Source: Patescibacteria group bacterium (GTDB taxonomy: Bacteria; Patescibacteriota; Patescibacteriia; SG8-24; DYFX01). Taken from it: a stretch of DNA of 64,000 nucleotides. The notes under the pieces are model-generated. The model was not told the DNA's origin and ran no database searches. It was given only the letters and a program-made list of their open reading frames with translations. Location of the stretch: positions 966,657-1,030,656 of the forward strand of contig CP129476.1 of assembly GCA_030583805.1 (NCBI GenBank), in the 5' to 3' direction. Shown here piece by piece: positions 1 through 64,000 of the stretch. Made by a program: the position numbers and the translations under genes. The number at the start of each line of letters is the position of its first letter. Within the stretch, counting starts at the first letter, position 1.

Positions 1-1445
1 GGGATGGCGGTCACGATGACGTCGACGCCGAGCGCCAACCAGCCGTTTTTGATGATGGTCGCCGTGCCGACGCTCTCCGGTTGATCGACGGTCGTAAGCA
101 CGAGCGACAAGGTTTCCGTCACGGCAGGCTCGCTTCCTTTCGCGGGCGTGACGATGCGCTTGCGCAAGCCGTCGGTCGAATCGATTTTCCATCCGAGCGA
201 GTCGAGAAGCGTGCCCGCGCCGGCAAGATTGTACGGAACGGGCGCGGTCGATGTCGCGCTCATGCCGGACAGCACGGGGCGGTCGACGGGATGCCCGTCG
301 CCGTCGAGCACGTCGAAGAGAATGCGCCCTTTGTCGATCGACATCGTGAGCGCGCGGCGCACGTTCTTGTCCGCCAAAAGCGGATTCTGCTTCGGGTTGA
401 AGAACACGGCCGTCACTTGCGGGAGTTCGAGCGAAACGAGCGTGTTGTTTGACGACGACGCCTCCTCGCGCTTGTCGCGCGGCACGAAACTGAGCGACTG
501 GATCTGCCGTTTGCGCAGCGCCTCGAGTGCCGAGGCGTAGTCTTGGTAAAACTGGAACGTCAGCGTTTCGATGTAGGGCGCTGGCTGGTAGTAGTTTTCG
601 TTGCGCGCCAGCACGTAGCTCATCACGAAGCCGCGCTTGTCGCGCCGCAAGTCTTCGAACTTGAAAGGGCCGCTGCCGACCGGTTTCAAATTCGCCTCGG
701 TCATTTGCGCGTTGCTCGGGCTCGCGTCCTTCCAAACGTGGCGGGGGAGGATGCCGAAATCAAGATGCGAGAGAAGCTGCGCGTAGGGTTCCTTGAGGAT
801 CAGCGTGATCGTCAGGTCGTCCGGCTTCTCGACGGTCACGTTCTTAAAGAAGGCGTGCAACGGGCTCTTCCAGGCGGGGTCTTGAATCAGCGACAGCGTG
901 AAGAAGACGTCGTCGGCGGTCAGCGGCTGGCCGTCATGCCATCGCACGCCTTCGCGCAGCTTGAAATGATACGTTTTTTGATCCGGCGAAACGCCGTATT
1001 CCTGCACCAGGTCCGGCACGACGCGTCCGCGGCCGTCCGTGGTGTAAAGGCGCGAAAAAATGAGGCGCGAAAGGTCGTTATCGACGTCGTTTGAAAGAGA
1101 AAGAATGGGGTTCAGTGAATGCGGAGATCCGACGACGCCTTCGACGATCGTGCCGCCGACCGCCGGTCCGATGACGGTGTTGGAGTAATAAAACCCGCCT
1201 CCCAAAAGCGCCGCGCCCAGAACAAACAACCCGACGCCGAGCCGCAGGCGGAAACTGTCGTTTGAGGAGAGAACTTCGGGAAGGTGCCGGATCTGTCTCC
1301 AGGTGGGAAGGCGCGCCGTCGAGAGGGAGTGCACGAGGCGCTTGTCCCAACCTTCGTGTTCGCGAAACGAGGCCGGGCGACGCCGGTTCCAGCCACGCTT
1401 CAGGCGGTCGAACAGGGATCCTGATCGTTCGCGATACGAAGGCAT
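1..1445 (-). CDS. ABC transporter substrate-binding protein, family 5 (oligopeptide/dipeptide/nickel type), N-terminal signal anchor; C-terminus truncated by the window edge
   Basis: Continuous minus-strand frame from ATG (complement of 1443-1445) to position 1. TM segment LGVGLFVLGAALLGGGFYY is followed by conserved SBP_bac_5-like blocks (VVGSPHSLNPIL..., RLYTTDGRGRVVPDLV, HFKLREGVRWHDGQPLTADDV). Not in the ORF track because there is no stop within the window. Confidence 0.75.
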   Translation of the reverse strand, partial: MPSYRERSGSLFDRLKRGWNRRRPASFREHEGWDKRLVHSLSTARLPTWRQIRHLPEVLSSNDSFRLRLGVGLFVLGAALLGGGFYYSNTVIGPAVGGTIVEGVVGSPHSLNPILSLSNDVDNDLSRLIFSRLYTTDGRGRVVPDLVQEYGVSPDQKTYHFKLREGVRWHDGQPLTADDVFFTLSLIQDPAWKSPLHAFFKNVTVEKPDDLTITLILKEPYAQLLSHLDFGILPRHVWKDASPSNAQMTEANLKPVGSGPFKFEDLRRDKRGFVMSYVLARNENYYQPAPYIETLTFQFYQDYASALEALRKRQIQSLSFVPRDKREEASSSNNTLVSLELPQVTAVFFNPKQNPLLADKNVRRALTMSIDKGRILFDVLDGDGHPVDRPVLSGMSATSTAPVPYNLAGAGTLLDSLGWKIDSTDGLRKRIVTPAKGSEPAVTETLSLVLTTVDQPESVGTATIIKNGWLALGVDVIVTAI

Positions 1446-1488
1446 GCTCGAAAGAAAAACGCGGAAGCCCGGCGGCCGGGCTTCAGAG

Positions 1489-1707
1489 TTAGGAGACGAT
1501 GATGATGGCGAGGCCGACTCCCAGGAAGAGCGTGGCCAGGACGATCGTGAAGTAGAAGAGGCCTTTCTCGAGACCGCGCTTGGTGCGGAACGAGTTGCCG
1601 TCGCCGCCGAACGTCGCGCCGAGGCCCACGCCCTGCTGCTGGAGCAAGATCGAGACGATGAGCAGGACGGAAACGCCGACTTGGATGAGTGTCAGGATGT
1701 TCTTCAT
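1489..1707 (-). CDS. secG: preprotein translocase subunit SecG
   Basis: 72-aa product MKNILTLIQVGVSVLLIVSILLQQQGVGLGATFGGDGNSF... shows the typical two-TM SecG pattern with a Gly-rich loop. The longer track ORF (start 1767) has an unlikely N-extension. Confidence 0.8.
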   Translation of the reverse strand: MKNILTLIQVGVSVLLIVSILLQQQGVGLGATFGGDGNSFRTKRGLEKGLFYFTIVLATLFLGVGLAIIIVS

Positions 1708-1788
1708 AAGAGGGGAGACGGATGCTATTGCAGTGGGAAGCGTATCAATCGTGCGGGTACGTGTCAATCCGTGGTATCATTTCGCCAT

Positions 1789-2505
1789 ATGAACCGCCGA
1801 GGGGTCGCATCGACCGGGTTGCTGCTCGTCAGCGGGCTTGCGCTTGCGCTGGCCCTGCTCTTCCTGTGGCGGGTTTGGGGATATTACCGCATGCTTTCGT
1901 CCGGCGGTCCGGTCGATTTGCCGCAGTACGCGAGCCAGTTCACCTTGACGGGCAGGACGGGCGAGGTTCCCAAGGGAGCCTTCGCGGACGTCGCGACATC
2001 GGATGATCCGTCGATCGGTCCTATTGATGCGAAACTCACGATTGTCGAATTCGTCGACTACGAGTGTCCGTTCTGCAACATCGAGTCGTCCGTCGTGCGC
2101 GAGCTGGCCGCCAAATATCAGGACAAGGTGCGCTGGATCATCCGCGATTTCCCCGTTCCAGAACTCCATCCCCAAGCCGTGACTGCGGCGGAAGCTGCCG
2201 GCTGCGCCGAAGCGCAGGACAAGTATTGGCCGATGCATGACCGCCTGTACGCAGCGGCGTTCAACAACGAGCTGACGCGCGAAGAGATCGATCGCGCCGC
2301 CGAGCAATCCGGACTCGACATGGCCGTCTATCGCGCCTGCATGAACCTGCACGCCCGTCTCACCGAGATTCAAGACGACGCGGCGGCGGGCCTCGCGGCC
2401 GGCGTGCGCGGCACCCCGACGTTCTTCGTGAATGGCAGCCGCGTCGAAGGCGCCATTCCCAAAGATGCATTCGAAACGATTATCCGCCGCTATGTCACTC
2501 CGTAA
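1789..2505 (+). CDS. DsbA-like thiol:disulfide oxidoreductase (thioredoxin fold, CPFC active site), membrane anchored
   Basis: LTIVEFVDYECPFCNIES...GTPTFFVNG is the classic DsbA motif pair. The start is chosen at ATG 1789 (MNRRGVASTGLLLVSGLALALALLF signal anchor); the track ORF from 1303 overlaps secG antisense. Confidence 0.8.
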   Translation: MNRRGVASTGLLLVSGLALALALLFLWRVWGYYRMLSSGGPVDLPQYASQFTLTGRTGEVPKGAFADVATSDDPSIGPIDAKLTIVEFVDYECPFCNIESSVVRELAAKYQDKVRWIIRDFPVPELHPQAVTAAEAAGCAEAQDKYWPMHDRLYAAAFNNELTREEIDRAAEQSGLDMAVYRACMNLHARLTEIQDDAAAGLAAGVRGTPTFFVNGSRVEGAIPKDAFETIIRRYVTP

Positions 2506-3898
2506 AAACGTTTTTGCCATCGCGCTCGCCGCATCGTGTCTTTTCGGCATCGGAACCGCCTCCGCGCAGACGCCCGAGCCGTTCGTGCCCGAGCCGATCA
2601 AGACGGAAATCGCCATTCCGATCGCCGAGCGCGTCGAGGGGTATACGGGTAATACGGTGACCGATCTCGCCAACTACATCGGCGTCATTTACCAGTTCAT
2701 GATCTCGATCATCGGCGTGGTGGCGGCTGTCATGATGATCATCGGCGGATTTCAGTACCTCACGTCGGCTGGCGACGCCGGAAAAATCGGAGCGGCGCGG
2801 AAACGCATTACGGACGCCTTGATCGGTTTGGTGCTGGCGTTCTCCGCCTACCTGCTGCTCAACACCATCAATCCGGCGCTTCTGAGTTTTGAACCAATCG
2901 GGAATCGATTGAGCCCCGTGAGAACCATCACGGCTTCCTTGCCGTTCTGCGAACAGATGGCAAAAACGTTAAAATTGGATCTATCCCAGATTACGCAGGC
3001 AAAAATGCAAGCCTTTCCGCAAGGTTGCAACTCTTGCGGTTGCGCCGGTTACTTGCAGCAGCCGTCGCTCGATACGTCCGGCAGGCCGAAACTTGATGGG
3101 AATGGGCAGCCGATAAACTCTCGCATCTGGTGCATTTTCCGTGGAGATAGAGCGACACCGAAGGAGAGGGGTGGCGGTGTAATCAATAGTGGCTGTGGAG
3201 AAGAAAAAATATGGACGGCCGAGGCCGAATTTTTCGGTGACGGAGGAAATAATGAGTTCCAGCCCAGTGTCTGTGTGCCCACGGTGCGCTATGGGGCAGA
3301 GGATCTTGAAAAAGCGTTTGTCGAGACCGGCATGACTCCGCATAGGAACGAGCTTGGCCGATGCCAGGCGTGCGCCACTTTCGGTCCCGGCGCCCGCATC
3401 CGCCTTGGGTATGTGGACAGCGCGCAGGCGTGTCAGGCATGGATGAACGTTGCGAACAACGGCAACGCCCAAGATAACCGCTTTACGGTCGGTAACAAAT
3501 CCGAGACAAACTTTGTATTGGATACGAGTCGGCCGAGCCAAATGTACTATTGCGGCTACAGTAGCGATCGTAATAATTGCGTCTACGGCAATGTGCGCTG
3601 CGAAACGCACGTCAATTCCTGCGATGACTACGACAGCGAGTACATCACCTTCTGCGACCAGCCTGATAGCCGCGGCGGCCTGCTTTGTAAGGACGAGGAG
3701 TTGCAAAGCTTTACGGGCGGCAGTTACGGCGCGCACCTCGGACCGATCTGTCAGACCAATCCTTGCGGCGTCGGCGGCGGCTGCGGCCAGTCCGGCATCA
3801 TTGAAGCCCTGAACGGCTTCGGGAGCAGTGGCGGCTTTACGAGTACGGTTTTCCGCGGCTCCACGTTCGGTTTGTGGGATCCTTCAGCATGCGATTAA
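2492..3898 (+). CDS. secreted protein: N-terminal T4SS-pilin-like (TrbC/VirB2-like, PF18895-type) domain fused to a ~300-aa cysteine-rich C-terminal extension
   Basis: Signal peptide MSLRKNVFAIALAASCLFGIGTASAQ. Hydrophobic pilin-like core IIGGFQYLTSAGDAGKIGAARKRITDALIGLVLAFSAYLLLNTINPALL. The C-terminal half carries ~22 Cys (CNSCGCAGY, CQACATFGPG, CETHVNSCDDYD, CQTNPCGVGGGCGQSG). The start overlaps the DsbA stop by 14 nt. Confidence 0.55.
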   Translation: MSLRKNVFAIALAASCLFGIGTASAQTPEPFVPEPIKTEIAIPIAERVEGYTGNTVTDLANYIGVIYQFMISIIGVVAAVMMIIGGFQYLTSAGDAGKIGAARKRITDALIGLVLAFSAYLLLNTINPALLSFEPIGNRLSPVRTITASLPFCEQMAKTLKLDLSQITQAKMQAFPQGCNSCGCAGYLQQPSLDTSGRPKLDGNGQPINSRIWCIFRGDRATPKERGGGVINSGCGEEKIWTAEAEFFGDGGNNEFQPSVCVPTVRYGAEDLEKAFVETGMTPHRNELGRCQACATFGPGARIRLGYVDSAQACQAWMNVANNGNAQDNRFTVGNKSETNFVLDTSRPSQMYYCGYSSDRNNCVYGNVRCETHVNSCDDYDSEYITFCDQPDSRGGLLCKDEELQSFTGGSYGAHLGPICQTNPCGVGGGCGQSGIIEALNGFGSSGGFTSTVFRGSTFGLWDPSACD

Positions 3899-3972
3899 AT
3901 CCGGGTCACCCTGCCAGGCTTGCTTTCTCGACAATCGCGTGCTAGAGTGCCTTCCGACATAACGTTGGACGC

Positions 3973-6795
3973 ATGGCTGGCAAAAAAATCTCCAAAGCTG
4001 GCGGAAAACACGGAGCACCGGATGTGATTCGCGTGCGTGGCGCGCGGGCGCACAACCTGAAGAACGTCTCCGTCGATATTCCGAAAAACGCGCTCGTTGT
4101 CGTGACTGGTCTTTCCGGTTCCGGCAAGTCGAGTCTTGCCTTTGACACGATCTATGCCGAAGGCCAGCGCCGCTACATGGAGAGCCTGTCGTCCTACGCC
4201 CGCCAGTTCCTGGAACTCCAGGACAAGCCGGACGTCGACGAGATTTCCGGCCTGAGTCCGACCATCGCGATCGACCAGAAAACGGTTTCTTCGAATCCGC
4301 GCTCGACAGTCGGCACCATCACTGAAATTTACGACTTTTTCCGTTTGCTGTTCGCGCGCGTCGGCAAGGCGCATTGCCCGAACTGCGGAAAGCCCGTCGC
4401 GGAACAAACGCCCCGCCAGATCGTCGATCGCATCAACGCGCTCGCCAAGGATCAGGGGCTTTTGATGCTCGCGCCGATCGTGAAGGAAGAAAAAGGCGAA
4501 CAGAAAAAAGCGATCGAAGCGATGTTCCGCGCGGGCTACCGCGAGGCGCGCGTCGACGGATCGCTGTACGCCATCGAGGAGCTCACCAAGCAGCGTCTCG
4601 ACCGCGACAAGCGCCACACGATCGAAGCAGTCATCGCCCGCATCCAGGAAAAAAATCCGGCTTACGACGAAAAGCAGATGCTCGCGCTCGTCGGCAAGGC
4701 GCTTGAAATGGGCGACGGTTTCCTGACGCTCCATTTGCAGAAAAAAGACGAAGACCTGCTGATGTCGCGCCGTTTGGCTTGCGCCGACTGCGGCATCTCG
4801 CTGCCGGAAATCGAGCCGCGCATTTTCTCGTTCAACAGCCCGCACGGCGCTTGCCCCGGCTGCACCGGCCTCGGCGTGAAGCTGACGGCGGAGCCTGGAC
4901 TTGTCATTCCGAACGATAAGCTGACGCTCGCGCAGGGCGCCATCAAGCCCTGGACGCGCATCGCCGGCAGCGGCACCGGCATGATGAAAGAGCTCCAAAT
5001 GCTCGCCGACCGCATGAAATTCTCGCTCGACGTGCCGGTGTCCGAGCTGCCGAAGAAGGCGCTCGAAGCCGTGCTCTACGGCGACGCGGAATTCCAAGGC
5101 GTCATTCCGCATCTCGAGAAAAAGCATCTCGAGACGGATTCGGAGTACATGCGCAAGGAGATCGAAGAATACATGCGCACGGTGACCTGCCCGGTCTGCA
5201 AAGGCCAGCGCCTCCGCAAGGAAGCGCTGGGCGTGAAAGTTACCGGCAAGAACATTTCGGAGTTCGTCAGCATGTCGATCGAGGAACTCGGCGACACGTT
5301 CAAAAAAATCGACCTGCCGCCTTTCGATCGGAAAATCGCCGACCAAATCGTGAAGGAGGTTTCCTCGCGTCTCTTCCATCTTCTGGAAGTCGGCTTGGGC
5401 TACCTGACGCTCGACCGCTCGGTTACGACGCTCTCGGGCGGCGAAGGCCAGCGCGTCCGTCTCGCCACCCAGCTCGGCACCTCGCTTTCCGGCGTCATTT
5501 ACATCCTGGACGAGCCTTCGATCGGCCTCCACCCGCGCGACAACGACAAGTTGATCGAAGCTATCAAGTCGATCCGCGACGTCGGCAACTCGGTAATCGT
5601 CGTCGAGCACGACGAGGCGATGATCGAAGCGGCCGACTACGTCTTCGACATGGGTCCTGGCGCCGGCGAATTCGGCGGCGAAGTGACCGCCGAAGGCACG
5701 CCTTCCGACATCAAGAAAAACAAGAACTCGCTGACGGGACAGTATCTCTCCGGCAAGCAGCAAATCGTGGCGCCCAAAGAGTCGCGCAAGGGCAGCGGCA
5801 AGTCGATCCAAATCATCGGCGCGACCGCGTTCAATTTGAAGAACGTCGACGTGAAGATTCCGCTCGGCAAGCTCGTTTCCGTCACCGGCGTTTCCGGTTC
5901 CGGCAAGTCGACGCTCGTGATCGATATTCTCGCGACCGCTCTCGCGAAGAAGTTTTATCGCGCGAAAGAAGAGCCCGGCGCGCACAAGGCGATCAAGGGC
6001 ATCGAGCACATCGACAAGATCATCACGATCGACCAGTCGCCGATCGGCCGCACGCCGCGCTCGAACCCGGCGACCTACACCGGCGTCTTCACGGCCATCC
6101 GCGATCTCTTCACCGAAGTGCCGGAAGCCAAGATGAAGGGTTATGACGCAGGCAAGTTCTCCTTCAACGTGAAGGGCGGCGGCCGCTGCGAGACCTGCGC
6201 CGGCGAAGGCTACCAGCGCATCGAGATGCAGTTCCTGCCCGACGTTTTCGTCGAGTGCCCGGAGTGCAAGGGCGCGCGCTACAACCACGAAGCGCTCGAG
6301 ATCCACATCAAGGACAAAACGATCGCCGACGTGCTCAACATGACGGTCGAGGAAGCGCGCCGCTTCTTCTCCGACGTTCCGGCCGTCTTCGACAAGCTCG
6401 ACGTGCTCCATGACGTGGGCCTCGGCTACCTGAAGCTCGGACAGCCCGCCACGAACCTCTCGGGCGGCGAAGCGCAGCGCGTGAAGCTCGCGACGGAATT
6501 GTCGCGGCGCGCGACCGGCAAAACGCTGTACATCCTCGACGAGCCGACGACCGGCCTCCACTTCGAAGACATCAAGCGCCTCCTCGGCGTCTTGGACCAG
6601 CTCGTCGAAAAGGGGAACACCGTCGTCACGATCGAACACAACCTCGACGTCATCAAGTGCTCCGACTGGGTGATCGACATGGGTCCCGAAGGCGGCGACA
6701 AGGGCGGCAAGCTCGTCGCCGAAGGCGCGCCGAAAGCCATCGTCAAAGCCAAAGCCTCGCTCACGGGGCGGTACTTGAAATCGGTCGTGAAATAA
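3973..6795 (+). CDS. uvrA: excinuclease ABC subunit A
   Basis: 940 aa with two ABC ATPase modules: Walker [15 protein letters not shown] and [11 protein letters not shown], signatures LSGGEGQR / LSGGEAQR. Zn-finger CPNCGK and CETCAGEGY...CPECKG. Confidence 0.95.
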
Positions 6796-6930
6796 AAACA
6801 CGCGCGGATCGCGACGGAGGCACTTGAACTTCTCGACAATTCGTGTTACAGATGATTTCGGCACAGTCTTGTCGACCGCGTCGCGCGGGACGGGGGACTG
6901 TCTTTCTGTATTACTCATTTTTTTCGCGCC

Positions 6931-8067
6931 ATGCGTATCTTGTTCAACGGATATGCGAAGCCGGGAGTAGGCGGACCGCAGTGCCACGCGTCCGGATTTC
7001 AGGTTGCGCTGCGCGCGAGGGGTTTTGACGCGGTCGGGATCGTCTTGCGGCGCGCGCTCGATGGCGCGGAGCAACCGTCCCGCATTGAAACGCCGTCGGG
7101 ACCCATGCACCAGCACTTTCTCGACCTGGCGACGAACGAGGCACTTCGTCGCCCTGAGCCGGGACTTCCCCCCGCCGTGGAAGCGGCGGCGGAACGCGTG
7201 GTCGAGATCCTCTCGTCCGAAGCGCCGGATGCGCTCATCCTGAACGGCTTTTCTCTGGCCAACGCCTACCTGGCCCATGCGGCCGAACGGCTTAACATCC
7301 CTTTTTATTTCAGCCATCACGGCTTTTGGTTCGCTGAAATACCTGCCGCGCTGCCGCTCGCGGCGCAAGCGCGTATGCGCGCCATGGAGTCTGAAGCGAT
7401 TCGAGCGGCGCGCGCGAACGTCTATTTGAACGCGTGGAGCCGCGAGCGCGTGGAAGAAGCCTATCCGGGATCGCGGCGCCAGGATGACGTCGTCATTCCT
7501 CTGCCGTACAACCCCGTCTTTTTGAATGAAGCGGCTCCTTCGATCGCGTCGGACGACCGCGCGACGGTCGGCTTCGTTGCGCGCTGGGATCCTATTAAAA
7601 ACATCGGCCTCATGCGCGCTTTCGCGCAGGCCGCCATGGACGTGCGCGTGCTCGCGCCGATCGAAATCGGCGGCAGAAAGTCGCTGGCAGCGGAGGAAGA
7701 CGCGTTTCCTTCGGTCGTGCAGATCATGCCGCCCCTGCCTCAGGAAGCGCTGCCCGGCTTCTATCGCTCCTGCGACCTCATGGTGCTTCCCAGTCGTTTC
7801 GACGTGAGTCCGACGGTTGTCATGGAGGCCGCCTTGCAGGGACGCGGCACCGTCATCTCCGATCGCGTCGGATGGGTCGAAACCTACGAGCGCCTCGGCA
7901 TGGAGGATTGGATTGTCCGCGATCCTTCGCCCGAACGGCTGGAGACGGCCGTGCGGCGCTGCCTGGGCAAGCCGGTCCCAAAGCGCTTCCGCGACGAAGT
8001 GCTCGATCATCACCATCCCGATCGCGTCTTTGACGCGTGGGCCTCGCTACTTACCTCCAACGTATGA
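6931..8067 (+). CDS. glycosyltransferase (GT4-like, divergent)
   Basis: C-terminal Glycos_transf_1-like region (FVARWDPIKNIG..., DLMVLPSRFDVSPTVVMEAALQGRGTVIS). 4-nt ATGA overlap with the next glycosyltransferase. Confidence 0.55.
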   Translation: MRILFNGYAKPGVGGPQCHASGFQVALRARGFDAVGIVLRRALDGAEQPSRIETPSGPMHQHFLDLATNEALRRPEPGLPPAVEAAAERVVEILSSEAPDALILNGFSLANAYLAHAAERLNIPFYFSHHGFWFAEIPAALPLAAQARMRAMESEAIRAARANVYLNAWSRERVEEAYPGSRRQDDVVIPLPYNPVFLNEAAPSIASDDRATVGFVARWDPIKNIGLMRAFAQAAMDVRVLAPIEIGGRKSLAAEEDAFPSVVQIMPPLPQEALPGFYRSCDLMVLPSRFDVSPTVVMEAALQGRGTVISDRVGWVETYERLGMEDWIVRDPSPERLETAVRRCLGKPVPKRFRDEVLDHHHPDRVFDAWASLLTSNV

Positions 8068-9101
8068 AAATCGCGCAACTGTGTTCGGTCGGACGTCTCG
8101 TTTCGCACGAGGCTCCGCACGGCATCTACGGATCGGTCGGAAATCTTTCGGACGCGCTCATCGACCATGGGCACGACGTGACGCTTTACGCGTCGGGGGA
8201 TGCGGTCACGCGCGCCAAAGTGGTCGCGGCGGCGGCGGTGAACGCGAAGGCTCGCGGCGTTTCAGAAGCGGAAATTATGCGGGAGAATCTCGAGACCGCT
8301 TCTTTGTGCTACCGCCAGGCCGACAAGCACGACATCATCCACTCGCATTTTTCGCTGCTCGGCTGCCACTTTGCGTCCGTCGTTTCGACCCCGACGGTGC
8401 ATTCGATCCATAGTCCCGTGACGCCGGATCTTTGGCCGCACCTGCTGCGATACAAGAAAGAGCGCTTCATCAGTTTCAGCCACGCGCAACGGCGCCGCAT
8501 GCCGGATTTGAACTGGGTCGGCACGGTCTACCACAGCATCGATACGAAGACCTACGCGTTTTCTCCGGAGCCGCAAGGCTACGTCCTGTACCTCGGCCGC
8601 ATCACGGAAGACAAGGGCGTGCACCATGCCATCGCCGCCGCCAAGGAAGCCGGCGTTCAGCTTCTTATCGCCGGCACGAGCTATCCTTCGGAAGGGTACT
8701 GGTCGGAGCAAATCGAGCCGCATGTCGACGGCACCACTGTCCGCTTTCTCGGTCCCGCCGACCTGACGCGCAAGATCGAGCTGTTGCAGGGCGCCAAAGC
8801 GCTCCTTTTCCCGACGCTCTATGACGAGGTGTTCGGCTTGGTGATGATCGAAGCCATGGCATGCGGAACGCCGACGATCGGTTTCGACAACGGCGCCGTG
8901 TCGGAAATCGTGGAAGACGGCCAAACGGGCTTCGTCGTCCGCACGCCGAAACAAATGGCTTCCGCCATCAAGAAAATCGAAAAAATTTCCCGCCAAGCCT
9001 GCCGCGAGCGCGCCGAGAAGCTGTTCAGCATCGAGAAGATGGTGCGCGGCTACGAGCGCGTCTACGAGCGCGTGATCGCTTCGTCGAAGAAAGGAGCCTG
9101 A
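8064..9101 (+). CDS. glycosyltransferase family 4
   Basis: GT4 hallmarks: LYLGRITEDKGVHHAIAAA, LFPTLYDEVFGLVMIEAMACGTPTIGFDNGAVSEIVEDGQTGFVV (EX7E-type motif). The start at 8064 is coupled to the upstream stop. Confidence 0.8.
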   Translation: MKIAQLCSVGRLVSHEAPHGIYGSVGNLSDALIDHGHDVTLYASGDAVTRAKVVAAAAVNAKARGVSEAEIMRENLETASLCYRQADKHDIIHSHFSLLGCHFASVVSTPTVHSIHSPVTPDLWPHLLRYKKERFISFSHAQRRRMPDLNWVGTVYHSIDTKTYAFSPEPQGYVLYLGRITEDKGVHHAIAAAKEAGVQLLIAGTSYPSEGYWSEQIEPHVDGTTVRFLGPADLTRKIELLQGAKALLFPTLYDEVFGLVMIEAMACGTPTIGFDNGAVSEIVEDGQTGFVVRTPKQMASAIKKIEKISRQACRERAEKLFSIEKMVRGYERVYERVIASSKKGA

Positions 9102-9120
9102 ACGTTCCTGGAGGTGAAGG

Positions 9121-9148
9121 AAAAAACTCCTCGCATGGGGAGTTTTTT
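9121..9148. terminator. bidirectional rho-independent terminator
   Basis: AAAAAACTCC-TCGCATGG-GGAGTTTTTT: a 6-bp GC-containing stem flanked by an A-run and a T-run. It lies between convergent genes 8064-9101 (+) and 9169-9750 (-). Confidence 0.6.
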
Positions 9149-9168
9149 GAAATGAAAAACGAGGCTGT

Positions 9169-9750
9169 TCAGCCCCGCGATCGCTTATAGACTTTCTCGA
9201 GAACCTCGATGGTTCCGGGCAGGTAGCTGCCGAGCGCGATCGAGAAGTCCGTCTCCAGGGTCGCTCCATCCGCCGCCAGCTTGGCGATGGCCGAGCAGCG
9301 GTGCATGCCTTCGAAGATCACCACGCCCTTCTCCGCCAGCACGCCGAGTACGGTCGTGCGGCGCGGAAAAGTGCCCTTGATCGCTGATGCCCGCCCGTTT
9401 CCCTTTGCGAAAAGATTGGCTGCGATGACGGCGAACGTCGGCATCGGGCCTGCGTCGCCGTACGTGCGCTCGATCCAGCCTTGGAAGGGGGCGCCATGAA
9501 AATGCTCCGGCACGGTGCGAAGGGGATCCATGACGCGGTAGAGCGTCCAGGCGCGCTCGGTCAGGCGGAAATGCGGCGCGTAGGCGAGCCGCCATTCTTC
9601 CCAGGTGTCGTAACCGCGCTCCTTCGCGACGGCCAGCCACTCGGGACTGGAGCCTTCGCTCTCGCGCCAGAAAGCGAACGTTTCCTCCCATGTCAGCGAA
9701 CGGATCGGCTTCAAGTCTTGAAGGTGCGATGTTTCCATGCGCGGAAGCAT
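9169..9750 (-). CDS. hypothetical protein (W/E-rich, no recognisable motif)
   Basis: 193-aa ORF. The alternative start METSHL is at 9738. Bounded by terminator hairpins on both sides. Confidence 0.45.
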   Translation of the reverse strand: MLPRMETSHLQDLKPIRSLTWEETFAFWRESEGSSPEWLAVAKERGYDTWEEWRLAYAPHFRLTERAWTLYRVMDPLRTVPEHFHGAPFQGWIERTYGDAGPMPTFAVIAANLFAKGNGRASAIKGTFPRRTTVLGVLAEKGVVIFEGMHRCSAIAKLAADGATLETDFSIALGSYLPGTIEVLEKVYKRSRG

Positions 9751-9838
9751 ACCCTTTCAAGGGCGAGGCGGTCAAAAAAAGACCGTCAATGACGGCCTGT
9801 CAGCTCCGAGACACTTGTCTGTCGCCTTCGGGGTTGAT

Positions 9839-10219
9839 CTAGGGTCGCGGTTTCACGGTGTCTTCGAGAAACCGCCTCGCCACGCGCTCGGCCTCGTTGA
9901 GTCCGAGGCCGTCGAACGCGAGCGTCTTTTGCTCCTCGATCACGCGAAGCGCTTCTTTCGCGCCCGCCTCGAGCGTAAGCAGGTCGTTCCCCAGGAAGAC
10001 GCCATGTTCTCGTGCCTGCGGCGCGTGGCGTATGGGCGCTTGCCACTCCACGATGTACAGGTGCGTCTGGTACTCGTACGAACCGGGCGGCGTATAGCCG
10101 CCGATCTCGTGCGCCTGCACGATCGCGCCTACGACGAAGCGGCCCTGGTTGGCAAGCCTGCGCGGGCAGACTTGATCCCACTGTTTCCATTCTTTTCCGG
10201 GACGTTGCGGTTCGGCCAT
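9839..10219 (-). CDS. hypothetical protein
   Basis: 126-aa ORF. A hairpin plus A/T run at ~9768-9795 lies downstream and a nested double hairpin at ~10250-10318 lies upstream. Confidence 0.45.
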   Translation of the reverse strand: MAEPQRPGKEWKQWDQVCPRRLANQGRFVVGAIVQAHEIGGYTPPGSYEYQTHLYIVEWQAPIRHAPQAREHGVFLGNDLLTLEAGAKEALRVIEEQKTLAFDGLGLNEAERVARRFLEDTVKPRP

Positions 10220-10327
10220 ATATTCCTCCCGCGAGAAACCTAAACGAAAAAGACCCGCGTGTCAACCCGGCACACAATAAATTGCAGTGCCGGGTCAACG
10301 GGTCTTTTTTCTTCGGGATGCCGGCGC

Positions 10328-10981
10328 TTACGGCAGCACCAAGGAGTCGCGGAATTTCTCGTACGCCTCGCCGTCGTTCGTTTCCCAGTTGCCGACGGCG
10401 ATGAGTTGGACCATCGTATTCCCGTTCGCAATCAGGCGCGAACGCAGGCGCAGCGTACCGTTGTCGATCACGACGTCGAGCACGGGACGGCCCTCCACCT
10501 CGGACGCTTCCGAGGAGACGAGCTCGTTGTACTCGTCATCGGCCAGCATGGATTCCAAACCGTTTTCGAGATCGCTGGATGTCAGCGGCCGGCCTTCGCC
10601 AGGGAAACCTGCCACGTGGATGGAATAGGCGATACCGTTCGTGTCTTTGCCGGTATACACGTCATAGCTGATCGACATGCCGTTCGCATCCGTCAGCGTT
10701 TCATTCGTTTCGTGGAGCGGCGTGCCTGGGAAGTCGATCGTGAAACCTCCTTCGCCCGGCGTGAACGGCGCCCAGGCCATCGAGGCGTTGTAGGCGTCCC
10801 ACGACGCCTGGATCTCGGCCAGGTCGGCGGCGTCCTGTTTCTTCTCCTGCACGTACCAGAGAGCGGCGGCGGCGATCACGACGATGGCCGTCGGGGCGAC
10901 GATCAGGGCGAGCTTCTTCGCTTTCGAAACCTTGGGGCTGGCGGCCGGAGCCGGCGCGACGGACGGTTGTGGTTGTTCCAT
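10328..10981 (-). CDS. membrane-anchored hypothetical protein
   Basis: Start chosen at MEQPQPSVAP... because the longer ORF would begin inside the rplS terminator hairpin. One TM helix LALIVAPTAIVVIAAAALWYV, then an acidic extracytoplasmic domain. Confidence 0.5.
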   Translation of the reverse strand: MEQPQPSVAPAPAASPKVSKAKKLALIVAPTAIVVIAAAALWYVQEKKQDAADLAEIQASWDAYNASMAWAPFTPGEGGFTIDFPGTPLHETNETLTDANGMSISYDVYTGKDTNGIAYSIHVAGFPGEGRPLTSSDLENGLESMLADDEYNELVSSEASEVEGRPVLDVVIDNGTLRLRSRLIANGNTMVQLIAVGNWETNDGEAYEKFRDSLVLP

Positions 10982-11010
10982 AGTGGCTCCATCATACGTC
11001 GCGGGCACGT

Positions 11011-11042
11011 AAAAAAACAACTGCCCCGCATGTGCGGGGCAG
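11011..11042 (-). terminator. rho-independent terminator downstream of rplS
   Basis: CTGCCCCGCA-TG-TGCGGGGCAG is a 10-bp perfect stem preceded on the plus strand by AAAAAAACAA, which is a T-run on the minus strand. Confidence 0.65.
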
Positions 11043-11045
11043 GTG

Positions 11046-11378
11046 TTACTTGGCTTTGCTTTCGGTGAGCAGGTTGGTCTCCTTCAAGCGCTTCTTGGAG
11101 TCGCGCAGGTAGTAGAGCTTGGCCTTGCGAACCTTGGCTTGCTTGACCGGCTCGATCTTGTCGAGCGACGGCATGTTCATCGGGAAAATCTTTTCGACAC
11201 CGATGCCTCCGGAGACCTTGCGGACGGTGATCGTCTTCGAGACGCCGGCTCCGCGGACCTTGAGCACCATGCCCTCGAAGATCTGGATGCGCTCGCGCTC
11301 ATCGCCCTTCGGGGTGGTTTCCTTGATTTTCTGGTGAACCCGAACGGTCATTCCAGGCTTAATTTCCATAGGTGACAA
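11046..11378 (-). CDS. rplS: 50S ribosomal protein L19
   Basis: [42 protein letters not shown]...AKLYYLRD matches the L19 consensus. Confidence 0.9.
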
Positions 11379-11907
11379 GTGATGCGATCAGTTCAGCCAC
11401 TTCTTCGGGGCGATACCGATCCGTTTGAATGACCGCATCATAGTACGCGGTCGAAGAGGTGTCAAGGCCGTAGAGGGCCTTGAGGCGCCTGGCGACTTCG
11501 CGCTCCCGTTGGCGGCTGGTTTTGAGGGCCGTGGCGGCAGAAATGCCGTCCCGCTTGGCGACCCGCTTCGCGCTAATCTTCGGATCGACCGTCAGGAAGA
11601 TCTTGATGGCGGGAATGCGGAGTTTTTTCGAAAGATACGCCGAGGCTCGGCCATCGAGCACGACCCCGCCCTTTTTGGCGGCTATCATCATGCGCCGGTC
11701 GAGCTCTTTGTCGAACTCGGGATGCTTCTCGGCATAGCGGCCGAGTTCGATCAGCGACATCTTGCGTTCTTTGGCCACAGCGCGGAATTGGTCGCCGGCG
11801 CTCACGTGCTTCAGCTTGAAGCGCTTGGAGATCCTCGTCGCGGCGGTGGATTTTCCGCTGCCAGCCAGCCCGCAGATGATCACGACGAGCTTGTTACGCT
11901 TTGGCAT
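11359..11907 (-). CDS. cmk: cytidylate kinase-like NMP kinase (P-loop)
   Basis: Walker [12 protein letters not shown] and an NMP-kinase-type LID region. Resembles archaeal/short-type (d)CMP kinases. Overlaps the rplS start by 20 nt. Confidence 0.65.
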
Positions 11908-12835
11908 GTTTCTTTCTTAGGGTTTCCACGACCGACTCGAGTTCGGGCGGAAGTTCGGAATGATATTCGCGCCACGCTCCGGAGAGATCGGTGAAACCGA
12001 GCGTCGCGGCATGGAGGAAGAGGCGGGTGTTCCGGAGCGAAGGCGTTTCGTGCTTCGTGCCGGCGTAGAGATCATCGCCGACGAGCGGATGGCCGATCGA
12101 TTTCATATGGACGCGCACCTGGTGCATGCGGCCCGTCTCCGTGCGGACTTTGATGAAGGCGGCCTGCGGGAACCGTTCGAGAACGTCGAAGTGGGTGCGG
12201 GCATCCTTGTCGCCCTCTTGCGCCTCGGCCCTGGCCGACATACGGCCTTTGCCTTTCTTGCGGCCGATCGGCGTGTCGATCAGATCGAAATCTTTCGAAG
12301 GCTTGCCGTAGACCAGTGCCAGATATTCCTTCTTGATCTCGTGCGCTTGGAATTGCTTTTTCAAATGCGCGTACGCTTTTTTCGTTTTAGCGACGACCAT
12401 GAGGCCGGAGGCTTCGCGGTCGAGGCGGTGCACGATGCCCGGGCGCTCCTTGGCGTCGCCGACGCCTTTGATCTTCGGGGCGTGCGCCAGGAGGAAATCG
12501 ACGAGCGTCGACGTTTTCTGCGACGGCGCGGGATGCACGAGCAGGCCGGAGGGCTTGTTGATCACGAGGTACTCGTCGGTTTCATCGACGATCGCCACGT
12601 CCGGAACGTCCGGCTTCACGGCCTTGAGCGACGCTTTGGATGCCGCTTTTTCGATCTCGACGACGTCGCCCTCTTTCAAGATGTAGTGCGCTTTCGGCTT
12701 TTTTCCGTTTACCAAAATTCCGCCTTCCTTGATGTGCTTCTGGAAAGCGCTGCGGGAGCGTTTGGAATCTTGCTGCACGAGCCAGGCGTCGAGACGCTCG
12801 CCGGCTTCGAAGTCAGGGACGACGATCTTCTTCAT
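11894..12835 (-). CDS. rluD: RluA-family 23S rRNA pseudouridine synthase (RluD-like) with N-terminal S4 domain
   Basis: S4-like GERLDAWLVQQ...VNGKK and catalytic motif PGIVHRLDREASGLMVVAKT. The start is taken at MKKIVVPDF; the upstream extension of the track ORF is R-rich junk. Confidence 0.85.
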   Translation of the reverse strand: MKKIVVPDFEAGERLDAWLVQQDSKRSRSAFQKHIKEGGILVNGKKPKAHYILKEGDVVEIEKAASKASLKAVKPDVPDVAIVDETDEYLVINKPSGLLVHPAPSQKTSTLVDFLLAHAPKIKGVGDAKERPGIVHRLDREASGLMVVAKTKKAYAHLKKQFQAHEIKKEYLALVYGKPSKDFDLIDTPIGRKKGKGRMSARAEAQEGDKDARTHFDVLERFPQAAFIKVRTETGRMHQVRVHMKSIGHPLVGDDLYAGTKHETPSLRNTRLFLHAATLGFTDLSGAWREYHSELPPELESVVETLRKKHAKA

Positions 12836-12879
12836 AGAGGAAGGATAATGGAAGCGGGGTAAAAAACAAAATCGTCCGA

Positions 12880-13422
12880 TCAGGGCGATGATGGGACGAC
12901 GTAAGGGGCGAAGGCCGCCAGGGCCGTGCGCCGGGACGGCGGCGGTGGTGGAAAAGAACGCACCGTTCTTACGAGGAGGGCGAAGGTCGTGTCGAACGCC
13001 GCGCGAGCGGCGGAATGAACGGCGGGAATATGGCCGTAGGCGTCGTCGACGGCTGCGCTGGCTCGGAGCCACCAGCGATGCAGGTCTTCGAGGCGCCCGC
13101 GGTAGATGACGTCCCTGGGGAACAAGCGGAAGAACTCGTCCCGCTCACGGAGAATGGCGGCCTGGTCAAGCGGCGCCATCGTTCGCAGGTGGCCGTTGTC
13201 GTTGGCTCTCCGGAAGTACTGCGCGTACGTGTCGGAGAAGAGTCGCAGGAAGACGTAGACCGCCTTGTTCCTGCCAAGCCACTGCGACTCTCCGCTGAGG
13301 AGCTGCCTGACCGGATGACGGCTCGCGAGACGCGCCGCATACCGTTTGGCAGGCTCTCCCTCTTGGAGCGGCGTGACGTCCAGCGCGTTGAAGGCGTTCA
13401 GGTCGATGAACAACTCTCTCAT
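12880..13422 (-). CDS. hypothetical protein
   Basis: Start at MRELFIDLNAF. The track ORF's 36-aa N-extension is R-rich. No recognisable motifs. Confidence 0.4.
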   Translation of the reverse strand: MRELFIDLNAFNALDVTPLQEGEPAKRYAARLASRHPVRQLLSGESQWLGRNKAVYVFLRLFSDTYAQYFRRANDNGHLRTMAPLDQAAILRERDEFFRLFPRDVIYRGRLEDLHRWWLRASAAVDDAYGHIPAVHSAARAAFDTTFALLVRTVRSFPPPPPSRRTALAAFAPYVVPSSP

Positions 13423-13539
13423 AGTTCCTTTCACGTCCCCCTCTCGGGGAACCGCCCATGGCGGGCGACACGCGACCATACGTAAAAACGAAGCGTCTGT
13501 CAAGCCCCGATTCCGACGCTGTCGACGCACGCGCGCAAC

Positions 13540-13568
13540 TTGACAAAACCGTAAAAAAATGCTATCTT
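13540..13568 (+). promoter_or_regulatory. sigma70-like promoter (TTGACA-17-TGcTATCTT) for the acidic protein gene
   Basis: TTGACA at 13540-13545, a 17-nt spacer, and an extended -10 TGCTATCTT at 13560-13568. The ATG at 13606 is ~37 nt downstream. Confidence 0.4.
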
Positions 13569-13605
13569 TAAAGGGTATTTAAGATGGTTTTTCATCCCAT
13601 TTCCT

Positions 13606-14133
13606 ATGGCTGAAGTCATGCCGAACCCCGAATCGCAACAGCGTCCGGATGTCACCGACCAGGACATTGAGCGCTTGATGAAGGCGTTCGAGGAGACAGA
13701 TCAGGAAGAAGATGGAAAGGGCGCCGCCCAGAACGAGGAAATCGCCGAATTGGCGGCCTCGCTCGACGCGCTCGGCGAACAGCTGCAGGCGGAAAAAGTC
13801 CTGGAGCAGGACAAGGTCGAAGCCTTTAAAGAGGCCTTGGCCACGTTCCTCGACGCTGCCGTCACCGAAGAGGTGGACTACGTTCTCGGCGGCCGCGAAA
13901 CGGTCAACGGCGCGGATATGATTTCCGTCGTCATCGAGCGCTCGCTTGAAAAAGGCGGCGTCCAGCAGTCGGCCTTCGAGGCCTTCTCTGCTGATCCCGT
14001 CCTGCGCCTCGGTACCAAGAAGCGCCTCATGGCGGAGATCGAGATCAAAATGATGGATCGCGAAATCGGCAACGATCAGGAAAAAATTTCCAAGCTCGAG
14101 AAAGCGCTCGACGCGCTCGAGAACGCTTCCTAA
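13606..14133 (+). CDS. acidic hypothetical protein (coiled-coil-like, pI very low)
   Basis: 175 aa rich in E/D/A/L. Monocistronic: the promoter above is upstream and a terminator lies at 14144-14166. Confidence 0.5.
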   Translation: MAEVMPNPESQQRPDVTDQDIERLMKAFEETDQEEDGKGAAQNEEIAELAASLDALGEQLQAEKVLEQDKVEAFKEALATFLDAAVTEEVDYVLGGRETVNGADMISVVIERSLEKGGVQQSAFEAFSADPVLRLGTKKRLMAEIEIKMMDREIGNDQEKISKLEKALDALENAS

Positions 14134-14143
14134 GCGAAACCAA

Positions 14144-14166
14144 AACCGCCCATCCGGGCGGTTTTG
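14144..14166 (+). terminator. rho-independent terminator
   Basis: CCGCCC-ATCC-GGGCGG followed by TTTTG. Confidence 0.55.
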
Positions 14167-14192
14167 CGTTCTTCCGACGCACGCGGTTAAAT
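14164..14192 (+). promoter_or_regulatory. putative promoter for tRNA-Ile (TTGCGT-17-TTAAAT)
   Basis: -35-like TTGCGT at 14164-14169, a 17-nt spacer, and -10-like TTAAAT at 14187-14192. The tRNA 5' end is 10 nt downstream. Confidence 0.3.
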
Positions 14193-14202
14193 GAGTGCGC
14201 GC

Positions 14203-14278
14203 GGGCCCGTAGCTCAATGGTTAGAGCACCGAGCTTATATCTCGGCGGTTGATGGTTCGAATCCATCCGGGCCTACCA
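14203..14278 (+). tRNA. tRNA-Ile, anticodon UAU (AUA-decoding)
   Basis: Manual cloverleaf: acceptor GGGCCCG / CGGGCCU (G1-U72), D-arm GCUC-AAUGGUUA-GAGC, anticodon stem CCGAG/CUCGG with loop C-U-UAU-A-U, T-arm GAUGG-UUCGAAU-CCAUC, discriminator A, CCA encoded. The acceptor/3' end GGCCUACCA resembles bacterial tRNA-Ile. Confidence 0.8.
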
Positions 14279-14287
14279 AAGTCCACC

Positions 14288-15100
14288 ATGGCTCTCCTAT
14301 CACAGGAAATATTGCAGACCGTTGTATCTATTGAGATACAGCGCGGTGATGAGACCACGACCATCGCCACTGGTTTTTTGTTCGTTAAAAAAATTGATGA
14401 TAATCAGATCTCCAAAAGAGGGCGAGTCTATTTGGTTACAGCGAAGCATGTGCTATTTAAAAACAATCAAATTAAATACAGAGAGATTCTTGTTCGGATG
14501 GATAAGAATGGATCAGGTGGCCAACTTTTCAGGGCGCCTCTACAGGATGAAAATGGAGCACTCTTTGCAATTCATCCAACAGCAGATGTTGCCGTGCTTT
14601 TATTAAGCGTGAAAGCGCTTCAAGATGGGGATCTCAAGTACAGGTGGTTCATTAATGATCGGGATACGGTATACAAAAAAACTTACGAAGAATTTGGAGT
14701 TTCTGTTGGTGATAGCGTCTTTGTTCTAGGTTTTCCAAGAGGTTTGCGAGGGGTGAGTGCTAATTACGCCATTTGTCGTCAAGGCATTATTGCAAGACTT
14801 GATCAAGAGTGTCTGAACGATGGTTATTTCTGGATAGATGCCCCTGTATTTCGAGGTAATAGCGGAGGTCCAGTAATTTTGCGTCCAGAAGGGTTTTCCA
14901 TAGAAGGTACCAAGGCAGTAGGTTCATCTTGCTTGCTTGGCCTAGTATCCATGTGGGTGAACGCGGATGATGAATCTGGTGAGACCGAAAATGATTTAAA
15001 AGGGCAGATGGGGTTAGGCAAAGTAGTCACTACCCAAGCCATTGAGCGTGCTATTGAAGAGCATGAAAAAATGTTAATCGCTCGAAAATCAAGCCAGTGA
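14288..15100 (+). CDS. trypsin-like (S1/Trypsin_2) serine protease, no signal peptide; low-GC (~43%) gene
   Basis: Catalytic triad context: TAKHVL (His), D in the middle block, GNSGGPV (Ser). GC is far below the ~64% of the flanks. Begins 10 nt after the tRNA-Ile 3' end. Confidence 0.75.
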   Translation: MALLSQEILQTVVSIEIQRGDETTTIATGFLFVKKIDDNQISKRGRVYLVTAKHVLFKNNQIKYREILVRMDKNGSGGQLFRAPLQDENGALFAIHPTADVAVLLLSVKALQDGDLKYRWFINDRDTVYKKTYEEFGVSVGDSVFVLGFPRGLRGVSANYAICRQGIIARLDQECLNDGYFWIDAPVFRGNSGGPVILRPEGFSIEGTKAVGSSCLLGLVSMWVNADDESGETENDLKGQMGLGKVVTTQAIERAIEEHEKMLIARKSSQ

Positions 15101-15160
15101 GCCCTCGGTTTGCAGATAGATAATTAGGTCGTGCTACCATCAACGCTTTGTTTCGCTGAG

Positions 15161-15225
15161 CCGAGCTTAGCTCGATAGCTAGAGTGCTGATCTGTAGCTC
15201 GACAGTTGATCGTTCGTATCCACCA
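15161..15225 (+). pseudogene. decayed tRNA-like remnant (pseudo-tRNA) related to the upstream tRNA-Ile
   Basis: Compare TTAGCTCGATAGCTAGAG...TTGATCGTTCGTATCCACC with the tRNA-Ile D-arm TAGCTCAATGGTTAGAG and T-arm TTGATGGTTCGAATCCATCC. The layout is preserved, but the anticodon, T and acceptor stems no longer pair. Confidence 0.35.
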
Positions 15226-15355
15226 AGATCTGCTGTCGTAAAATCCTGTTTACAGAGCGGATTTTCAGTCTGCAGACCCAGGCTTGACATTGTGATATTG
15301 CCCCTGTAAGTTTGCGCCGGCTCAAACAAACAATCCGAGCCAGAAAGAGTTACGC

Positions 15356-16927
15356 GTGAAAAAACGAACGCCCTGTCTGCTGATACTGACCGTGCTGTCG
15401 GCCTGCCAGTCGAGTCCCGACGAGGGATCCGAGCTGCCCGACGGCTACGTCCGCGCGACGCTTCCGGCGACCGAGAGCGGCATCGAGTATGCCCACCTCG
15501 ACACGCCGGAGATGCTGCCGGTCGGTCCCTCGGGGATCTTCTCGGTGAAGGACGGCTATGCTGTCGCGGACAACGTCCGCGGCTCCATCGTCATCCTGAA
15601 CGACGACTTCAAGGTCACGCGCGAGGTCAACGTCAAGAACGCCGCGCAGGGCATCCTGTCCGTCGCGTCCGACGGCGAGGATCTCGTGGCGCTCGACGGC
15701 TACGCGCTGACGCCCAAGCTCCTGCGGATCGGTCCGAACGGCGACATCAAGAGCAAGGACATCACGCTGAACTCCACCGCCGGACCGACAGGTCTGGTGA
15801 AGGACGACGTGGGCATGATCCTCGAGTACGGCGGCGGGGAGACCCTCTACCGGATCGATGATCTGGGCGCTTCGCTCGGGCTGGAGCCGATCGACCACTA
15901 CGTCTGGAACGGGATCGCGTACTCGGTGGACAAGCCGACCGAGACCTACTTCCACGAACGTACCGTGCGCATCGGAAGCCACGCCGGCGTCGTGCGCGTC
16001 CCCAATCACCTGGGCTCGGTGCAGCTCATCGGTTCGGATGGTGACGGCGGCGTCTACGCCCTCGTGGAGGACGTGACCCTCGCCCACACCATCTCGGTCG
16101 AGCAGTCTGTCTGGCACTTCTCATCGACCGGCGAAGCGCTGTCCGTGTCCAAGGTCCCGCTGCGAGAACGTCTCACGTACGTGACGCAAGGGGTCGCCCT
16201 GGACGAGGCTGGCGAACCGGTCGCGCTGGTTCCGCAGCGCGGCGATCTCCAGTTCTGGAGCCTGACGACGGTGAACGCTTCGGCGATCACCGCCCGGAAG
16301 CCGAGCAAGCTCCCTGGGGAGGTCGTGAACGATCTCGGCACCACGGCTCAGGGGCTGGTCACGTACAATGGAAGCTGCCTGACGTCGGCTCAGATCGCGA
16401 GCAACGCCAACGAGTACAAGAACGTCTCGCAACCCATGACGTCGAACAACGTCAACAACAACGGCAGCTGCACGTCGCGTACGAAGCCGAGCTACCTGAC
16501 CGTCGGGGTGAACAGCCCCGTGAGCTACGACTGGGGAGGCTGGGACACCCCCAGCGCATTCCAGTCCGCCATGAACGCGGGCGGCAAGGCCGGCAACGTC
16601 AACACCGCGGCCACGTTGACGTGTTCCTATGGCGCGGATTGCTCTGGCTTCGTCACGCGCGTCTGGGGCTGGTCCGACTTCAAACGATCGACGACCACCC
16701 TCGACGACGCCGTCAACTCGACGCCCGTCTACGGTCCAGGTTTCCTCACTGGCGAGATCTACAACCTCGCCGGTTCGCACACGGCCATCTACAATTCAAC
16801 GACCCCGAGTGGGCCGAACATCTGGGAAGCAGCCGGTGAGCCGTACGGCAGGGTCGTGTACAGAACCGCGTCATGGTCGTATGTCTCCGGGTATTCCACG
16901 TATCACGGCGTCACGCACTGCTGGTAG
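15356..16927 (+). CDS. secreted lipoprotein with C-terminal NlpC/P60-like (papain-fold Cys-His) putative peptidase domain
   Basis: Lipobox LTVLSAC. The C-terminal block ADCSGFVTRVWGW...GSHTAIY fits the NlpC/P60/CHAP-type catalytic Cys...His. The S/T/N-rich linker and N-terminal domain are unassigned. Confidence 0.5.
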   Translation: MKKRTPCLLILTVLSACQSSPDEGSELPDGYVRATLPATESGIEYAHLDTPEMLPVGPSGIFSVKDGYAVADNVRGSIVILNDDFKVTREVNVKNAAQGILSVASDGEDLVALDGYALTPKLLRIGPNGDIKSKDITLNSTAGPTGLVKDDVGMILEYGGGETLYRIDDLGASLGLEPIDHYVWNGIAYSVDKPTETYFHERTVRIGSHAGVVRVPNHLGSVQLIGSDGDGGVYALVEDVTLAHTISVEQSVWHFSSTGEALSVSKVPLRERLTYVTQGVALDEAGEPVALVPQRGDLQFWSLTTVNASAITARKPSKLPGEVVNDLGTTAQGLVTYNGSCLTSAQIASNANEYKNVSQPMTSNNVNNNGSCTSRTKPSYLTVGVNSPVSYDWGGWDTPSAFQSAMNAGGKAGNVNTAATLTCSYGADCSGFVTRVWGWSDFKRSTTTLDDAVNSTPVYGPGFLTGEIYNLAGSHTAIYNSTTPSGPNIWEAAGEPYGRVVYRTASWSYVSGYSTYHGVTHCW

Positions 16928-16933
16928 GAACGA

Positions 16934-16976
16934 GCTCTGGGGCTGGATGCACGCCGTGCATTCAGCCCGTTTTTAA
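16934..16976 (+). terminator. rho-independent terminator
   Basis: GGGGCTGGATGCAC-GCC-GTGCATTCAGCCC is an imperfect 13-bp stem followed by GTTTTT. Confidence 0.5.
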
Positions 16977-16978
16977 TC

Positions 16979-16984
16979 TATACT
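16979..16984 (+). promoter_or_regulatory. TATACT -10-like box 18 nt upstream of the ATG at 17003
   Basis: Member of the recurrent TATACT set; see findings. Confidence 0.3.
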
Positions 16985-17002
16985 AACCACAGTAACTTCC
17001 TC

Positions 17003-17557
17003 ATGAATATGAAAAAACCCCTTGCTTTCATCGGTTGTGTCATCATTGTTATCGCCGCCTATTTCTTTGGCTATTTTTCGGTTAGACAGTCACCTCTTGT
17101 TGAGCCAGCCCAAACGGAGAATACGCCATCCAGAGCCGCCACCGGCTCCGCCAAGCTTTACGGAAAGTTCGTGAAGATCAGCGAGAGCGGCGTGGAGCTG
17201 CGCTTGGTCGAGTGGGTGGAAGGTTCTGATAATCAGGAACAAGCCGCCCTTGAAACCGGGCGCTGCACCCTTGATCGCATCGAGAAGGACGAGTGCCTGC
17301 CGAATCCGTTCTTCATGCGCGAGACGCAAAAAACCATGACGTTGCCGATTAACCAGAAATTGACCGTCCAAGTTCTCTCGCCTGGCTCTAACGGAGAGAT
17401 CAAACAAGATGAACAGCAGAACACGATCCATCGCGAAATCAGCCTGACTGAGCTTGGAAAAATGCTTGCGAACGTCGAATTCACCAAGCAGACCCCATTC
17501 ATCTTCACGACCACCAGCGGAGTCATCGCTGAGATTCGCGAGCAGTACATCCCCTAA
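17003..17557 (+). CDS. membrane-anchored hypothetical protein, lower GC (~52%)
   Basis: N-terminal TM LAFIGCVIIVIAAYFFGYF followed by a soluble domain. GC is noticeably below the flanks. Confidence 0.5.
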   Translation: MNMKKPLAFIGCVIIVIAAYFFGYFSVRQSPLVEPAQTENTPSRAATGSAKLYGKFVKISESGVELRLVEWVEGSDNQEQAALETGRCTLDRIEKDECLPNPFFMRETQKTMTLPINQKLTVQVLSPGSNGEIKQDEQQNTIHREISLTELGKMLANVEFTKQTPFIFTTTSGVIAEIREQYIP

Positions 17558-17670
17558 AATTGAAAGGCCGGTTGTTGATCTACCACGAAAACCCTTGACC
17601 AAAGAGGGTTTTTGTGTTTTACTGGGGCGTCCGTAACCGCAGTTCTTCCCGCCAATCCCAGAGGAGACCG

Positions 17671-18006
17671 ATGCACCCTGCACATCCGCCACGTACCGGC
17701 TTCGTTCAACCACCCCTCGTCCTCACGGAGGAACCCACGCGCCGCATCCAGCTCGTGCGCAAGTACGCCGAGTACGTCGGCCGCTGTGGCCATCCGGCGC
17801 CTCCCCAAGGCGCGGAAGTCGACTACATCTTCCGCTGCATCCTGCTCGAGCGGCTCTTCGCCCACAACGCGGTCGATCTCGACGTCTTCGAGCACGAGCA
17901 CCGCGCCTTCGCGTGGTTCAACGAGGCGGCGTTCAAGAACGCCGTCGGCGTCGTGAGCTCGTACGTCAACGGCCAAGCCGTGAAGGGCGGCACCGGCCTC
18001 AGGTAA
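17671..18006 (+). CDS. hypothetical protein
   Basis: Start uncertain (track ORF 17614; MHPAHPP at 17671). No motifs recognised. Confidence 0.35.
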   Translation: MHPAHPPRTGFVQPPLVLTEEPTRRIQLVRKYAEYVGRCGHPAPPQGAEVDYIFRCILLERLFAHNAVDLDVFEHEHRAFAWFNEAAFKNAVGVVSSYVNGQAVKGGTGLR

Positions 18007-18088
18007 GGGCCGACACCCTCAGCGCGCGTCTGAACGAAGAAGCCTTCGTCGGACGCGCTTTTATTTTTCCCGTACCGCGAGCGCTATC

Positions 18089-19027
18089 TTGACGCGGCGG
18101 CGATTTTTTGATATGAAGCGGCCGTCGCACGCGCGACGGAAAGGGCTGGCCATGGCCAAGCCGACATCCGAACAGTTGGAACGTTTCCACGCGCTGATCG
18201 AAGCGGGCATGATCACGAGCAGCTCGCTCGAGATCCAGCTCAGGCACCATGAGCGCCGTTTGCTGAGACTACGCGCCGCCACACCGACGCTCGTCACGCC
18301 GCACGAGGCGACGGAGGAGCAACTCGCGCTTCGGCGCGCGCTCGATGCCACCGGCGCGAGCTACCCCGAACTGCTCGTTCCACCTCAGAAGGGGGATAAG
18401 CACGGAGCGCGCCTGCGCAATATTCTCTTGAACTTCTCGGTTCAGGCGGGTGAAACGCGCCTTTACCCTTCGACCATTCGCATGCTCGTGCATCTCAACG
18501 AGCGGCAGGTGGTGATGGGTCACGACATGGGCCCCGGCAGGTTGGAAATCCTGAAGGCGCGGCTCGCGCAGGCGGCACTCCGTTTCGGCATGTCCGAAGC
18601 GGAAATCAGCGAGGCCTTTGGTCCGAAGCTTGAGCTGCCGCTCGCCCAGAAGCAGTTCGCTGCCAGGCGCACGCTCGACCGCGTCGGCGCGGACTATCCA
18701 GGCATCCTGATCCGTCCAGAGACGCCCGTTGCCACGAGCGCGCTGTGTCTCCTCCAGACCATGTGCCGGAGCGGTCGGGTGCAGATACAAGGCGTGCCGG
18801 GGAACACCTTGCGATCAGCGACCACGATCCGGGAGCTCGTACGGCTTTCGCCGGGCGATTTTCCGAAGATCGACGGGTCGAGCGCCGAGATCGCGGAGTG
18901 CGTTCAAGAAGCCTTGGCAGCCGTCGGCCTGCGGCTGGGTATGAACCTTTCCGAAGTCGAAAGATCTTTCCGTCCGGAACCCTTGCCTGAAATCAAACTC
19001 GATACCATTGCCGCTGCGGCTTCCTAG
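18089..19027 (+). CDS. hypothetical protein with an internal two-fold repeat
   Basis: Two ~100-aa halves are visibly similar (RRALDATGASYPELLVPP... vs RRTLDRVGADYPGILIRPE...; LRNILLNFSVQAGETR vs LCLLQTMCRSGRVQ). Alternative starts are at 18113 and 18152. Confidence 0.45.
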   Translation: MTRRRFFDMKRPSHARRKGLAMAKPTSEQLERFHALIEAGMITSSSLEIQLRHHERRLLRLRAATPTLVTPHEATEEQLALRRALDATGASYPELLVPPQKGDKHGARLRNILLNFSVQAGETRLYPSTIRMLVHLNERQVVMGHDMGPGRLEILKARLAQAALRFGMSEAEISEAFGPKLELPLAQKQFAARRTLDRVGADYPGILIRPETPVATSALCLLQTMCRSGRVQIQGVPGNTLRSATTIRELVRLSPGDFPKIDGSSAEIAECVQEALAAVGLRLGMNLSEVERSFRPEPLPEIKLDTIAAAAS

Positions 19028-19087
19028 CCCGGCGTTTTTTGATGCAAAAGAAAACACCCAGCCCTGTGAGTAGGGATGGGTGCCTTC

Positions 19088-19164
19088 TGGTGCGCGCTGA
19101 AGGAGTCGAACCTTCGACCTTCTCGACGTCAACGAGACGCTCTAGCCAACTGAGCTAAGCGCGC
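19088..19164 (-). tRNA. tRNA-Val, anticodon GAC
   Basis: Minus-strand cloverleaf: acceptor GCGCGCU/AGCGCGC, D-arm GCUC-AGUUGGCUA-GAGC, anticodon stem UCUCG/CGAGA with loop U-U-GAC-G-U, T-arm GAAGG-UUCGACU-CCUUC, discriminator A, CCA encoded. 77 nt. Confidence 0.85.
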
Positions 19165-19245
19165 TCATGGCTGCCCACACGCTACACGATCCCCGGAAAA
19201 GAATCAAGGCCTGGGCTTGTCCACTTCGCAAGGCGCTCGCGGTGC

Positions 19246-19251
19246 TATACT
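19246..19251 (+). promoter_or_regulatory. extended -10 TGcTATACT, 11 nt upstream of the ATG at 19263
   Basis: GGTGCTATACTTTTCGTAGACTATG. Confidence 0.35.
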
Positions 19252-19262
19252 TTTCGTAGACT

Positions 19263-20336
19263 ATGCGCGGCTTCAAGCGATTCCTTCTCGTCATGCTCGT
19301 GCTCGGCGTCCTCGCGGGCGCGGGGTTCGGCGTGCTGTGGGTCAAGCACCGCGTCGAGGCGTACTCGTTGGAGAACATCGTGGTCGAGCCGGCGCCGCCG
19401 CAGCCGAAACCGCCGGAAGAGAAAATCGCGCTCGACGAACGTCTGGAAGGGTTGCTGTCGCGCGAAGACGAAGCGCGGCTGCTCTACGCTCCTGAGCCGG
19501 GAACAAAAATTTTGTCCGCCGCGTTCATCGACAACGGCACGCTCATGCTCACGACCAGCGCGGCGCAAGGGAAGGAGACGCGCTGGAATCTTGAACGTTT
19601 TGATATCGCCTCCGCGACGTCGGTACAGCTTCTGGGCAGCACGGCCTTCCGCCTCGCCTCGAGCCACCGGCCGGCGCATCGCAACGTCAATCGTTTCTGC
19701 TATTCCGAGCGCGATGCGAAACGCGGCGTCTTTGAAATCTGGTGCGCCGATCTCGACGGGCGAAATGCGAAGCAGATCACGACGCACGACGGCAAAGAAG
19801 ACTTGCTGTCGCCGGCGATTTCTCCGGACGGCGCCTGGATCGCGTTCGAGGTGCTGGCCGAACGTCCGAAACCGCAAGGTTCGACGATTTGGAAAGTCCG
19901 CCTGGACGGTTCCGACCTGCAGCAGCTTACGCGCGGCGCCGACGACCGCCGCCCGAGCTGGTCCGACGACGGGCGCAAGATCTATTTCCAGCGCCGGCCC
20001 ATCGCCGGCGGCACGAGCTGGGACATGTACGGCATGGATGCGGACGGAAAAAATTCCGGCCCGCTTCTGCGCACGCATGAAGAAGATGAATCGTTTCTGG
20101 CGAGGCGCGCCGCGACGGACACCTTTGTCGTCGTCGAATCGGCAAGCGGCGTTCCGGCTCGTCTCAAGTTAATCGACGCCGTGACCAAAGCGGGGGAGTA
20201 TCTGACGGCCGGCACGAACGGTTCGGAAACGTCGCCGTCGGTTTCTCCTGACGGACGCGTCGTGGCGTTCATCGCGCCTATCTCCGCGGACCAGCCCGAT
20301 GCGCTGGCCGTTTGGCTCGCGCAAATCAAGTATTGA
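19263..20336 (+). CDS. TolB-like periplasmic beta-propeller protein (PD40/WD40-like repeats), membrane anchored
   Basis: N-terminal TM LLVMLVLGVLAGAGFGVLWV. Repeated SPDG-type blades (LSPAISPDGAWIAF, PSWSDDGRKIYF, SPSVSPDGRVVAF) are typical of the TolB C-terminal propeller. Confidence 0.65.
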   Translation: MRGFKRFLLVMLVLGVLAGAGFGVLWVKHRVEAYSLENIVVEPAPPQPKPPEEKIALDERLEGLLSREDEARLLYAPEPGTKILSAAFIDNGTLMLTTSAAQGKETRWNLERFDIASATSVQLLGSTAFRLASSHRPAHRNVNRFCYSERDAKRGVFEIWCADLDGRNAKQITTHDGKEDLLSPAISPDGAWIAFEVLAERPKPQGSTIWKVRLDGSDLQQLTRGADDRRPSWSDDGRKIYFQRRPIAGGTSWDMYGMDADGKNSGPLLRTHEEDESFLARRAATDTFVVVESASGVPARLKLIDAVTKAGEYLTAGTNGSETSPSVSPDGRVVAFIAPISADQPDALAVWLAQIKY

Positions 20337-20371
20337 AAAAAAACGGGAAGCGTGCTACCCTCGAAACAGAT

Positions 20372-20725
20372 ATGCGCAAGCTCGCACTCCTCCTCGCGTT
20401 CAGCCTCGTCGCCGCGGCTCTCCACTTCGGAGCCATGGCCGGTTTTCGCGCGATGTCGGAACTTGCGACGGGCCATGCGGCGCACGCGGATCACGCCGTC
20501 CCGATCGCGGCCAGCTGCCCGGTCGGCTCGATCTGCCCGATGGTTTCCAGCCCGCTTCTGCAGATGAACAAGACAGCGCCTCTTTCCGCGCTCATCGTAT
20601 TTATCGCGCTGCTCGCCGCGATCCGGCTGCCTTCGTTCGCGGTCTTCCCGCTCGCCTACGCCGGTCCGCCCAGCACCCGACCCAACAATCCCGACGCGCT
20701 CCTGTCTGTTTTCAAGAGGGAGTAA
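20372..20725 (+). CDS. small secreted/membrane protein with a His-rich (HAAHADH) and Cys-containing (CPVGSICPM) putative metal-binding segment
   Basis: Signal-like N-terminus MRKLALLLAFSLVAAALHF and a C-terminal TM. It lies at the head of the copper gene cluster. The start is the ATG at 20372 within track ORF 20312. Confidence 0.45.
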   Translation: MRKLALLLAFSLVAAALHFGAMAGFRAMSELATGHAAHADHAVPIAASCPVGSICPMVSSPLLQMNKTAPLSALIVFIALLAAIRLPSFAVFPLAYAGPPSTRPNNPDALLSVFKRE

Positions 20726-20773
20726 GAGACGGCGATCGCTTACGATCGGATGTTTCTTATTCCCTTTTGAATT

Positions 20774-22126
20774 ATGAAAACCACGCACAGATTCGCCGTT
20801 GACGGCATGCATTGCCGCAGCTGCGAACTCACCATCGAGCGGAAACTCGGAAAGATTCCGGGCGTCTGCGGCGTCGATGCGAATACGCCAAAGGGCGAAG
20901 TGCACATCGAATGCGAGGGGCCGGCGCCCTCTCTCCAGGCACTGAATGCCGCGTTGAAAGGCGAAGCCTATACGCTTCGCTGCCACGGCACGCCCTCGAC
21001 TGAGAAAAAACCGAAATTCGGACAGATCTTCGGAGCCTTCGCCGTCGTCTTCTTGCTCGGCTGGTTCGCATCGAGGATCGGGCTCCTGAAAATGGATTTC
21101 GCGATCAACGGCGCCGCCGGGTTCTGGCCGATCTTCGCCATCGGTCTTCTTGCCGCCGCGTCCTCCTGCATCGCCGTCTCCGGCGGGCTCCTTCTCTCCT
21201 CGTCCGCAAACTACAATCGCCGCTACGGCTCCATGGACGGCGTCGCCCGCATGACGCCCGTCTTCATGTTCGTCGCAGGTCGCGTGCTCTCCTACGCGTT
21301 CTTCGGCGGCCTCATCGCCGTGATCGGAAAAATGCTTACGCCGTCGCCGTTCGTGACGGGCGGCATCATCGTTCTGGCTGCCGCCTACATGCTGATCATG
21401 GGTCTCGACATGCTGAAGATTGCGCCGCCGTGGCTCAAGACCATTCAGCCGCGCCTGCCCAAGTGGGTTGCGCGCCGCATCGTCGATGCCGAAGGCCGCG
21501 AACATCCGGCCATGCCGTTCGCCATGGGCGCGCTCACGTTCTTCATCCCGTGCGGATTCACGCAATCGCTCCAAGTGTACGCGCTGACCGTCGGGAGCTT
21601 CGCGCAGGGCGGTCTCATTCTTGCGGCCTTCGCGCTCGGCACTGCGCCGTCGCTCCTCGCGCTCGGCTGGGCTTCGACGTCGCTCAAAGGGACATCCGGC
21701 GAGAAGTTCTTCCGTTTCGCGGGCGCGCTCGTCGTCGTCCTCGGGCTCTGGAATCTTCAAAACGGCATGACCGCGATGGGCTACCCGCTCTCGATGCCGA
21801 CCTTCGCCGCCGCGGCTCCCGCAGCGCAAGCGCAGGATCCGAACGTGCAGGTCGTAAACGGCGTGCAGGTCATTCGGATGAAGCTGTCCGTCAATCCCGC
21901 ATACAAGCCGAGTGATCGGTATACGGTGAAGGCAGGGATGCCTGTGCGTCTCGAAGTCGCCGGCATCGGAACCGGTTGCCGCGGAGAATTGATCGTGCCG
22001 AAAGCTCGTGCCCGCGTCACGTTGAACAAGCAACTCAACGTTCTTGAATTCACTCCGAAAAAAGCCGGCGCGTACGCATTCAGCTGCGCGATGGGTATGT
22101 TCCCCGGCGTCATTAACGCCATCTGA
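20774..22126 (+). CDS. fusion protein: N-terminal HMA (heavy-metal-associated) domain + multi-TM permease-like core + C-terminal cupredoxin-like domain
   Basis: HMA motif VDGMHCRSCE. 6-8 predicted TM helices with a conserved FFIPCGFTQSLQ motif. The C-terminal ~120 aa (VQVIRMKLSVNPAY...GCRGELIVP...FSCAMGMFPG) resembles a small cupredoxin-fold metal-binding domain. Confidence 0.55.
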   Translation: MKTTHRFAVDGMHCRSCELTIERKLGKIPGVCGVDANTPKGEVHIECEGPAPSLQALNAALKGEAYTLRCHGTPSTEKKPKFGQIFGAFAVVFLLGWFASRIGLLKMDFAINGAAGFWPIFAIGLLAAASSCIAVSGGLLLSSSANYNRRYGSMDGVARMTPVFMFVAGRVLSYAFFGGLIAVIGKMLTPSPFVTGGIIVLAAAYMLIMGLDMLKIAPPWLKTIQPRLPKWVARRIVDAEGREHPAMPFAMGALTFFIPCGFTQSLQVYALTVGSFAQGGLILAAFALGTAPSLLALGWASTSLKGTSGEKFFRFAGALVVVLGLWNLQNGMTAMGYPLSMPTFAAAAPAAQAQDPNVQVVNGVQVIRMKLSVNPAYKPSDRYTVKAGMPVRLEVAGIGTGCRGELIVPKARARVTLNKQLNVLEFTPKKAGAYAFSCAMGMFPGVINAI

Positions 22127-22127
22127 T

Positions 22128-22340
22128 ATGAAAACCACCATCAAGATCGACGGTATGCATTGCGGTTCCTGCAAGGCCTTGATTGAAGACGTCGCAAAAG
22201 ACGTCCCCGGCGTCGTTTCGTGCGACGTCGACGTCGCGCACGGCAAAGCGGATGTCGAACACACGGCGGACTTCGAAGCTTCGGAATTCATCGCCGAGAT
22301 CGCGAATCTCGACGCGGGATATAAGGCGCATCTGGTATGA
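22128..22340 (+). CDS. copZ: CopZ-like copper chaperone (single HMA domain)
   Basis: 70 aa with [22 protein letters not shown]... (GMxCxxC). The start lies 2 nt after the upstream stop. Confidence 0.85.
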
Positions 22341-25012
22341 GCGACAACCTGAAAGACGATGAAGTCGTCGCGACGCCGAAAGAGGGCGCGAGTCGCGTCA
22401 GTTTTCGTGTGCACCAGGACGTTAGTGCCGAGGGCGTCGTGGTCGAAGGGTCCGACGGCACGCGGCGCTTCGAAGGAAAAGTCGACGTGCGCCGCCGCGG
22501 TGAGATCGACTACCCCGCGAGCGAAGAGAAGCCGGAGAGTCTCATCGCCTTGCTTCGCAAGGTCGTGAAGTTCGACGCCGTGCAAGAACCTTCCTTGCCG
22601 ACGCAGGCTGCAGCGTCCCCGACGCGGGCCGCAGCGTCCCCGACGGAGGCGCCGTCCGGAGATCGCCGCGCCCTGCTTTCGCTCGGCGGCATGCATTGCT
22701 CTTCTTGCGCCAACCTGATCGCGCGCGGACTTCGCAAAGTCAAAGGCGTCAAAGAGGCGAACGTGAACTTCGCCGCCGAAAAAGCGCGCGTCGTCTTCGA
22801 TCCGCGCCAGACCGACGAAGCGGCATTGGTTGAAGCCGTCAAAAAGGCGGGCTATCGGGCGGAACCCGCGTCCAAGGCCGATCCGGAAACGGATCGCGCC
22901 CGCCGCATCGCCGAGATGCGCTCCTACAAGCGCAAGTTCCTCGCCGGCATGATCTTGAGCTTGCCGATGCTCTACTTCATGTTGCTCGACTTCCTGGCCT
23001 TCATGCCCGGAAGAGCGTTCTTGTTCCCCCTTGTCGGCATCATCTCCTTCATCCTGGCCGCGCCCGTCCAAATCGTTCTCGGTGCGGGCTTCTACAAGGG
23101 CATGTGGTCCAGCTTGAGGATGAAGACCTTCAACATGGACTCGCTGATCGCGATCGGTACCACCACCGCCTTCATCTACAGCATCGCCAACTTCCTGATC
23201 TACGCGATCTCCAAGGGGTCGATCGTCGGCGTGGGAGGGGAGAAGATTCCGGAACTGTACTTCGAGACGTCCGCGTTCCTGATCACCTTCGTCCTGCTCG
23301 GCAAGTGGCTCGAGAGCAAGGCGAAAGGCGAGACGTCCGAAGCGGTCAAGAAATTGATGGGCCTGCAAGCCAAGACCGCGCGCGTGATGCGTGACGGTCG
23401 AGCGCTTGACGTACCGATTGAAGAGGTTGTGGTCGGCGACACGGTCGTCGTGCGTCCCGGCGAGAAGATTCCTGTCGACGGCGAGATCATCAAAGGCTCC
23501 TCGGCCGTGGACGAATCGATGCTGACGGGCGAGAGCCTCCCGGTCGAGAAAAAAGAAGGCGACTCCGTCATCGGCGCCACTATGAACAAGACGGGTAGTT
23601 TCGAATTCCGCACGACGAAAGTCGGCGCGGATACGGCGCTCTCGCAGATCGTGCAATTGATCGAAGACGCGCAAGGTTCGCGCGCGCCGATTCAGGGATT
23701 TGCCGACCGGATCTCGGCCTGGTTTGTCCCGGCCGTGATCGCGTTCGCCTTCCTGACCTTCGTCGTTTGGTACTTCGCGCTCGGCGCGTCGCTCAGCTTT
23801 GCGCTCATGGCCTTCACGGCCGTGATCGTCATCGCCTGTCCGTGCGCGCTCGGCTTGGCGACACCGACGGCCATCATGGTGGCGACCGGAAAAGGCGCCG
23901 AGCACGGCATCCTCGTCAAAGGCGGAGAGCCGCTTGAAGCGGCGTGCAAGGTCAAAGCCGTCGTCTTCGACAAGACGGGCACTTTGACGAAAGGTACTCC
24001 GGAAGTGACGGACGTGATCGGCATCGGCCTGACCGATGAAGCCCGCATTCTCGAAATTGCCGCCGGGCTCGAAGTGAAATCCGAGCACCCGTTGGCGGAA
24101 GCGATCTGCCGATACGCGGAAGAGGAGAACGTCGATCCGATCGACGTCACGGACTTCAAGGCGATTCCGGGCCACGGCGTCCAGGCGACGAGCAACGGCA
24201 CGGAATACTTCTTCGGGAATCGCCGGCTCGTGACGGATATCCTCGCGTTGGAAATCTCCGGCTTCGACCGGAAGATGCGGAAGCTGGAAGAAGCCGGAAA
24301 GACCGTCATGATCTTGGCGACGAAAACCGGCGTTGTCGGATTGATCGGCGTCGCCGACACGATCAAAGACACCTCGGCGCTCGCCGTGGCTGAACTGAAG
24401 AAGATGGGACTGGCGGTCTTCATGATCACGGGCGATAATGAACGCACGGCGCGCGCGATCGCGAAGCAGGCGGGCATCGAGAACGTGCTCGCGGAAGTCC
24501 TGCCGGAACACAAGGCTGATGAAGTCAAAAAGCTGCAAGCGACGGGCATCAAGGTGGCGATGGTCGGAGACGGCATCAACGACGCGCCGGCCTTGGCGCA
24601 GGCCGATCTCGGCATCGCCATGTCGAGCGGCACCGATGTCGCCATGGAAACGGGCGGCGTCGTGCTCATGAAAAACGACTTGAACGACGTCGTGACGGCC
24701 ATCAAGCTTTCGCGCGAGACACTCGGCAAGGTGCGGCAGAACCTGTTCTTCTCGCTCTTCTATAACGTCGCCGGCATTCCGATCGCCGCGCGCGTTTTCG
24801 CGGGCGTCGGCCTCGTGCTCAAGCCGGAGTTGGCCGGCCTCGCGATGGCGCTCTCCTCGGTATCCGTCGTGGCCAACTCGCTGCTTCTGCGCGGCTTCCG
24901 TCCCGACCGCCGCAACTGGCTCTCCTTGGCCGCACCGTTCGTCATGACCGCGTTGTTCCTGGCCGCCTTCATCGGATTCGCTCGCCTGAGCGGCGGAACG
25001 ATGGGTGCCTGA
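22337..25012 (+). CDS. copA: copper-translocating P1B-type ATPase (CPC type)
   Basis: N-terminal HMA ([12 protein letters not shown]), TM CPC motif [18 protein letters not shown] phosphorylation site, GDGINDAP hinge. Confidence 0.9.
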
Positions 25013-25084
25013 GGCGCCCGCCTGCACGTCATCTTCAGGATCATCGCGTTTGCGTGCGTCTGAGCTGATAGCACACGCGTTTGC

Positions 25085-25090
25085 TATACT
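25085..25090 (+). promoter_or_regulatory. extended -10 TGcTATACT, 7 nt upstream of the copB-like ATG
   Basis: GTTTGCTATACTTCCTCATATG. Implies a leaderless or very short-leader mRNA. Confidence 0.35.
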
Positions 25091-25097
25091 TCCTCAT

Positions 25098-27185
25098 ATG
25101 ACTTACGTCTGCCCGATGCATCCTGAAGTGACGCGCGACGTTCCCGGCCGGTGTCCCGAATGCGGAATGGAACTCGTGCCGATGAAAGAAAAGAAAGGCC
25201 ACGGCGCGTATGCGGCGCCAGGCAAGCATGAAGGCCACTCGACCGCGATGTTCGCCCGGAAGTTTTGGATCAGTTTCGCGCTGACAATCCCGGTCGTCCT
25301 GTATTCCGAGATCGTGCCGATGCTCTTCGGCTGGCGGCCGCCGTCCTTTTCCGGTTCGGCCTACGTGCCGGCGATTCTCGCCTCGATCGTCTTCTTCTAC
25401 GGCGGCCTGGTCTTCCTTGCCGGCGGCTTCAGGGAATTGCGCGGCCGGAAGCCCGGCATGATGACGCTGATCTCGCTGGCCGTCGTTGCAGCCTATGCCT
25501 TCAGCGTCTGGTCGACGCTCATTGGCGCCAAAGAAACCCTTTATTGGGAGCTGACGACGCTTATCACGGTGATGCTGCTCGGTCATTGGCTTGAGATGCG
25601 GGCCGTGAGCAGCACGAGCGGCGCTTTGAAGGAGTTGGCGAAACTTTTGCCGGACACGGTCGAAGTGCTGCGCGACGGTACGTCGACGAAAATTCCGCTC
25701 TCGGAGCTTCGCGAAGGCGACCGTTTCATCGTACGGCCGGGCGGCAAGATTGCCGCCGACGGCGACATCGAGGATGGCGAGTCTGAAGTGAACGAGGCGG
25801 CGGTTACCGGCGAGTCCCGGCCCGTCAAAAAAGGAGGGGGTGACTCGGTCATCGCCGGTACGATCAACGGCGACGGATCGTTGACCGTGCGCGTCAAGAA
25901 CATCGGCGAGAAAACCTTTTTGGCCGGCGTCATGCGGCTGGTTGCCGACGCCCAAGCTTCGAAATCGAAACTGCAGATTCTCTCCGACCGCGCAGCCATG
26001 GTGCTCACGTACATCGCGGTCGGCGCGGGCGCCGTCACTCTGGCCGTTTGGTGGTTTGCCGCGTCTCCCGTCTTCGCCGTCGAACGCATGGTGGCGGTGC
26101 TCGTGATCGCTTGCCCGCACGCGCTCGGCTTGGCCGTGCCGCTCGTCGCTTCGATCTCCACGATGATGGCGGCGCGGAACGGTTTCTTGGTGAAGCAGCG
26201 TCTCGCGCTTGAAGCCGCTCGCAACATCGATATCGTCCTGTTCGACAAAACCGGCACGCTGACGAAAGGGGAGTACGGCGTCGATCGCGTCTGGGGCTTC
26301 GGCCTTTCGGAAGACGACGTGTTGGCGCTGGCTGCAGCGGTCGACGCTTCGTCGGAACACGTCGTCGCCAAGGCGACGGTCGCGCGTGCCAGAGAAAAGG
26401 GCCTCGTTATCCCGGCGGTGGAAGCTTTCCAGCGGGTGCCCGGCAAGGGCGTGAAAGCGCGCGTCGGAGGCCGCGAGATTTCCATCGGCGGAGAAAATGC
26501 GCTTGCCCCGGGCGCGCGACAAGTAGCGTCGAAGGTCTGGGACGAAATCGCGGAAGAAAATGCCAAGGGCAAGACGGTCGTCTACGTGCTGGAGAACGAC
26601 GCCGTGCTCGGAGCGATCGCGCTTTCCGACGTCCTCCGCGAGGAATCACGCGAAGCGATCGCGCTGCTCAAGAAGATGAACGTCAAAGTCGGCATGGTCA
26701 CCGGCGATTCCGACGATGTCGCGGCCTGGGTCGCGGGGGAGCTCGGCATCGACGAAGTGTTTGCCCGCGTCCTTCCGGGCGACAAGGCGGGCAAGGTCAA
26801 GGGGCTTCAAGCCAAGGGGCTCAAGGTCGCGATGGTCGGAGACGGCATCAACGATGCGCCCGCGCTCACGCAAGCCGACCTGGGTATCGCGATCGGCGCC
26901 GGCACGAACGTCGCCGTCGAGTCGGCAGGCATTATTTTGGTAAAGAACGATCCGCGCGACATTCCCAAGATCGTGCACCTGTCCCGCCTGACCTACGCCA
27001 AGATGATCCAAAATCTTTTTTGGGCGACGGGCTACAACATCGTGGCGATGCCGCTTGCGGCCGGCGTCCTGGCGAGCCGCGGCATTATGCTTCAGCCGGC
27101 TGTGGCTGCCGTTTTCATGTCGCTCAGCACGGTGATCGTGGCGGTGAACGCCCTACTCTTGCGCGGAAAGAAGCTTTCGGCATGA
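25098..27185 (+). CDS. copB: P1B-type heavy-metal ATPase, CPH type (CopB-like), with N-terminal CxxC...CxxC metal-binding domain
   Basis: N-terminal YVCPMHPEV...GRCPECGMEL (HMBD-like). TM motif ACPHALGLAVP (CPH). [15 protein letters not shown]. Confidence 0.85.
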   Translation: MTYVCPMHPEVTRDVPGRCPECGMELVPMKEKKGHGAYAAPGKHEGHSTAMFARKFWISFALTIPVVLYSEIVPMLFGWRPPSFSGSAYVPAILASIVFFYGGLVFLAGGFRELRGRKPGMMTLISLAVVAAYAFSVWSTLIGAKETLYWELTTLITVMLLGHWLEMRAVSSTSGALKELAKLLPDTVEVLRDGTSTKIPLSELREGDRFIVRPGGKIAADGDIEDGESEVNEAAVTGESRPVKKGGGDSVIAGTINGDGSLTVRVKNIGEKTFLAGVMRLVADAQASKSKLQILSDRAAMVLTYIAVGAGAVTLAVWWFAASPVFAVERMVAVLVIACPHALGLAVPLVASISTMMAARNGFLVKQRLALEAARNIDIVLFDKTGTLTKGEYGVDRVWGFGLSEDDVLALAAAVDASSEHVVAKATVARAREKGLVIPAVEAFQRVPGKGVKARVGGREISIGGENALAPGARQVASKVWDEIAEENAKGKTVVYVLENDAVLGAIALSDVLREESREAIALLKKMNVKVGMVTGDSDDVAAWVAGELGIDEVFARVLPGDKAGKVKGLQAKGLKVAMVGDGINDAPALTQADLGIAIGAGTNVAVESAGIILVKNDPRDIPKIVHLSRLTYAKMIQNLFWATGYNIVAMPLAAGVLASRGIMLQPAVAAVFMSLSTVIVAVNALLLRGKKLSA

Positions 27186-27662
27186 CGGTCGGGTATACTG
27201 GGGCGACATGACGCGCGGCACCTCAACCGAATTGATCCGCACGACGGCGAAGCTGGTCTTCGGATCTTTTCTTTTCCTGTTCATCGCTTCGTTCTTGGTC
27301 GTGCCGTGCATGCAAGGAGCCGGCGGACTGTTCGTTTCGGCGGCGACCGCGCCTTTGCAGGGCATGCGCTCGTCGTCGGCGGCGATGACACTGCCGCGTA
27401 CCGTCGTCCGCGGCGCGTTGCCGATGACGACGTTCGGAGGCTCGCTCTTGGCAACGCCGGCATCGAGCGCCGTGCTGCCCGCCGCTTCCATCCAATACGC
27501 GAGCGCCTGGCAGGCGTCGCCGCCCCCGCTCTCGATCCCTGTGCAGAAACAGGCAGTAAAGACCGTCAGCCGCTCGCCTTTGGCTGCCGCGGCTTCTTGC
27601 ATGGAGTCTAAAATTTTCAAACCACAGATGAACGTCTTCAAGGCGTTCGAGGCGTCGGCCAC
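27153..27662 (-). CDS. hypothetical Cys-containing protein (coding strand uncertain; see findings)
   Basis: The minus-strand ORF has a protein-like composition (…TACFCTGIESGGGDACQALAYW…MPCKGAVAA…). The overlapping plus ORF 27208-27843 is S/A/P/R-rich and low-complexity, but it is preceded by a TATACT box 8 nt upstream of its ATG. Confidence 0.3.
   Translation of the reverse strand: MADASNALKTFICGLKILDSMQEAAAAKGERLTVFTACFCTGIESGGGDACQALAYWMEAAGSTALDAGVAKSEPPNVVIGNAPRTTVRGSVIAADDERMPCKGAVAAETNSPPAPCMHGTTKNEAMNRKRKDPKTSFAVVRINSVEVPRVMSPQYTRPSCRKLLSAQE
27194..27199 (+). promoter_or_regulatory. TATACT -10-like box, 8 nt upstream of the ATG at 27208
   Basis: GGGTATACTGGGGCGACATG. Confidence 0.25.
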
Positions 27663-27889
27663 GGAGCACCCGTTCCGTTTCGCCGTCGTCCTGACGTTCG
27701 TCTTCGGCGCGGCGGCGCTCCTACTGATTCCGAGGCGCGCTCCGATACGCGCGCGTCCCGGCTGGATACGGCGCCGCTCCCTGCCGTTCGCGTCTTCCGA
27801 CGCCCCGCGTCTTTCCGCCTTTGCCGCGCAGCGCGATGCCTGACGATCCCGTTGCTTCCGCAGTTCACGATTAACTCAGCAATGATTGT

Positions 27890-28651
27890 ATGGATTCCAA
27901 CGAAAAGTTTTCGATGTCGCTCTCGGTCAAGCAAATCTTCCTCGCGGGCGTCGCCGCCGGCGTGCTCGGCGTGGCCGCTCTCGGTTTCCTCCTCATGGTG
28001 ACGAAGGGCGTCGATGCCAGCTCGTGGTTCTCGGGTTCCGCCCGCGCTCCGCTCGCGGTCGCTCCGTCCGCTGGCGTGCCGACGGCTCCGGCCGGCGGCG
28101 AACAGGTCGGCGAAGTCGCTCCGGTCACGAATGACGACCATATCCGCGGCGACAAGAACGCCGAGATCACGCTTCTCGAGTACTCCGACTTCGAATGCCC
28201 GTTCTGCTCGCGCTTCCACCCAACGCTCGTCCAGGCTTTGAACGAGTACAAGGGCAAGGTGCGCTGGGTCTATCGCCACTTCCCGTTGAACTCGATCCAC
28301 CCGAACGCGCAGAAGGCGGCCGAAGCCTCCGAGTGCGCCAACGAGCAGGGTAAGTTCTGGGAGATGGCCGACAAGATGTTCGAGAAGCAGGCCTCCGGCC
28401 TTACCGTCGCGCAGCTCTCCGGGCTCGCCAAGGAAGCCGGCGTGCGCGACATCGCGAAGTTCGACGCGTGCGTCTCGAGCGGCAAGTACGCAGCCCTCGT
28501 CGCCGCCGACCTCGCCAGCGGCGAAGCGGCCGGCGTGACCGGAACGCCGGGCACGATCGTGATCAGCAAGGACGGCACGAAGCAGCTCATCCCGGGCGCG
28601 CTTCCGTACGAGTCCGTCAAGCAGATTATCGACTCGATGCTCGCGTCCTAA
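27890..28651 (+). CDS. DsbA-like thiol:disulfide oxidoreductase (CPFC), membrane anchored
   Basis: TLLEYSDFECPFCSRFHP...GTPGTIVISKDG. Paralogue of the 1789-2505 gene. The alternative start MSLSVKQ is at 27914. Confidence 0.8.
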   Translation: MDSNEKFSMSLSVKQIFLAGVAAGVLGVAALGFLLMVTKGVDASSWFSGSARAPLAVAPSAGVPTAPAGGEQVGEVAPVTNDDHIRGDKNAEITLLEYSDFECPFCSRFHPTLVQALNEYKGKVRWVYRHFPLNSIHPNAQKAAEASECANEQGKFWEMADKMFEKQASGLTVAQLSGLAKEAGVRDIAKFDACVSSGKYAALVAADLASGEAAGVTGTPGTIVISKDGTKQLIPGALPYESVKQIIDSMLAS

Positions 28652-28662
28652 GACGCGGCGAA

Positions 28663-28698
28663 AAGAAAAAAGCCCCGCACCGTATGGTGCGGGGTTTT
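28663..28698. terminator. bidirectional rho-independent terminator
   Basis: AAAAGAAAAAAG-CCCCGCACC-GTAT-GGTGCGGGG-TTTTG. Confidence 0.6.
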
Positions 28699-28704
28699 GC
28701 GTAT

Positions 28705-29352
28705 TCACGCGGAGGCGATGATGGTTCCCGCCTCGCAATCGGCGAAGGCTTCGTCGAAGGCTTGCTCGGCGTGGCACAGGAATTCTTCCATCGTGTGATG
28801 ATCTTCCGACTGCAGTGCGCGCGGAACCGCGTCCCAGATCGTCGAGACGTGCACGGTTTGCATCGGCTCGAAGTCCGGGTTCTTGGCGGTGTGCTTCCTG
28901 TCCCGGTGCTCCGGATGCCAGAAGCGAATGCGCTTCACCTGGTTGCGCCAGTCGCGCAGGCTGCCGTCGCGGCGCGCGTATTGCGCCGCTTCGTCGGCCA
29001 GGGTCAGGAAGGTCGTGAGATGGCAGTCGTCGAGCAGCGCGCTCCGCGGCGCCGGTTGCAGCGTGAGCGAGCAGCAGGGCTTGGCCGAGCAGTGGGTCAT
29101 CGCATCGGTCACGATGAAGCTCGGACAGCGGTAGCCCATGCGCATGCGTCCTGTCTCCGGCACGATTTCCGGCACCTCGATCATCATGTCGAAGCGCAAG
29201 CTGGCCGGAACGACTTCGGGCACGATCGTCGCGAAGTACAGCTTGAGGCCGATGACCGGACGTTCTCGATTGCGGAGATTGACGCTTTCGAGCCGGATGC
29301 GCAGCAGGTTTCGGCGAAGCCATTCGGCGGAACGGGCGGGGGTAACGAACAT
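28705..29352 (-). CDS. hypothetical Cys/His-rich protein
   Basis: Start at MFVTPARSAEW. Contains CPSF...THCSAKPCC, FWHPEHRDRKH and C-terminal CHAEQAFDEAFADCE. The overlapping plus-strand ORF 28468-29367 is R-rich junk. Confidence 0.45.
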   Translation of the reverse strand: MFVTPARSAEWLRRNLLRIRLESVNLRNRERPVIGLKLYFATIVPEVVPASLRFDMMIEVPEIVPETGRMRMGYRCPSFIVTDAMTHCSAKPCCSLTLQPAPRSALLDDCHLTTFLTLADEAAQYARRDGSLRDWRNQVKRIRFWHPEHRDRKHTAKNPDFEPMQTVHVSTIWDAVPRALQSEDHHTMEEFLCHAEQAFDEAFADCEAGTIIASA

Positions 29353-29483
29353 CTTCCCTCCAGATAGGTTTACGTACGGTTGCGACAGGGAAGTCGAACC
29401 GTAGTTGAAAACCATGGCCCTGTCAAGGCGCATCGTGCGCGCATCCTTGAAGGCATGCCCCGCTTCCTTTAGGATGGCTGCAT

Positions 29484-32162
29484 ATGCCGAAGGCCGCGAA
29501 AAAGCCGGAATTGGAAAAAGCCTACGACGCTTCCAAGGTGGAGGACGCGATCTATCGCCGCTGGGAAGCGAGCGGCTTTTTCAATCCCGACAAGCTGCCG
29601 GGCAAGCGCAAGGACGCCTTCACGATCATGATGCCGCCGCCGAACCGCACGGGCATCTTGCACGTCGGTCACGCCACCGGCATCGCGATCCAGGATCTCC
29701 TGATCCGCTTCAACCGCATGCGCGGCAAGAAGACGCTCTGGCTTCCGGGCACCGACCACGCCGCCATCGCGACGCAGGTGAAAGTCGAAAGCCTGCTTCG
29801 CGAAAAGGGGATGAAGGATCCTAAGCGCGAACTCGGCCGCGAGAAGTTTTTGGCCGAGGTCGTGAAGTTCGCCGAAGCGTCCGGCGCCACGATCGTGAAG
29901 CAAACGCGCTCCATGGGCGCCTCGTGCGATTGGTCGCGCGAAGCCTACACCTTCGACAAGGAGCGCAACGCGGCCGTGAACGAGATGTTCCGGATGATGT
30001 ATGAAGACGGCCTGATCGAGCGCGGGTATCGCGTGGTCAACTGGGATCCGCAGTTCCAGACGACGCTCTCCGACGACGAAGTGCTGACGAAAGAAACGAA
30101 AGCCAAGTTTTTGACGTTCACGTACGACAAGGATTTTCCGATCACGATTTCCACCACCCGCCCCGAAACGAAATTCGGTGACACGGCCGTCGCCGTCCAT
30201 CCCGACGACGCGCGCTACAAGAAGTACGTCGGCCAGACGTTCACGCCGACCTTCTGCGGCAAAAAATTGCATATCAAGGTGATCGCCGACAAAGCGGTTG
30301 ATCCGTCCTTCGGTACGGGCGCCCTTGGCGTCACGCCGGCGCATTCGATGATCGACGCCGAAATGGCCGAGCGCCACGCGCTCCCCACGGTGCAAGTGAT
30401 CGGACCGGACGGCCGCATGAACGAAACGGCGGGCGCCGCCTTCAAGGGTCTGACGCTTGTCGAAGCACGCGCCAAGATCGAGAAGATGCTGGCCGACGCC
30501 GGCCTCCTTAAAGGAGTCGAAGAGATCGCGCAGAATCTTCCCGTCGCCGAACGCGGCGGCGCGCCCGTCGAGCAATTGCCGATGAAGCAGTGGTTCATTC
30601 GCGTGAACAAGCCGTTCACCTTGAAGCAGGCCACGCTCGGCAAATGGAAAAAGGGGGAGAAGGTCACGTTGAAACAGTTGATGCGCGAAGCCGTCGGGCC
30701 GAAACGCACGGAGATCCTTCCCGACCAATTCACCAAAGTCTATTTCCACTGGATCGATAACCTTCGCGACTGGTGCATCTCGCGCCAGATTTGGTTCGGC
30801 CACAGGATTCCCGTTTGGTACAAGGGTGAAGAAATGCGCGTCGCCGACCGCGCCCCCGGCAAAGGCTGGGAGCAGGATCCTGACACGCTCGACACCTGGT
30901 TCTCGTCCGGCACCTGGACGTTCTCGACGCTCGGCTGGCCGAAAAAAACGAAAGACCTGGAACGCTTTCATCCGACCGACGTCCTCGAAACCGGCCGCGA
31001 CATTATTTTCTTCTGGGTCGCGCGCATGGTGATGATGTCGACGTACGCCCTCGGAGCATCGCCGTTCAAGACGGTCTATCTCCACGGCCTCGTGCGCGAC
31101 GAGCAGGGAAGGAAGATGTCGAAGTCGCTCGGCAACATCATCGACCCGCTCGACGTCTCCGCGAAATACGGCACCGACGCCGTGCGCTTGTCGCTCGTGA
31201 TTGGCACTGCGCCCGGCGCCGACACGAAACTTTCGGAAGAGAAGATCGCCTCATACCGCAACTTCACCAACAAGCTTTGGAACATCTCGCGCTTCGTGCT
31301 GACGAGCGTTTCAAAGGTACAACGCGTGCCGAAAAAACCGACGGCCAAGACGCTTTCCGACAAATGGATTCTGGCGCGGCTCGAGTCCGTGGCGGCGCAG
31401 GCATCGGCCTCGATCGAGAAATGCGAATTTTCTCCGGCCGGCGAAGTGCTGCGCGAATTCACCTGGACGGAATTCGCCGACTGGTATTTGGAGATCGCCA
31501 AAATCCAGATGCACGATGCCAAGCTGAAGGCTTCCACGGAAAAAGTCCTCTTGTACGTTCTCGAGAACGTCCTCAAGCTGTGGCATCCGTACATGCCGTT
31601 CGTGACGGAAGCGGTTTGGGATCTTCTGGCTGGCAATGCCAAGGGCAAGAAATTCCTGATGATCGAGTCGTGGCCGAAAGCGAAGACTGCAGCCGCGCCG
31701 AAAGAGTTCACCTTGCTCCAGGAAATCATCGGCGCGATCCGCAACATCCGCAGCGAGTACAAGGTTGAACCCGCAAAGAAGATCAACGCGACGATCGTCG
31801 CGGGTGCGAGAGCGAAACTCGTGAAGGAGAACGCCGCCGTCATCGCCACGCTCGCGCGCATCGACACGCTCACGATCCTGCCGAAAGGGGAGAAGCCGAA
31901 GGACGCCGCCTCCGCCATGGCCGGGGGCGTCGAGGTCCACCTGCCGCTCGCGGGCATGGTCGACATGGCGAAAGAGAAGACGCGCCTCGAAAAGGAAAAG
32001 CAAAACCTCGAAGGCTTCGTAAAGAGCCTCGAAGCGAAACTCTCCAATCCGGGCTACACCGACAACGCGCCGAAAGAGGTTGTCGAGAAAACGCGCCAGA
32101 TGCTCGCCGAGAAAAAAGAGGAACTTGTAAAGGTACAAGTTGCATTGAATGCTATGAAATAG
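29484..32162 (+). CDS. valS: valine--tRNA ligase
   Basis: HIGH-type PNRTGILHVGHA, KMSKS (RKMSKSLGN), anticodon-binding and C-terminal coiled-coil domains. 892 aa. Confidence 0.95.
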   Translation: MPKAAKKPELEKAYDASKVEDAIYRRWEASGFFNPDKLPGKRKDAFTIMMPPPNRTGILHVGHATGIAIQDLLIRFNRMRGKKTLWLPGTDHAAIATQVKVESLLREKGMKDPKRELGREKFLAEVVKFAEASGATIVKQTRSMGASCDWSREAYTFDKERNAAVNEMFRMMYEDGLIERGYRVVNWDPQFQTTLSDDEVLTKETKAKFLTFTYDKDFPITISTTRPETKFGDTAVAVHPDDARYKKYVGQTFTPTFCGKKLHIKVIADKAVDPSFGTGALGVTPAHSMIDAEMAERHALPTVQVIGPDGRMNETAGAAFKGLTLVEARAKIEKMLADAGLLKGVEEIAQNLPVAERGGAPVEQLPMKQWFIRVNKPFTLKQATLGKWKKGEKVTLKQLMREAVGPKRTEILPDQFTKVYFHWIDNLRDWCISRQIWFGHRIPVWYKGEEMRVADRAPGKGWEQDPDTLDTWFSSGTWTFSTLGWPKKTKDLERFHPTDVLETGRDIIFFWVARMVMMSTYALGASPFKTVYLHGLVRDEQGRKMSKSLGNIIDPLDVSAKYGTDAVRLSLVIGTAPGADTKLSEEKIASYRNFTNKLWNISRFVLTSVSKVQRVPKKPTAKTLSDKWILARLESVAAQASASIEKCEFSPAGEVLREFTWTEFADWYLEIAKIQMHDAKLKASTEKVLLYVLENVLKLWHPYMPFVTEAVWDLLAGNAKGKKFLMIESWPKAKTAAAPKEFTLLQEIIGAIRNIRSEYKVEPAKKINATIVAGARAKLVKENAAVIATLARIDTLTILPKGEKPKDAASAMAGGVEVHLPLAGMVDMAKEKTRLEKEKQNLEGFVKSLEAKLSNPGYTDNAPKEVVEKTRQMLAEKKEELVKVQVALNAMK

Positions 32163-32294
32163 GCCCCGGCTTTCGCCGGGGCGGCTTCGCAGGAAGAGTT
32201 CAGGTCGTTTGATTGCCCTGCTCGCCGATTGACGCGACGCTCGCAGGACTGTAAGACGGTCTTGCGAGTTTTCGCATCCGCCAAGGAGGCCGTC

Positions 32295-32744
32295 ATGGAA
32301 CGCGTTTCTCTCGCTCTCGTGATTGTCGCGCTTGTTACGTTTGTCGCGACCGTGCTCGGAAGGCGCTTCATCCGGCGGAGCCGCGCAAAGCACGCTGGAC
32401 TGATGCGCGCGAAGCTCTCGGCTCTGCGTTCGGCGGTGCGGCATTGGCCCGGCCCCGTCGAAGATCTGGTGAGGATCGACAGCGATCGCCAGCGCGGAAG
32501 CCATTCGTTCCGCACGATCGAATTACGGCCGTGCCCGGAAGAGCTTTGGCGCGTGCTGATCCTCGTGCAGGAACAGTATCGGCTGGAGATCATCAGCGCC
32601 AAGGATCACACGCGATGCTATCCCGCGGTCGGGACGTGGTCGGACGAACCGTGGCTCAAGAAAGAAATCGATCTCCTGCTCTGGGAGCTCGACGCTCTGT
32701 CTGCGCGGCAGGATCGATCGCCTGGCGTGACACACGACCATTGA
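32295..32744 (+). CDS. small N-terminally membrane-anchored hypothetical protein (array member 1)
   Basis: SD AAGGAGG 5 nt upstream of ATG 32295. TM LALVIVALVTFVATVLG. Confidence 0.5.
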   Translation: MERVSLALVIVALVTFVATVLGRRFIRRSRAKHAGLMRAKLSALRSAVRHWPGPVEDLVRIDSDRQRGSHSFRTIELRPCPEELWRVLILVQEQYRLEIISAKDHTRCYPAVGTWSDEPWLKKEIDLLLWELDALSARQDRSPGVTHDH

Positions 32745-32778
32745 GCATGTCGCAGCTGCTTGAGGCATCGCGACGGCA

Positions 32779-32802
32779 CCGCTTGACCTCAAGCGGTTTT
32801 TT
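32779..32802 (+). terminator. rho-independent terminator carrying a TTGAC loop motif (array spacer 1)
   Basis: CCGCTT-GACCTC-AAGCGG + TTTTTT. Confidence 0.55.
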
Positions 32803-32842
32803 CTTTATGTTTGCGGCAGCTCACCACACGAAAGGAGCTTTC

Positions 32843-33358
32843 ATGCCGCCTGGAGCACTGTTCTTTCTCGGTCTCGTCGCCCTCATCGTCATCGCGATCT
32901 TCGTGCGCTGGATCGTGGTGCGCTACGCCGAGTGGCGCCTGCGGAAGCCGCTGTCGGCGAAGCTCGACTGGCTGATTGCGCAGGTGAAGTACCACGAGGC
33001 CACGCCGCTGCAGGATCTTCGCGTCATTCACATCGGCGCGAGCCCTGGCGTCGACGACCCGAACGACACCTCGACGCACTACGAGATCTGCCCGTTGTAC
33101 GGCCACTACTTCAGCGTCGCGCACATCGGCGCTGGGAAGAAGCTGCGGTATCGCGTCAATCGATGGCGCGACGACATGTACGGCCCCATCTTCCCGCCTC
33201 TGGGCGGGACGTGCCGCAGTCCGTGGTTCGTCGAACGGATGGAGACGCTCTGCAAGCTGCTCGACGCCTATCCGCGCGGGAAGCTGCTCGCGAGGATCTC
33301 CGACCGTACCCACGGCACCGATCCAGATCCCGGACCCGACTTGCTCCCGGCCGCTTGA
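32843..33358 (+). CDS. small N-terminally membrane-anchored hypothetical protein (array member 2; paralogue of member 3)
   Basis: SD AAAGGAG. TM FFLGLVALIVIAIFV. C-terminal block WFVERMETLCKLLDAYPRGKL resembles WFVAKAEMLVQALDAYQRHPL in member 3. Ends ...AA* like member 3. Confidence 0.5.
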   Translation: MPPGALFFLGLVALIVIAIFVRWIVVRYAEWRLRKPLSAKLDWLIAQVKYHEATPLQDLRVIHIGASPGVDDPNDTSTHYEICPLYGHYFSVAHIGAGKKLRYRVNRWRDDMYGPIFPPLGGTCRSPWFVERMETLCKLLDAYPRGKLLARISDRTHGTDPDPGPDLLPAA

Positions 33359-33375
33359 CGCGCGCCGGTTTTTTT
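33347..33375 (+). terminator. rho-independent terminator (array spacer 2), 30-nt sequence repeated at 33977-34004
   Basis: CCGGCCGC-TTGAC-GCGCGCCGG (8-bp stem, 1-nt bulge) + TTTTTTT. Confidence 0.6.
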
Positions 33376-33410
33376 GTTAGCGTCCGCGTGTCATTTCAGG
33401 AGGTAATGGG

Positions 33411-33986
33411 ATGGAATTTCTCATCGCTTTGTTCGCCACGCCCGTGATCGTCGGACTTTGCGTGCTCCTTGCTTGGCTGATGCGGGCTATTCCACACAGG
33501 CGATACGAGCGTTCGATCAAGGGTCTCGTGTCGAACTACATGGATACGATCGCGCGGCTCACGGTGCTCGGACCGCCGTCGTTTTACGAGATCACGTCGT
33601 TGGCTTGCGATCGCGGCAGCGCGTACAAACAATGGGCTTGCCGCATTTTTCTCAAATCCTCTCTGGGATTTGCTCTCGAGAAGTGCGGGTTCGAAGGACG
33701 CTGGACGTATCGTGCGCATTTCTTCGACCCGCTCACGGGCCAATATCGCAAGTTCGGCAACAATGAGGTGTGGGGGGTCCGTAGCGAGTGGTTCGTGGCC
33801 AAGGCCGAGATGCTCGTGCAAGCCCTCGACGCCTATCAGCGCCACCCGCTCGTGAAGACGCGCGAAGGTAGCGCTTTCAACTCGGAAGCCGAACGCTTCC
33901 AGGCACTCTTCCGTATGACGGATCGCACCAGGACCGACTTCAACAGCTTCTTCCAGAACCTCACACAGTCACGATCGGCCGCTTGA
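33411..33986 (+). CDS. small N-terminally membrane-anchored hypothetical protein (array member 3)
   Basis: SD AGGAGG. TM LIALFATPVIVGLCVLLAWL. Paralogous to member 2. Confidence 0.5.
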   Translation: MEFLIALFATPVIVGLCVLLAWLMRAIPHRRYERSIKGLVSNYMDTIARLTVLGPPSFYEITSLACDRGSAYKQWACRIFLKSSLGFALEKCGFEGRWTYRAHFFDPLTGQYRKFGNNEVWGVRSEWFVAKAEMLVQALDAYQRHPLVKTREGSAFNSEAERFQALFRMTDRTRTDFNSFFQNLTQSRSAA

Positions 33987-34004
33987 CGCGCGCCGGTTTT
34001 TTTG
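33977..34004 (+). terminator. rho-independent terminator (array spacer 3), repeat of 33347-33375
   Basis: The identical GGCCGCTTGACGCGCGCCGGTTTTTTTGTT string appears twice. Confidence 0.6.
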
Positions 34005-34034
34005 TTCACGTGGAGAGGAAGGAGGCGCAGATCC

Positions 34035-34553
34035 ATGCCGTTCCTTATCCGCTGGCTCGCCATTCTCGTCATCACGCTCGCCTTCGTCGTGCTTCTCATC
34101 GCGCTCGCCGCGTTTTGGAAGGAGCGTTCGGAAAAGAAGCGCGCGGCGCTCGTCCGGGCCGACGAGCAAAGAAATCGACTGGCCTACGACCGCCTCCTCG
34201 CCGAAATGATGGCCTACGCGTCGGAGCCGGGCACCGTCTTCCACGAGGAGGCCTTCGCCGACTTCATGTGCATGCGCACGGTGGCGGATCGTTTCGGCAA
34301 GCGCTGTTACGTCGAGCGGCAGCGCAAGTTTGATCAGGCGCTCCACCGGACGCTGTGCCTCTTTGAAAACGGCGACTGGATTCCTTCAAAGTCCGTCGTT
34401 GTCGACATTCCCGCCACGCAGGTCGACTGGGCCGCCTACCACCGGAACGTCCGCGACATCCGCGAGCACGGCGCCAAGTTCTCGTTCCTCGACGAGAGCG
34501 GTCTGCATCGCCAGGTGCGCGTCCGTTGCGAACCGGCCGAACCCCGCGTCTGA
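34035..34553 (+). CDS. small N-terminally membrane-anchored hypothetical protein (array member 4)
   Basis: SD AAGGAGG. TM LAILVITLAFVVLLIALAAF. Confidence 0.5.
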   Translation: MPFLIRWLAILVITLAFVVLLIALAAFWKERSEKKRAALVRADEQRNRLAYDRLLAEMMAYASEPGTVFHEEAFADFMCMRTVADRFGKRCYVERQRKFDQALHRTLCLFENGDWIPSKSVVVDIPATQVDWAAYHRNVRDIREHGAKFSFLDESGLHRQVRVRCEPAEPRV

Positions 34554-34562
34554 TCCTCCTCG

Positions 34563-34593
34563 CTTCGCGACGGAGGATTTTTCATTGACGCGC
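34563..34593 (+). terminator. rho-independent terminator (array spacer 4) followed by a TTGACGCGC motif
   Basis: ATCCTCC-N12-GGAGGAT + TTTTT, then CATTGACGCGC. Confidence 0.5.
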
Positions 34594-34636
34594 TCCTTCT
34601 TCTGTGAGAGGTTGGACGCAACCGAGAGGAGGCCGC

Positions 34637-35020
34637 ATGCGTATCCTGTACTGGATTCTCGGTGTCGCCGCGTCCGCCGCCGCGGCCGCCTACGTGGCGA
34701 AACACCGCGGAAAGAAGTCCGTCATCGACCAGTTCATTGCCGCTCTGGAGACGAAGAACGTCACGGTGTTCTCGGAGTGCGACGGCATTCCCATGCGCAA
34801 CGTCCGCGAACAGTGGTTCGCCGGCGTGGCTGACGGCGTCCCGTTTCATTTCAACGCCCGCACCGACAGGCACTCCACGAGATGGGTCTTCGTCCTCACG
34901 TGGAAAGGCGAACCGTACGTCGAGCGCTGGAACGTCCTGAAGCGTGGCCGCGCTCGAACCCTCGCCGCCGTCCACCTCGCTCTGAAGCGCCTGCCCGTCC
35001 GTCGGGAAGGCAACGACTGA
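34637..35020 (+). CDS. small N-terminally membrane-anchored hypothetical protein (array member 5)
   Basis: SD GAGGAGG. TM ILYWILGVAASAAAAAYV. Confidence 0.5.
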   Translation: MRILYWILGVAASAAAAAYVAKHRGKKSVIDQFIAALETKNVTVFSECDGIPMRNVREQWFAGVADGVPFHFNARTDRHSTRWVFVLTWKGEPYVERWNVLKRGRARTLAAVHLALKRLPVRREGND

Positions 35021-35043
35021 CAACCTTTCGGGGTTGTTTTTTT
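35021..35043 (+). terminator. weak hairpin + 7-T run (possible terminator/attenuator abutting tyrS start)
   Basis: CAACC-TTTCGG-GGTTG + TTTTTTT. The ATG of tyrS follows immediately. Confidence 0.35.
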
Positions 35044-36255
35044 ATGCTTGAAAAGCTAAAGTCTCTCCATATGAAAGCCCCGTCTGACGCCGCCATCCAA
35101 CAGCTCCTGGAGCACCAGGTCGCCGACGTGATCGTCCGCGAGAGCCTTGAGAAGAAGCTCCGCTCCGGCAAAAAGTTGCGCATCAAGTTCGGCGCCGATC
35201 CTTCCCGTCCGGATTTGCATCTCGGCCACGCCGTCGTGCTCAGGAAGCTCCGCGCCTTCCAGGATCTCGGCCACACGGTCATCTTTTTGATCGGCGACTT
35301 CACCGCGCTGATCGGCGACCCGACGGGCAAGTCGAAAACGCGCCCGATGCTCTCCGCCAAGGAGATCAAAGAGAACGCGAAGACGTACCTGAAGCAGGTC
35401 GGCAAGGTCTTGAACGTGAAGAAGGGCGAGATCCGCTACAACTCGGAATGGCTCGGCAAGATGAAGGCCGCCGATTTCGTGTCGCTCTGCGCCCAGTTCA
35501 CCGTCGCCCGCATCATCGAGCGCGACGATTTCTCGAAGCGCCTCGCCGCCAAGACGGACGTGCACATGCACGAGCTGCTCTACCCGATGCTCCAGGCCTA
35601 CGACTCGATCGCGCTCGACGCCGACATCGAGCTCGGCGCCACCGACCAGACCTTCAACCTCCTCGCCGGCCGCGCGCTCATGAGCAAAAAGGAGATGGTT
35701 CCTCAAGACATCATGACGACCCCGATTTTGGTCGGCACCGACGGCAAGGAAAAGATGTCGAAGTCGCTGAACAATTACATTGGACTCGCCGACTCGGCCG
35801 AAGACATGTTCGGCAAGACGATGACGGTGCCGGATTCCGCGCTCCCGAACTGGCTCGAACTCGCCGCCGATTATTCGAAGGAAGAAATCGCCGCCGAGAA
35901 CGCCGCCCTCAAGAGGGGAGAGAACCCGCGCGACGTGAAGATGCGCCTCGCCAAGAGGATCGTCTCGGCCTATCACGGCGCGAAAGCGGCCGACAAAGCC
36001 GAAGAAGGCTTCAAGGCGCGTTTCCAAAAAGGCGAGATGCCGACGGAGATGAAAAGCTGGAAACTGCCGAAGACGATGAAGCTGTACGAAGTCGTCGCGA
36101 CGGCGTTCGGGATGTCGAACTCGCAAGCGCGCCGCGATATCGAAAGCGGCGGCGTGAAGATCAACGGCGCGGCCGTGAAGAATCCGATGCAGGAAATCGC
36201 CAAAGGCGGCGTCGTCCTCCAAAAGGGCAAATTGCATTTCGTGAAGATCGTCTGA
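35044..36255 (+). CDS. tyrS: tyrosine--tRNA ligase (short form with C-terminal S4-like domain)
   Basis: FGADPSRPDLHLGH (HIGH), KMSKS (EKMSKSLNN), C-terminal S4-like VKINGAAVKNP. Alternative start at 35071. Confidence 0.9.
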   Translation: MLEKLKSLHMKAPSDAAIQQLLEHQVADVIVRESLEKKLRSGKKLRIKFGADPSRPDLHLGHAVVLRKLRAFQDLGHTVIFLIGDFTALIGDPTGKSKTRPMLSAKEIKENAKTYLKQVGKVLNVKKGEIRYNSEWLGKMKAADFVSLCAQFTVARIIERDDFSKRLAAKTDVHMHELLYPMLQAYDSIALDADIELGATDQTFNLLAGRALMSKKEMVPQDIMTTPILVGTDGKEKMSKSLNNYIGLADSAEDMFGKTMTVPDSALPNWLELAADYSKEEIAAENAALKRGENPRDVKMRLAKRIVSAYHGAKAADKAEEGFKARFQKGEMPTEMKSWKLPKTMKLYEVVATAFGMSNSQARRDIESGGVKINGAAVKNPMQEIAKGGVVLQKGKLHFVKIV

Positions 36256-36256
36256 C

Positions 36257-37969
36257 ATGTACCTGATTGAAGAGCTGAAAACTTCGCTTGCGAAGGCGCT
36301 TTCGAAGGCGACGGGCGAAGAGATCGCGATTGACGCTCTGGAGTATCCGGAGTTGTCCGAAAACGGGGACTTGGCGTTCCCGTGCTTTTCGTTGGCGAAG
36401 AAATTGAAGTCCGCCCCGCCGAAAATTGCCGGTGATCTCGCGGCTGAAGTGAAGCTTCCTAAGGGTTTTGATCGCGTCGAAGCCAAGGGGCCGTATCTCA
36501 ACTTCTTCCTCGACCGCGCGGAGCTGGTTGAGGAGACGGCTGAGGTCGTGCGCAAAGCCGGCGAAGCCTACGGCGACCGCAAGGGCGACCATGCCAGCGT
36601 CATGGTCGAATACATCAGCCCGAACAACAACAAGCCGCTGCATCTCGGTCACGTCCGCAACGGCCTGATCGGCGCCGCTTTGTCGAACCTGTACGAATCC
36701 CAAGGCAAGAAAGTGGCGCGCGCCTTGCTCTTGAACGACCGCGGCCTCGCGATCGCCAAGGCGATGGTCGCCTACGTGAAGTGGGGGAACGAAGCTACGC
36801 CCTCCTCGCTCGGCAAGAAGGGCGACCACTACCTCGGCGACCTTTACGTGATGTACGAGCAGGCGGCGAAAAAGGATGAGAGTTTGGAAAAAGAGGCGCA
36901 CGACGTCATTCGCAAATGGGAAGCCGGCGACGCGGAAACGCGCGCGCTTTGGAAAACCATGAGCGATTGGTGCGAAGCCGGACAGCACGAGACCTACAAG
37001 CGTTTCGGCTTCCGTTTCGACGTCGAATACAAGGAATCGGAAATCTACCAAGAAGGAAAAGACATCGTCGAACTCGGATTGAAAAAAGGCGTCTTCAAAA
37101 AGGACGAAACCGGCGCCGTGTTTGCCGACCTCGAAGCGTACAAACTGCCGAACAAAATCGTGCTCCGGTCGGACGGTACCTCGCTGTACATCACGCAGGA
37201 TATTTTCCTCGCCAAAAAGAAATTCGACGAAGGCGGCATCGACGCTTCGGTCTACGTCGTCGGCAACGAGCAGAATTTGCACTTCCAGCAGCTCTTCAAA
37301 ATTTTGGAGCTGCTCGGTTTCGCGTGGGCGGACAAGGTAAAGCATCTCTCGTACGGCTACGTCACGCTGCCGGAAGGCCGCATGAAGTCGCGCGAGGGCA
37401 CCGTCGTCGACGCCGACGACCTGCTTTCCGCCCTTGAAGCCGACGCGGCCATGGAGATCAAACAGCGCCACGCCACCTTGCCGGACGACGAGCTTGTCCG
37501 CCGCGCGCATTCCGTCGCCCTGGCCGCGGTGAAGTTCTATTTCCTGGAAGTCGACATCTCCTCCGACATGGTCTACGACCCGAAGGCGTCCTTGTCGTTC
37601 ACCGGCAAGACGGGTCCGTATCTCCAATACATGCACGCCCGTATCCGCTCGCTCCTCAAGAAGGCGGAAACGGAAACGAAGGGGGAGGGGGAAGGCCGCA
37701 ACCTCGCGCCGGAAGAGTTCACGCTGGCCTTCGCGCTCGCGCGCTTCCCCGAAGCCGTCCACAGGGCCGCTTCCCAGGACCGTCCGTCGCTCGTGGCCGC
37801 TCACCTGTACGAAACGGCCAAGGCGATCGCCGCGCTCTACGAGAACGCCCCCGTGCTTTCGGCCTCGAAAGAGGATCGCAAGGCGCGTTTGAAGCTGCTT
37901 GAAGCGGCCGCCGTCGTCCTGAAGCGTGGCGCCGAGCTCCTGGGCTTCCCCGTTCCGGAAGAGATGTAA
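36257..37969 (+). CDS. argS: arginine--tRNA ligase
   Basis: N-terminal Arg_tRNA_synt_N-like domain, class I PNNNKPLHLGHVRN motif, C-terminal DALR anticodon-binding domain. 570 aa. Confidence 0.95.
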   Translation: MYLIEELKTSLAKALSKATGEEIAIDALEYPELSENGDLAFPCFSLAKKLKSAPPKIAGDLAAEVKLPKGFDRVEAKGPYLNFFLDRAELVEETAEVVRKAGEAYGDRKGDHASVMVEYISPNNNKPLHLGHVRNGLIGAALSNLYESQGKKVARALLLNDRGLAIAKAMVAYVKWGNEATPSSLGKKGDHYLGDLYVMYEQAAKKDESLEKEAHDVIRKWEAGDAETRALWKTMSDWCEAGQHETYKRFGFRFDVEYKESEIYQEGKDIVELGLKKGVFKKDETGAVFADLEAYKLPNKIVLRSDGTSLYITQDIFLAKKKFDEGGIDASVYVVGNEQNLHFQQLFKILELLGFAWADKVKHLSYGYVTLPEGRMKSREGTVVDADDLLSALEADAAMEIKQRHATLPDDELVRRAHSVALAAVKFYFLEVDISSDMVYDPKASLSFTGKTGPYLQYMHARIRSLLKKAETETKGEGEGRNLAPEEFTLAFALARFPEAVHRAASQDRPSLVAAHLYETAKAIAALYENAPVLSASKEDRKARLKLLEAAAVVLKRGAELLGFPVPEEM

Positions 37970-37992
37970 ACAACGATCTTGTTCATCCCCTG

Positions 37993-38016
37993 AGGGCGCT
38001 TTGCCCTCATTTTTTG
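37993..38016 (+). terminator. rho-independent terminator after argS
   Basis: GAGGGC-GCTT-GCCCTC + ATTTTTTG. Confidence 0.6.
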
Positions 38017-38080
38017 TACGGGGTACAATAGGGAAAGAAATTCACAGCCTGCTTCAGGCATTAACTATTTTCGTGGAGGT

Positions 38081-38542
38081 ATGTTCAAGAATGAGCGAGA
38101 TGTAGCCGTCGGTCAGGAAACCGAAACCGTCATCGCGCCGTCCGTGCGCGTCGAAGGCGACTTCGTCAGCGAAGGCAACGTGCGTATTGAGGGCATGGTG
38201 ACGGGTTCGATCGCCACCGAGCGCGACCTGATCGTCGGTGAAGCGGCCAAGATCACCGCCAACGTCCAAGCGCGCAACGGAACGATCGCCGGCGAACTCC
38301 ACGGCAACCTGCGCGTGTTCGACCGCCTCGAACTCTCCGGAACAGCGCGCGTCTACGGCGACATCCACGCCAAAGTGCTCTCGGTTGCTCCTGGCGCCGT
38401 CATGCGTGGCCAGCTCGTCATCGGCATGGACGTGCAGCCGATGGTCAAAAAAGAAGAAGCAACAGAGGAACGGGCCGCAGCTCCCGCCCGCCCCGTCCGC
38501 ACCGCGCGCGAGAAGAAGATTGAAGAAATCCTCCAGCAGTAA
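38081..38542 (+). CDS. bactofilin family cytoskeletal protein
   Basis: Beta-helical repeats of the bactofilin/DUF583 type (VEGDFVSEGNVRIEGMVTGSI..., ITANVQARNGTIAGELHGNLRVFDRLELSGTARVYGDIHA) with a charged C-terminal tail. Confidence 0.75.
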   Translation: MFKNERDVAVGQETETVIAPSVRVEGDFVSEGNVRIEGMVTGSIATERDLIVGEAAKITANVQARNGTIAGELHGNLRVFDRLELSGTARVYGDIHAKVLSVAPGAVMRGQLVIGMDVQPMVKKEEATEERAAAPARPVRTAREKKIEEILQQ

Positions 38543-38555
38543 TCCCGGCAACAGG

Positions 38556-39335
38556 ATGTACGCCTACGTCTACGACAGCTTCGTCACGGACAAGCGTCAC
38601 GAACGCGTCCTTTCGCGCGTCGAGACGCGCTTGACCGACCTCGGCATCAGCGGGCGCATTGAGCGGCTGACGATGTTCAAGAACATCGGCGAGATCGTGG
38701 CGGATGCGGCCGAGCAAGGCTGCGAAACGATCGTCGCCGTCGGCAACGACGAGACGATCGGCCGCCTGATCGACGCCGTTGGTTCGCACGACATGGCTTT
38801 CGGCGTCATTCCGGTCGGGGACGGTCCGCACCATATCGCCGGACTCCTCGGCGTCGAGGAGGGCGTCGAGGCGTGCAACATCCTCTCTCGCCGCGTGCTG
38901 CATACGGTCGATCTTGGACGCATCAACGGCCATTACTTCCTCTCCTCGGTGCGCATCCCGCGCACGCGCGCCGCGATTTCCTGCAACGGCCAGTACAGCG
39001 TGATTCCCACGGAAGATAACGAGGTTCAAGTGTGCAATCTCGCGCCGATGACCTTGTCGGCGGAAGGGGAGGCGACGATCAGTTCGCCGCGCGACGGTTT
39101 TCTCGAAACGGTTTTCCAGCCGTCGCCGCGCCGCGGTTTCTTCTCGGGACTCTTCCGGAAGGCCGAAGCGCCCGCCGCGCCGACCATCGTGCCGGTGCGC
39201 AAGCTCTCCGTGCGCCACACCCAGCCCGTCACCGTCATTCGCGACGGCCAGCGTCTCTCTTCGAGCGTCCTCGACATCGAGATCCTGCCGAACCGGCTGA
39301 AAGTCATCACGGGCAAAACGAGAAAATTCGAATGA
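38556..39335 (+). CDS. YegS/BmrU/DAGK-catalytic-domain family lipid kinase
   Basis: DAGK_cat-like motifs TIVAVGNDETIGRLIDAVG and FGVIPVGDGPHHIA. The true start is ATG 38556, inside the longer track ORF. Confidence 0.7.
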   Translation: MYAYVYDSFVTDKRHERVLSRVETRLTDLGISGRIERLTMFKNIGEIVADAAEQGCETIVAVGNDETIGRLIDAVGSHDMAFGVIPVGDGPHHIAGLLGVEEGVEACNILSRRVLHTVDLGRINGHYFLSSVRIPRTRAAISCNGQYSVIPTEDNEVQVCNLAPMTLSAEGEATISSPRDGFLETVFQPSPRRGFFSGLFRKAEAPAAPTIVPVRKLSVRHTQPVTVIRDGQRLSSSVLDIEILPNRLKVITGKTRKFE

Positions 39336-39367
39336 CAAAACACCCAGGCAATTGCCTGGGTGTTTTG
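39336..39367. terminator. bidirectional rho-independent terminator
   Basis: AAAA-CACCCAGGC-AATT-GCCTGGGTG-TTTTG lies between the lipid-kinase gene (+) and tRNA-Leu (-). Confidence 0.65.
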
Positions 39368-39454
39368 TGGTGCGGTCGGAGAGACTTGAACTCTCAAGCC
39401 CTTGCGGGCGCTACCACCTCAAGGTAGTGCGTCTGCCAATTTCGCCACGACCGC
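39368..39454 (-). tRNA. tRNA-Leu, anticodon GAG (class II, long variable arm)
   Basis: Minus-strand cloverleaf: acceptor GCGGUCG/CGACCGC, anticodon stem CUACC/GGUAG with loop U-U-GAG-G-U, long variable arm CGCCCGCAAGGGCUU, T-arm GAGAG-UUCAAGU-CUCUC, A73, CCA encoded. 87 nt. Confidence 0.85.
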
Positions 39455-39511
39455 TCGGTCTGGGAACAGGCACACGATACTCCATCGCTCCCTCTTTGGC
39501 AAGACCCTCCG

Positions 39512-39540
39512 GGAAAACAAACAACCCCTTGCGGGGTTGT
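39512..39540 (-). terminator. rho-independent terminator after the RRM gene
   Basis: Minus strand: ACAACCCC-GCAA-GGGGTTGT + TTGTTTT. Confidence 0.55.
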
Positions 39541-39555
39541 CTGCCGGGACCAGTA

Positions 39556-39819
39556 TTACTGGCGCTCCGGGCGGGGCTGGGCTTCGTTCAGGGCAACCGG
39601 ACGACCGACAATTTCCTTGCCGTTCATCTCAGCGATCGCCGTGGCGGCCTCCTCAGGGGAGGACATCTCGACGAAGCCGAAACCGCGCTTGCGGCCGGTC
39701 ATACGGTCGACCGGGATGAACACGGAAACGACCGTACCGAACGGAGCGAAGGCGGCCTTGAGGTCATCCTCGGTGGCCTGAAAAGACAGGCTGCCGACGA
39801 AGATTTTGGCGCTGGCCAT
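39556..39819 (-). CDS. RNA-binding protein with a single RRM domain (glycine-poor Rbp type)
   Basis: MASAKIFVGSLSFQATEDDLKAAFAPFG... (RNP-2-like) and RGFGFVEM (RNP-1). 87 aa. Confidence 0.8.
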   Translation of the reverse strand: MASAKIFVGSLSFQATEDDLKAAFAPFGTVVSVFIPVDRMTGRKRGFGFVEMSSPEEAATAIAEMNGKEIVGRPVALNEAQPRPERQ

Positions 39820-40046
39820 ACTTGCGTTGGGCTTAGCGGGTGAGTTACAAAGGTTCGAAAACCTTTCACTCGTCTTTCGCACTGCGAGCTGGGTATGGCT
39901 GTCGCCGACCTCGTTCCTCGTGCTACGTACGCGTGTAAGGCTAAGGTACACGAACCGGCCACATTTGTCAATGAATCGCCCCTTGCCTGTCAATAGGAGA
40001 GGCGATAGTCTGATGAAGCCCGAGATATCCGAGCCATAGGCGACGA

Positions 40047-40123
40047 GGGCGCTTAGCTCAGCTGGTTAGAGCGACTCGTTTACACCGAGTAGGTCGTGGG
40101 TTCGAATCCTACAGCGCCCACCA
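40047..40123 (+). tRNA. tRNA-Val, anticodon UAC
   Basis: Acceptor GGGCGCU/AGCGCCC, D-arm GCUC-AGCUGGUUA-GAGC, anticodon stem ACUCG/CGAGU with loop U-U-UAC-A-C, T-arm GUGGG-UUCGAAU-CCUAC, A73, CCA encoded. 77 nt. Confidence 0.85.
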
Positions 40124-40174
40124 AAAGGCGATCCGCAAGGGTCGTTTTTTGTTTTCCGGGCCTTAGGCATCTGC

Positions 40175-40180
40175 TATACT
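40175..40180 (+). promoter_or_regulatory. extended -10 TGcTATACT, 8 nt upstream of the ATG at 40189
   Basis: ATCTGCTATACTGTTCTCATATG is nearly identical to the copB-like upstream string. Confidence 0.35.
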
Positions 40181-40188
40181 GTTCTCAT

Positions 40189-40449
40189 ATGATTGGACGC
40201 ATTTTGGGAGGATTGGCGGGGGCGGTGCTCGGATTCCTGCTCGTTTGGAAATCGAACTTCTTCGCTGAAACGTTCGGATCGATTTCGACCTGGGCCGATA
40301 CGCATCTCGGCGGCATGCGCATGGTCTATAAGATGATCGGCGTTTTGATGATCTTCATCTCGTTCCTGGTCATCACGAACCTGCACTTCATTTTCTTCCG
40401 CGCCGTCTTCGGCAGCTTCTTCGGCATTCCCGACGAGGCCGCGCTGTAA
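40189..40449 (+). CDS. small two-TM membrane protein, hypothetical
   Basis: 86 aa with hydrophobic segments LGGLAGAVLGFLLVW and IGVLMIFISFLVI. Confidence 0.45.
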   Translation: MIGRILGGLAGAVLGFLLVWKSNFFAETFGSISTWADTHLGGMRMVYKMIGVLMIFISFLVITNLHFIFFRAVFGSFFGIPDEAAL

Positions 40450-40455
40450 TCTCCT

Positions 40456-41007
40456 ATGGACTACTTGCCGACCGGCCGCTCACTCATCGATCCGTTCAAC
40501 GCCTTGGCGAAGGCGGGCATCCGCGAAGAGATGCGCGTGGCGGATTTCGGCGTCGGTACGGTCGGGCACTTCCTCTTTCCGGCGGCCAAGCTGGTCGGCG
40601 CGAAAGGGCACGTCTACGGCGTCGACATCTTGAAGCCGGTCATCCAAGCGAACCAGAGCCGGATGAAGCTCGCCGGATTCGAGAACGTCGAGCTCGTCTG
40701 GGGCAACTTCGAGCGGCCGATGGGTTCGCGCTTGCCGGACGCCTCGATGGACATGGTCCTCATGATCAACGTCCTGCACGCCGTCGATAAGATGCCGGCC
40801 TTGAAGGAAGCGAAGCGCGTGCTGCATACCGGAGGCATCCTGCTTGTCGTCGAATGGAATCCAGCCGGCGCCGCGCTCGGCCCCGCGTCCGACAAGCGGC
40901 TTTCGAAGGAGCAGGCCTCGGCGCTCGCCGCGGAAGCCGGATATGTCGCGACGGGAAGCTTCGAAGCCGGCAAGCATCACTACGGCCTCGTTCTCAAGAA
41001 GCCCTGA
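40456..41007 (+). CDS. class I SAM-dependent methyltransferase
   Basis: Motif I VADFGVGTVGHFLF, motif post-I VYGVDI, and a later MDMVLMINVLHAV block are consistent with Methyltransf_11/25-type enzymes. Confidence 0.75.
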   Translation: MDYLPTGRSLIDPFNALAKAGIREEMRVADFGVGTVGHFLFPAAKLVGAKGHVYGVDILKPVIQANQSRMKLAGFENVELVWGNFERPMGSRLPDASMDMVLMINVLHAVDKMPALKEAKRVLHTGGILLVVEWNPAGAALGPASDKRLSKEQASALAAEAGYVATGSFEAGKHHYGLVLKKP

Positions 41008-41058
41008 GCGGCCGCTACTTGCATGAAGAGCGGCTTTTTGAGTAGTCTTTGAGCGTTA

Positions 41059-41475
41059 ATGGCAATTCCACCTATGCTTCTCCTCTCTTGGTCGTACTGG
41101 TTCAGCTTTCAAGCTCGCGAACTCATGCCCTCCGTCAAGATGGCGCTTCTCGTGCTGTTCGGCGCGCTCGTCGTGCTCGGCTTCATCGCCGGACGTCTCG
41201 CGAAGAAAAAAACGAGTTCGATGCTGTGGGTCGAGGGCGGCAAGCGCTTCGCTTCCTTCGGATACTGGATGGGCATCATGGGGCTCTTGCTCGTCTTTTT
41301 CACGCACGAGCTCGTGTACTTTTTCGGCGCCCGCTTCTGGTTCCTCGTCTGGCTCGTCCTTGCCGTCTGGTGGCTGATCGCGATCGCCCGCCATCTCCTG
41401 GTCGTCGTGCCGGGGCAGTCGGCGTCCTTCGCCGAGAAGGCGCGCATCGAGAAATGGATTCCGAAAGGAAAGTAA
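41059..41475 (+). CDS. multi-TM membrane protein, hypothetical
   Basis: Four hydrophobic helices. Overlaps the yraN start by 22 nt. Confidence 0.45.
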   Translation: MAIPPMLLLSWSYWFSFQARELMPSVKMALLVLFGALVVLGFIAGRLAKKKTSSMLWVEGGKRFASFGYWMGIMGLLLVFFTHELVYFFGARFWFLVWLVLAVWWLIAIARHLLVVVPGQSASFAEKARIEKWIPKGK

Positions 41476-41816
41476 TCGGCAACAAAGGAGAAGACCTCGC
41501 GGCCGCGTTCCTGCGCTCGCGAGGTTTTCGCATTCTTGAGAGGAACGCCCGCGTTTCCAGAATAGGGGAAATCGATATCGTTGCGCTCGACCGCGAGACG
41601 CTCGTCTTCGTCGAAGTAAAAACGCGGCATGACGTTACGTTCGGTTCGCCGGAGGAAGCGGTCACGGCTTCGAAGCTCCGCACGCTCGCGGCTTGCGCCG
41701 AATCTTGGCAGGCCGCGAAAGGCTGGACGGCGCGTCCGTACCGGATCGACGTCATCGCGGTCGACCTCGCGGGCGGGGAGCCGGCCATCCGGCATCTCGA
41801 AAGCGTCGGCGGTTGA
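41454..41816 (+). CDS. yraN: YraN/UPF0102 family putative endonuclease
   Basis: GEDLAAAFLRSRGFRILERNARVSRIGEIDIVALD...VFVEVKTR matches the UPF0102 (Holliday-junction-resolvase-like fold) consensus. Confidence 0.75.
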   Translation: MDSERKVIGNKGEDLAAAFLRSRGFRILERNARVSRIGEIDIVALDRETLVFVEVKTRHDVTFGSPEEAVTASKLRTLAACAESWQAAKGWTARPYRIDVIAVDLAGGEPAIRHLESVGG

Positions 41817-41900
41817 CGCTTCGTCCGCATTCTGCTATGATCGGTACGTAATGATGCCAGCCTTGAAATGAGGCTGGCATTTTCCATATCAACATCTTCT

Positions 41901-43178
41901 ATGGCCAGTCCTATTGTCCAAGCGATTCAGCAAATTTGCGAGGAAAAGAATATTCCGTACGAGGTCGTGATGGAAACCATCGAGGCCGCTCTTGCGGCCG
42001 CGTTCCGCAAGGATTTCGGCAACAAGAACCAGAACCTCAAGGTCGAGTTCGACCCGGAGACGATGAAGATCCGCGTCTGGGACGAGAAGCTCGTCGTCGA
42101 GGATCAGGAACTCCCGACGGAGGAAGAGCTCGCCGCTCTCGAAGCCGCGCAGGCCTCGGGCGCCGTCGAAGAGCCGCAGCTCGACGAGGAAGGCAATCCG
42201 ATCAAGCGCTTCAACCCGAAGCTCGAGATCATGATTTCGGAAGCCAAGAAGCTGAAGCCGGACGCCGAGATGGGCGAGACGCTCCGCATGGAACTCGAAG
42301 TCCCCGGCGACTTCGGCCGCATGGCGGCGCAGACGGCGAAGCAGGTCATCATCCAGAAGCTCCGTGAAGCCGAACGCGAGAACGTCTTCGGCGAATTCAA
42401 GGGCCGCGAAGGCGAGATCATGAACGGCATCGTTTCCCGCAAGGAAGGCCGTCTCGTGCTGATCGACCTCGGCCGCGTCATGGCCACCATGCCGCCGGAA
42501 GAGCAGATCCCGAGCGAAAACTACGCCTCGGGCGCGCGCTTCAAGGTGTACGTCAGCTCCGTCACGATGACGACCCGCGGCCCGATGATCATCGTTTCGC
42601 GCGCGCATCCGGACATCGTCCGCAAGCTGTTCACGACCGAAATTCCGGAAGTGGCCAGCGGCGCCGTGCAGATCCATTCGGTCGCCCGCGAAGCCGGTTC
42701 GCGCTCGAAGGTCGCCGTTTCCTCGGACGACCCGAACATCGACCCGATCGGTTCGTGCATCGGCCAGCGCGGCACGCGCATCCAGACGATCATCAGCGAG
42801 CTCGGCGGCATGGAGAAAGTCGACGTCATCCTGTATGACAACGACGCCGCGGTTTTCATCGGCAAGGCGCTCGCGCCGGCGAAGGTGAAGCACGTCGATC
42901 TCGACGAAGCGAACCGCATCGCCACGGTGCGCGCCGACGCCGACCAGCTCTCGCTCGCGATCGGCAAGGGCGGACAGAACGTCCGCTTGGCATCCCGCCT
43001 CACGGGCTGGAAGATCAACGTCCTGGACGCGAATGAAACCGCCGTCGCTCCGGAAGCAGCCGAAGAGCCTTCGAAGGAAGAAGCGGCCGCTCCCGACGAG
43101 ATCACCGAAGAGGTGACGGAAGAAATGGACTCGCTTTCGAAAGGCACCGAGGTTCCGTCCGACGAAAAAGGCGAGTAG
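41901..43178 (+). CDS. nusA: transcription termination/antitermination factor NusA
   Basis: N-terminal NusA_N, S1 and tandem KH regions (IDPIGSCIGQRGTRIQTI..., QLSLAIGKGGQNVRLASRLTGW), acidic C-terminal tail. The start at MASPIVQ matches NusA N-terminal alignments. Confidence 0.9.
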   Translation: MASPIVQAIQQICEEKNIPYEVVMETIEAALAAAFRKDFGNKNQNLKVEFDPETMKIRVWDEKLVVEDQELPTEEELAALEAAQASGAVEEPQLDEEGNPIKRFNPKLEIMISEAKKLKPDAEMGETLRMELEVPGDFGRMAAQTAKQVIIQKLREAERENVFGEFKGREGEIMNGIVSRKEGRLVLIDLGRVMATMPPEEQIPSENYASGARFKVYVSSVTMTTRGPMIIVSRAHPDIVRKLFTTEIPEVASGAVQIHSVAREAGSRSKVAVSSDDPNIDPIGSCIGQRGTRIQTIISELGGMEKVDVILYDNDAAVFIGKALAPAKVKHVDLDEANRIATVRADADQLSLAIGKGGQNVRLASRLTGWKINVLDANETAVAPEAAEEPSKEEAAAPDEITEEVTEEMDSLSKGTEVPSDEKGE

Positions 43179-43204
43179 AATATCCGCATACCTAACCCGC
43201 ATCC

Positions 43205-43909
43205 ATGCTTGCGATCTATCACGCGGTCCTCTATCAGCCGATCCTGAACCTGTTGGTCGGCCTGTACGACGTCTTGTTCAGCGACTTCGGTCTCGCGATT
43301 CTGGCGCTCACGGTCATCGTGCGCGGAGTCCTCTGGCCGCTCACCCACAAGGCGCTCGAGAATCAGAAAGCGATGCTCGATATCCAGCCGAAGATCAAAG
43401 AGATCCAGGCGAAGTACAAGGATAATAAAGAGGAGCAGGCCAAGGCTATGATGGCCGTGTATGCGGAACACAAAGTGAGCCCGTTCTCGTCGTGCCTTCC
43501 GCTTCTCGTGCAGCTGCCGCTGTTCATCGCCCTGTACCAGGTGCTTTCGGCGGGTCTCAAATCCGAGAACTTGAACGCGCTCTACGGCTTCGTTCCGAAC
43601 CCCGGAACGATTTCGACCGTGTCGCTGGGCTTCCTCGACCTCGCGCAACGCAGCATCCCGCTCGCGGTCCTCGCGGCGGCCGCCCAGTACGTGCAGGCCA
43701 AGATGATGCAGCGCAAAGACGTGAAGGTGCACGGCGAAGCGAGCAAGGACGAAGACACGATGGCGATCATGAACAAGCAGATGCTCTACATGATGCCGGC
43801 CATGACGCTCTTCATCGGCTGGAACCTGCCTGCCGGTCTCACGCTCTACTGGTTGCTCACCAACTTGGCGATGATTCTCCAGCAGAAGCTGGCCTTCGGC
43901 AAGAAATAA
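43205..43909 (+). CDS. yidC: YidC/Oxa1-family membrane protein insertase (short, Gram-positive/CPR-like form)
   Basis: FGLAILALTVIVRGVLWPL..., hydrophilic loop, ...NLPAGLTLYWLLTNLAMILQQ are the conserved YidC core helices. 234 aa. Confidence 0.85.
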   Translation: MLAIYHAVLYQPILNLLVGLYDVLFSDFGLAILALTVIVRGVLWPLTHKALENQKAMLDIQPKIKEIQAKYKDNKEEQAKAMMAVYAEHKVSPFSSCLPLLVQLPLFIALYQVLSAGLKSENLNALYGFVPNPGTISTVSLGFLDLAQRSIPLAVLAAAAQYVQAKMMQRKDVKVHGEASKDEDTMAIMNKQMLYMMPAMTLFIGWNLPAGLTLYWLLTNLAMILQQKLAFGKK

Positions 43910-43964
43910 TCGACTGGAACAAACGGCGCTTTCCGGCTATGCTGGAAGCGTCGTTTGATTTTCT

Positions 43965-44258
43965 ATGGCTACGCTTGAAGAGAAAAAACTTTTGAAATTG
44001 CCGGTCGAAACCAAGAGCGGAACCTCGCTCGGGCGCGTGCTCGGATTCGATGTCGAGCTCGAGAGCCAGTCGATCCTGCGCTGGCGCGTGCGGCCGAGCG
44101 GCCTCGCTTCGCGCGTGTTGTCGCACCCGCTCATCGTTTCCCGCGAACAAGTCTTGTCGATCACCGAGGAAAAGATGGTCGTCGACGACAACGTCGAAAA
44201 AGAGATGGAATTAGCGAAGGCAAAAGCGATCGGTCTCGTCTCCAATGTCAAAGCATGA
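43965..44258 (+). CDS. small PRC-barrel-like domain protein (tentative)
   Basis: LPVETKSGTSLGRVLGFDVELESQSILRW pattern is reminiscent of PRC-barrel/YlmC-type domains. Weak evidence. Confidence 0.35.
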   Translation: MATLEEKKLLKLPVETKSGTSLGRVLGFDVELESQSILRWRVRPSGLASRVLSHPLIVSREQVLSITEEKMVVDDNVEKEMELAKAKAIGLVSNVKA

Positions 44259-45199
44259 AAAGCGTTTTGGAGGGCATCTTGTCGGCGCTGGCATATCATG
44301 ACGGTTTTGACGCTCCGCTGACCGCGCAAGAAATTTTTTTCGCCCTGCCGGCGACGGAAGGCACGCGCCCGTCGTTTGAGGACGTTGACGCGGCGCTCGC
44401 CGAAGCGTGCGCGCGCGGCCATGTTTCGTCGCGCGAAGGGTTTTATTGCCTGCCCGGACGCGAAGCGGTCGTTTCAGAGCGGAAATCTCGGTACGCGCTC
44501 GCGGAGGGGAAGTACGCGCGCGTAAGAAAATTTTTGCGCCTGGCGAGGCACATTCCCTACGTGCGTGCTGCGTTCGTTTGCAATACGCTGGCGCGTTCGA
44601 ACGCGCGGCCGGAAAGCGACATCGATCTCTATGTGGTCGCCGCGCCGGGCCGCATCTGGTCGACGCGCTTGATCGTGGCCGGCTTGGCCGCGCTCCTCGG
44701 CGTCCGTCCGACCGCGACGGAGTCGGCCGACCGCATCTGTCTCAGCTTTTTCGTGACGGGCGACGCGCTCAACCTGCGCGCCTTGGCGATCGAGGACGAC
44801 GTCTATCTCGCGCATTGGCTCCACGAGCTGTATCCGGTCTACGACGAAGCCGGCATCACGCGGCGTTCATACGTCGAAAACGGCTGGCTGCGGAGCGTCC
44901 TGCCGGAAACGCGGGTGCAAACGCCGTCGCAGCGCCGCGCGCTGCCGTCCAGCTGGCTTTCGGGCAAGCGCACGATCGAACGGGCGCTGGACGCGGCGCT
45001 CGGCGATCGCCTTGAGCGGTGGTCGAAGCGGCGTCAGATGGCGTGGCTGCCGCCCGCCCTTCGCGCCGCCGCCGGCGCCGGATCCTCCAACGTCGTTCTG
45101 AGCGATACGGTGTTGAAGTTCCATGATCACGACCGTCGTACGGAAATCCGCGATCGATATCGCGAAAAAACCGCCCATGTCCTTCGCGCTTTGGCGTGA
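44255..45199 (+). CDS. hypothetical protein
   Basis: 314-aa ORF whose start overlaps the previous stop by 4 nt. Segment SDIDLYVVAAPGRIWSTRLIVAGL is unassigned. Confidence 0.45.
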   Translation: MKSVLEGILSALAYHDGFDAPLTAQEIFFALPATEGTRPSFEDVDAALAEACARGHVSSREGFYCLPGREAVVSERKSRYALAEGKYARVRKFLRLARHIPYVRAAFVCNTLARSNARPESDIDLYVVAAPGRIWSTRLIVAGLAALLGVRPTATESADRICLSFFVTGDALNLRALAIEDDVYLAHWLHELYPVYDEAGITRRSYVENGWLRSVLPETRVQTPSQRRALPSSWLSGKRTIERALDAALGDRLERWSKRRQMAWLPPALRAAAGAGSSNVVLSDTVLKFHDHDRRTEIRDRYREKTAHVLRALA

Positions 45200-46481
45200 T
45201 CGCCTCACGCTGCTCCTGGTCGCGCTCTTGCCGTGGCAGGCCAGGTACATCAAAGAAACCGCCGCCATCTTCGGCGTGCCTTGGGAACAGGGTATGGCGG
45301 CGCTTTTCGCGCTCGAGATCCTCCTGCTGCTCGCGATCGCCTGCCATCTTCTCGCGGTGACGGTCGCATGCGAACCGCGCAAGGCCGGCGCGCCGCTCTG
45401 GCTTGATCTCGCGGCGATTCTCCCGATCTACGCTTTCATCTCCGTCTTCTGGGCGTACGACACGACCGGCGCGCTGTTTTCGCTGATCCGCCTGTGCGAG
45501 GGATACGCGCTGGCGTATCTTTTGTGGGTTTCAAAAACGCCGCTTGCGGCGACGCTGCGCGCATTCGTCGTCGGCACGACGCTCACGGCGGCGCTCGGAC
45601 TCTGGCAGTTTTTCACGCAGACCTCGTTCGCTTCGACCTGGCTCGGCATCGCGGCGCATCCCGCGCCTGAAGCGGGCGTTGCCGTCGTTGAAACCGCCGT
45701 CGGAAGATTCCTGCGCGCCTACGGCACGCTTCCGCATCCGAACGTGCTTGGCGGCTATGCGGCCGCCGGCCTCGTCGCTTGTCTCGCGCTTTCCATGCGG
45801 GCAAGCCGCCACCGTCACGCGCTCTTCGTCGCCGCGCTCGTGCTCGGCGGCGGCCTCGCGGCTTCATTTTCGCGCTCGGCGTGGCTCGCGGCCGCGTGCG
45901 CATTCGCCATGGCGCTTTTGTTTCCGCGCGCGGCACGCACCGGCGAGGCGCGCCGCCATGCGGCGCCGGTCTTGCTTTCCGCGCTTGGCGGAGCCGCATG
46001 CGTCGCTTTGATCGCGCTGCCGATGCTGACGGCGCGTCTCTCGTTCGACGGCCGGTTGGAAGTACGCTCGGTCTCTGAGCGCGCGGTCTCCGCCGTGAAT
46101 GGAACGGAAATGCTTCTTCGCTACTTCGCGACAGGTGTCGGCGTCGGCAACTATCTGCCGACCGCGTTCCTTTCGCTCGGCGTGCCCGACGACGTCTACG
46201 CCATGCAGCCGCCGCACTTCGTACCGCTCCTGGTCGGCGCGGAACTCGGCTTCTTCGGCCTCGCGATCCTGCTCGGTTTCGTTTTTGCCTGGTGGCACTC
46301 CGCGCTTTGGCTCATGCGTCGCGCGGCCTCGCCGCTTGCGGCCGTTACCGCCGCGCTTCCGATCGTTATTCTGGTCGTCAGCGGCTTCGATCATTATCCC
46401 TACGATCTCTTTGCCGGCACGATGCTGACCGGCGCCTGTTTCGGCTTGTTTCTCAAAGCGGGGGAGGAGGACGCGGTTTGA
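45177..46481 (+). CDS. O-antigen ligase-like (Wzy_C family) polytopic membrane protein
   Basis: ~10 TM helices with the large loop HPNVLGGYAAAGLVACLAL...FSRSAWLAAA characteristic of O-antigen ligase/Wzy_C. Start at MSFALWRDRL. Confidence 0.55.
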   Translation: MSFALWRDRLTLLLVALLPWQARYIKETAAIFGVPWEQGMAALFALEILLLLAIACHLLAVTVACEPRKAGAPLWLDLAAILPIYAFISVFWAYDTTGALFSLIRLCEGYALAYLLWVSKTPLAATLRAFVVGTTLTAALGLWQFFTQTSFASTWLGIAAHPAPEAGVAVVETAVGRFLRAYGTLPHPNVLGGYAAAGLVACLALSMRASRHRHALFVAALVLGGGLAASFSRSAWLAAACAFAMALLFPRAARTGEARRHAAPVLLSALGGAACVALIALPMLTARLSFDGRLEVRSVSERAVSAVNGTEMLLRYFATGVGVGNYLPTAFLSLGVPDDVYAMQPPHFVPLLVGAELGFFGLAILLGFVFAWWHSALWLMRRAASPLAAVTAALPIVILVVSGFDHYPYDLFAGTMLTGACFGLFLKAGEEDAV

Positions 46482-46549
46482 CGACCGCGCGTTTTGCGCC
46501 TAGATTGAATCATCCGCGGCACGTTCGCCACGGACGCAAGGAGGTTCCC

Positions 46550-47041
46550 GTGCTCAAGCCCGCGCTCAATCGTTCGCCGTCCCGCCGTCTGTTCATCCCG
46601 CTCTGGCTCGTCATCGGCCTCTGCTTCGCCTGTCTCTCGCTCGGCGCCTACGTGGCCGGGCAGCCGGACGACGAGGTCTCCGAGCAAGCGTCCTTCGATC
46701 CATCCGAGACGTTCTCGTCGGCGCTCACCTGGTCGTACCACGCGGCTGGCGACTTCGCCTGTCGGCTGGCCGGCCGCGAGTACTGCGCACATCCCGCGAC
46801 GGCGGTTCCGCCGATCGAGATCGTGCCCGATACGCACTGGTCGAGCTACGTGACCTACCCGTCTTCCGACGATCCCTACGCCTACGAGCCTTCCTACTAC
46901 GAGCCGATCCGGATCACCTACGATCCGTACTGGCCCACCTCGCGCCTGCGCTGTGAACTCTGCGAGGATGGCTGGGTGCAGCTCGGCGAAGAGGGCATGT
47001 GGTCGTGCTACCGAGGCGTGTATCGCCTCAGCGCGTTCTGA
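46550..47041 (+). CDS. secreted Cys-containing hypothetical protein (trio member 1)
   Basis: GTG start 6 nt after SD AAGGAGG. Signal anchor LFIPLWLVIGLCFACLSLGAY. 8 Cys. Its stop overlaps the next ATG (TGATGA). Confidence 0.45.
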   Translation: MLKPALNRSPSRRLFIPLWLVIGLCFACLSLGAYVAGQPDDEVSEQASFDPSETFSSALTWSYHAAGDFACRLAGREYCAHPATAVPPIEIVPDTHWSSYVTYPSSDDPYAYEPSYYEPIRITYDPYWPTSRLRCELCEDGWVQLGEEGMWSCYRGVYRLSAF

Positions 47042-47394
47042 TGACGCACGGTGAAGCGGTGGCGCTCAGTGTCGCCGGCCTCGTGCTGTGCGTCGCGCTC
47101 GTGATCGTGTACGTCGTCGTCGGCCGCAAGCGCTGGAGCCTGGTGCGTGAAGGGTGGTGCCAAAGCATCACGTACCACGACTGGGTTTGGTACGCAGGCA
47201 CGTGCCAGTACACGGGCGACGACCTCTACACCGACGAGACGGACACGGACATCCACTTCGAAGACGGTCTCGAGCGGATCGGTTGCAAGTTCGTTCGTTA
47301 TAACGGTCCTTTGCCCGCGCGCGTGCGACTTGAAGCCAACTGGCTCGGCGCGTACCGCATCGTCGCCGTCGATGAAATCGAAAAAGCCGCCTGA
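47041..47394 (+). CDS. secreted Cys-containing hypothetical protein (trio member 2)
   Basis: TM ALSVAGLVLCVALVIVYVVV, then CQSITYHDWVWYAGTCQYTGDD...GCKF. Confidence 0.45.
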   Translation: MTHGEAVALSVAGLVLCVALVIVYVVVGRKRWSLVREGWCQSITYHDWVWYAGTCQYTGDDLYTDETDTDIHFEDGLERIGCKFVRYNGPLPARVRLEANWLGAYRIVAVDEIEKAA

Positions 47395-47453
47395 CCCCGC
47401 CTCCGCGAGGTCTTTTTATTTGCGGCCGCATCTTGACTGTCGCCGCAATTCGC

Positions 47454-47924
47454 GATACGCTGCTCCCGTTCTCAACTTCGAGACAAGGAGGTACCGTGCA
47501 CGCTCCCATCGCCTCGACCCGTTTTTCCTTGCGCAAGAGGCGCCTGCTTCTCAGCGCGGCCGCGATCTCCCTCGTTCTGACCGGGCTGCTCGTCCTCGTG
47601 CCGAGGCTGCTCGGTACCGGCGCACGCGCGCCTCGTGCGGAGAAAGTCTATTCGCCGCTGCTCAAGTCCGAGGTCGAGACGCTCAGCGTGTACCCGCTTC
47701 AAGGTCCGGAGCGCGTGCGCGTCTGCCTCTACGGGCGCGATCTCTCGCGCTGCACCGATGACCGGTGGATCCCGATCGATCGTGTCGACGTGATCGCCGC
47801 CGCCCTCGGGCGCGTTCGCCAGCCTGGTGAACGCGACGTACTCGGTTGTCTCCGCGTCGAACGCGGCGTCATCGTTTCATGCAAGCGCCACAACTTCTCC
47901 TTGACCCTCGCCGAATCGCGGTGA
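47454..47924 (+). CDS. membrane-anchored Cys-containing hypothetical protein (trio member 3)
   Basis: TM LLLSAAAISLVLTGLLVLVP. Alternative GTG start at 47497. Confidence 0.4.
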   Translation, partial: DTLLPFSTSRQGGTVHAPIASTRFSLRKRRLLLSAAAISLVLTGLLVLVPRLLGTGARAPRAEKVYSPLLKSEVETLSVYPLQGPERVRVCLYGRDLSRCTDDRWIPIDRVDVIAAALGRVRQPGERDVLGCLRVERGVIVSCKRHNFSLTLAESR

Positions 47925-47958
47925 GGGTCTTTTCTTTCCAAAAGAAAAACGCCGTGCG

Positions 47959-48306
47959 TTACCGCACGACGAAGAAGAATTGCAGGATGCAGCAGACGAA
48001 GCTCAGGGCTCCCGCCAGGACCAAGGCGATGATCCTCGGGTCCATGGGCTCGTCGTCCTTCGTGTCGTCTTGCTCCAACCACCACCGACCCGCGAGCAGG
48101 ATGGCTGCGATCGCATAGACGAACAAGAGGATGCCGACCGTCACGCGGACGGCCGTGACGCTCGTTTCGAGATTCAACCAGCCGGCTCCGAGCGCGGCGA
48201 TGAAGCCGACCCGGTGCATGAAGTGCCCGACCTGCCTGTACTTCACCATGACGATGAGCCAAGCGGCGGCGATGAGGAAAAGGTAGGCGGAAACGATGGC
48301 GGACAT
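47959..48306 (-). CDS. multi-TM membrane protein, hypothetical
   Basis: Start MSAIVSAY is preceded by GGAGG. The divergent promoter region is shared with groES. Confidence 0.45.
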   Translation of the reverse strand: MSAIVSAYLFLIAAAWLIVMVKYRQVGHFMHRVGFIAALGAGWLNLETSVTAVRVTVGILLFVYAIAAILLAGRWWLEQDDTKDDEPMDPRIIALVLAGALSFVCCILQFFFVVR

Positions 48307-48381
48307 GGGGCCTCCTGCAAGGAACAATGATGCGGCGAGCCTAGCCCAAAGTCCGGGGTTTGTCAATCGCTGGCGGGGGAT

Positions 48382-48410
48382 TTGACAGGAAAAACGGGCG
48401 TCCCTACAAT
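48382..48410 (+). promoter_or_regulatory. sigma70-like promoter of groES-groEL (TTGACA-17-TACAAT)
   Basis: TTGACA at 48382-48387, a 17-nt spacer, TACAAT at 48405-48410. Confidence 0.55.
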
Positions 48411-48414
48411 GCGG

Positions 48415-48441
48415 CTAGCAGCCGACCAGGCTGAGTGCTAA
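48415..48441 (+). promoter_or_regulatory. CIRCE-like inverted repeat (HrcA operator-like), left arm degenerate
   Basis: CTAGCAGCC-N9-GAGTGCTAA versus consensus TTAGCACTC-N9-GAGTGCTAA. The right arm is perfect and the left arm matches 6/9. It lies between the promoter and groES. Confidence 0.45.
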
Positions 48442-48474
48442 TACACGTTTTTAACTCCATCACCGCGAATCTCT

Positions 48475-48765
48475 ATGAACCTCCGCCCTCTCGGTGACCG
48501 CGTCGTGGTCAAGCCTCTCACGCAAGACGAGGTGACCAAGTCCGGCATCATTCTTCCCGAAACCGTCGACAAGGAGCGCCCGGAACGCGGCGAAGTCATC
48601 GCCATCGGTCCCGGCAAGGTGCTTGAGAACGGCGCCTTCGCGCCCATGAGCGTGAAAGTCGGCGACAAGATCGTTTTCAAGAAGTACTCGCCCGATGAAG
48701 TGAAGGTCGACAACGTCGAGTATCTCGTCGTCTCCGAATCCGACATCATGGCGGTCATTGAATAA
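48475..48765 (+). CDS. groES: co-chaperonin GroES
   Basis: MNLRPLGDRVVVKP...GIILPET...GEVIAIGPGK is the canonical GroES sequence. Confidence 0.95.
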   Translation: MNLRPLGDRVVVKPLTQDEVTKSGIILPETVDKERPERGEVIAIGPGKVLENGAFAPMSVKVGDKIVFKKYSPDEVKVDNVEYLVVSESDIMAVIE

Positions 48766-50463
<1,698 letters not shown>

Positions 50464-50465
50464 AG

Positions 50466-50493
50466 AAAAAACCGGCCTCACGGCCGGTTTTTT
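50466..50493 (+). terminator. rho-independent terminator after groEL
   Basis: AAAAAA-CCGGCC-TCAC-GGCCGG-TTTTTT. Confidence 0.7.
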
Positions 50494-50499
50494 GAAATG

Positions 50500-50522
50500 A
50501 AAAACCGACGAAGTTTCGTCGG
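50500..50522 (-). terminator. rho-independent terminator for the convergent minus-strand gene
   Basis: Plus strand AAAAA-CCGACGAA-GT-TTCGTCGG. On the minus strand the hairpin is followed by TTTTT. Confidence 0.6.
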
Positions 50523-50864
50523 TCAGTACATCCAGAGTCCGCGCTGGATGCCCAGAGCTTCGTCGCGCTGGCGCGAGGCCGTGTGCGCCTGCTCGACATG
50601 CCTGGGATGATGCATGGCCCAGGAGCGCTTTCCCGGCAGCTTGCCGAATCCGCTCGCGGCGTCCACTTCGACCTGCGAGCCGCAGCTCAGGCAGAGGCAG
50701 CAGACCTTCTCCGCCTGCTGTCCGTCATCCACTGTCACCATGTCCGTGAAGAGATCGTCGCGCTCGATGGCCAGCACGGCGCCGCAGCCGCCGCCGGTGC
50801 GCTGTCCGCAGGTGACGACGGTGCTCCAGGCGTAATGATGCTTTCCCTGTACTTTGACGTGCAT
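50523..50864 (-). CDS. small Cys-rich hypothetical protein (possible Zn-ribbon-like)
   Basis: Start MHVKVQGKHHY is preceded by GAGGAGG. Contains TCGQRTGGGCG and CCLCLSCGS Cys clusters. Confidence 0.45.
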   Translation of the reverse strand: MHVKVQGKHHYAWSTVVTCGQRTGGGCGAVLAIERDDLFTDMVTVDDGQQAEKVCCLCLSCGSQVEVDAASGFGKLPGKRSWAMHHPRHVEQAHTASRQRDEALGIQRGLWMY

Positions 50865-50924
50865 GTGAGCCTCCTCTCGATGCGCGGAACGTAGCAAATA
50901 CATGCTCTTCGGTCAAGAATGCGG

Positions 50925-50930
50925 TATACT
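50925..50930 (+). promoter_or_regulatory. TATACT -10-like box 18 nt upstream of the ATG at 50948
   Basis: GCGGTATACTGTGCTGGAAGACACGTTATG. Confidence 0.3.
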
Positions 50931-50947
50931 GTGCTGGAAGACACGTT

Positions 50948-51640
50948 ATGCGCAACGGTATCCAAATGCTGGTCGTTTCCGGATTGTTCGCCGCCACCCT
51001 CGTCGCGGCGATCGTCTTGTTCGTTCCGAGCTCAATCCCGGCGCCCTCGGTCGCGCAGCCTGAAACGCAGCAGCCGATGCCGGAACCGCAGCCCGAACCG
51101 GCGCCTGCGCCCCAAGCGGAGGTCAAAACGTACACGAATGCCAAACCGGCTTTTTCGGTCATGTATCCGGAAACGATCATCTATTCGGATGACGTTTCGG
51201 ACATGCAGCTCTCAGGCTATATTCCGGTCTGCGACCCGGAGCAAGCCGTCGTCTGCTTCCCGGTTCCCAAAGACGCGTACCCCGGCACCAATTTTGAAAG
51301 CGCGGCGTTCGCGGTGCATCTCCGATCGGATCTGAAAAAACAGGCGGCGTGCGAAGCGTCCGACAGCGGCGAGATGCCCGACGGCGAAGCGACGATCAAC
51401 GGCGTGCTCTACAAGAAGTTTTCGTTCGGCGACGCCGCCGCCGGCCACCGCCTTGAAGGCGAGAACTACCGCGTCTTCAGGGACGGGCGATGCATCGAGC
51501 TTTCAACGCGCGTGGCGACGACGGTATTTGAAAATTACGAACCCGGCACGGTCGCGCCGTTCTCCGACGACAATCGCTCCGCGCTCCAAGCCCTCCTCGA
51601 GCGCATGCTCCTGAGCTTCCGCTTCGTCAACGGGTCTTGA
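50948..51640 (+). CDS. secreted hypothetical protein
   Basis: Signal anchor LVVSGLFAATLVAAIVLFV, a Pro/Glu-rich linker (PEPQPEPAPAPQ), and a ~170-aa domain with 4 Cys. Confidence 0.5.
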   Translation: MRNGIQMLVVSGLFAATLVAAIVLFVPSSIPAPSVAQPETQQPMPEPQPEPAPAPQAEVKTYTNAKPAFSVMYPETIIYSDDVSDMQLSGYIPVCDPEQAVVCFPVPKDAYPGTNFESAAFAVHLRSDLKKQAACEASDSGEMPDGEATINGVLYKKFSFGDAAAGHRLEGENYRVFRDGRCIELSTRVATTVFENYEPGTVAPFSDDNRSALQALLERMLLSFRFVNGS

Positions 51641-51673
51641 AATTAGGCTTGAAAAATGGTAGACTGGTCCTGC

Positions 51674-51970
51674 ATGGATCAGGACGCCAAAACGCACCGT
51701 ACGACCGCAGCGCTTTCCTACGTGCTGCTTTTGTTCGTCGTGCCGATGACGAAAAAAGACAGCGCCTTCTGCCAGTTCCACGCCAAGCAGGGGATCGCGC
51801 TGTTCGTCGCCTGGGTCATCGTTTCGTTCTGCGCCTGGATCCCGTTTATCGGCTGGGCTGCCTGGCTCTCGCTCCTCATCATCAACGTCATGGCGCTCGT
51901 GAAGACCTTGAACGGCGAGACGTGGGAGTTGCCCATCCTGGGAAAGTACGCTAAAGAGATCAAGCTGTAA
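51674..51970 (+). CDS. small membrane protein, DUF4870-like (tentative)
   Basis: Two TM helices with the HAKQGIALF motif between them. Alternative start at 51656. Confidence 0.4.
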   Translation: MDQDAKTHRTTAALSYVLLLFVVPMTKKDSAFCQFHAKQGIALFVAWVIVSFCAWIPFIGWAAWLSLLIINVMALVKTLNGETWELPILGKYAKEIKL

Positions 51971-51996
51971 GTAAGGCATATCAACGTCGAAACGAT

Positions 51997-53140
51997 ATGA
52001 AGGATATTCTTGAACGAGTCGGCGCGCTTTCCGAGCGCATCTCCTCCACACGGAGGTTACTTTGACGACGCTGCCACGCGCGAAGAACTGAAGAAGTACG
52101 AGGAGCAGATGCAGGATCCGGCTTTTTGGAACGCGCCGGATCGCGCCAAAGTCATCGCCCAGCAGGTCAGCGAAATCCGCCGCGAGCTTGAGACGTGGGA
52201 CGTTCTTGAGAAAGAATCGGCGGATCTGAAGGAACTCGTCTCCGGCATGAAGCCGGAAGAGGAGACGGAGTTCCGTCCCGAAATCGAAAAACAGATAGCC
52301 GAGCTCGAGAAGAAGTTCTCGGAGCTCGAATTTTTGGTGCTGTTCAGCGGACGCTACGACGCCAATAACGCGATCGTCACGTTCCATTCCGGCAGCGGCG
52401 GCACCGAAGCCCAGGATTGGACGGAGATGCTTTTCCGCATGGTGACGCGCTTCTGCGAAAAGAAGGGTTGGACGGTGCGCATGTTGAACGAGAGCAAGGG
52501 GCAGGAAGCGGGGCTGAAAAGCGCGACGATCGAAGTCATCGGCCGGCATGCCTACGGCTACCTTCGCAGCGAGCACGGCGTCCACCGCCTCGTGCGCATT
52601 TCTCCGTTCGACGCCGCCAAGGCGCGTCATACCTCGTTCGCGCTGATCGAAGTCCTGCCGGACATCGGCGATGCGGCCGACGTGAAAATCGACCCGAGCG
52701 ATCTGCGCATCGACACCTTCCTTTCGGGCGGCCACGGCGGCCAGGGCGTGCAGACGACGTATTCCGCCGTCCGCATCGTGCATATTCCGACCGGCATCAT
52801 GACGACCTGCCAGAACGAGCGTTCACAGCAGCAGAACCGCGAAAACGCCATGAAGATGCTGCGTGCCAAGCTGGCCGCTATCGAGGAAGAGAAGCATCAG
52901 AAAGAAATGCAGGGCATCCGCGGCGAGTATCACAGCGCCGAATGGGGCAACCAGGCGCGCTCCTACGTCCTCCAGCCGTACCGCATGGTCAAGGACCACC
53001 GCACCAAGCACAAGACGAGCGACACGGACGGCGTGCTGAACGGCGGCATCGACGAGTTCATCGAAGCGTATCTAAAATGGATGAAGGATCCGGAAGCCTA
53101 TCTCAAATCCCATGCCCAAGAAGACGACGACGAAGAATAA
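51997..53140 (+). CDS. prfB: peptide chain release factor 2, requiring programmed +1 ribosomal frameshift at CTT TGA C (52060-52066)
   Basis: Frame 0 from ATG 51997 reads MKDILERVGALSERISSTRRLL then UGA. An internal SD GGAGG (52053-52057) lies just upstream of CUU UGA C, the classic RF2 autoregulatory site. The +1 frame continues DDAATREEL... through SPF (RISPF) and GGQ (SGGHGGQ) motifs to 53140. Confidence 0.9.
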
Positions 53141-54056
53141 GACTGCGCTGGTCACCGGCGGCGCGGGCTTCATCGGCTCGCACCTCGTCGATCGCCTGAT
53201 CGCCGAGGGGTTCAAGGTCGCCGTCGTCGACGATCTGACGAACGGTCGTCGCGAATACCTGAATCCGCAAGCGCATTTCTATAAGATCAGCATCACCGAT
53301 CCGAAACTCGGCGTCGTTTTTGCGGCGGAAAAGCCGAATGTCGTCTTCCATCTCGCTGCGCACATCGACGCGCGCGTTTCGGTACAGGACCCGATCCACG
53401 ACGCCGAAGTGAACGTCCACGGATCGCTCCGCGTCTTGAAGCAGTGCTTGAAGCACGGCGTAAAGAAACTTGTCTTCTCGTCGTCCGGCGGTGCAATCTA
53501 TCACGACACGAAAAAATTCCCGACGCCGGAAACCGAAGCGCCTTCTCCGCTCACGCCGTACGGCGTTTCCAAGCTTGCCTTCGAGTATTACTTGGAAACC
53601 GCGCGGCATCATTATGGGTTGGAATACGTCGCGCTCCGCTACGCCAACGTCTATGGTCCGCGCCAAGACCAAAAAGGGGAGGGCGGCGTGATCGGCGTCT
53701 TCTGCAAGATGCTGAAAGACGGGAAGCCGCCGAAGATTTTCGGCGACGGCAAGCAGACGCGCGATTTCGTTTACGTCGGCGACGTCGTGAACGCCAACAT
53801 GAAAGCGATGCGCGCCAAGGAGTCTGGCGCTTTCCATATCGCAACGGGCAAGGAAACAACCGTAAAAACGGTCGCTTCGCTGATCGCCAAGGCCTTCGGT
53901 TGGAAAGGCATCTTCGGCCGCGGCGCGACGCCGGTCGGCGACGTGCGCCGCAGCTGCCTGAGCCCGCGCCTCGCTAAGAAAAAACTCGGCTGGCAGGCCA
54001 AGGTGATGATTCACGACGGCGTCGAGCGCACGGTCGCTTGGTTTAGATCACGTTAA
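53112..54056 (+). CDS. NAD-dependent epimerase/dehydratase (UDP-glucose 4-epimerase-like SDR)
   Basis: TGGAGFIGSHLV Rossmann motif, catalytic YGVSK (YxxxK), and a C-terminal substrate domain. Overlaps the prfB 3' end by 29 nt. Confidence 0.85.
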   Translation: MPKKTTTKNKTALVTGGAGFIGSHLVDRLIAEGFKVAVVDDLTNGRREYLNPQAHFYKISITDPKLGVVFAAEKPNVVFHLAAHIDARVSVQDPIHDAEVNVHGSLRVLKQCLKHGVKKLVFSSSGGAIYHDTKKFPTPETEAPSPLTPYGVSKLAFEYYLETARHHYGLEYVALRYANVYGPRQDQKGEGGVIGVFCKMLKDGKPPKIFGDGKQTRDFVYVGDVVNANMKAMRAKESGAFHIATGKETTVKTVASLIAKAFGWKGIFGRGATPVGDVRRSCLSPRLAKKKLGWQAKVMIHDGVERTVAWFRSR

Positions 54057-54058
54057 GT

Positions 54059-54991
54059 ATGAGAATGTTTGAGAGGTTTTTCGGAAAAAAATCCTCCATC
54101 GATCGTGTTGTCGGAGGGTCGTCGAAAGAGAGGAAAAGCGCTGATAAAGAAATGGAGAGGCGTTTCAAAGACCAAGAAATACCAAGCTTGAGCGACATCG
54201 AACTTCCAAAAACTCCGGAAGTACTCGAAATGATCGAGATTGCCAACCGTGCGACGGATCTGCTTCGTGAAAAATACGGTCTGCCGGAGTATCGCGTGCC
54301 GTCCGAAAACTACCACCTCATCAAGGAGAAAAACGATAATCGCATGCCGCAACATGGCGCGTTCAGCGTGCAACGCCAGGCAATTGCCATAAAAGAGGAT
54401 CATCTCAAATCACGGCTGTTATCCTCGCTTTTTCACGAGACGGTGCATTTCAAGTCCTATGCCTCGCTTCATGGCGATGCCCCCGACCTCATTCCTCGTC
54501 GCAGCGGCCTGAACATGACTATCGGGAAAGAAAGGGAGCGGGCCTTTGGAGCATTGAACGAAGCGGTGACGGAAGAGCTGGCAAAACGCTTCATGCGCGC
54601 CCAGGAAGACCTCCCTATGTTGGCGGATGAAATGGATCTATTACAGCGCGGGCGGGAAAAATACGGTGCAGAGGAAATGGAAGACATTGTCGCCGTGGAA
54701 GTCAAAGATCATCCGACAGACCGTGATCTCATTAAGGTCGCCGTTTACCATTTCGCGTATCGCCGCGAACGCGAAGCTCTCCGTCTCCTTATCGATAAAC
54801 TTCAAGAGCGCAATCCTCAAGTATTTCGTGATAAGGAAGAATGGTTCGATCTGTTCGCCTCCGCCATGTTCAACGGCCACTTGCTTGAATTGGCGCGGAA
54901 CATCGAAAAGACGTTTGGCGAAGGTTCTTTCCGTAAGCTCGGTGAGCAGAAAAATGGCGAGGAGTTGCTGAAATACGTCGAATCCCTCTGA
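54059..54991 (+). CDS. hypothetical protein with HExxH zincin-like motif; low-GC (~48%) gene
   Basis: LFHETVHFKS (HExxH) with a downstream E-rich helix (ALNEAVTEEL) suggests a possible gluzincin-type metallopeptidase fold. No signal peptide. GC is clearly below the flanks. Separated from both neighbours by only 2 nt. Confidence 0.5.
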   Translation: MRMFERFFGKKSSIDRVVGGSSKERKSADKEMERRFKDQEIPSLSDIELPKTPEVLEMIEIANRATDLLREKYGLPEYRVPSENYHLIKEKNDNRMPQHGAFSVQRQAIAIKEDHLKSRLLSSLFHETVHFKSYASLHGDAPDLIPRRSGLNMTIGKERERAFGALNEAVTEELAKRFMRAQEDLPMLADEMDLLQRGREKYGAEEMEDIVAVEVKDHPTDRDLIKVAVYHFAYRREREALRLLIDKLQERNPQVFRDKEEWFDLFASAMFNGHLLELARNIEKTFGEGSFRKLGEQKNGEELLKYVESL

Positions 54992-54992
54992 C

Positions 54993-55613
54993 ATGCTGCT
55001 CGTCCGCATCGATTCGAAAAAACCCGACGCCGCGACGCTGAAGAAAGCGATCGCCGTTTTGAAGCGCGGCGGTCTCGTCGTCTACCCCACCGAAACGGCG
55101 TACGCGCTCGGGTGCGATCCGAAGAACGCGAAGGCGATGAAGAAAATTTTTTTGGTAAAGAAACGCGCCGCGGTGAAACCGCTTCCGCTCATCGCCGCGT
55201 CGCCGGCGATGGCGCGCCGTGCCGCCGTTCTCGATCGCTACGCGTCGATGCTGGCGGACGCCTTCTGGCCCGGTCCGCTCACGCTCGTCGCGCCGCGAGT
55301 GACTGGCACCAAAGGGACAGGTGAGATTGCTGTGCGGGTGAGTTCCGCTCCGTGGGCGCAGGCGCTTTCGGCCGGGCTCGGCCGGCCCGTCGTTTCGACT
55401 TCGGCCAATCTTTCCGGGGCGAAAACGCGCTATGACGTCCCTTCCGTCCTGCGCGATCTTGGTACGCTGCCGGACATGTTGCTCGACGCTGGTACGTTGA
55501 AATCCGCGCCGCCTTCCACGATCGTGCGCGCGCACGGCGGTCTCGTCGCGATTTTGCGCGCGGGACCGATCTCCGAGGACGACCTGCACCGCGCACTCAT
55601 GAAGCGTCTTTGA
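54993..55613 (+). CDS. tsaC: L-threonylcarbamoyladenylate synthase (TsaC/YrdC/Sua5 family)
   Basis: YPTETAYALGCD...GPLTLV...VSTSANLSG conserved YrdC blocks. Confidence 0.8.
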   Translation: MLLVRIDSKKPDAATLKKAIAVLKRGGLVVYPTETAYALGCDPKNAKAMKKIFLVKKRAAVKPLPLIAASPAMARRAAVLDRYASMLADAFWPGPLTLVAPRVTGTKGTGEIAVRVSSAPWAQALSAGLGRPVVSTSANLSGAKTRYDVPSVLRDLGTLPDMLLDAGTLKSAPPSTIVRAHGGLVAILRAGPISEDDLHRALMKRL

Positions 55614-55614
55614 T

Positions 55615-56394
55615 ATGCCGATCCGCCGCTACGGACAACATTTCTTAACCGACAAGACGATCATCGACAAGATTGTCGAGGGTTCCGGCGTCACGAAGAA
55701 CGATGCCGTGCTTGAAATCGGTCCAGGCCGCGGCATTTTAACGCGTGCGCTCGCTTCCGCGGCGAAACGCGTCGTGACGGTGGAGATCGATCGCCGTTTG
55801 CATGCGCTGCTTGAGAAAGAAGGTTTGCCGGAGAACGTCGAGCTGATGCGCGGGAGCGTTTTGGATCTTGATGCGCACGCGCTAGAGGAGAAGCTCGGCA
55901 CCGACTGGAAGCTCGTCGCGAACTTGCCGTACGAGATCACCTCGAAGACGCTCGAAACCTTCCTGCCGATGCGGTCGGCGACCGGCAAGGGGCCAACCTC
56001 GCTCACGCTCATGCTGCAGAAGGAGGTGGGGGAGCGCGTCACGGCCCAGCCCGGCGACATGAACCGCCTCGCGATCTTCTGTGGATATTATTCGGAACCA
56101 AACGTGCTGTTCACCGTTCCTGCCGGGGCCTTTTCGCCGCCGCCGAAGGTGCAATCGTGCGTCGTCCGGTTCGACATCAAACCGTCCGTCGCGCTTGACG
56201 GGCGTCAGGAACAGCAGTTTTTCAAGCTGATCGCCCTTGGATTCTCGGAAAAACGCCGCCAACTCAAAAATACCTTGCGCTCCATGCTCGGTGATGATGC
56301 TTCGGCACTGCTTGTGTCCGCCGGCATCTCGCCCGAAGCCCGACCCGAAGAAGTTCCGCCTCAAAAGTGGATAACGCTCGCACAAAAGATGTGA
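55615..56394 (+). CDS. rsmA: 16S rRNA (adenine1518/1519-N6)-dimethyltransferase
   Basis: GQHFL, VLEIGPGRGILT (SAM motif), NLPY catalytic motif and the C-terminal helical domain. Confidence 0.9.
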   Translation: MPIRRYGQHFLTDKTIIDKIVEGSGVTKNDAVLEIGPGRGILTRALASAAKRVVTVEIDRRLHALLEKEGLPENVELMRGSVLDLDAHALEEKLGTDWKLVANLPYEITSKTLETFLPMRSATGKGPTSLTLMLQKEVGERVTAQPGDMNRLAIFCGYYSEPNVLFTVPAGAFSPPPKVQSCVVRFDIKPSVALDGRQEQQFFKLIALGFSEKRRQLKNTLRSMLGDDASALLVSAGISPEARPEEVPPQKWITLAQKM

Positions 56395-56406
56395 TACTAT
56401 TAGGGC

Positions 56407-57006
56407 ATGCCCGCTGATCTGCCGATCACGGACGAAAGGCCCCGTGAGCACCGCGCTGGGGCGTGGGTTGTTTTGGTTATGGGGTTGATCGGTCTCGGCC
56501 TCGGCATCTATCAGTGGCGCGCGTCGTTCCGCGCGGCCTTCGTCAGCCAGGTCAGCGCGTTCAAAACGCCGGAGCAAATCGAGCAAGAGCAGATCGAGGC
56601 GATGAAAACGAAAGACACGGACGGCGACACGCTCAACGACTTTGAAGAAACGTACGTCTACAAAACGAGCCCGTACCTCAGCGACTCCGATTCCGACGAA
56701 CTTCCGGATAACGAGGAGTTAAAAGCGGGGGAGGACCCGAACTGTCCCAAAGGAAAAAACTGCATCGAGTCCGGCGTGGCCGTAACGCTCTCGCCGCAAG
56801 CCGAAGTGGCAAGCTCGACCGCGCAAATCGAGGAAGACGCGATGCGACAACTTCTGAACCCCACGCCCGCGCAAATCCGCGCGCTCCTGATGCAGAATGG
56901 CGTAAAGGAAAGTGACCTCTCCGGTATCGATGACGCTACGCTGGTAACTCTGTACCAGCAGTCCCTCCAGGAAGTTCAAGCCAATGCCGACAAGAATTCC
57001 AACTAA
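56407..57006 (+). CDS. membrane-anchored protein with a DxDxDG Ca-binding-like and acidic Ser/Asp repeat segment
   Basis: TM AWVVLVMGLIGLGLGIY, then KDTDGDTLNDFEE (thrombospondin-type-3/dockerin-like Ca loop) and SDSDSDELPDNEE. Its 3' end overlaps the giant ORF's start by 23 nt. Confidence 0.5.
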   Translation: MPADLPITDERPREHRAGAWVVLVMGLIGLGLGIYQWRASFRAAFVSQVSAFKTPEQIEQEQIEAMKTKDTDGDTLNDFEETYVYKTSPYLSDSDSDELPDNEELKAGEDPNCPKGKNCIESGVAVTLSPQAEVASSTAQIEEDAMRQLLNPTPAQIRALLMQNGVKESDLSGIDDATLVTLYQQSLQEVQANADKNSN

Positions 57007-60000
57007 GATCTTTGCCGCTTTCCTGATCGCGTTCTTTCTTGTTGCCAAACCGGCGGCGGCGCAGTTCGGCGTGCCGCAGGTCGTCGTCGACCCCGGCGCC
57101 AATGCGCAGCTTGGCGCAGCACAGGCAAACTTGACCGCGCAAACCGCCCAAGGAACCGTGCAAACGACCGAGACGGTCAAGCAATCGGCTTGGCAAGTCT
57201 TGAAAATCTCGCTGACCAACACGGCCGCGCTCGCGCTTTTGAACGGCGTCAACTATTTCGCGCAAAAAGTGGCTTATGACGCCGCGGTGTATTTGGCCTC
57301 GGGCGGCAGTGGTCAGAAGCCGTTTTTCACGACTGAAGGTCTCGGCAACTACCTTCAAAACACCGCCGCCGACGCTGCCGGCGAAGTACTCGGCACGTTG
57401 ACGACGGATCCGGCCAGTTTCGGGAAATACGGCATTAATTTGTGCGTACCGAAAAACCCCCAACTCGCCCTGAATTTCAAGATCGGTTTCTTGAAAGGAT
57501 TGCCGGGAATCTTGGGAACGGGCGGTCCGACGCCTCCCGTACCGAAATGTACGTGGGACTCGATCGACAGCAACTGGACCGCGTTCGTCAATCAGGACTC
57601 CTCCGCGGTGCTCGACCAGATCGGCGTCATGTTCACGCCGGGTGAGAGCTCGCTTTCGGCCGCGATCGAGCTGAACAACGTCGCTTTGAGTCAGATTGCC
57701 GAAAAGAATCTCGAGTCCTACGGCGATTATTTGGCCAACAAGGGCTTCAAGCCGGTGCGCGACTTCATTTCGCGCGACATCAAGACGCCAGCCTCCACGA
57801 TCGAGAACCAGTTGAACACCTCGTTGGAGCAAGGTTGGAAGCAGGGCGACCGCACCGTGGCAATCACGGGCAGCGCTTTCGGCAACGCCGCTTTCGGTAT
57901 TCTTCCCGCCGCGCTCCAGACTTTTGCCGGCGCTCTTTCGGAGCAGCTGCTCAAAAAAGTGTTCACGCAGGGTCTCATTTCCGTCAACGATCTTCTTGGC
58001 AGCAATAGCGACCAGGCGCTGCAGTTCGGCGCGACGCCTCCTCAGGGCGGTCGCGCGTCGGCGGAGCTCGCGAATGCCTCGCTGTTGACGCCGAAAATCT
58101 TGTCGATCACGAACTATAACGAGCTGACGGATTTTGCGACGTGCCCCGCGACCGGCAGTACCGCCAACCACTGCGTCATCGATACGCAGTTCTACAATGC
58201 CGTGTCGCGCGCCGATCAGGGCCAGGCGATGACCGTGCGCCAGGCCGTGCAGCAGGGTTTCCTTAACCGCGGCTGGCAGCTGCTCCCGCTCGCGCACCGG
58301 AAAAATATCGAGAAAAACTGCTACGGAGAAGCGTTCTGCTATTCCAACCTCGTGAAGCTGCGCCTCGCGCGCGTGCTGCCCGTCGGTTGGGAAATGGCGG
58401 CCAACTCTCCGTTCAACGACGTGAACCGCCCCGTTACGCTTGGCGAGGCGATGGATCGTTTTGAAGACTGTCCGCGCGATCCGGACGGCAACGTCGATGA
58501 AACGCGTTTGCCCGACCCGCTGCATCCCTGGTGCCACATGGTCGATCCGGAATGGGTTCTGAAGTACCCGTCCGCCATCTGCCGCCAGCAAGCTCCGGGA
58601 CCGACCTTGCTTTCGTCGCAATCCGCCGCGCGCGTCGAGAGCTGCGTCGACGTCACGACATGTATCGCCCAGGATGCTTCCGGAAACTGCACGGGGGGAT
58701 ACGGCTATTGCGTGCGTGAAAAGAGCGTGTGGAAGCTGGATGCCGACGCGTGCCCGGCGCAGTTCACAAGCTGCACGGTCTATAACCGCTCGGACGGCGC
58801 TTCGTTCTCGTTCCTCTCAAATACGCTCGATGCGGGCCCCTGCAATTTGCAGAACGCCGGTTGCCGCCAGTACAGCCTTTCCTCGAATTCCGTGCCGAAC
58901 GGCAGCTTTGAAGATCTTTTGGCCGGCCAGCCGCGCGATTGGATTTTGTCCGCCGGTGCGCGACTCGATCGTTCCGGAAGCTGGTCGTCCCACGGCACGA
59001 ACTCCGTCGGCGTTCTTGCCGGCAACGGCGCCTCCGCACGCATTCCGTCGCTGATGGCGGGGAAGAAATACACGATCTCGGCCGGCGTGATCCAGGAGCT
59101 TGAAGGAACGACGTTTGCCGGTACCGTGCGCATCGCGTTCCTGCGCGCCGACGGCACTCCGGTTGAAACGGCGACGCTCGCCACGACGTGCCAGAGCGAA
59201 AACTTGGGCCGCGGCGTTTCACTTTCGATCGTCGCGACGGCGCTCGGCCACCAGTACGGTTCATGCGAGGTGACGACGCCTCCGGGCACCACCTCTGCGC
59301 TTTTGGAAATCAGTTCTGCGGCTCCCGCCGCGGGCAACCGGACATGGTTCGACGTGGTCGGCGTTTTCGGCGAAGGGTATTCGACGTCGCCGTACGATGG
59401 TATTTTCCTGAACGCGCAAACCGCGACCTGCGCCGCCGGCGACGCCGGTTGCACGGAGTTCGTCCGCTTGTCGACCGGCACGCTGAACCTCGTAAGAAAT
59501 CCTGGCTTCGAGGAAGAAAACGCCGCAACGAACCGCGCGGCGTATTGGAACATGGATCCGAGCCGGTACGTGAACGGTACGTTCACCGGATACGAAGGCA
59601 GCTCCTCCGTCGAGCTGTCGCCGACGCCAGTCAGCCAAGACGTCTATGGCCTGCTTTCCGACGCCGCATACAGCTTTTCGGTGAAAACGCGCTATCCGGG
59701 CGCGGGTGCTCCGCCCACCGCGTCCGCGACGATCCAGTTGTATGACACAAACTCGCCGCCGCAGCCGGTATCGCCGGTGACGGTCGATGGTTGCACGGTC
59801 TCCGGCTCGCAGATGCGGGTGAACTTGGCGGTCGGAACCGGATACGAAACCTCGACGTGTTCGTTTACGACTCCGTCGAATGTCGGATACGCGCGCGTCG
59901 TCCTGACGTCAAGTTCTCCTACGGATGAAGTGCAAGCTGACGCCGTTCAACTCGAGTTGTCGGTTGGCGCCACGCCGTATCACGAGGCATACGCGTCGAC

Positions 60001-63000
60001 GGCTCAGCGCGTCAATTTGAAGAAGGCGCCCGTCGGACTCGACTGCGCCGGTTCGGATCGTTCGCCGGAGTGCGACAAATATGCGCCGTCCTGCCGCCGC
60101 GACGAAGTCGGCTGCAACGCCTATCGGCCCGTTGATGGGGGAACGACGATCACGGCCGTTACGACGGCGAACGACGTATGTCCTGCCGCCTGCGCGGGCT
60201 ATGACACCTTCCGCCAAGAGCCGACGCAGTTCAACGAAGCGCGTTTCCCGCTCTTCCTGATTCCTTCGACGGCGCAAAGCTGCACCGCTAGCGAAGCGGG
60301 GTGTTCCGAATTTACGAATATCGAAAAACTTGCCCAAGGCGGAGAATCGCGCGAGTACTTTACGTATCTACGCCTGTGCACCAAGCCTGACGACCAAGCG
60401 GCCACCTACTACACCTGGGAAGGCAATGACGTGCGCGGCTACCAGCTCCGTTCGTGGTCGTTGCGCCGCTCCAATCTTGCTTCGGCCATCGGTCCTTCCG
60501 ATCCGACCGGCGGCACGGCTCCTTGCACGAAATTGGGATACGACGGAACGGGTCAGCCTCGTTGCGCCGACGACGCCGTGAGCGTGGTGGAAGCTTCGTG
60601 CACGAGAACGGACATGATCTTCAACCCGGATTGCCGCGAGTTCTATGACGTGGACGGCAACATCCACTACCGCCTGTATTCCAAGACGATTCTTTCCTCG
60701 GATGCCTGCCGCGAGTACCGCATTACGAAGAGCACGGAAGCGGAGTGCCGCGATCATGGCGGCAAGTGGCAGAACAGCGAATGCCGCTATCTGGCCTACG
60801 CGCCGGAGAGCTTGACGTGCGCGGCGACGGCGAAAGATTGCCGCGCCTATTCCGGCAATGCGTCTCGCAACGTGCGCGTGCTTGTAACGCACGACTTTGA
60901 AGCTGGTACCACGGAAGGTTGGACGGCAGCTCCTGGCGGCGGCAGCACGACGGACGTCGTGAACAGCAACGAGGCTGTTTCCGCCGGCGGCCATTCGCTG
61001 AAGGCGACGCGCGCCGATGTGACGAGCAATGTTTCAAGCCGCATCCGGAAAGGAAAGTCTTACATCCTGACCTTCTGGGCCAAGGGTACGGGCGATTTGA
61101 CCGCCCGATTGAGCCAGGCGGCTGACGCCAGCTTCACCTTCAACCGCACGACCTCCACGGAGGCGCCTGTCGCGCTTTCGACCGAGTGGCGATCGTACCA
61201 GATCGGCCCGGTTGAGGCCGTTCGTTCTCCGGAAACCAACGAGCAGCTGGTCTTCCAGCGTCTTGGCGGAGGCGCGCCGCTCTTCTTCCTCGACAACATC
61301 GAGCTTCGGGAAATTACCGACGACGTGTACCTCATCGAGGAATCTTGGCAGACGCCGCTTGCGTGCGATCAGACGCCGTCGGGCGCTTCGTCGCCGCAGT
61401 ACATGCTTGGTTGCCGTGCCTACGACGACCGCACCAACACGCGCGCGACCTTCAAATCGTTCGAAAAGCTTTGCCGCCCCGAAGTAGTCGGCTGCGAGGC
61501 GTTGTATGACACGCGCAACTCGGCTTCGCCGTTCGCGGAAACGTTCCGCGCCGTCTGTACGCTCGCGGCCTCTTGCGCCCCCGGCGCCGAGCTCACCTGC
61601 CCGTGCGCCGTCGATGGCGCCACGGTCTGCCAGGTGACGCGAGGGGAGACCAGCTGCCGATATGACGTCAACGACGACGTTCCGGCTTCGCGCGTCAGCC
61701 CTGACGGCGACACGGTTCGTGTCTCGCCCGACGGCATCGAATACTTGGTAAACGATCTTCGCTATCGCTGCGACGCCGACGCGATCGGCTGCACGGCCAT
61801 GGGCGACAAGCGCATGAACAGCGCCCGCACCTCAGTCGACAGCTGGAAGACCGTGTACCTCCGCAACGTCCCTTCGGACTATGCGCGCACGCTCTGCAAC
61901 GCGCCGGAACAGTACTGCCAGGCCTACACGCGCAAAGCGGATGCGGCCCCGGTCTTCTTCAAGGATCCCGAAGCGCGCGTTTGCGAATTCCGCGAAGGCG
62001 CTACCGCGGGCAGCCGCGGCTGGTTCAAGCAGGGGACGAGCGAACCGTGCGATCCGGGCTACTTGGAGGCCGGCGACCGCTACGGCATCTGGAAGAACTC
62101 GGACGCCTCGTATGACGGCTGGGCGGGCGTTTGCTCGCCGCAGTACGACATGTGCAAGGAGTTCATCGATCCGGTCGCGACCTCGCCTGCCTTCCCGAAC
62201 GGGACGCCGTACTACGCGATTCTGAACGACCGGCTCGACACGCGCACGTGCCAAAACCGCGTCAGCCTGAACGAATCGCCGTCCGGCGCGAACGCGGCCT
62301 CCGCCTGTGTCCTCTTCTGGCAGACGGACAACCTCACCAAGACCTATAGCGCCACCGCGACGTACGCCCTTTCGGACGCGCAGCGAGGAGCGCTTGTCGC
62401 TCCGCAGTCCGGCGGAGCCCAGAACGACTCCAACATCATCATCCGCGTGCAGCGTGATCGTCAGTGCGGCGAGTGGCTTGATTGCCGCTCCAGCGAGACG
62501 GTGTTCAACGCCACGACCGGGCAGTATCAGAACGTCTGCACCTCGTACAGCCTTTGCGCTGAGTTTGAACGCATCGGCAACACGACGCGCTGCGTCCGCT
62601 ACGTCGAGAGCAGCTATTCCGGTGAGACGCTGACGGCGGGCGTATACTCCGCGCGCACGGTTGGATCAAAGGGAATGGAATATTCGGGCTTCGCCATTCC
62701 GAACCGCTATCCGGTTGACGAACTCGTGACAGCTAACATCGGGCCTAGTGCGACCGAACCCGATCTGCGCCTCGTGTTCGTATCGAGCGCTTGCAACGGC
62801 GCGTACGGCACGTTCTGCGGTCCGGCCGACGACCAAGGCAGCTGCTTGGGTCCGGCAGGCAGCCGTCTCTGCGTCCACCCGATCGACGGCGGACGTCTCA
62901 TCACCTCGGAAGCCCAGCTGAACCAGCCGCTGATCGTTTCGGGGTATCCGGGCGCTTCTTGCCGCGCGTACCCTCAGGAGAACGCGCCGTTCCCTTCGGG

Positions 63001-64000
63001 CGTCGCCGATCCGAACGGTTGGAATTACGAAGCCGCCGAAATCAATAGCGGGAACCCGGTCTTGATCAGCCCGAGCCCGGCCTTTGCCGGCGCCAACGTG
63101 TGCCAGCGGCGTTTGGTGAACGGCGTCGAGGTTTCAAGCTGCGAATGCAATTACCTGATCGCCAGCTACGGTTCCGACAAGAAATACTTCCCGGCCGGCA
63201 GCTCTGATATTCCGAGCGGCTACTGCAGCGGCGGCGCGTATGCGGGATACGAATGCGATCCGCTCGCTTCGGGCGCTCGAACGCTGAACAATCCGTCGTG
63301 CTGCAGCCAGGCGGCGAACAGCGCGTCGGGCCTTCTCGCAAGCGGCTGCAACGACGGCGGCCAGTGCGTCCGTGTCAATAAAGTCGACCGCGTCGTCGGT
63401 TACGAGGGCCAGTGTTTGGAATACGACATGACGCGGCCGATCAACGGCACCTCGAACCAGTACGCCTGCTTGACCTGGCGCCCGGTCGGCTTGATCGGCG
63501 GCTCCCGCGACATCTACAACCAGAACCAGTCGGCCGGATACTTCACGGCCGCCGACCGCCGGTTCTATTGCGTCGGCGACCAGGCGAGCTGGGCGCTTAC
63601 GCTCAACATCAACACGACCGACGACTTGAACGGCGACGACGTCATCGATCCGCTCGATCAATACACGACGAAGTATTTCGGCACTGGAAAGTACAACAAC
63701 CGTGTCGAAAATTACGCTTCGAACGGCGGTGACTGCTCTGACGACGCGGATAATGCGGGCGGCACGCGCTGGTGCCTCTACCCGGGTCTCTCGACGTTGT
63801 CTCAGGAGAGGGATACTGACCCTGACCAGCGTTATCGCCTCTCGAGCGATCCGATTGGTATTCTCGGTTGCTACGAAGTGTCCGATCCGAACAGCGAATC
63901 GCTTGTCGCAGCGCCCGGCCCTGCCGAGATCGTATGGCCGTACATCGGCCCGCCGCTCTACCAGGATCAGCTCGAGAGCATGTATTTCCAGGTAGCCGAA
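56984..64000 (+). CDS. giant secreted cysteine-rich surface protein (>2339 aa, 3' end beyond the window) with at least two CBM/galactose-binding-like modules
   Basis: The frame is uninterrupted from ATG 56984 to the window end; an in-frame TAA lies at 56945-56947 upstream. Sec signal peptide MPTRIPTKIFAAFLIAFFLVAKPAAA-Q. Over 90 Cys are spread throughout, with G/S/T/N-rich low-complexity linkers. Two segments (NPGFEEENAATNRAAYWN...; THDFEAGTTEGWTAAPGG...FFLDNIELRE) resemble CBM_4_9-type beta-sandwich modules. Absent from the ORF track only because no stop occurs in the window. Confidence 0.7.
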   Translation, partial: MPTRIPTKIFAAFLIAFFLVAKPAAAQFGVPQVVVDPGANAQLGAAQANLTAQTAQGTVQTTETVKQSAWQVLKISLTNTAALALLNGVNYFAQKVAYDAAVYLASGGSGQKPFFTTEGLGNYLQNTAADAAGEVLGTLTTDPASFGKYGINLCVPKNPQLALNFKIGFLKGLPGILGTGGPTPPVPKCTWDSIDSNWTAFVNQDSSAVLDQIGVMFTPGESSLSAAIELNNVALSQIAEKNLESYGDYLANKGFKPVRDFISRDIKTPASTIENQLNTSLEQGWKQGDRTVAITGSAFGNAAFGILPAALQTFAGALSEQLLKKVFTQGLISVNDLLGSNSDQALQFGATPPQGGRASAELANASLLTPKILSITNYNELTDFATCPATGSTANHCVIDTQFYNAVSRADQGQAMTVRQAVQQGFLNRGWQLLPLAHRKNIEKNCYGEAFCYSNLVKLRLARVLPVGWEMAANSPFNDVNRPVTLGEAMDRFEDCPRDPDGNVDETRLPDPLHPWCHMVDPEWVLKYPSAICRQQAPGPTLLSSQSAARVESCVDVTTCIAQDASGNCTGGYGYCVREKSVWKLDADACPAQFTSCTVYNRSDGASFSFLSNTLDAGPCNLQNAGCRQYSLSSNSVPNGSFEDLLAGQPRDWILSAGARLDRSGSWSSHGTNSVGVLAGNGASARIPSLMAGKKYTISAGVIQELEGTTFAGTVRIAFLRADGTPVETATLATTCQSENLGRGVSLSIVATALGHQYGSCEVTTPPGTTSALLEISSAAPAAGNRTWFDVVGVFGEGYSTSPYDGIFLNAQTATCAAGDAGCTEFVRLSTGTLNLVRNPGFEEENAATNRAAYWNMDPSRYVNGTFTGYEGSSSVELSPTPVSQDVYGLLSDAAYSFSVKTRYPGAGAPPTASATIQLYDTNSPPQPVSPVTVDGCTVSGSQMRVNLAVGTGYETSTCSFTTPSNVGYARVVLTSSSPTDEVQADAVQLELSVGATPYHEAYASTAQRVNLKKAPVGLDCAGSDRSPECDKYAPSCRRDEVGCNAYRPVDGGTTITAVTTANDVCPAACAGYDTFRQEPTQFNEARFPLFLIPSTAQSCTASEAGCSEFTNIEKLAQGGESREYFTYLRLCTKPDDQAATYYTWEGNDVRGYQLRSWSLRRSNLASAIGPSDPTGGTAPCTKLGYDGTGQPRCADDAVSVVEASCTRTDMIFNPDCREFYDVDGNIHYRLYSKTILSSDACREYRITKSTEAECRDHGGKWQNSECRYLAYAPESLTCAATAKDCRAYSGNASRNVRVLVTHDFEAGTTEGWTAAPGGGSTTDVVNSNEAVSAGGHSLKATRADVTSNVSSRIRKGKSYILTFWAKGTGDLTARLSQAADASFTFNRTTSTEAPVALSTEWRSYQIGPVEAVRSPETNEQLVFQRLGGGAPLFFLDNIELREITDDVYLIEESWQTPLACDQTPSGASSPQYMLGCRAYDDRTNTRATFKSFEKLCRPEVVGCEALYDTRNSASPFAETFRAVCTLAASCAPGAELTCPCAVDGATVCQVTRGETSCRYDVNDDVPASRVSPDGDTVRVSPDGIEYLVNDLRYRCDADAIGCTAMGDKRMNSARTSVDSWKTVYLRNVPSDYARTLCNAPEQYCQAYTRKADAAPVFFKDPEARVCEFREGATAGSRGWFKQGTSEPCDPGYLEAGDRYGIWKNSDASYDGWAGVCSPQYDMCKEFIDPVATSPAFPNGTPYYAILNDRLDTRTCQNRVSLNESPSGANAASACVLFWQTDNLTKTYSATATYALSDAQRGALVAPQSGGAQNDSNIIIRVQRDRQCGEWLDCRSSETVFNATTGQYQNVCTSYSLCAEFERIGNTTRCVRYVESSYSGETLTAGVYSARTVGSKGMEYSGFAIPNRYPVDELVTANIGPSATEPDLRLVFVSSACNGAYGTFCGPADDQGSCLGPAGSRLCVHPIDGGRLITSEAQLNQPLIVSGYPGASCRAYPQENAPFPSGVADPNGWNYEAAEINSGNPVLISPSPAFAGANVCQRRLVNGVEVSSCECNYLIASYGSDKKYFPAGSSDIPSGYCSGGAYAGYECDPLASGARTLNNPSCCSQAANSASGLLASGCNDGGQCVRVNKVDRVVGYEGQCLEYDMTRPINGTSNQYACLTWRPVGLIGGSRDIYNQNQSAGYFTAADRRFYCVGDQASWALTLNINTTDDLNGDDVIDPLDQYTTKYFGTGKYNNRVENYASNGGDCSDDADNAGGTRWCLYPGLSTLSQERDTDPDQRYRLSSDPIGILGCYEVSDPNSESLVAAPGPAEIVWPYIGPPLYQDQLESMYFQVAE

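Follow-up and report, generated by a model that had tools for sequence, protein, structure and literature searches.

A T4SS-pilin-like hairpin carrying a cysteine-rich C-terminal domain is encoded with DsbA in a conserved patescibacterial cassette

Introduction

In the sole Patescibacterium tested, Candidatus Southlakia epibionticum, epibiotic life depends on the T4SS and its pilin genes, and the essential pilin array comprises SEML1_0014-0019 (PMC10633639). Patescibacterial VirB2-like pilin arrays have been surveyed by Quinonero-Coronel et al. 2025 (PMC12102498), and reviews describe the role of the T4SS in these bacteria as 'completely unknown' (PMC11665869).

Here, we describe an extended T4SS-pilin-like protein, the extended pilin, encoded on a 64-kb stretch of patescibacterial DNA (the window). 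We show that a gene for DsbA followed by at least one gene for an extended pilin is a conserved cassette present at two chromosomal sites. No paper describing either the cassette or the fusion was found in the searchable literature library.

Results

Organization of the dsbA-pilin locus

The longest open reading frame of the extended-pilin gene is 2432..3898(+), and its likely start is the ATG at 2492, which is kept across homologues (alignment A1) and is also the start of P0102, an independent 468-aa gene call (Table 1). The NCBI entry WKZ28886.1 starts at a GTG 31 codons downstream of this ATG and for that reason lacks the signal peptide, and P0001, which is 100% identical to the extended pilin, bears the NCBI name 'MAG: pilin'. 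In the encoded 468-aa protein, a Sec signal peptide is followed by a PF18895 two-helix hairpin and a C-terminal domain of 331 aa.

The original prediction placed the start of the pilin gene over the stop of a membrane-anchored DsbA with a CPFC active site, and both Pfam and the sequence bear this out, the pilin ATG and the dsbA stop codon TAA (2503-2505) lying in a 14-nt overlap. Terminator-like sites were not found between dsbA, the pilin gene, and uvrA. The remaining window ORFs that were scanned are housekeeping genes (Pfam scans of 40 ORFs). A pilin HMM found no further pilin-domain ORF and a VirB4 HMM no VirB4-like ORF in the 64 kb, in agreement with the earlier statement that the window holds no other T4SS or type IV pilus genes.

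Table 1. Coordinates of the features of the dsbA-pilin locus within the window.
Feature	Position	Strand	Description	Basis
Membrane-anchored DsbA-type thiol:disulfide oxidoreductase gene	1789..2505	+	238 aa	Pfam, sequence reading
Extended T4SS-pilin-like protein gene	2492..3898	+	468 aa + stop	homologue alignment
Predicted Sec-type signal peptide	2492..2566	+	MSLRK, hydrophobic core, TASA|Q	read from sequence
N-terminal extracytoplasmic motif	2588..2620	+	P-I-x-T-E-I-x-I-P	alignment A1
PF18895 T4SS_pilin hairpin	2666..2869	+		Pfam; AF2 model
Junction motif, TM2 exit	2864..2875	+	T-I-N-P	alignment A3; motif counts
C-terminal Cys-rich domain	2903..3895	+	331 aa	alignments A1 and A2

The upstream ORF matches the Pfam families Thioredoxin_4 (E 9e-25) and DSBA (E 7.4e-18) and has the properties of a DsbA-type oxidoreductase, namely a thioredoxin fold, a CxxC active site (CPFC, 2065-2076, residues 93-96), and a location outside the cytoplasm; it contains a GTPTFF cis-Pro-type loop and is anchored by a TM helix at its N-terminus. 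DsbA orthologues occupy the same position in loci L001-L005. The enzyme presumably acts as an oxidase rather than a reductase and would serve as the folding catalyst of the C-terminal domain of the extended pilin.

The N-terminal module is a PF18895 hairpin

An A-x-A-Q ending with the same n/h/c layout is found in most of the 27 full-length homologues. The leader is of the SPase-I type and not a class III prepilin leader, which rules out a type IV pilus pilin; type IV pilins have a leader cleaved at G|F-T-L-x-E and a single N-terminal hydrophobic helix, and the hydrophobic helices of the extended pilin are two and internal. Within the P-I-x-T-E-I-x-I-P motif, E39 and P43 are invariant (alignment A1), and the paralogue P0047 carries the motif as LEIPIP.

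The original prediction regarded the N-terminal module as pilin-like and named PF18895 and PF04956 (TrbC) as the profiles to search. PF18895 matches residues 59-126 at profile positions 5-71 of 71 with 36.5 bits, above the cut-off of 26.6 (E 5.2e-9), and PF04956 gave no match to the extended pilin at E <= 1. TM1 corresponds to approximately residues 63-87, the loop to residues 88-108, and TM2 to approximately residues 109-126, and the AF2 model predicts helices at 57-91 and 96-126. The loop contains GGFQYLTSAGD...KIGAARKR, with four basic and two acidic residues. The sequence and the AF2 model thus agree with the PF18895 plan, in which a cleavable leader precedes a pair of hydrophobic helices with a short basic loop between them, and the gene neither lies in nor adjoins a T4SS locus (VirB4, VirB6, PrgI), as judged in the window and in the flanks of the DsbA-linked loci. 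Alignment of the hairpin (A3) with VirB2/TrbC (A4) by hhalign revealed a weak similarity (probability 31%, E 5e-4, 64 colinear columns), one that weakly supports homology to true VirB2/TrbC. A PDB profile search with the hairpin returned no pilin, and no direct sequence link to solved pilins was found. NCBIfam NF045849, 'pilin-like conjugal transfer protein', was matched with E 5.5e-7, below its cut-off; the match, to the protein of Mycoplasma ICEs, is specific though sub-threshold.

The T-I-N-P at the exit of TM2 is one instance of an xINP motif present in 64 of 84 extended PF18895-like ORFs versus one of 75 short ones (Fisher p 2.5e-25, uncorrected for phylogeny). By these motif counts, the xINP junction is a hallmark of the extended PF18895 forms.

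The C-terminal domain is cysteine-rich and has no detectable relative

Twenty of the 21 cysteines of the protein reside in the C-terminal 331 aa, where Cys makes up 6.0% of the residues; across ten housekeeping proteins from the window it makes up 0.64%. The extended pilin has two CxxC motifs and one CxC motif, so that the earlier description of a Cys-rich C-terminal region with CxxC and CxC arrangements stands and its count of about 22 does not. Sixteen cysteines are invariant among the 27 full-length homologues (alignments A1, A2), and the number of cysteines is even in all of them (16, 18 or 20). Conservation of the domain is dominated by Cys, Gly, and Pro, and the near-invariant residues other than Cys are W180, H278, and Y243, the last within a GYD motif (alignment A2). 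The original prediction held this domain to be extracellular and disulfide-bonded; that view accords with the predicted topology and with Cys counts that are even without exception, and the domain is probably extracytoplasmic and disulfide-bonded.

The C-terminal domain matched nothing in Pfam, in NCBIfam, or in a PDB sequence-profile search. The AF2 model predicts a mixed alpha/beta fold (pLDDT 79, pTM 0.80), and the structural comparison proposed at the outset, a Foldseek search, yielded no match in the PDB (C-terminal and full models) or in BFVD. The best structure matches, at E-values of 0.06-0.3 with TM about 0.1, are meaningless, and weak heparinase I rows were disregarded. Kinship to the corresponding domains of other extended pilins, in a comparison that took in the 40-48-Cys type, the P0047 type, the Saccharibacterial types, and the VirB4-adjacent 160-aa type, was rejected at an hhalign probability of <= 0.3%. 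The Cys-rich domain is a family outside current Pfam-A, with 54 representatives among 1.84 billion proteins. In nearly all full-length representatives it begins at approximately residue 140-165, directly behind the hairpin.

That a frameshift or an assembly error has fused two genes, one for a small pilin and one for a separate Cys-rich protein, is so improbable that we discount it. The 27 homologues, which derive from different assemblies, align end to end with the same architecture, the 16 invariant cysteines, and even Cys counts, and an independent Logan assembly encodes the identical protein. Among the 54 representatives, the Cys-rich domain is almost never found without the hairpin, and those that lack it look fragmentary. 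The pilin module and the Cys-rich region therefore form one gene, as originally read, and this gene is kept in at least 27 full-length homologues.

DsbA and extended pilins form conserved cassettes at two chromosomal sites

Cassette A, found at 23 loci, consists of SecG and DsbA, then one or two extended pilins, and then UvrA. Cassette B, found at 16 loci, consists of a beta-propeller protein and DsbA, then one to four extended pilins, and then RadA. One protein of a cassette B locus (L006) has an identical counterpart on the 1.17-Mb contig to which the window belongs. The adjacency to DsbA, which the original prediction singled out for comparison in related genomes, is thus conserved in homologues and is seen again at a second site in this genome. 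DsbA lies upstream in 39 of the 41 loci L001-L041 versus none of 45 other PF18895 loci, and VirB4, sought within the fetched flanks of up to 6 kb on each side, is near none of 40 DsbA-linked loci versus 21 of the 45 others. Across the 85 loci, DsbA linkage and VirB4 linkage of pilin genes are mutually exclusive. Inherited synteny could account for part of the DsbA linkage, because the same housekeeping flanks are present in related genomes; the existence of a second, independent cassette speaks against it.

The hairpin and the domain behind it differ in their conservation. Mean identity within the family is 68% for the hairpin and 28% for the C-terminal domain. The hairpins of cassettes A and B are 56% identical while their C-terminal domains are unrelated, and across cassettes and lineages hairpins remain 52-88% identical in front of unrelated C-terminal domains. 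The swapped modules are Cys-rich domains and M23, M15, and GH73 wall hydrolases, the hydrolases being the Peptidase_M23, VanY/M15, and Glucosaminidase (GH73) domains of the sister cassette, cassette B. Because these sister-cassette domains are extracytoplasmic wall enzymes, they confirm the outward orientation of the cargo slot behind the hairpin. The number of cysteines is odd in putative Cys-peptidase-type paralogues and always even in the Cys-rich family.

The earlier view that pilins of this kind lack a large appended domain proved to be wrong, since extended PF18895 proteins are common: 84 of 159 distinct PF18895-like ORFs sampled, VirB4-adjacent ones included, have a C-terminal extension of at least 100 aa. 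Extended PF18895 genes lie directly beside VirB4 in Saccharibacteria, Paceibacterota, and other classes, in Saccharibacteria immediately downstream of it, and PF18895 hairpins, including extended xINP forms, are immediately beside VirB4 in at least 21 loci. This adjacency ties the hairpin family, extended forms included, to T4SS loci. An M15-like reading of VirB4-adjacent forms of 250-308 aa (CHxxGTCVD...HLH, recognized by eye) was not confirmed by Pfam and is a lead only.

Discussion

We propose, with about even confidence, that the extended pilin is a DsbA-folded head that binds a surface or the host envelope, borne on a conserved T4SS-pilin-hairpin carrier and encoded with its oxidoreductase in a translationally coupled two-gene cassette. 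The extended pilin would be exported by Sec, its signal peptide would be cut after TASA, and its two hydrophobic helices would insert as a VirB2-like hairpin, with the basic loop (K98, R103, K104, R105) in the cytoplasm and the short N-terminal segment and the 331-aa domain outside. The membrane-anchored DsbA, made together with it from the coupled cassette, would put about ten disulfides into the emerging C-terminal domain. The hairpin may then be a conserved module of the patescibacterial T4SS pilin family, a carrier or an anchor, that presents interchangeable exo-domains at the surface, the exo-domain here being lineage-specific, probably rigidified by disulfides, and lacking a detectable relative. 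Both this topology and a role in surface or host interaction are presumed. Within the scheme, the most likely function of the exo-domain is that of a host- or envelope-binding head, in adhesion or receptor recognition, an assignment that draws on analogy and on the lack of catalytic signatures rather than on any positive match.

A quite unlikely arrangement, that of the original prediction, is that the hairpin polymerises into a VirB2-type T4SS pilus whose subunits, all of them, a minority, or those at the tip, display the Cys-rich domain as an adhesin. It would agree with the PF18895 membership of the hairpin, with the VirB4-adjacent extended genes of several classes, and with a mean hairpin identity unusually high for a module under no constraint beyond simple anchoring. 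Short PF18895 arrays are, moreover, essential T4SS-locus genes in S. epibionticum (PMC10633639; PMC12857230), and VirB4 occurs in 2,417 of 3,035 Patescibacteria assemblies (PMC12102498), so that this genome probably has a T4SS elsewhere. The literature nevertheless grants these systems merely a 'potential' for conjugative pili (PMC12857230), no pilus having been demonstrated yet; the DsbA cassettes are never VirB4-linked within the fetched flanks; and the xINP junction that sets extended forms apart from short pilins suggests a separate functional class. A 36-kDa head on each subunit of a VirB2-type helical filament would also be sterically demanding, and the wall hydrolases of the sister cassettes fit a place near the wall better than one along a filament. 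The missing T4SS gene nearby, the absence of VirB4 from DsbA-linked loci, and these hydrolases together argue for a general carrier hairpin with a variable exo-domain over a decorated filament.

The remaining readings are less probable still, and we rate them alike. The Cys-rich domain may be a novel enzyme acting on the cell's own envelope or that of the host, in VirB1-like or effector-like wall degradation, with the same architecture and the same dependence on DsbA. The equivalent slot of cassette B does hold hydrolases, hydrolases adjoining virB4 are reported to be essential in S. epibionticum (PMC12102498; PMC10633639 supplement), and W180, H278, and Y243 are nearly invariant; against this, the domain matches nothing in Pfam, NCBIfam, or the PDB and resembles no other extended-pilin C-terminal group, a conservation pattern made up mainly of Cys, Gly, and Pro is what one expects of a scaffold and not of an active site, and its even Cys counts set it apart from the odd-numbered peptidase-type paralogues. 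Alternatively, the hairpin is a mere two-helix membrane anchor with no tie to the T4SS, and DsbA plus a membrane-tethered exoprotein serve envelope maintenance. The weak similarity to VirB2, the housekeeping neighbours SecG, UvrA, and RadA, and the lack of T4SS genes in the fetched flanks of every DsbA-linked locus would then be expected. Generic anchors, however, seldom hold their sequence as this hairpin does while the attached domains change, and the same hairpin family stands beside VirB4 elsewhere and matches, below threshold but specifically, a conjugal transfer protein.

The DsbA-folded binding head on a hairpin carrier is thus the reading that we prefer. A bolder extension of it, which we offer tentatively, is that the hairpin with its xINP junction is a modular carrier that loads interchangeable DsbA-folded exo-domains, hydrolases and Cys-rich binders, onto an essential T4SS or pilus, as a polymorphic toolkit for recognizing and breaching the host envelope in which the Cys-rich domain would be a receptor-binding head of new fold. 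Outside-facing cargo domains routinely extend the pilin hairpin; in one sub-lineage, extended pilins are paired with dedicated DsbA enzymes at two conserved loci, and exchange of the cargo slot there involves both cell-wall hydrolases and Cys-rich domains that have no known relative. These cassettes are concrete candidates for host contact and wall breaching in Patescibacteria.

Comparison with known systems places the extended pilin near several of them. Agrobacterium VirB2/TrbC (PF04956) has a comparable leader, two hydrophobic helices that are colinear in hhalign, and a short basic loop, but it lacks a C-terminal domain (alignment A4), and the extended pilin is linked to it by no PF04956 match, only by the hhalign probability given above. 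In extended VirB6 and in the VirB5/CagL adhesins (PMC12857230), a T4SS structural module likewise bears a large hydrophilic domain on the surface with which the target is contacted; VirB6 is polytopic and VirB5 soluble, in contrast to the hairpin carrier, and they share no sequence or fold relation with it, nor has pairing with DsbA been described for them. The VirB1-like wall hydrolases of monoderm T4SS, and the hydrolases SEML1_0006 and SEML1_0007 beside virB4, have counterparts in the M15, M23, and GH73 domains of the sister-cassette proteins, whereas no hydrolase family is matched by the Cys-rich domain.

Polymorphic toxin and effector systems combine a conserved N-terminal trafficking domain with a variable C-terminal domain. 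The cassettes share with them a conserved N-terminal module and variable C-terminal modules that are exchanged at a fixed locus and that include peptidoglycan hydrolases; here, however, the N-terminal module is a hairpin in the membrane and not a soluble trafficking domain, and no toxin domain was recognised in the extended pilin. Every locus that reaches beyond the last pilin gene continues with UvrA (cassette A) or RadA (cassette B) rather than with a cognate immunity gene, and for want of such a gene we reject membership and keep the analogy. The patescibacterial short pilins belong to the same phylum and hairpin family and likewise have a signal peptide, two hydrophobic helices, and the motif GGFQYLT(S/A)(A/G)G with a basic loop. 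These proteins are approximately 100-170 aa long, have neither Cys-rich tails nor xINP, and are encoded in arrays at T4SS loci with no DsbA pairing; unlike them, the extended pilin is a protein of 468 aa, encoded at a housekeeping locus and coupled to DsbA.

Results

The dsbA and pilin genes overlap

The range 1789-3898 contains two genes on one strand, a membrane-anchored DsbA followed by an extended T4SS-pilin-like gene. The DsbA, recognized by two Pfam families (see table), possesses an N-terminal hydrophobic anchor, a CPFC active site (2065-2076) and a GTPTFF loop. As originally predicted, the pilin-like gene overlaps its stop codon: the pilin ATG at 2492 and the dsbA TAA at 2503-2505 give a 14-nt overlap, and orthologues at L003 and L005 overlap by the same length. 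Conservation of the N-terminus across 27 homologues supports this ATG (MSLRK...), as does an independent 468-aa Logan gene call, P0102. The NCBI record WKZ28886.1 ('MAG: pilin [Patescibacteria group bacterium]', 437 aa) lacks a signal peptide because its annotated start, a GTG inside the gene at about 2582, lies 31 codons too far downstream. SecG lies upstream of dsbA in divergent orientation, and no terminator-like site was found between dsbA, the pilin gene and uvrA (3973).

Elsewhere, the window has a single GC-poor stretch, possibly of integrated or foreign origin, with a tRNA-Ile(TAT) at its edge.

Features of the window and of fetched loci bearing PF18895 hairpin genes (L numbers)
Feature	Position or loci	Strand	Detail
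Membrane-anchored DsbA	1789-2505	+	238 aa; Pfam Thioredoxin_4 E 9e-25, DSBA E 7.4e-18
Extended T4SS-pilin-like gene	2492-3898	+	468 aa; ORF can open at 2432
Leader, SPase-I type			ends TASA, followed by Q; read from sequence
Conserved outside segment			P-I-x-T-E-I-x-I-P; read from sequence
(T/L)-E-I-x-I-P motif	2588-2620		between signal-peptide cleavage site and TM1
TM1	about residues 63-87		
Loop between TM1 and TM2			QYLTSAGDAGKIGAARKRITD; four basic residues
TM2	about residues 109-126		
N127-P128	residues 127-128		invariant, after TM2
GC-poor stretch	14203-16927		52.7% vs about 61%
Trypsin-like peptidase ORF	14249-15100		in GC-poor stretch
523-aa ORF without Pfam match	15356-16927		in GC-poor stretch
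Two heavy-metal P-type ATPases and a DsbD_2-HMA-cupredoxin fusion	20774-22126, 22337-25012, 25005-27185		
Third membrane-anchored DsbA	27890-28651	+	CPFC
Cassette B cargo, Peptidase_M23	L026		
Cassette B cargo, VanY/M15	L027, L033a, L041a		
Cassette B cargo, GH73 Glucosaminidase	L033b, L036c		
Odd-Cys cargos	L006 (3256-4431); L018, L020-L023, L034, L041		
CHxxGTCVD...HLH motif	L044, L046, L051, L052, L057, L058, L063		
Record titles that look unreliable	L008, L010, L011, L013, L014, L017, L028, L029 and others		

The N-terminal module is a PF18895 hairpin

The protein is a member of T4SS_pilin (PF18895), which matches residues 59-126 and scores 36.5 bits where the gathering threshold is 26.6, in agreement with the pilin-like module originally proposed. 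A layout of leader, TM1, loop and TM2 was read off the sequence, and the AF2 model consists of two long helices (residues 57-91 and 96-126). The (T/L)-E-I-x-I-P motif, which faces outside, is common to the extended pilins of both cassettes described below, including the equivalent position in P0047, a cassette B paralogue, and is a candidate processing or recognition site.

Homology of the hairpin to VirB2 is plausible but weak. A VirB2/TrbC alignment from annotated plasmids was compared by hhalign with a 55-sequence hairpin profile, yielding a probability of 31% (E 5e-4) over 64 colinear columns. In NCBIfam the module matches the 'pilin-like conjugal transfer protein' of a Mycoplasma ICE below threshold, with E 5.5e-7 and 29 bits vs a cut-off of 40. 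PDB searches with the sequence profile and with Foldseek returned no pilin among the matches. Independent support for this homology comes from the short Saccharibacterial pilins SEML1_0018 and SEML1_0019, which match both PF18895 and PF04956 (Wang et al. 2023 supplement, PMC10633639).

The original prediction took such pilins to carry no large appended domain, but in the 86 fetched loci, a sample biased toward relatives of the query, a C-terminal extension of at least 100 aa is present in 84 of 159 distinct pilin-domain ORFs. The first homology search had retrieved PF18895 proteins of 390-730 aa that match the query by the hairpin alone, and some extended proteins bear VanY, FGE-sulfatase or Big_5 domains. 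An xINP junction at the TM2 exit occurs in 64/84 extended vs 1/75 short forms (Fisher p 2.5e-25, without phylogenetic correction).

The C-terminal domain is rare and rich in cysteine

Residues 138-468 contain 20 cysteines (6.0%, against a mean of 0.64% in ten housekeeping proteins of the window). The 27 full-length homologues (423-500 aa, 30-62% identity) align end to end with 16 invariant cysteines. All 27 have 16, 18 or 20 cysteines in this domain and none an odd number, the pattern expected if every cysteine of an extracytoplasmic domain is paired in a disulfide. Among 1.84 billion representatives, a profile search yielded only 54 proteins with the domain; since it begins at about residue 140-165, right after the hairpin, in nearly all full-length members, the fusion is real and obligate. 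The alternative that the two halves are separate genes joined by a frameshift artefact is excluded by the end-to-end homologues and by this near-constant placement. With a C-terminal-only alignment AF2 models a mixed alpha/beta fold (pLDDT 79, pTM 0.80), for which Foldseek found no match in PDB or BFVD (best E-values 0.06-0.33, TM about 0.1). The domain lies outside every Pfam-A family, and no sequence relative was found in PDB.

DsbA-linked cassettes carry a swappable cargo

Two conserved arrangements were found. Cassette A, in 23 loci, comprises SecG (-) and DsbA (+), one or two extended pilins, and UvrA (+); cassette B, in 16 loci, comprises a beta-propeller gene, DsbA, one to four extended pilins, and RadA. 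A second extended pilin, WKZ28964.1, is encoded on the same 1.17-Mb contig; its accession number is 78 higher than that of WKZ28886.1. An identical protein lies on an independent Logan contig in a cassette B context, where its gene follows a second DsbA paralogue (CPYC; 35-39% identical by BLASTP) at a distance of 3 nt. A third DsbA paralogue, located in the window and sharing 31-36% identity with these two, is found just 3' of the P-type ATPases and the DsbD_2 fusion; thus, this 1.17-Mb genome retains at least three DsbA genes and a DsbD-like reductant channel.

In 39 of the 41 loci L001-L041, an iterated DsbA HMM locates a DsbA gene directly 5' of the pilin gene and in the same orientation; it found DsbA in 0/45 other PF18895 loci (fetched flanks of up to 6 kb each side). 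A VirB4 HMM detected VirB4 within the fetched flanks of 21/45 of these other loci and of 0/40 DsbA-linked loci. The DsbA link is the strong, new part of the finding; the literature searched makes no mention of DsbA pairing, the extended architecture or the Cys-rich domain. Record titles of DsbA-linked loci include Patescibacteria group, Minisyncoccota, Ca. Paceibacter, Ca. Uhrbacteria and Ca. Falkowbacteria. Many contigs with Patescibacteria-type cassettes are titled 'uncultured Gammaproteobacteria', 'Vicinamibacterales' or 'Candidatus Binatia', labels that look unreliable because of the contigs' gene content.

Mean pairwise identity within the family is 68% for the hairpin and 28% for the C-terminal domain, and between two cassettes of one genome the hairpins are 56% identical and the C-terminal domains unrelated. 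In some lineages a 40-48-Cys domain occupies the cassette A site in place of the Cys-rich domain, and cassette B carries peptidase and glucosaminidase cargos. The Falkowbacteria locus L040 has DsbA and a VanY/M15 cargo with neither cassette's flanks. Further cargo domains lack a Pfam match, several having odd Cys counts. Those of cassette B (P0047 and L034 types; 9, 11, 13 or 15 Cys) show motifs such as GAHAVIFMGW and HSFMYIGG, which suggests putative cysteine peptidases of the NlpC/P60 type that keep a single free Cys for catalysis.

Extended pilins at T4SS loci

VirB4 is present in 2,417/3,035 Patescibacteria assemblies, and VirB2-like pilins in 1,948, with arrays of 2-11 genes in 383 (PMC12102498). 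In Ca. S. epibionticum the T4SS and its six short pilins are essential, the role of the system being unknown (PMC10633639, PMC12857230, PMC11665869). Saccharibacterial loci encode VirB4-like ATPases with two to four extended PF18895 proteins (350-850 aa) immediately after them, and dnaA was confirmed nearby in L038; in Paceibacterota and other classes, extended forms of 250-308 aa lie near VirB4. In some classes, therefore, extended forms belong to the T4SS locus. The window gene and the other DsbA-coupled forms are sited at housekeeping loci.

A C-terminal CHxxGTCVD...HLH motif, by eye similar to LAS/M15 zinc peptidases, is common to VirB4-near pilin-domain ORFs of 237-308 aa; a Pfam scan of these proteins gave no M15 match. 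They might correspond to the M15B-like SEML1_0007 adjoining virB4 in S. epibionticum. In L059, L065, L073 and L082, PF18895 genes, both short and long, form arrays directly 3' of SBP_bac_1 solute-binding proteins and not next to VirB4 or DsbA; several of their pilin-domain proteins bear Cys-rich extensions at the N-terminus instead.

Discussion

The sequence, topology rules, the conservation of the operon and the evenness of the Cys counts suggest that the protein would be exported by Sec and its leader cleaved, the hairpin inserting with its basic loop cytoplasmic and both ends outside. As the C-terminal domain emerges, the co-translated, membrane-anchored DsbA would oxidize it, building a frame of about ten disulfides. 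The hairpin would serve as a conserved carrier or anchor presenting this domain at the cell surface. There, given what the sister cargos are and how members of the phylum live, the domain most probably acts as a rigid head that binds the host or the cell envelope.

Incorporation into a T4SS pilus, as first proposed, has in its favor the extended forms adjoining VirB4 and against it the lack of VirB4 in the fetched flanks of DsbA-linked loci, and appears unlikely. The enzymatic cargos of cassette B argue for a novel wall-active enzyme in the Cys-rich domain; comparison of this domain with the other cargo types by hhalign found no relation, and we regard such an activity as quite improbable. That the hairpin is a plain anchor unrelated to T4SS would accord with the housekeeping neighbours of the DsbA-linked loci, with the absence of VirB4 from their fetched flanks and with the weakness of the VirB2 similarity, and must be set against the conservation of the hairpin despite exchanged cargos and its occurrence beside VirB4 elsewhere; this, too, we regard as quite improbable. 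Binding-head presentation by a hairpin carrier is thus the reading we prefer. The observation behind the original prediction, a pilin module fused to a Cys-rich extension beside a DsbA, is confirmed, and its interpretation is supported in part.

Added here are two conserved cassettes that pair DsbA with extended pilins, a cargo slot open to swapping, the xINP junction and the rare Cys-rich domain, which make the protein experimentally approachable. It is a Patescibacterial T4SS pilin-like protein, a known kind in variant form.

Follow-up and report, generated by a model that had tools for sequence, protein, structure and literature searches.

What is a low-GC gene for a trypsin-like protease doing directly behind a tRNA gene in the chromosome of a high-GC bacterium, how did it get there, and what might it do? 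The locus lies in a 64,000-nt stretch of contig CP129476.1, referred to below as the window, from a Paceibacteria-like MAG of the Patescibacteria. CPR/Patescibacteria have tiny genomes, are mostly not culturable, and their immune repertoire is poorly charted. An initial annotation, made from the sequence alone, had read the gene as foreign cargo caught between tRNA-Ile and a decayed tRNA copy, and had proposed a role in defense. The explanation we consider best, and hold to be probable, is that this roughly 1-kb region is a single-gene islet gained by horizontal transfer, that its protease most likely plays a role in conflict or defense, and that the tRNA remnant downstream is a relic of the insertion. 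The features of the locus are collected in Table 1.

Table 1. Features of the tRNA-Ile/tRNA-Val interval, in window coordinates.
Feature	Position	Strand	Basis or remark
tRNA-Ile, anticodon TAT/UAU	14203..14278	+	ARAGORN; Rfam RF00005 tRNA model, 73.5 bits
Spacer, 9 nt, tRNA CCA to protease ATG	14279..14287	+	Sequence
Low-GC segment (GC 0.42-0.51) with cassette	14279..15355		Composition profiles
Protease ORF, intact, 813 nt, 270 aa	14288..15100	+	Stand-alone chymotrypsin-fold serine protease
Degenerate tRNA-Ile(UAU) copy, tRNA positions 8-63 (D arm to T arm)	15168..15222	+	Local alignment
Hairpin, arms about 12 nt, CGACAGTTGATC / GATCTGCTGTCG	15200..15238	+	MFE fold of 15140-15245, z = -2.0
Weak A/T hairpin, AAAATCC ... 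GGATTTT, terminator-like	15240..15265	+	Sequence
Hypervariable remainder of tRNA-Ile/tRNA-Val interval	15356..19087		Four genes, all +
523-aa lipoprotein-like gene	15356..16927	+	Ile-Val interval
184-aa membrane-anchored protein gene, GC 0.52	17003..17557	+	Ile-Val interval
130-aa ORF	17614..18006	+	Ile-Val interval
312-aa ORF	18089..19027	+	Ile-Val interval
tRNA-Val (GAC)	19088..19164	-	ARAGORN; conserved far boundary of variable interval

The 813-nt ORF begins with an ATG that is the tenth base after the CCA end of tRNA-Ile, as had been annotated, and its start codon was confirmed by homolog alignments, which begin at M1 of the protease. The GC content of the ORF is 42.9% and its GC3 is 36.5%, compared to a GC3 of 65-87% in five neighboring genes. 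The low GC content noted earlier was therefore real; the background of about 64% set against it was slightly high, because GC averages 60.8% over the window and 60-66% locally. In the composition profile, the cassette stood out as a low-GC segment from these 60-66% surroundings. The left edge of the segment is the 3′ end of tRNA-Ile, and the right edge falls no earlier than 15223 and no later than 15356, where the next gene starts.

The locus was then compared with those of 11 relatives having RluB proteins 70-88% identical to that encoded here. The RluB gene adjoins tRNA-Ile(TAT) in all 11, and in eight of them the far side of the interval is marked by tRNA-Val(GAC), beyond which an ortholog of g19263 is found in relatives. 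tRNA-Ile(UAU) is a conserved core gene and the left anchor of the insertion. The Ile-Val interval spans 0.8-4.2 kb in those eight relatives versus 4.8 kb here and holds different cargo, and since its length varies from 0.8 to 4.8 kb, we regard it as an insertion hot spot. In one relative, this interval contains an IS1595 transposase along with a Panacea antitoxin of low GC content. The four genes that fill the remainder of the interval here matched no Pfam, NCBIfam, or PADLOC family. A tblastn search of the tested interval genes against the relatives' loci found none; a 140-aa antisense ORF (17554-17976) had a weak match in relative L013 only, and homologs of the 130-aa ORF occur within the L013 and L022 intervals.

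The protease gene was absent from the syntenic locus in each of the 11 relatives. Flanking core proteins have orthologs at 70-88% identity, while the best homolog of the protease among 5.8 billion proteins searched is only 44% identical. The atypical composition, the absence from all syntenic loci, and this disparity in identity bear out the foreign origin suggested at the outset.

We then examined the protein itself. Its sole Pfam match, to Trypsin_2 (PF13365), scored 40.4 bits (gathering cut-off, 27.6; E = 6.2e-10) and spans residues 28-198. The catalytic triad, H54, D100, and S192, follows the His-Asp-Ser order, with S192 in a GNSGGP motif. All three residues are invariant in an alignment of 14 sequences; in an alignment of 72 homologs, H54 and S192 show no variation and at least 90% of the sequences keep D100. 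An AF2 model (pLDDT 89.2, pTM 0.89) returned DegP, DegS, thrombin, elastase, and SplA as top Foldseek matches, with a probability of 1.00, and as modeled, the protease has the chymotrypsin-like double β-barrel fold of PA clan family S1. Residues 12-19 form a high-confidence core β strand in the model, with the N terminus inside the folded barrel, and a C-terminal helix occupies residues 249-269. The N-terminal sequence MAL[IL]P is conserved in the protease and its homologs. The conserved triad, together with the assignment of residues 12-19 to a core strand, agrees with the earlier description of a cytoplasmic His/Asp/Ser protease having no signal peptide. The enzyme is a stand-alone, cytoplasmic, single-domain protease.

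At E<1e-30, the protease family comprises 523 clusters, nearly all of them stand-alone proteins of 260-310 aa. The protease matched the PADLOC model for PDC-S45 (PDLC05022) with E = 1.3e-22 and 78 bits, the match spanning residues 4-222 and model positions 16-236 of 293, and the same model was matched by all 72 of the aligned CPR homologs. PDC-S45 is a single-gene candidate, one of 145 phage defense candidates; the genes used to define it lie inside BREX, DISARM, and Type I RM systems (Payne et al., bioRxiv 10.1101/2024.01.29.577857). A PDC-S45 member from a Sinorhizobium prophage has an E value of about 1e-94 (PMC12429752). Because the match of the protease is remote at 78 bits, we assign it to a PDC-S45-related subfamily rather than to the core members. 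A second match was to phrog_7688, a phage family of unknown function (E = 7.8e-24, residues 5-256, positions 4-272 of 288). Judged by these profiles, the protease is an additional member of an already known, PDC-S45/phrog_7688 type of family. The RT-Protease_XI models of PADLOC matched the protease at 7.7e-6, and its homologs down to 1.8e-11, over the protease portion only, and the Avs2 and LmuA models gave weaker matches. A tblastn search of INPHARED with the protease yielded no match, and a scan of IMG/VR with the family alignment, using patterns, gave 34 pattern matches, none of which was confirmed as a homolog.

Nine independent loci encoding homologs were inspected for their surroundings. 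In all nine, the protease gene has a higher AT content than its flanks, the neighborhoods vary with no conserved arrangement, and several homolog loci lie downstream of tRNA genes. Distant homologs reside on a MOBQ plasmid and on a phage-plasmid of Bacillus, the latter placed like a moron, with tail genes on one side and integrase/lysis genes on the other. The family is both widespread and mobile among CPR bacteria. Defense genes are neighbors in five of the nine loci, and across these five comprise a Type II RM system, a Type IIG RM system, PDC-S41, a Ppl-like gene with Schlafen/AlbA and TA modules, and an HKD-Snf2 helicase. The other four have housekeeping or uninformative neighbors, some homologs being found among FtsH/SmpB or DnaG/sigma-70 genes.

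The defense role proposed initially thus gained support from the family, in the PDC-S45 matches of all 72 homologs and the five loci beside defense genes, but not from the locus, where no known defense gene flanks the protease. PADLOC analysis of the upstream 175-aa gene and the four downstream genes of the interval gave no matches. We consider a defense function plausible, with somewhat less than an even chance of being correct. The strongest alternative is that the protease is an acquired accessory enzyme serving something other than host defense, such as a moron for processing or regulation, an anti-defense factor, or a weapon in competition between elements, the remnant still being the insertion scar. 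The match to a phage family of unknown function fits this alternative, as do the distant homologs in a phage-plasmid and on a small plasmid, the four of nine contexts without defense neighbors, and the lack of such neighbors here. It accords poorly with the repeated adjacency of homologs to RM, PDC-S41, Ppl-like, and HKD-Snf2 genes, and with the derivation of PDC-S45 from genes within BREX, DISARM, and Type I RM systems. We judge it the less probable account, although one of real weight.

The region downstream of the protease gene bears on how the gene arrived. The degenerate tRNA copy, which starts 67 nt after the protease stop codon, emerged when tRNA-Ile was aligned locally to 15101-15355. 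The best alignment scored 26 over 56 columns, including one gap, with an identity of about 73-76% (41 of 56 columns; 42 of 55 aligned bases on recount of the printed alignment). The background, drawn from 966 window tiles and 2000 dinucleotide shuffles, had a mean of about 8.0-8.1, a standard deviation of 1.2, and a maximum of 15, and not one of the 2000 shuffles reached 26. The likeness of the remnant to tRNA-Ile is therefore far above chance, and the tRNA-like segment reported after the protease withstood a proper alignment. When 42 tRNAs, representing 12 types and drawn from all retrieved loci, were aligned to the remnant, the best match was the window's own tRNA-Ile(TAT), at 26; the tRNA-Ile(TAT) of relatives scored mostly 16-24, with four at 9-12, and all other tRNA types scored 14 or less.

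ARAGORN called no tRNA at the remnant, and the only Rfam match in 13500-16000 at E<=10 was the real tRNA-Ile. The initial annotation had stated that the stems no longer pair. Reading of the sequence indicates that the anticodon and T stems are indeed broken and the acceptor stem is missing, but that the D stem still pairs. The remnant carries six GC-to-AT and five AT-to-GC substitutions, counts too even to tell a donor origin from a host origin. From its sequence, it is non-functional and no longer tRNA-shaped.

Classical att repeats duplicate the 3′ acceptor/CCA end of a tRNA. The remnant lacks this end, and exact direct repeats flanking the cassette were not found beyond short matches at the level of chance. 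Among the ORFs scanned from 8 to 25 kb, none had a Pfam domain of an integrase or recombinase, in keeping with the earlier remark that none is present. With a repeat of this degree of identity, confined to tRNA positions 8-63, the claim that the arrangement is the scar of an integrase-type, tRNA-targeted element was not substantiated. The pattern of tRNA, cargo, and remnant was also sought in the Ile-Val intervals of relatives and in other protease loci near tRNA genes (Asn, Ser, Arg, Ile), and none rose above background. A fragment resembling the 3′ end of tRNA-Val (18005-18034, 23/30, inverted) was considered and rejected, as its score of 15 fell below the background maximum of 18. A literature search for tRNA-Ile(UAU), TilS, and Patescibacteria together found no paper.

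The remnant might instead be a tRNA pseudogene that arose independently of the cassette, perhaps when tRNA-Ile was duplicated in tandem long ago, with the protease gene having landed between the copies by illegitimate recombination in a hot spot that is unstable in general. Such a history would suit a remnant that is about 24-27% diverged and spans the D arm through the T arm instead of the 3′ end, with neither exact att repeats nor an integrase found here. The interval in relatives also turns over fast without leaving remnants. We nonetheless regard this history as unlikely, since neither a second tRNA-Ile nor a remnant was present in the loci of any of the 11 relatives, and the remnant occurs only with the cassette, at its distal edge and inside the low-GC stretch. 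An assembly or binning artefact, that is, a chimeric join in the contig, is very improbable. The source is a MAG, and an exact look-up of the protein in the assembly index returned no independent contig with the gene; however, the segment is only about 1 kb long with both flanks syntenic with relatives, the left junction falls exactly at the tRNA end with the ORF start intact, the segment itself contains the remnant of a tRNA-Ile of host type, and the contig is 1.17 Mb in length. Finally, a vertically inherited housekeeping (quality-control) protease of odd composition, as might be supposed from how common the family is in Patescibacteria and from the homologs among FtsH/SmpB or DnaG/sigma-70 genes, is effectively refuted by a GC3 of 36% versus 65-87% in neighboring genes and by absence from 11 of 11 syntenic loci with no ortholog above 44% identity; homologs also lack a conserved neighborhood.

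We thus return to an acquired islet, which may have formed as follows. An AT-rich protease gene would have entered the Ile-Val hot spot immediately behind the 3′ end of the core tRNA-Ile(UAU). The remnant, being unique to this genome and co-occurring with the cassette, would most simply be a relic of that event, produced either by tRNA-targeted integration or by recombination between homologous tRNA stretches, which left most of the tRNA in two copies. Any recombinase may since have been lost or may have acted in trans.

The position of the gene also suggests how it could be expressed. Within the spacer between tRNA and protease, the sequence offers neither a terminator nor an obvious Shine-Dalgarno sequence, and a scan for promoters and plus-strand terminators found none. 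Seven of the 11 relatives instead have, as read from their sequences, a hairpin and T-run directly 3′ of tRNA-Ile, where the spacer stands here. As the protease gene lacks both its own promoter and a terminator setting it off from the tRNA, its transcription probably starts at the tRNA promoter and reads through, and 3′ processing of the tRNA would then free the protease message as a nearly leaderless mRNA. The larger of the two downstream hairpins overlaps the former T arm of the remnant and is a possible 3′ stabilizer or terminator of the protease transcript. The weak A/T hairpin that follows was not called in the terminator scan. Its resemblance to the post-tRNA terminator of relative L021 was rejected, as the score of 7 was reached by 438 of 1000 shuffles.

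If the protease is defensive, the HtrA-like enzyme, with its GNSGGP motif, could be kept inactive until a phage-derived cue appears. Once triggered, it would cleave host or phage proteins in the style of abortive infection, acting as a one-gene sensor-effector or with an unlinked partner. A more ambitious version would make the family a self-contained single-gene anti-phage system and a major CPR module, represented here by an integrase-less, tRNA-targeting cassette with a tRNA-mRNA co-transcript, the remnant being reused for processing or stability; we think this quite unlikely.

The locus presents a one-gene trypsin-type protease, a relative of a PADLOC candidate, that moves horizontally among CPR bacteria and has landed in a tRNA-bounded hot spot. 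Should the family prove defensive, it would offer a compact, easily testable, protease-only immune module and an entry point to CPR-phage conflict. Should it not, the locus is a well-documented example of a tRNA-adjacent genomic islet.

Several known systems invite comparison. The islet resembles tRNA-targeted islands in having cargo of odd composition 3′ of an intact tRNA, a partial tRNA at the far end, absence from relatives, and location in a hot spot. Classical attL/attR islands, however, carry an integrase, which was not found at this cassette, and their repeats are exact copies of the 3′ part of the tRNA, whereas the remnant here is about 73-76% identical and spans positions 8-63 without the acceptor/CCA end. 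The cargo also differs from that of classical islands in being a single gene of 0.8 kb.

With HtrA/DegS/DegP (S1C) and the staphylococcal Spl proteases (S1B), the protease shares the chymotrypsin double barrel, a GNSGGP-type motif, and the H-D-S order. These are its best matches of solved structure (2as9, 1e-5; HtrA, about 1e-4), and Foldseek comparison with DegP/DegS gave about 1e-8 with a TM score of about 0.5. HtrA, DegP, DegQ, and DegS have one or more C-terminal PDZ domains and an export signal or membrane anchor, none of which is found in the protease, and TIGR02037 scored 15.2 bits against a cut-off of 416. The protease is further set apart from HtrA and Spl by its own MAL[IL]P N terminus and C-terminal helix.

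Among defense systems, RT-Protease_XI, Avs2, LmuA, and trypsin-MBL contain Trypsin_2 protease domains homologous to the protease. Trypsin_2 occurs in known defense as trypsin-MBL in Hachiman, Avs2, and Ago systems, and in such systems the protease is an activator or effector of abortive infection (bioRxiv 10.1101/2025.09.03.673762). RT-Protease_XI is a fusion of RT and protease, and in RT-Protease_XI, Avs2, and Lamassu-protease systems the protease is joined to, or shares an operon with, an RT, a STAND NTPase, or LmuB/SMC. The protease here has no fused RT, STAND NTPase, or ABC ATPase, and Pfam and PADLOC searches of the neighbors revealed no adjoining RT, STAND NTPase, or LmuB/SMC gene. The trypsin-MBL module has an adjoining gene for a metallo-β-lactamase-fold substrate or effector; no such gene lies beside the protease, the flanking genes at 13606-14133 and 15356-16927 having no Pfam family at E<=0.01 or 0.1.

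The two families of the profile matches resemble the protease in architecture. phrog_7688 has the same single-domain architecture, matched over nearly its full length, although it is a phage family and the copy here lies on the chromosome of a CPR bacterium, where no prophage genes were found close by. PDC-S45 was nominated for being embedded in or adjoining known defense systems, which the protease at this locus is not, but the two share a stand-alone Trypsin_2-type build and a length of about 270-300 aa.

The protease ORF stands immediately behind the tRNA-Ile gene, with its ATG at 14288, where the initial annotation had placed it, 10 nt past the CCA end. This ATG is the real start, because the homologs align from residue 1 and share it, with a consensus of MAL[IL]P..YLN..VSIE in which M1, L3, and L9 are conserved. 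The ORF has 42.9% GC and 36.5% GC3, against a GC3 of 65-87% in the five genes around it; the earlier figure of ~43% GC held, and the background of ~64% given with it was corrected to a window mean of 60.8%. The low-GC stretch extends from the tRNA 3' end to 15356, the start of the next gene. Neither a terminator nor a promoter was detected, by scan or by reading the sequence, in the 9 nt between tRNA-Ile and the ATG.

Aligned locally to the downstream segment (15101-15355), tRNA-Ile matches best over its positions 8-63, with a score of 26 over 56 columns including one gap; identity was reported as 41/56, and a recount of the printed alignment gives 42/55 aligned bases. The background for tRNA-Ile, obtained from 966 other window tiles and 2000 dinucleotide shuffles, had a mean of ~8.0-8.1, an sd of 1.2, and a maximum of 15. 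The similarity, far above this background, is therefore not chance, which bears out the tRNA-Ile-like segment noticed earlier. Because two different functional tRNAs can also score 23-29 against tRNA-Ile, the remnant was compared with 42 tRNAs of 12 anticodon types, taken from every locus fetched. Its top match was the window's own tRNA-Ile(TAT), with a score of 26; the tRNA-Ile(TAT) genes of relatives scored mostly 16-24, with four at 9-12 only, and all other tRNA types scored ≤14. The remnant is no longer a tRNA: it was called neither by ARAGORN nor by the Rfam tRNA model at E<=10, and it lacks an acceptor stem. Its stems had been described as no longer pairing, which is correct for the broken anticodon and T stems but not, on reading the sequence, for the D stem, which still pairs. 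Fold prediction forms a hairpin from the remnant region, and a repeat search returned no exact direct repeat flanking the cassette.

Relatives were found by using the gene for the RluB-like pseudouridine synthase, ~1.1 kb upstream of the tRNA, to scan species-representative genomes. Eleven were returned (Paceibacter, Minisyncoccota, and Patescibacteria MAGs; GC 0.56-0.65), with RluB 70-88% identical. The tRNA-Ile(TAT) gene adjoins RluB in all 11, and in most of them the 175-aa and 216-aa ORFs of the window have orthologs between the two. On the far side, tRNA-Val(GAC) and then an ortholog of the window gene 19263-20336 follow in eight relatives, in which the Ile-Val distance is 0.8-4.2 kb, as compared to 4.8 kb in the window. 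This interval is hypervariable, its gene content differing from genome to genome. The protease, 523-aa lipoprotein-like, 184-aa, and 312-aa genes are absent from the relatives' loci (tblastn, E<1e-5); with the protease at 0/11 loci, it is not a conserved core gene of these relatives, and none of the 11 has a tRNA-Ile remnant. The loci were inspected directly over 20 kb, and genome-wide absence of the protease rests on a protein-database search (5.8 billion proteins) in which the closest homolog was only 44% identical; therefore, no sampled relative has an ortholog anywhere in its genome. An identical protein in NCBI is annotated as a serine protease, from a Patescibacteria-group MAG with a 1.17-Mb contig. 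Five relatives have inside the interval an unrelated gene of 245 aa, without a known family or Pfam domain (DLLDPMFLATRETFPGEK), which, like the window's protease, begins ~10 nt past the tRNA in three of its five carriers. In one relative, L022, the interval holds low-GC genes for a Panacea/SocA-type antitoxin and an IS1595 transposase. A terminator hairpin directly 3' of tRNA-Ile, read from the sequence in seven relatives, is missing in the window. The conclusion is that both protease and remnant were acquired specifically in this lineage, at a hot spot bounded by tRNA genes.

Several further features were observed. The 184-aa gene is a second gene of atypical composition in the interval (GC 0.52, GC3 0.65); its product carries a membrane anchor at the N-terminus and matches no family in Pfam, NCBIfam, PHROG, or PADLOC. 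The neighboring 130-aa ORF, also of no known family, has homologs at 31-43% identity in relatives L013 and L022, likewise within the Ile-Val interval, which makes it a real hot-spot gene that recurs. The segment 18005-18034, considered as an inverted tRNA-Val(GAC) 3' end (23/30), scored 15 against a window background maximum of 18 and probably matches by chance. Elsewhere, a 310-aa ORF with the HExxH-like motif HETVH lies in another low-GC patch (~0.47-0.54); it may be a further acquired gene, perhaps for a metalloprotease. The UAU-anticodon tRNA-Ile is a conserved core gene beside RluB in 11/11 Paceibacteria-type relatives and was found in a Nomurabacteria locus too, so these CPR lineages apparently decode AUA with a UAU tRNA; a literature search on this subject found nothing.

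The Pfam domain of the protease is Trypsin_2. Across 72 aligned sequences, H54 and S192 (GNSGGP) never vary, and at least 90% have D100. The AlphaFold2 model made on this alignment (pLDDT 89.2, pTM 0.89) predicts a double barrel of the chymotrypsin type and, after it, a long C-terminal helix, residues 249-269. Its Foldseek neighbors are generic PA-clan members only (DegP, DegS, thrombin, and SplA; E ~1e-8, TM ~0.5), and a sequence-profile search of the PDB gave no match better than 1e-5. The protein has no PDZ domain, and no signal peptide since the N-terminal residues belong to the folded core; it is thus predicted to be cytoplasmic, in agreement with the initial annotation. Judged from its sequence, the gene is foreign, intact, and predicted to encode a catalytically competent enzyme.

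The closest curated families are PDC-S45, a single-gene PADLOC phage defence candidate (E = 1.3e-22), and phrog_7688, a phage protein family (7.8e-24). All 72 aligned homologs match PDC-S45 (best 2.5e-33). Weaker PADLOC matches are to the protease parts of RT-Protease_XI (a reverse transcriptase-protease fusion), Avs2, and LmuA. The PDC systems are 145 candidates, nominated because their genes lie within BREX, DISARM, or Type I RM loci (bioRxiv 10.1101/2024.01.29.577857). Among 1.84 billion representatives searched by profile, 10,413 matched at E<1e-3 and 523 at E<1e-30; nearly all are stand-alone proteins of 260-310 aa aligned from residue 1, and the named top homologs are chiefly from Patescibacteria, Parcubacteria, and Nomurabacteria.

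Nine independent homolog loci were surveyed and their neighbors scanned with PADLOC, which revealed no conserved neighborhood across the nine. In L067, two PADLOC candidates, PDC-S41 and the protease homolog, are in an apparent operonic arrangement. A ClpP/S49-type peptidase (SDH_protease / Peptidase_S49), with no PADLOC match, adjoins the protease in two unrelated loci and could form a two-protease pairing with it. In 9/9 loci the protease gene has a lower GC content than its flanks, by 1.4-14 points (18 in the window), suggesting that the family is recurrently transferred. Several homolog loci are downstream of tRNA genes: tRNA-Asn lies 195 nt upstream of the protease in L006, and tRNA-Asn and tRNA-Ser open the islets of L002 and L005. 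No tRNA remnant was found at homolog loci with nearby tRNA genes. Two plasmid records contain distant homologs (25-30% identity), one at a moron-like site between the tail genes and the integrase/holin/lysin (lysis) genes of a Bacillus paranthracis phage-plasmid, the other beside a recombinase on a 12.5-kb MOBQ plasmid of Acinetobacter. These contexts describe a mobile accessory gene, often in conflict-related neighborhoods. We give a role in defence or conflict slightly less than an even chance; the main rival, that mobile elements carry the gene for a function other than defence, we consider rather unlikely.

Features of the window and of the loci compared with it
Feature	Locus	Position	Strand	Detail
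tRNA-Ile (anticodon TAT)	window	14203-14278	+	ARAGORN; Rfam tRNA model 73.5 bits
Ile-Val interval	window	14279-19087		
Protease ORF	window	14288-15100	+	813 nt, 270 aa; ATG 9 bases past tRNA CCA
tRNA-Ile remnant	window	15168-15222		
Remnant-region hairpin	window	15200-15238		
184-aa gene	window	17003-17557	+	
130-aa ORF	window	17614-18006	+	
310-aa ORF	window	54059-54991	+	
tRNA-Ile(UAU)	L012	8583-8658		example among relatives
tRNA-Ile(UAU)	L009	3945-4019		Nomurabacteria
TaqI-like Type II RM	L002			protease neighbor
Type IIG RM-methyltransferase	L064			protease neighbor
PDC-S41 (SLFN-g3 helicase)	L067	4015-5988	+	full-length, E = 3e-289; 12 nt upstream of protease homolog
ClpP/S49-type peptidase	L067	7057-7944	+	
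ClpP/S49-type peptidase	L005	4763-5800	-	
Ppl-like / mad3 ATPase, Schlafen-AlbA protein, MazEF + PIN modules	L066			protease neighbors
HKD-Snf2 (DrmD-like) helicase, FtsK, PD-(D/E)xK genes	L062			protease neighbors
Housekeeping or uninformative genes	L001, L005, L006, L009			protease neighbors
Distant homolog	L071 (CP113368.1)	3980-4822		Bacillus paranthracis phage-plasmid
Distant homolog	L070 (NZ_CP084304.1)	3929-4696		Acinetobacter plasmid

The cassette would have been inserted via the tRNA, by integration or homology-driven recombination, with the vehicle since gone. The protease would be transcribed by read-through from the tRNA promoter, its mRNA freed by tRNA 3' processing, and the remnant-derived hairpin perhaps serves now as a 3' stabiliser or terminator. 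Were the role one in defence, the protease, HtrA-like in its GNSGGP motif, might be held inactive until a phage cue and then cleave host or phage proteins. Trypsin_2 domains occur in Hachiman, Avs2, and Ago trypsin-MBL modules (bioRxiv 10.1101/2025.09.03.673762), and the proposed mode resembles theirs, although the window protease has neither a fused sensor nor an adjacent MBL substrate.

Compared with known systems, the protease is not an HtrA, as it lacks the defining PDZ domain and export signal, nor does it belong with trypsin-MBL, RT-Protease_XI, or Avs2, whose defining partner or fusion is absent. The locus also differs from a classical integrase-bearing island. As first described, no integrase or recombinase was found there; the locus may be the integrative-element scar then proposed, with a significant repeat of tRNA-Ile type at the distal edge of the gene but no exact att repeat. 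In architecture the locus is a tRNA-adjacent genomic islet, and at the HMM level its product is a predicted protease of the PDC-S45 / phrog_7688 type. Nothing about it is new in category: it adds a remote member to a known candidate family, at a common type of location in a phylum that has been little studied, and its value is that it points to a candidate immune protease that is compact, testable, and widespread in CPR bacteria.

Follow-up and report, generated by a model that had tools for sequence, protein, structure and literature searches.

A widespread membrane protein of copper-resistance operons that joins HMA, DsbD_2 and CupA-type cupredoxin domains: a candidate ATP-independent Cu(I) relay

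The locus studied here raises the question of what a membrane protein with a predicted metal-binding domain at each end might do beside the genes for copper export. It lies in a 64,000-nucleotide stretch of the genome of a Patescibacteria group bacterium (contig CP129476.1), called the window below. A preliminary description had drawn attention to a 450-aa open reading frame comprising an HMA domain, a polytopic membrane core and a C-terminal cupredoxin-like domain, immediately upstream of copZ-copA, and suggested that it could be a self-contained permease for the uptake or export of copper. The reading frame is present as claimed. All four of the motifs quoted for it are found in the translation, i.e. 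GMHCRSCE (aa 11-18), FFIPCGFTQSLQ (aa 256-267), GCRGELIVP (aa 401-409) and FSCAMGMFPG (aa 436-445), and the three parts are recognized by Pfam. We conclude that the protein probably passes either copper, or reducing power for the handling of copper, across the membrane without the use of ATP. In our view the best reading is an ATP-independent outward relay of Cu(I) by ligand exchange, to which we assign a probability of about 0.45. The features of the locus are collected in Table 1.

Table 1. Features of the fusion gene and its neighbours, in window coordinates.
Feature	Position	Strand	Basis
Fusion gene, HMA / TM0 + DsbD_2 core / CupA-type cupredoxin	20774..22126	+	ATG-start ORF, 450 aa, translation
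HMA domain, predicted cytoplasmic, aa 7-66	20792..20971	+	Pfam HMA E 7e-10, GMxCxxC
TM0, extra transmembrane helix, aa 84-104	21023..21085	+	Hydropathy peak 1.82; KKPK flank on N-terminal side
DsbD_2 core, six helices, aa 120-326	21131..21751	+	Pfam DsbD_2 E 3e-33
CupA-type cupredoxin domain, predicted extracytoplasmic, aa 350-447	21821..22114	+	PDB CupA match, Foldseek
Small ORF, 117 aa from ATG, possible accessory protein	20372..20725	+	ORF list and sequence
copZ, 69-aa HMA copper chaperone (GMHCGSC)	22131..22340	+	Pfam HMA E 3e-14; CopZ-family NCBIfam matches
copA, P1B-1-type Cu(I) ATPase	22337..25012	+	TIGR01511 625 bits; TIGR01525 659 bits
Second P1B ATPase, CopB / P1B-3-like	25005..27185	+	Pfam HMBD E 4e-14, E1-E2_ATPase; TIGR01511 562 bits
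DsbA-like thioredoxin-fold protein, membrane-anchored, CPFC; possible extracytoplasmic partner	27890..28651	+	Thioredoxin_4 E 6e-29; DSBA E 3e-17 (Pfam)

The copper context that had been described is equally clear. The stop codon of the fusion gene is followed after 4 nt by the start of copZ, copZ and copA overlap by 4 nt, and copA and the gene for the second P1B ATPase overlap by 8 nt. The translation of copA contains an HMA domain together with the CPC, YN and MALSS motifs, and that of the second ATPase has an N-terminal HMBD and the motifs CPH, YN and MSLST. The small reading frame that precedes the fusion gene has a His/Cys/Met-rich stretch (HAAHADHAVPIAASCPVGSICPM) between two hydrophobic segments, and is 66-73% conserved in the two closest loci. 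A Pfam scan gave no match for it, nor for the two small upstream-protein families of related loci, and HMMs of these two families did not detect it as homologous. A strong hairpin is located at 28673-28694, on the 3′ side of the DsbA-like gene. Homologs of CsoR and CopY were sought within the window and none was detectable.

At the N-terminus, the HMA domain (PF00403) scores 39.6 bits, the cut-off being 24.8. It has the GMHCRSC loop, with the ligands C14 (nt 20813-20815) and C17 (nt 20822-20824), and in the AlphaFold model of the fusion protein (mean pLDDT 80, pTM 0.74) its elements follow the order beta-alpha-beta-beta-alpha-beta. The top NCBIfam and PDB matches of this domain are to CopZ, the metal-binding domains of CopA, and MerP. 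Matches to the NCBIfam models MerTP_fusion and MerT_CopZ_Se are confined to the HMA region, and the membrane part was not therefore identified as MerT. The protein has no signal peptide; in both the sequence and the model the fold begins at residue 2. The HMA domain is followed by TM0 (a helix at 82-101 in the model), which is outside the Pfam DsbD_2 match that begins at aa 120. This extra helix is predicted to place the HMA domain in the cytoplasm, and to do so would be its sole purpose.

The core that follows matches the DsbD_2 family (PF13386, which from its InterPro name we take to be the same as UreH) with a score of 115.8-118 bits against a gathering cut-off of 24.9, covering positions 2-199 of the 199 in the model. 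The preliminary description estimated 6-8 transmembrane helices; the core is indeed polytopic, and the protein has seven helices in all, i.e. TM0 plus six. It was also proposed that the core be compared with the TauE/SafE, NicO and CcdA/DsbD families. Neither the TauE nor the NicO Pfam model matched even at E values up to 10, and these two identities were rejected. In the same search the sole matching families were DsbD_2 and DsbD_TM (PF02683), the latter at 25.7 bits and thus under its cut-off of 27.1, although some homologs pass it with 34-42 bits. DsbD and CcdA have a six-helix core with one essential cysteine in each of TM1 and TM4. The six-helix core here has C132 (nt 21167-21169) in TM1 and C260 (nt 21551-21553), within a PC motif, in TM4; both helices are broken in the AlphaFold model, at 128-130 and 258-260. 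Judged by its sequence, the core is related to DsbD/CcdA and not to TauE. On the structural side, Foldseek comparison of a separate model of the core (pLDDT 72) with the PDB gave nothing significant (best E 0.36, TM-scores of 0.25 or less), so that no link of the fold to CcdA, or to any solved transporter, could be made. A search of PDB sequences with the family profile found HMA and CupA-like chains only, with the core unmatched, and alignment of the core profile to one annotated Streptomyces CcdA using hhalign gave no meaningful alignment, and none over the Cys motifs. A polar motif PCGFTQxxQ following the TM4 cysteine is present in the subfamily having HMA and cupredoxin domains but not in the one aligned relative that has DsbD_2 only, a cco-linked protein of Shewanella. 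R170 and M206 are found in that relative too, so that these residues do not discriminate.

At the other end of the protein the Cupredoxin_1 model (PF13473) gives 26.2 bits and so misses the curated threshold of 27 by 0.8 bit, while homologs and split relatives score 31-49 bits and lie above it. A PDB sequence search matched Streptococcus pneumoniae CupA (2mry/4f2e) at E 6.8e-5, with both cysteine and both methionine ligands aligned, and the family-profile search found CupA at E 1.2e-11. When the AlphaFold model was submitted to Foldseek, CupA was matched with a target TM-score of 0.85 and an rmsd of 2.2 Å (4f2e), and the N-terminal domain of streptococcal CopA, which has the same cupredoxin fold, with 0.81 (4f2f); the matches also include the Cupredoxin_1 structure 4hcf. 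The assignment is secured, despite the Pfam score, by these matches to CupA in both sequence and fold. The ligand set Cys...Cys-x-Met-x-Met is formed by C402 (nt 21977-21979), C438 (nt 22085-22087), M440 (nt 22091-22093) and M442 (nt 22097-22099), and the invariant columns of the domain are Y377, P379, G388, P390, G401, C402, G432, F436, C438, M440, G441, M442 and G445. The domain has no conserved histidine, i.e. the His-Cys-His-Met set of a type-1 blue-copper site is missing, and such a site was rejected. The cupredoxin-like fold proposed in the preliminary description is thus upheld, but not its blue-copper Cys/Met/His spacing. We assign the domain as a CupA-type Cu(I) domain, predicted from homology and the model to bind copper. 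The nearest characterized family of the core is one that does not transport metal, which goes against the permease originally proposed, while the C-terminal domain is by homology a genuine copper-binding cupredoxin, which does not.

The ligands that align are those of the bis-thiolate, high-affinity S1 site and the Met-rich S2 site of CupA (PMC7558416), and both proteins are encoded in cop operons. There are also differences. CupA is a single domain that faces the cytoplasm on one N-terminal helix, and its partner CopA has a metal-binding domain of the cupredoxin type; here the domain comes after seven helices, with a predicted location outside the cell, and CopA bears an HMA domain instead. 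CupA has been described as confined to a few streptococci (PMC7558416), whereas hundreds of genomes, from CPR, DPANN, Firmicutes and Actinobacteria, encode the domain studied here. It is preceded by a linker (aa 346-352) that is flexible and of low confidence in the model.

The HMA and cupredoxin domains are predicted to lie on opposite faces of the membrane. There are approximately 15 Lys and Arg residues on the HMA side against two on the other, and an odd number of helices (seven). Furthermore, one homolog (P0156) has a fourth domain, ScsC_N+DsbA with a CSYC motif, fused C-terminal to the cupredoxin. Domains of the ScsC_N/DsbA type are extracytoplasmic in all characterized cases known to us. 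The positive-inside rule and this fusion agree with the arrangement originally suggested.

Conservation was analyzed using 131 cluster representatives having 30-55% identity to the window protein, and selected members of this alignment were scanned for Pfam domains. C14, C17, C132 and C260 are retained in all 131; C402 is present in 130, C438 in 127, M440 in 124 and M442 in 115. The eight Cys and Met ligands are therefore essentially invariant over diverged homologs. R170, P259 and G261 are likewise invariant, and M206 is 92% conserved. A word-indexed search found 682 homologs, the close ones having the same architecture. At E values of 1e-30 or lower there were 821 clusters (50% identity), and for most of the best 150 the alignment spans aa 6-449. 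The three-part architecture is far beyond chance. The fusion was initially thought to be unusual, but it is common, occurring in at least 573 species genomes; it is a real and widely conserved membrane protein, widespread and not rare.

The form with a fused HMA domain is found in CPR bacteria, DPANN archaea and Clostridia; a full-length orthologue, whose gene immediately precedes copA, is encoded by Acetoanaerobium noterae, which is in culture. In Tsukamurella and Deinococcus the protein is split, with DsbD_2 and Cupredoxin_1 in one gene and HMA in a separate gene directly downstream. The same probably applies to Streptomyces, where an adjacent 85-aa gene named 'cation transporter' is the putative HMA gene. 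The split forms lie in copper and mercury islands with P1B ATPases, MerA, MerR and multicopper oxidase. Throughout this subfamily the core and an HMA domain go together.

Genomic context was compared at 78 related loci. All lineages inspected have the gene in a setting of copper or mercury resistance. A P1B ATPase is encoded within 3.5 kb of the fusion gene at 59 loci, and directly downstream on the same strand at 49 of the 65 that could be evaluated. CsoR regulators are nearby at 14 loci and CopY at five. A small reading frame on the same strand lies directly upstream at 50 of the 78; many of these encode proteins with two transmembrane helices and Cys/Met/His motifs. The surroundings of relatives having DsbD_2 only are more varied. 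One in a Halomonas metal island directly follows a gene for a DsbD_N domain, with DsbG, DsbE, TlpA and CcdA nearby, another adjoins SCO and NosL, and others are found after ccoI-ccoS. Neither urease nor hydrogenase genes were among the surroundings.

We propose that these elements may form an outward relay, with three thiolate copper sites in line, i.e. C14 and C17 of the HMA domain, C132 and C260 of the core with the invariant R170 and conserved M206, and the outer C402...C438-x-M440-x-M442 set that would be equivalent to the binuclear Cu(I) site of CupA. The protein would be co-expressed with CopZ, CopA and CopB. Cu(I) could be supplied by CopZ, or by the protein's own HMA domain, and would then move by ligand exchange to the membrane cysteine pair, which might alternate its exposure as do the cores of DsbD and CcdA. 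From there Cu(I) would pass to the outer cupredoxin, acting either as a buffer at the cell surface or as an onward donor; possible acceptors are the small Cys/Met membrane protein and the DsbA/ScsC-like protein. Like CopA, the fusion has a predicted cytoplasmic HMA domain, of a kind able to exchange Cu(I) with CopZ, together with intramembrane cysteines, and is encoded in the same operon. It differs in having no ATP-binding, phosphorylation or actuator domain, so that any transport would be passive or ion-coupled. The logic is also that of MerT-MerP and MerTP proteins, in which a CxxC HMA domain and paired membrane cysteines pass a thiophilic metal by ligand exchange, and split relatives adjoin merA; but the membrane folds are unrelated, and the HMA domain of the Mer proteins is periplasmic and works inward, whereas here it is predicted to be cytoplasmic and the context points to export.

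Copper as the cargo is suggested by the identity of the three domains and by the match of the outermost to CupA, by the retention of the ligands across the 131 homologs, and by the subfamily-specific PCGFTQxxQ motif. The methionines of the S2 site are conserved, and would not be needed in a domain whose role was purely redox. The HMA domain accompanies the core whether fused or as an adjacent gene, and in the fusion would have a dedicated helix, TM0. The only HMA-fused membrane proteins known to us are metal transporters, i.e. P1B ATPases and MerT-MerP fusions, and the domain studied here matches the MerTP_fusion model. The direction is suggested by synteny with P1B ATPases, by nearby CsoR and CopY, and by the inferred membership of COG2836 proteins in the CsoR copper regulon of gut Firmicutes (PMC4938975); a gene switched on by excess copper is more likely to serve outward transport than uptake. 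Against the outward relay, the operon already exports copper by means of CopA and the second ATPase, and, if ATP is not used, driving a cation out against the membrane potential requires coupling, perhaps to protons. The literature searched contains no functional study of HMA-DsbD_2-cupredoxin proteins, and no transport or binding experiment on any family member. The relay also gains nothing from R170 and M206, given their presence in the Shewanella relative.

The same core can be read in another way, in which its cysteine pair carries reducing equivalents outward, and not copper, as in ScsB and DsbD. These would serve to keep reduced the protein's own CupA-type cysteine pair, and perhaps DsbA/ScsC-like and small Cys-rich proteins. 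The reduced outer domain could then bind the Cu(I) that CopA exports, or reduce Cu(II), and the protein would be a one-polypeptide analogue of the path from ScsB via ScsC to CueP. We consider this less likely than the relay, but it is the main rival, and a serious one, because the closest characterized relatives of the core move electrons and DsbA/ScsC-like partners recur. The only other Pfam family resembling the core is that of the electron transporters DsbD_TM; TM1 and TM4 each have a single cysteine at a helix break; and there is one Cys pair in each of the three modules, with the C-terminal domain on a flexible linker like that of cDsbD. A DsbA/ScsC-like gene is present in the flanks at 17 of the 78 loci, and in some (L007, L051 and L077) it lies between the fusion gene and copA; in P0156 such a domain has become part of the protein. 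The DsbD_N, DsbG, DsbE, TlpA, CcdA, SCO and NosL neighbours of the DsbD_2-only relatives point the same way. These neighbours, the resemblance of the core to DsbD_TM and the recurrence of DsbA/ScsC-like proteins also count against the outward relay. In the Scs system, DsbD-type reductases have been linked to copper tolerance, and the operon begins with a gene for a small CxxC protein that some methods predict to have two transmembrane helices (PMC10907172); in some of our loci too the gene for a small Cys-containing membrane protein comes first and that for a DsbA/ScsC-like protein later. Moreover, the S1 cysteines of CupA can reduce Cu(II) in vitro (PMC7558416), and in doing so would become oxidized, which favours a supply of reductant. 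Yet while the protein shares with DsbD, CcdA and ScsB a core from a sister Pfam family, tethered soluble domains with Cys pairs and an involvement in copper stress, the tethered domains here are of metal-binding types (HMA and CupA-type) in place of Ig or thioredoxin folds, one of the two is predicted to be cytoplasmic, and the core falls short of the DsbD_TM cut-off and matches no solved fold. A conduit for reductant has no role for the invariant, always-associated HMA domain or for its anchoring helix, and we know of no HMA domain that acts as a disulfide reductase. The electron donor to DsbD and CcdA is thioredoxin, and no gene for thioredoxin or thioredoxin reductase was among the recurrent neighbours of the related loci. 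Nor is a DsbA-like gene nearby at 61 of the 78, and the comparison with Streptomyces CcdA gave no support.

Reversal of the relay is improbable. The outer cupredoxin would capture Cu(I), or Hg(II) or Ag(I), perhaps after reduction of Cu(II), and hand it via the cysteines of the core to the HMA domain and CopZ, following the logic of MerP-MerT-MerA or CopC-CopD. The split Tsukamurella version is flanked by a P1B ATPase and an HMA-MerA, where an importer feeding MerA would be plausible. The DsbD_2-only relatives that follow ccoI-ccoS are located where the cytoplasmic CopZ/CcoI route needs copper, and members of the UreH family mediate Ni transport (PMC2667541), a precedent for uptake by a secondary transporter. 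But the context is that of a copper-efflux operon, with CsoR or CopY repressors that are de-repressed by excess copper. Import under those conditions would be harmful, and the window encodes no cuproenzyme or MerA near the fusion gene. A two-sided chaperone or scaffold for CopA, in which the HMA domain feeds the ATPase, the cupredoxin takes the exiting Cu(I) and the core is an anchor that translocates nothing, is quite improbable. It would account for the tight linkage to P1B ATPases, and has precedents in CupA, a membrane-anchored chaperone for CopA (PMC7558416), and in periplasmic chaperones such as CueP that can accept Cu(I) from CopA in vitro (PMC10907172). However, six helices are not needed for anchoring, a mere anchor would not hold C132, C260, R170, P259 and G261 invariant across such diverged homologs, and the core recurs with different partner domains. 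Lastly, NCBI and JGI name the homologs 'sulfite exporter TauE/SafE'. The export of sulfite or organosulfonate is almost certainly wrong, given the lack of a Pfam match to TauE or NicO, the copper-binding character by homology of both flanking domains, and the consistent association with copper or mercury resistance.

The copper exporters known to us that act at the bacterial cytoplasmic membrane are P1B ATPases. If the outward relay is correct it would add a second route, one that needs no ATP and is based on a DsbD-like core, and would for the first time give a function to a family listed in databases as a sulfite exporter. More tentatively, a scaffold of the DsbD/CcdA type may have been turned into an ATP-independent Cu(I) translocase of a new class, with three Cys pairs, the main partner of CopA in CPR and DPANN and found also in Clostridia, Actinobacteria and Deinococcus, with the DsbD_2-only relatives at ccoI-ccoS and SCO perhaps doing the same job for cuproenzyme assembly. 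CupA-type Cu(I) sites, so far a peculiarity of streptococci, would become an extracytoplasmic module of wide occurrence. If instead the protein conducts reductant, it would condense the logic of ScsB, ScsC and CueP into one polypeptide, and would show by what means cells lacking a periplasm maintain the copper-binding thiols of their surface in reduced form. The orthologue in Acetoanaerobium noterae makes the question open to experiment in a cultured organism, and either outcome would be relevant to the handling of Cu(I) by the tiny-genome CPR and DPANN organisms of anoxic groundwater.

The fusion gene is an open reading frame of 450 codons with an ATG start (see table), and its nearest relative, with 91% identity, comes from a Minisyncoccota (Patescibacteria) MAG. 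Every motif quoted in the preliminary description is found in the translated protein, and three Pfam domains are matched, confirming the three-part fusion proposed there.

Features of the fusion protein and its surroundings (window positions, or residue numbers where marked aa)
Feature	Position	Strand	Remarks
Second DsbA-like paralogue	about 1996-2484	+	36% identity; elsewhere in window
Antisense ORF	19982-25027	-	1681 codons; spans entire cop region
Small ORF	20372-20725	+	directly upstream of fusion gene; two hydrophobic segments flanking HAAHADHAVPIAASCPVGSICPM
Inverted repeat	20733-20748	+	CGATCG-N4-CGATCG; 26 nt ahead of fusion start codon
Fusion gene	20774-22126	+	HMA, membrane core, cupredoxin
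HMA domain	aa 7-66	+	Pfam E 7e-10
DsbD_2 domain	aa 120-326	+	Pfam E 3e-33
Cupredoxin_1 domain	aa 350-447	+	Pfam 26.2 bits, slightly below cut-off of 27
copZ	22131-22340	+	69 aa; starts 4 nt past fusion-gene stop
copA, P1B-1 copper ATPase	22337-25012	+	CPC, YN and MALSS motifs; 4-nt overlap with copZ
Second P1B ATPase, CopB / P1B-3-like	25005-27185	+	N-terminal HMBD (CPxC-type), CPH motif; 8-nt overlap with copA
Membrane-anchored DsbA-like protein	27890-28651	+	CPFC; downstream of cop genes
Hairpin	28673-28694		strong, G+C-rich, 9 pairs, T-runs; just past DsbA-like gene

Hydropathy and an AlphaFold model (mean pLDDT 80, pTM 0.74) both give seven helices, i.e. a six-helix DsbD_2 core preceded by an additional helix, TM0 (aa 84-104). 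The face with the N-terminus and loops 2, 4 and 6 carries ~15 Lys and Arg residues, compared with 2 on the opposite face; from this bias the HMA domain is predicted to be cytoplasmic and the C-terminal domain extracytoplasmic. Independent support for an extracytoplasmic cupredoxin is provided by the 720-aa homolog P0156, a four-domain fusion in which HMA, DsbD_2 and Cupredoxin_1 are joined to a ScsC_N/DsbA part (CSYC motif) with no helix between the cupredoxin and that part. To our knowledge ScsC_N and DsbA-type domains are extracytoplasmic in every characterised case. We note that P0156 also ties a ScsC-like thioredoxin protein physically to the system. In the model TM1 and TM4 are broken helices, with breaks at residues 128-130 and 258-260, and there is one cysteine at each break, C132 (SSCIAVSGG) and C260 (IPCGFTQ). 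Model confidence is low for aa 346-352, the linker before the last domain, which is probably flexible.

Among PDB sequences the last 99 residues match two S. pneumoniae proteins, CupA at E 6.8e-5 and CopA, in its cupredoxin-type domain, at E 1.4e-3, with the C-x-M-x-M motif aligned as well as the first Cys. A family profile strengthens these to E 1.2e-11 and 4.6e-10 respectively. Foldseek ranks CupA first (4f2e, target TM-score 0.85, rmsd 2.2 Å) and 4f2f second (0.81), followed by CuA domains and a Bacillus anthracis Cupredoxin_1 structure. No conserved His was found in this domain in the homolog alignment. The type-1 ligand set is thus absent, and the blue-copper site that had been suggested is ruled out; the ligands are of CupA type instead. 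By sequence and modelled fold the domain is a putative CupA-type Cu(I) site. The high-affinity S1 site of CupA is a bis-thiolate of two Cys, and hand-over requires a Met-rich S2 site; the protein is cytoplasm-facing and has been described as limited to a few streptococci (PMC7558416).

Taken alone, the core reaches 118 bits against DsbD_2 and 25.7 bits against DsbD_TM, for which the cut-off is 27.1; there is no Pfam match to TauE, NicO or other transporter families at E up to 10. No similar solved structure was found by family-profile search of PDB sequences or by Foldseek with a separate model of the core, and hhalign gave no alignment with one annotated CcdA. The core did align, at 97.7% probability, with a 230-aa DsbD_2-only protein of Shewanella baltica plasmid pSbal01 (L083:4833-5525; HCxxMCGG and PCG motifs), in which both Cys, R170 and M206 are matched. 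The gene for this protein lies right after ccoI-ccoS of a cbb3 oxidase assembly cluster; Neisseria gonorrhoeae and the megaplasmids of Sinorhizobium meliloti give further such matches. This placement hints at a general partnership of DsbD_2 proteins with copper P1B ATPases. A Halorubrum DsbD_2-only relative adjoins SCO and NosL. On a Halomonas sp. KO116 plasmid (L086:4332-5609) a DsbD_N-domain gene is followed immediately by a DsbD_2 gene, in a metal island with DsbG, DsbE, TlpA, CcdA, a DUF411-domain gene and a P1B ATPase. This pair looks like a split DsbD/ScsB-like reductase.

The fusion is not unusual, contrary to the preliminary description. It is carried by at least 573 genomes in a pattern scan of one genome per GTDB species, including CPR groups (Uhrbacteria, Magasanikbacteria, Kerfeldbacteria, Peribacteria and others) and archaea (Nanoarchaeia, Woesearchaeota). 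The cultured Clostridium-class Acetoanaerobium noterae also has a full-length orthologue, with copA directly downstream. A word-indexed search gave 682 relatives, the close ones sharing the three Pfam domains; when 1.84 billion cluster representatives were scanned exhaustively with HMMER, 821 matched at E<=1e-30, and most of the best 150 align across aa 6-449. Among 131 representatives with 30-55% identity to the query, C14, C17, C132, C260, R170, P259 and G261 are invariant, while C402 is conserved in 130, C438 in 127, M440 in 124, M206 in 121 and M442 in 115. N-terminal extensions of >50 aa are present in 33/131 (e.g. P0025, P0030-P0032), those in alignment A1 being an additional HMA-like domain without cysteines. 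C-terminal extensions of >50 aa (24/131) are a second cupredoxin in the members inspected, mostly retaining the C...CxMxM set.

The overlapping copA and CPH ATPase genes indicate that the operon codes for two distinct copper pumps. The small ORF ahead of the fusion has no Pfam match and may encode an accessory copper-binding membrane protein; its conservation is limited to the two closest loci. The inverted repeat could be an operator or hairpin; its arms are unchanged in these two loci while the spacer differs. As terminator of the plus-strand gene string beginning upstream of the fusion, the hairpin is the best candidate. The antisense ORF is almost certainly no gene but a by-product of the window's high G+C (61%).

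Across 78 related loci with the full gene, a P1B ATPase lies within 3.5 kb in 59, and a P1B ATPase or CopZ is near in 65; the ATPase is immediately downstream on the same strand in 49 of 65 evaluable loci. Repressors of the CsoR family (14/78) and CopY/BlaI type (5/78) are found nearby, as are genes for DsbA-like proteins (17/78), in some loci separating the fusion from copA. The ORF immediately upstream is small and on the same strand in 50/78 (e.g. L038:1651-2076 and L042:6552-6932, from L003-L078). Many encode 2-TM proteins whose loop bears Cys/Met/His motifs, in two families: class A, which has 'CPxM...CPM..EH..WQ' and ends in a GILHPK tail, in 16 loci, and class B, which has 'CxxHC' and ends in a VxLRD tail, in at least 13. 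Both are unannotated, with no Pfam match, and neither has detectable homology to the small ORF of the window. Their position recalls scsA in scsABCD. Annotated plasmids of cultured Tsukamurella, Deinococcus and Streptomyces have a split form, a DsbD_2+Cupredoxin_1 gene and then a small gene, annotated HMA in the first two; the Streptomyces counterpart (85 aa) is known by its annotation name 'cation transporter' alone. P1B ATPases, MerA, MerB, MerR and multicopper oxidase surround these.

Three conserved thiolate sites form a chain across the membrane, within a copper-efflux operon. We infer, rather than observe, what the chain carries. The reading we favour, at a probability of roughly 0.45, is that Cu(I) travels outward; it would pass from the cytoplasmic HMA domain to the membrane Cys pair and then to the extracytoplasmic CupA-type site. 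The HMA domain is the classic module for handing over Cu(I) or Hg(II); in this subfamily it is invariably present with the core, as fusion or adjacent gene, and it requires a dedicated additional helix to reach the cytoplasm. The only other HMA fusions known to us are with metal transporters (P1B ATPases, MerT-MerP), which argues in the same direction. The conserved Met-rich S2 ligands would be superfluous in a purely redox domain, and CsoR/CopY control implies expression at copper excess, a condition in which taking up more of the metal would do harm. An inward relay is accordingly improbable, and a two-sided chaperone without transport slightly more so. That the protein is a sulfite exporter is scarcely credible; the core gives no TauE similarity, so the database label 'sulfite exporter TauE/SafE family protein' is without support.

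The main competitor, less probable than the outward relay, is that the core carries reducing equivalents, like its nearest characterised relatives, keeping the outer CupA-type cysteines, and perhaps a DsbA/ScsC-like protein, reduced to bind Cu(I) exported by CopA. The recurrence of DsbA-like genes near the fusion, the ScsC_N+DsbA fusion of P0156 and the DsbD_N-paired Halomonas relative are consistent with this, but it leaves the HMA domain without explanation. Such a conduit would mirror ScsB-ScsC-CueP of Salmonella (PMC10907172). The outward Cu(I) relay and the supply of reductant are not mutually exclusive. From the self-contained copper permease originally proposed, the copper context (the copZ-copA operon and P1B ATPases in related loci) and the placing of the soluble domains on opposite faces (Lys/Arg distribution, seven helices and P0156) stand, while the blue-copper site and rarity fall; 'permease' is plausible but unproven.

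The sole mention of related proteins found in the literature is of COG2836 (HMA+DsbD_2+DUF2318), inferred as CsoR copper regulon members in gut Firmicutes (PMC4938975), and no functional study of the HMA-DsbD_2-cupredoxin architecture was found in the searchable literature. The architecture is already in domain databases under a misleading name, and taken singly its parts are all of known kinds. What is new is the joining of a DsbD-like core to an HMA domain on the cytoplasmic face and a CupA-type site on the outer face, in the predicted topology, together with the thiolate relay across the membrane that this implies.
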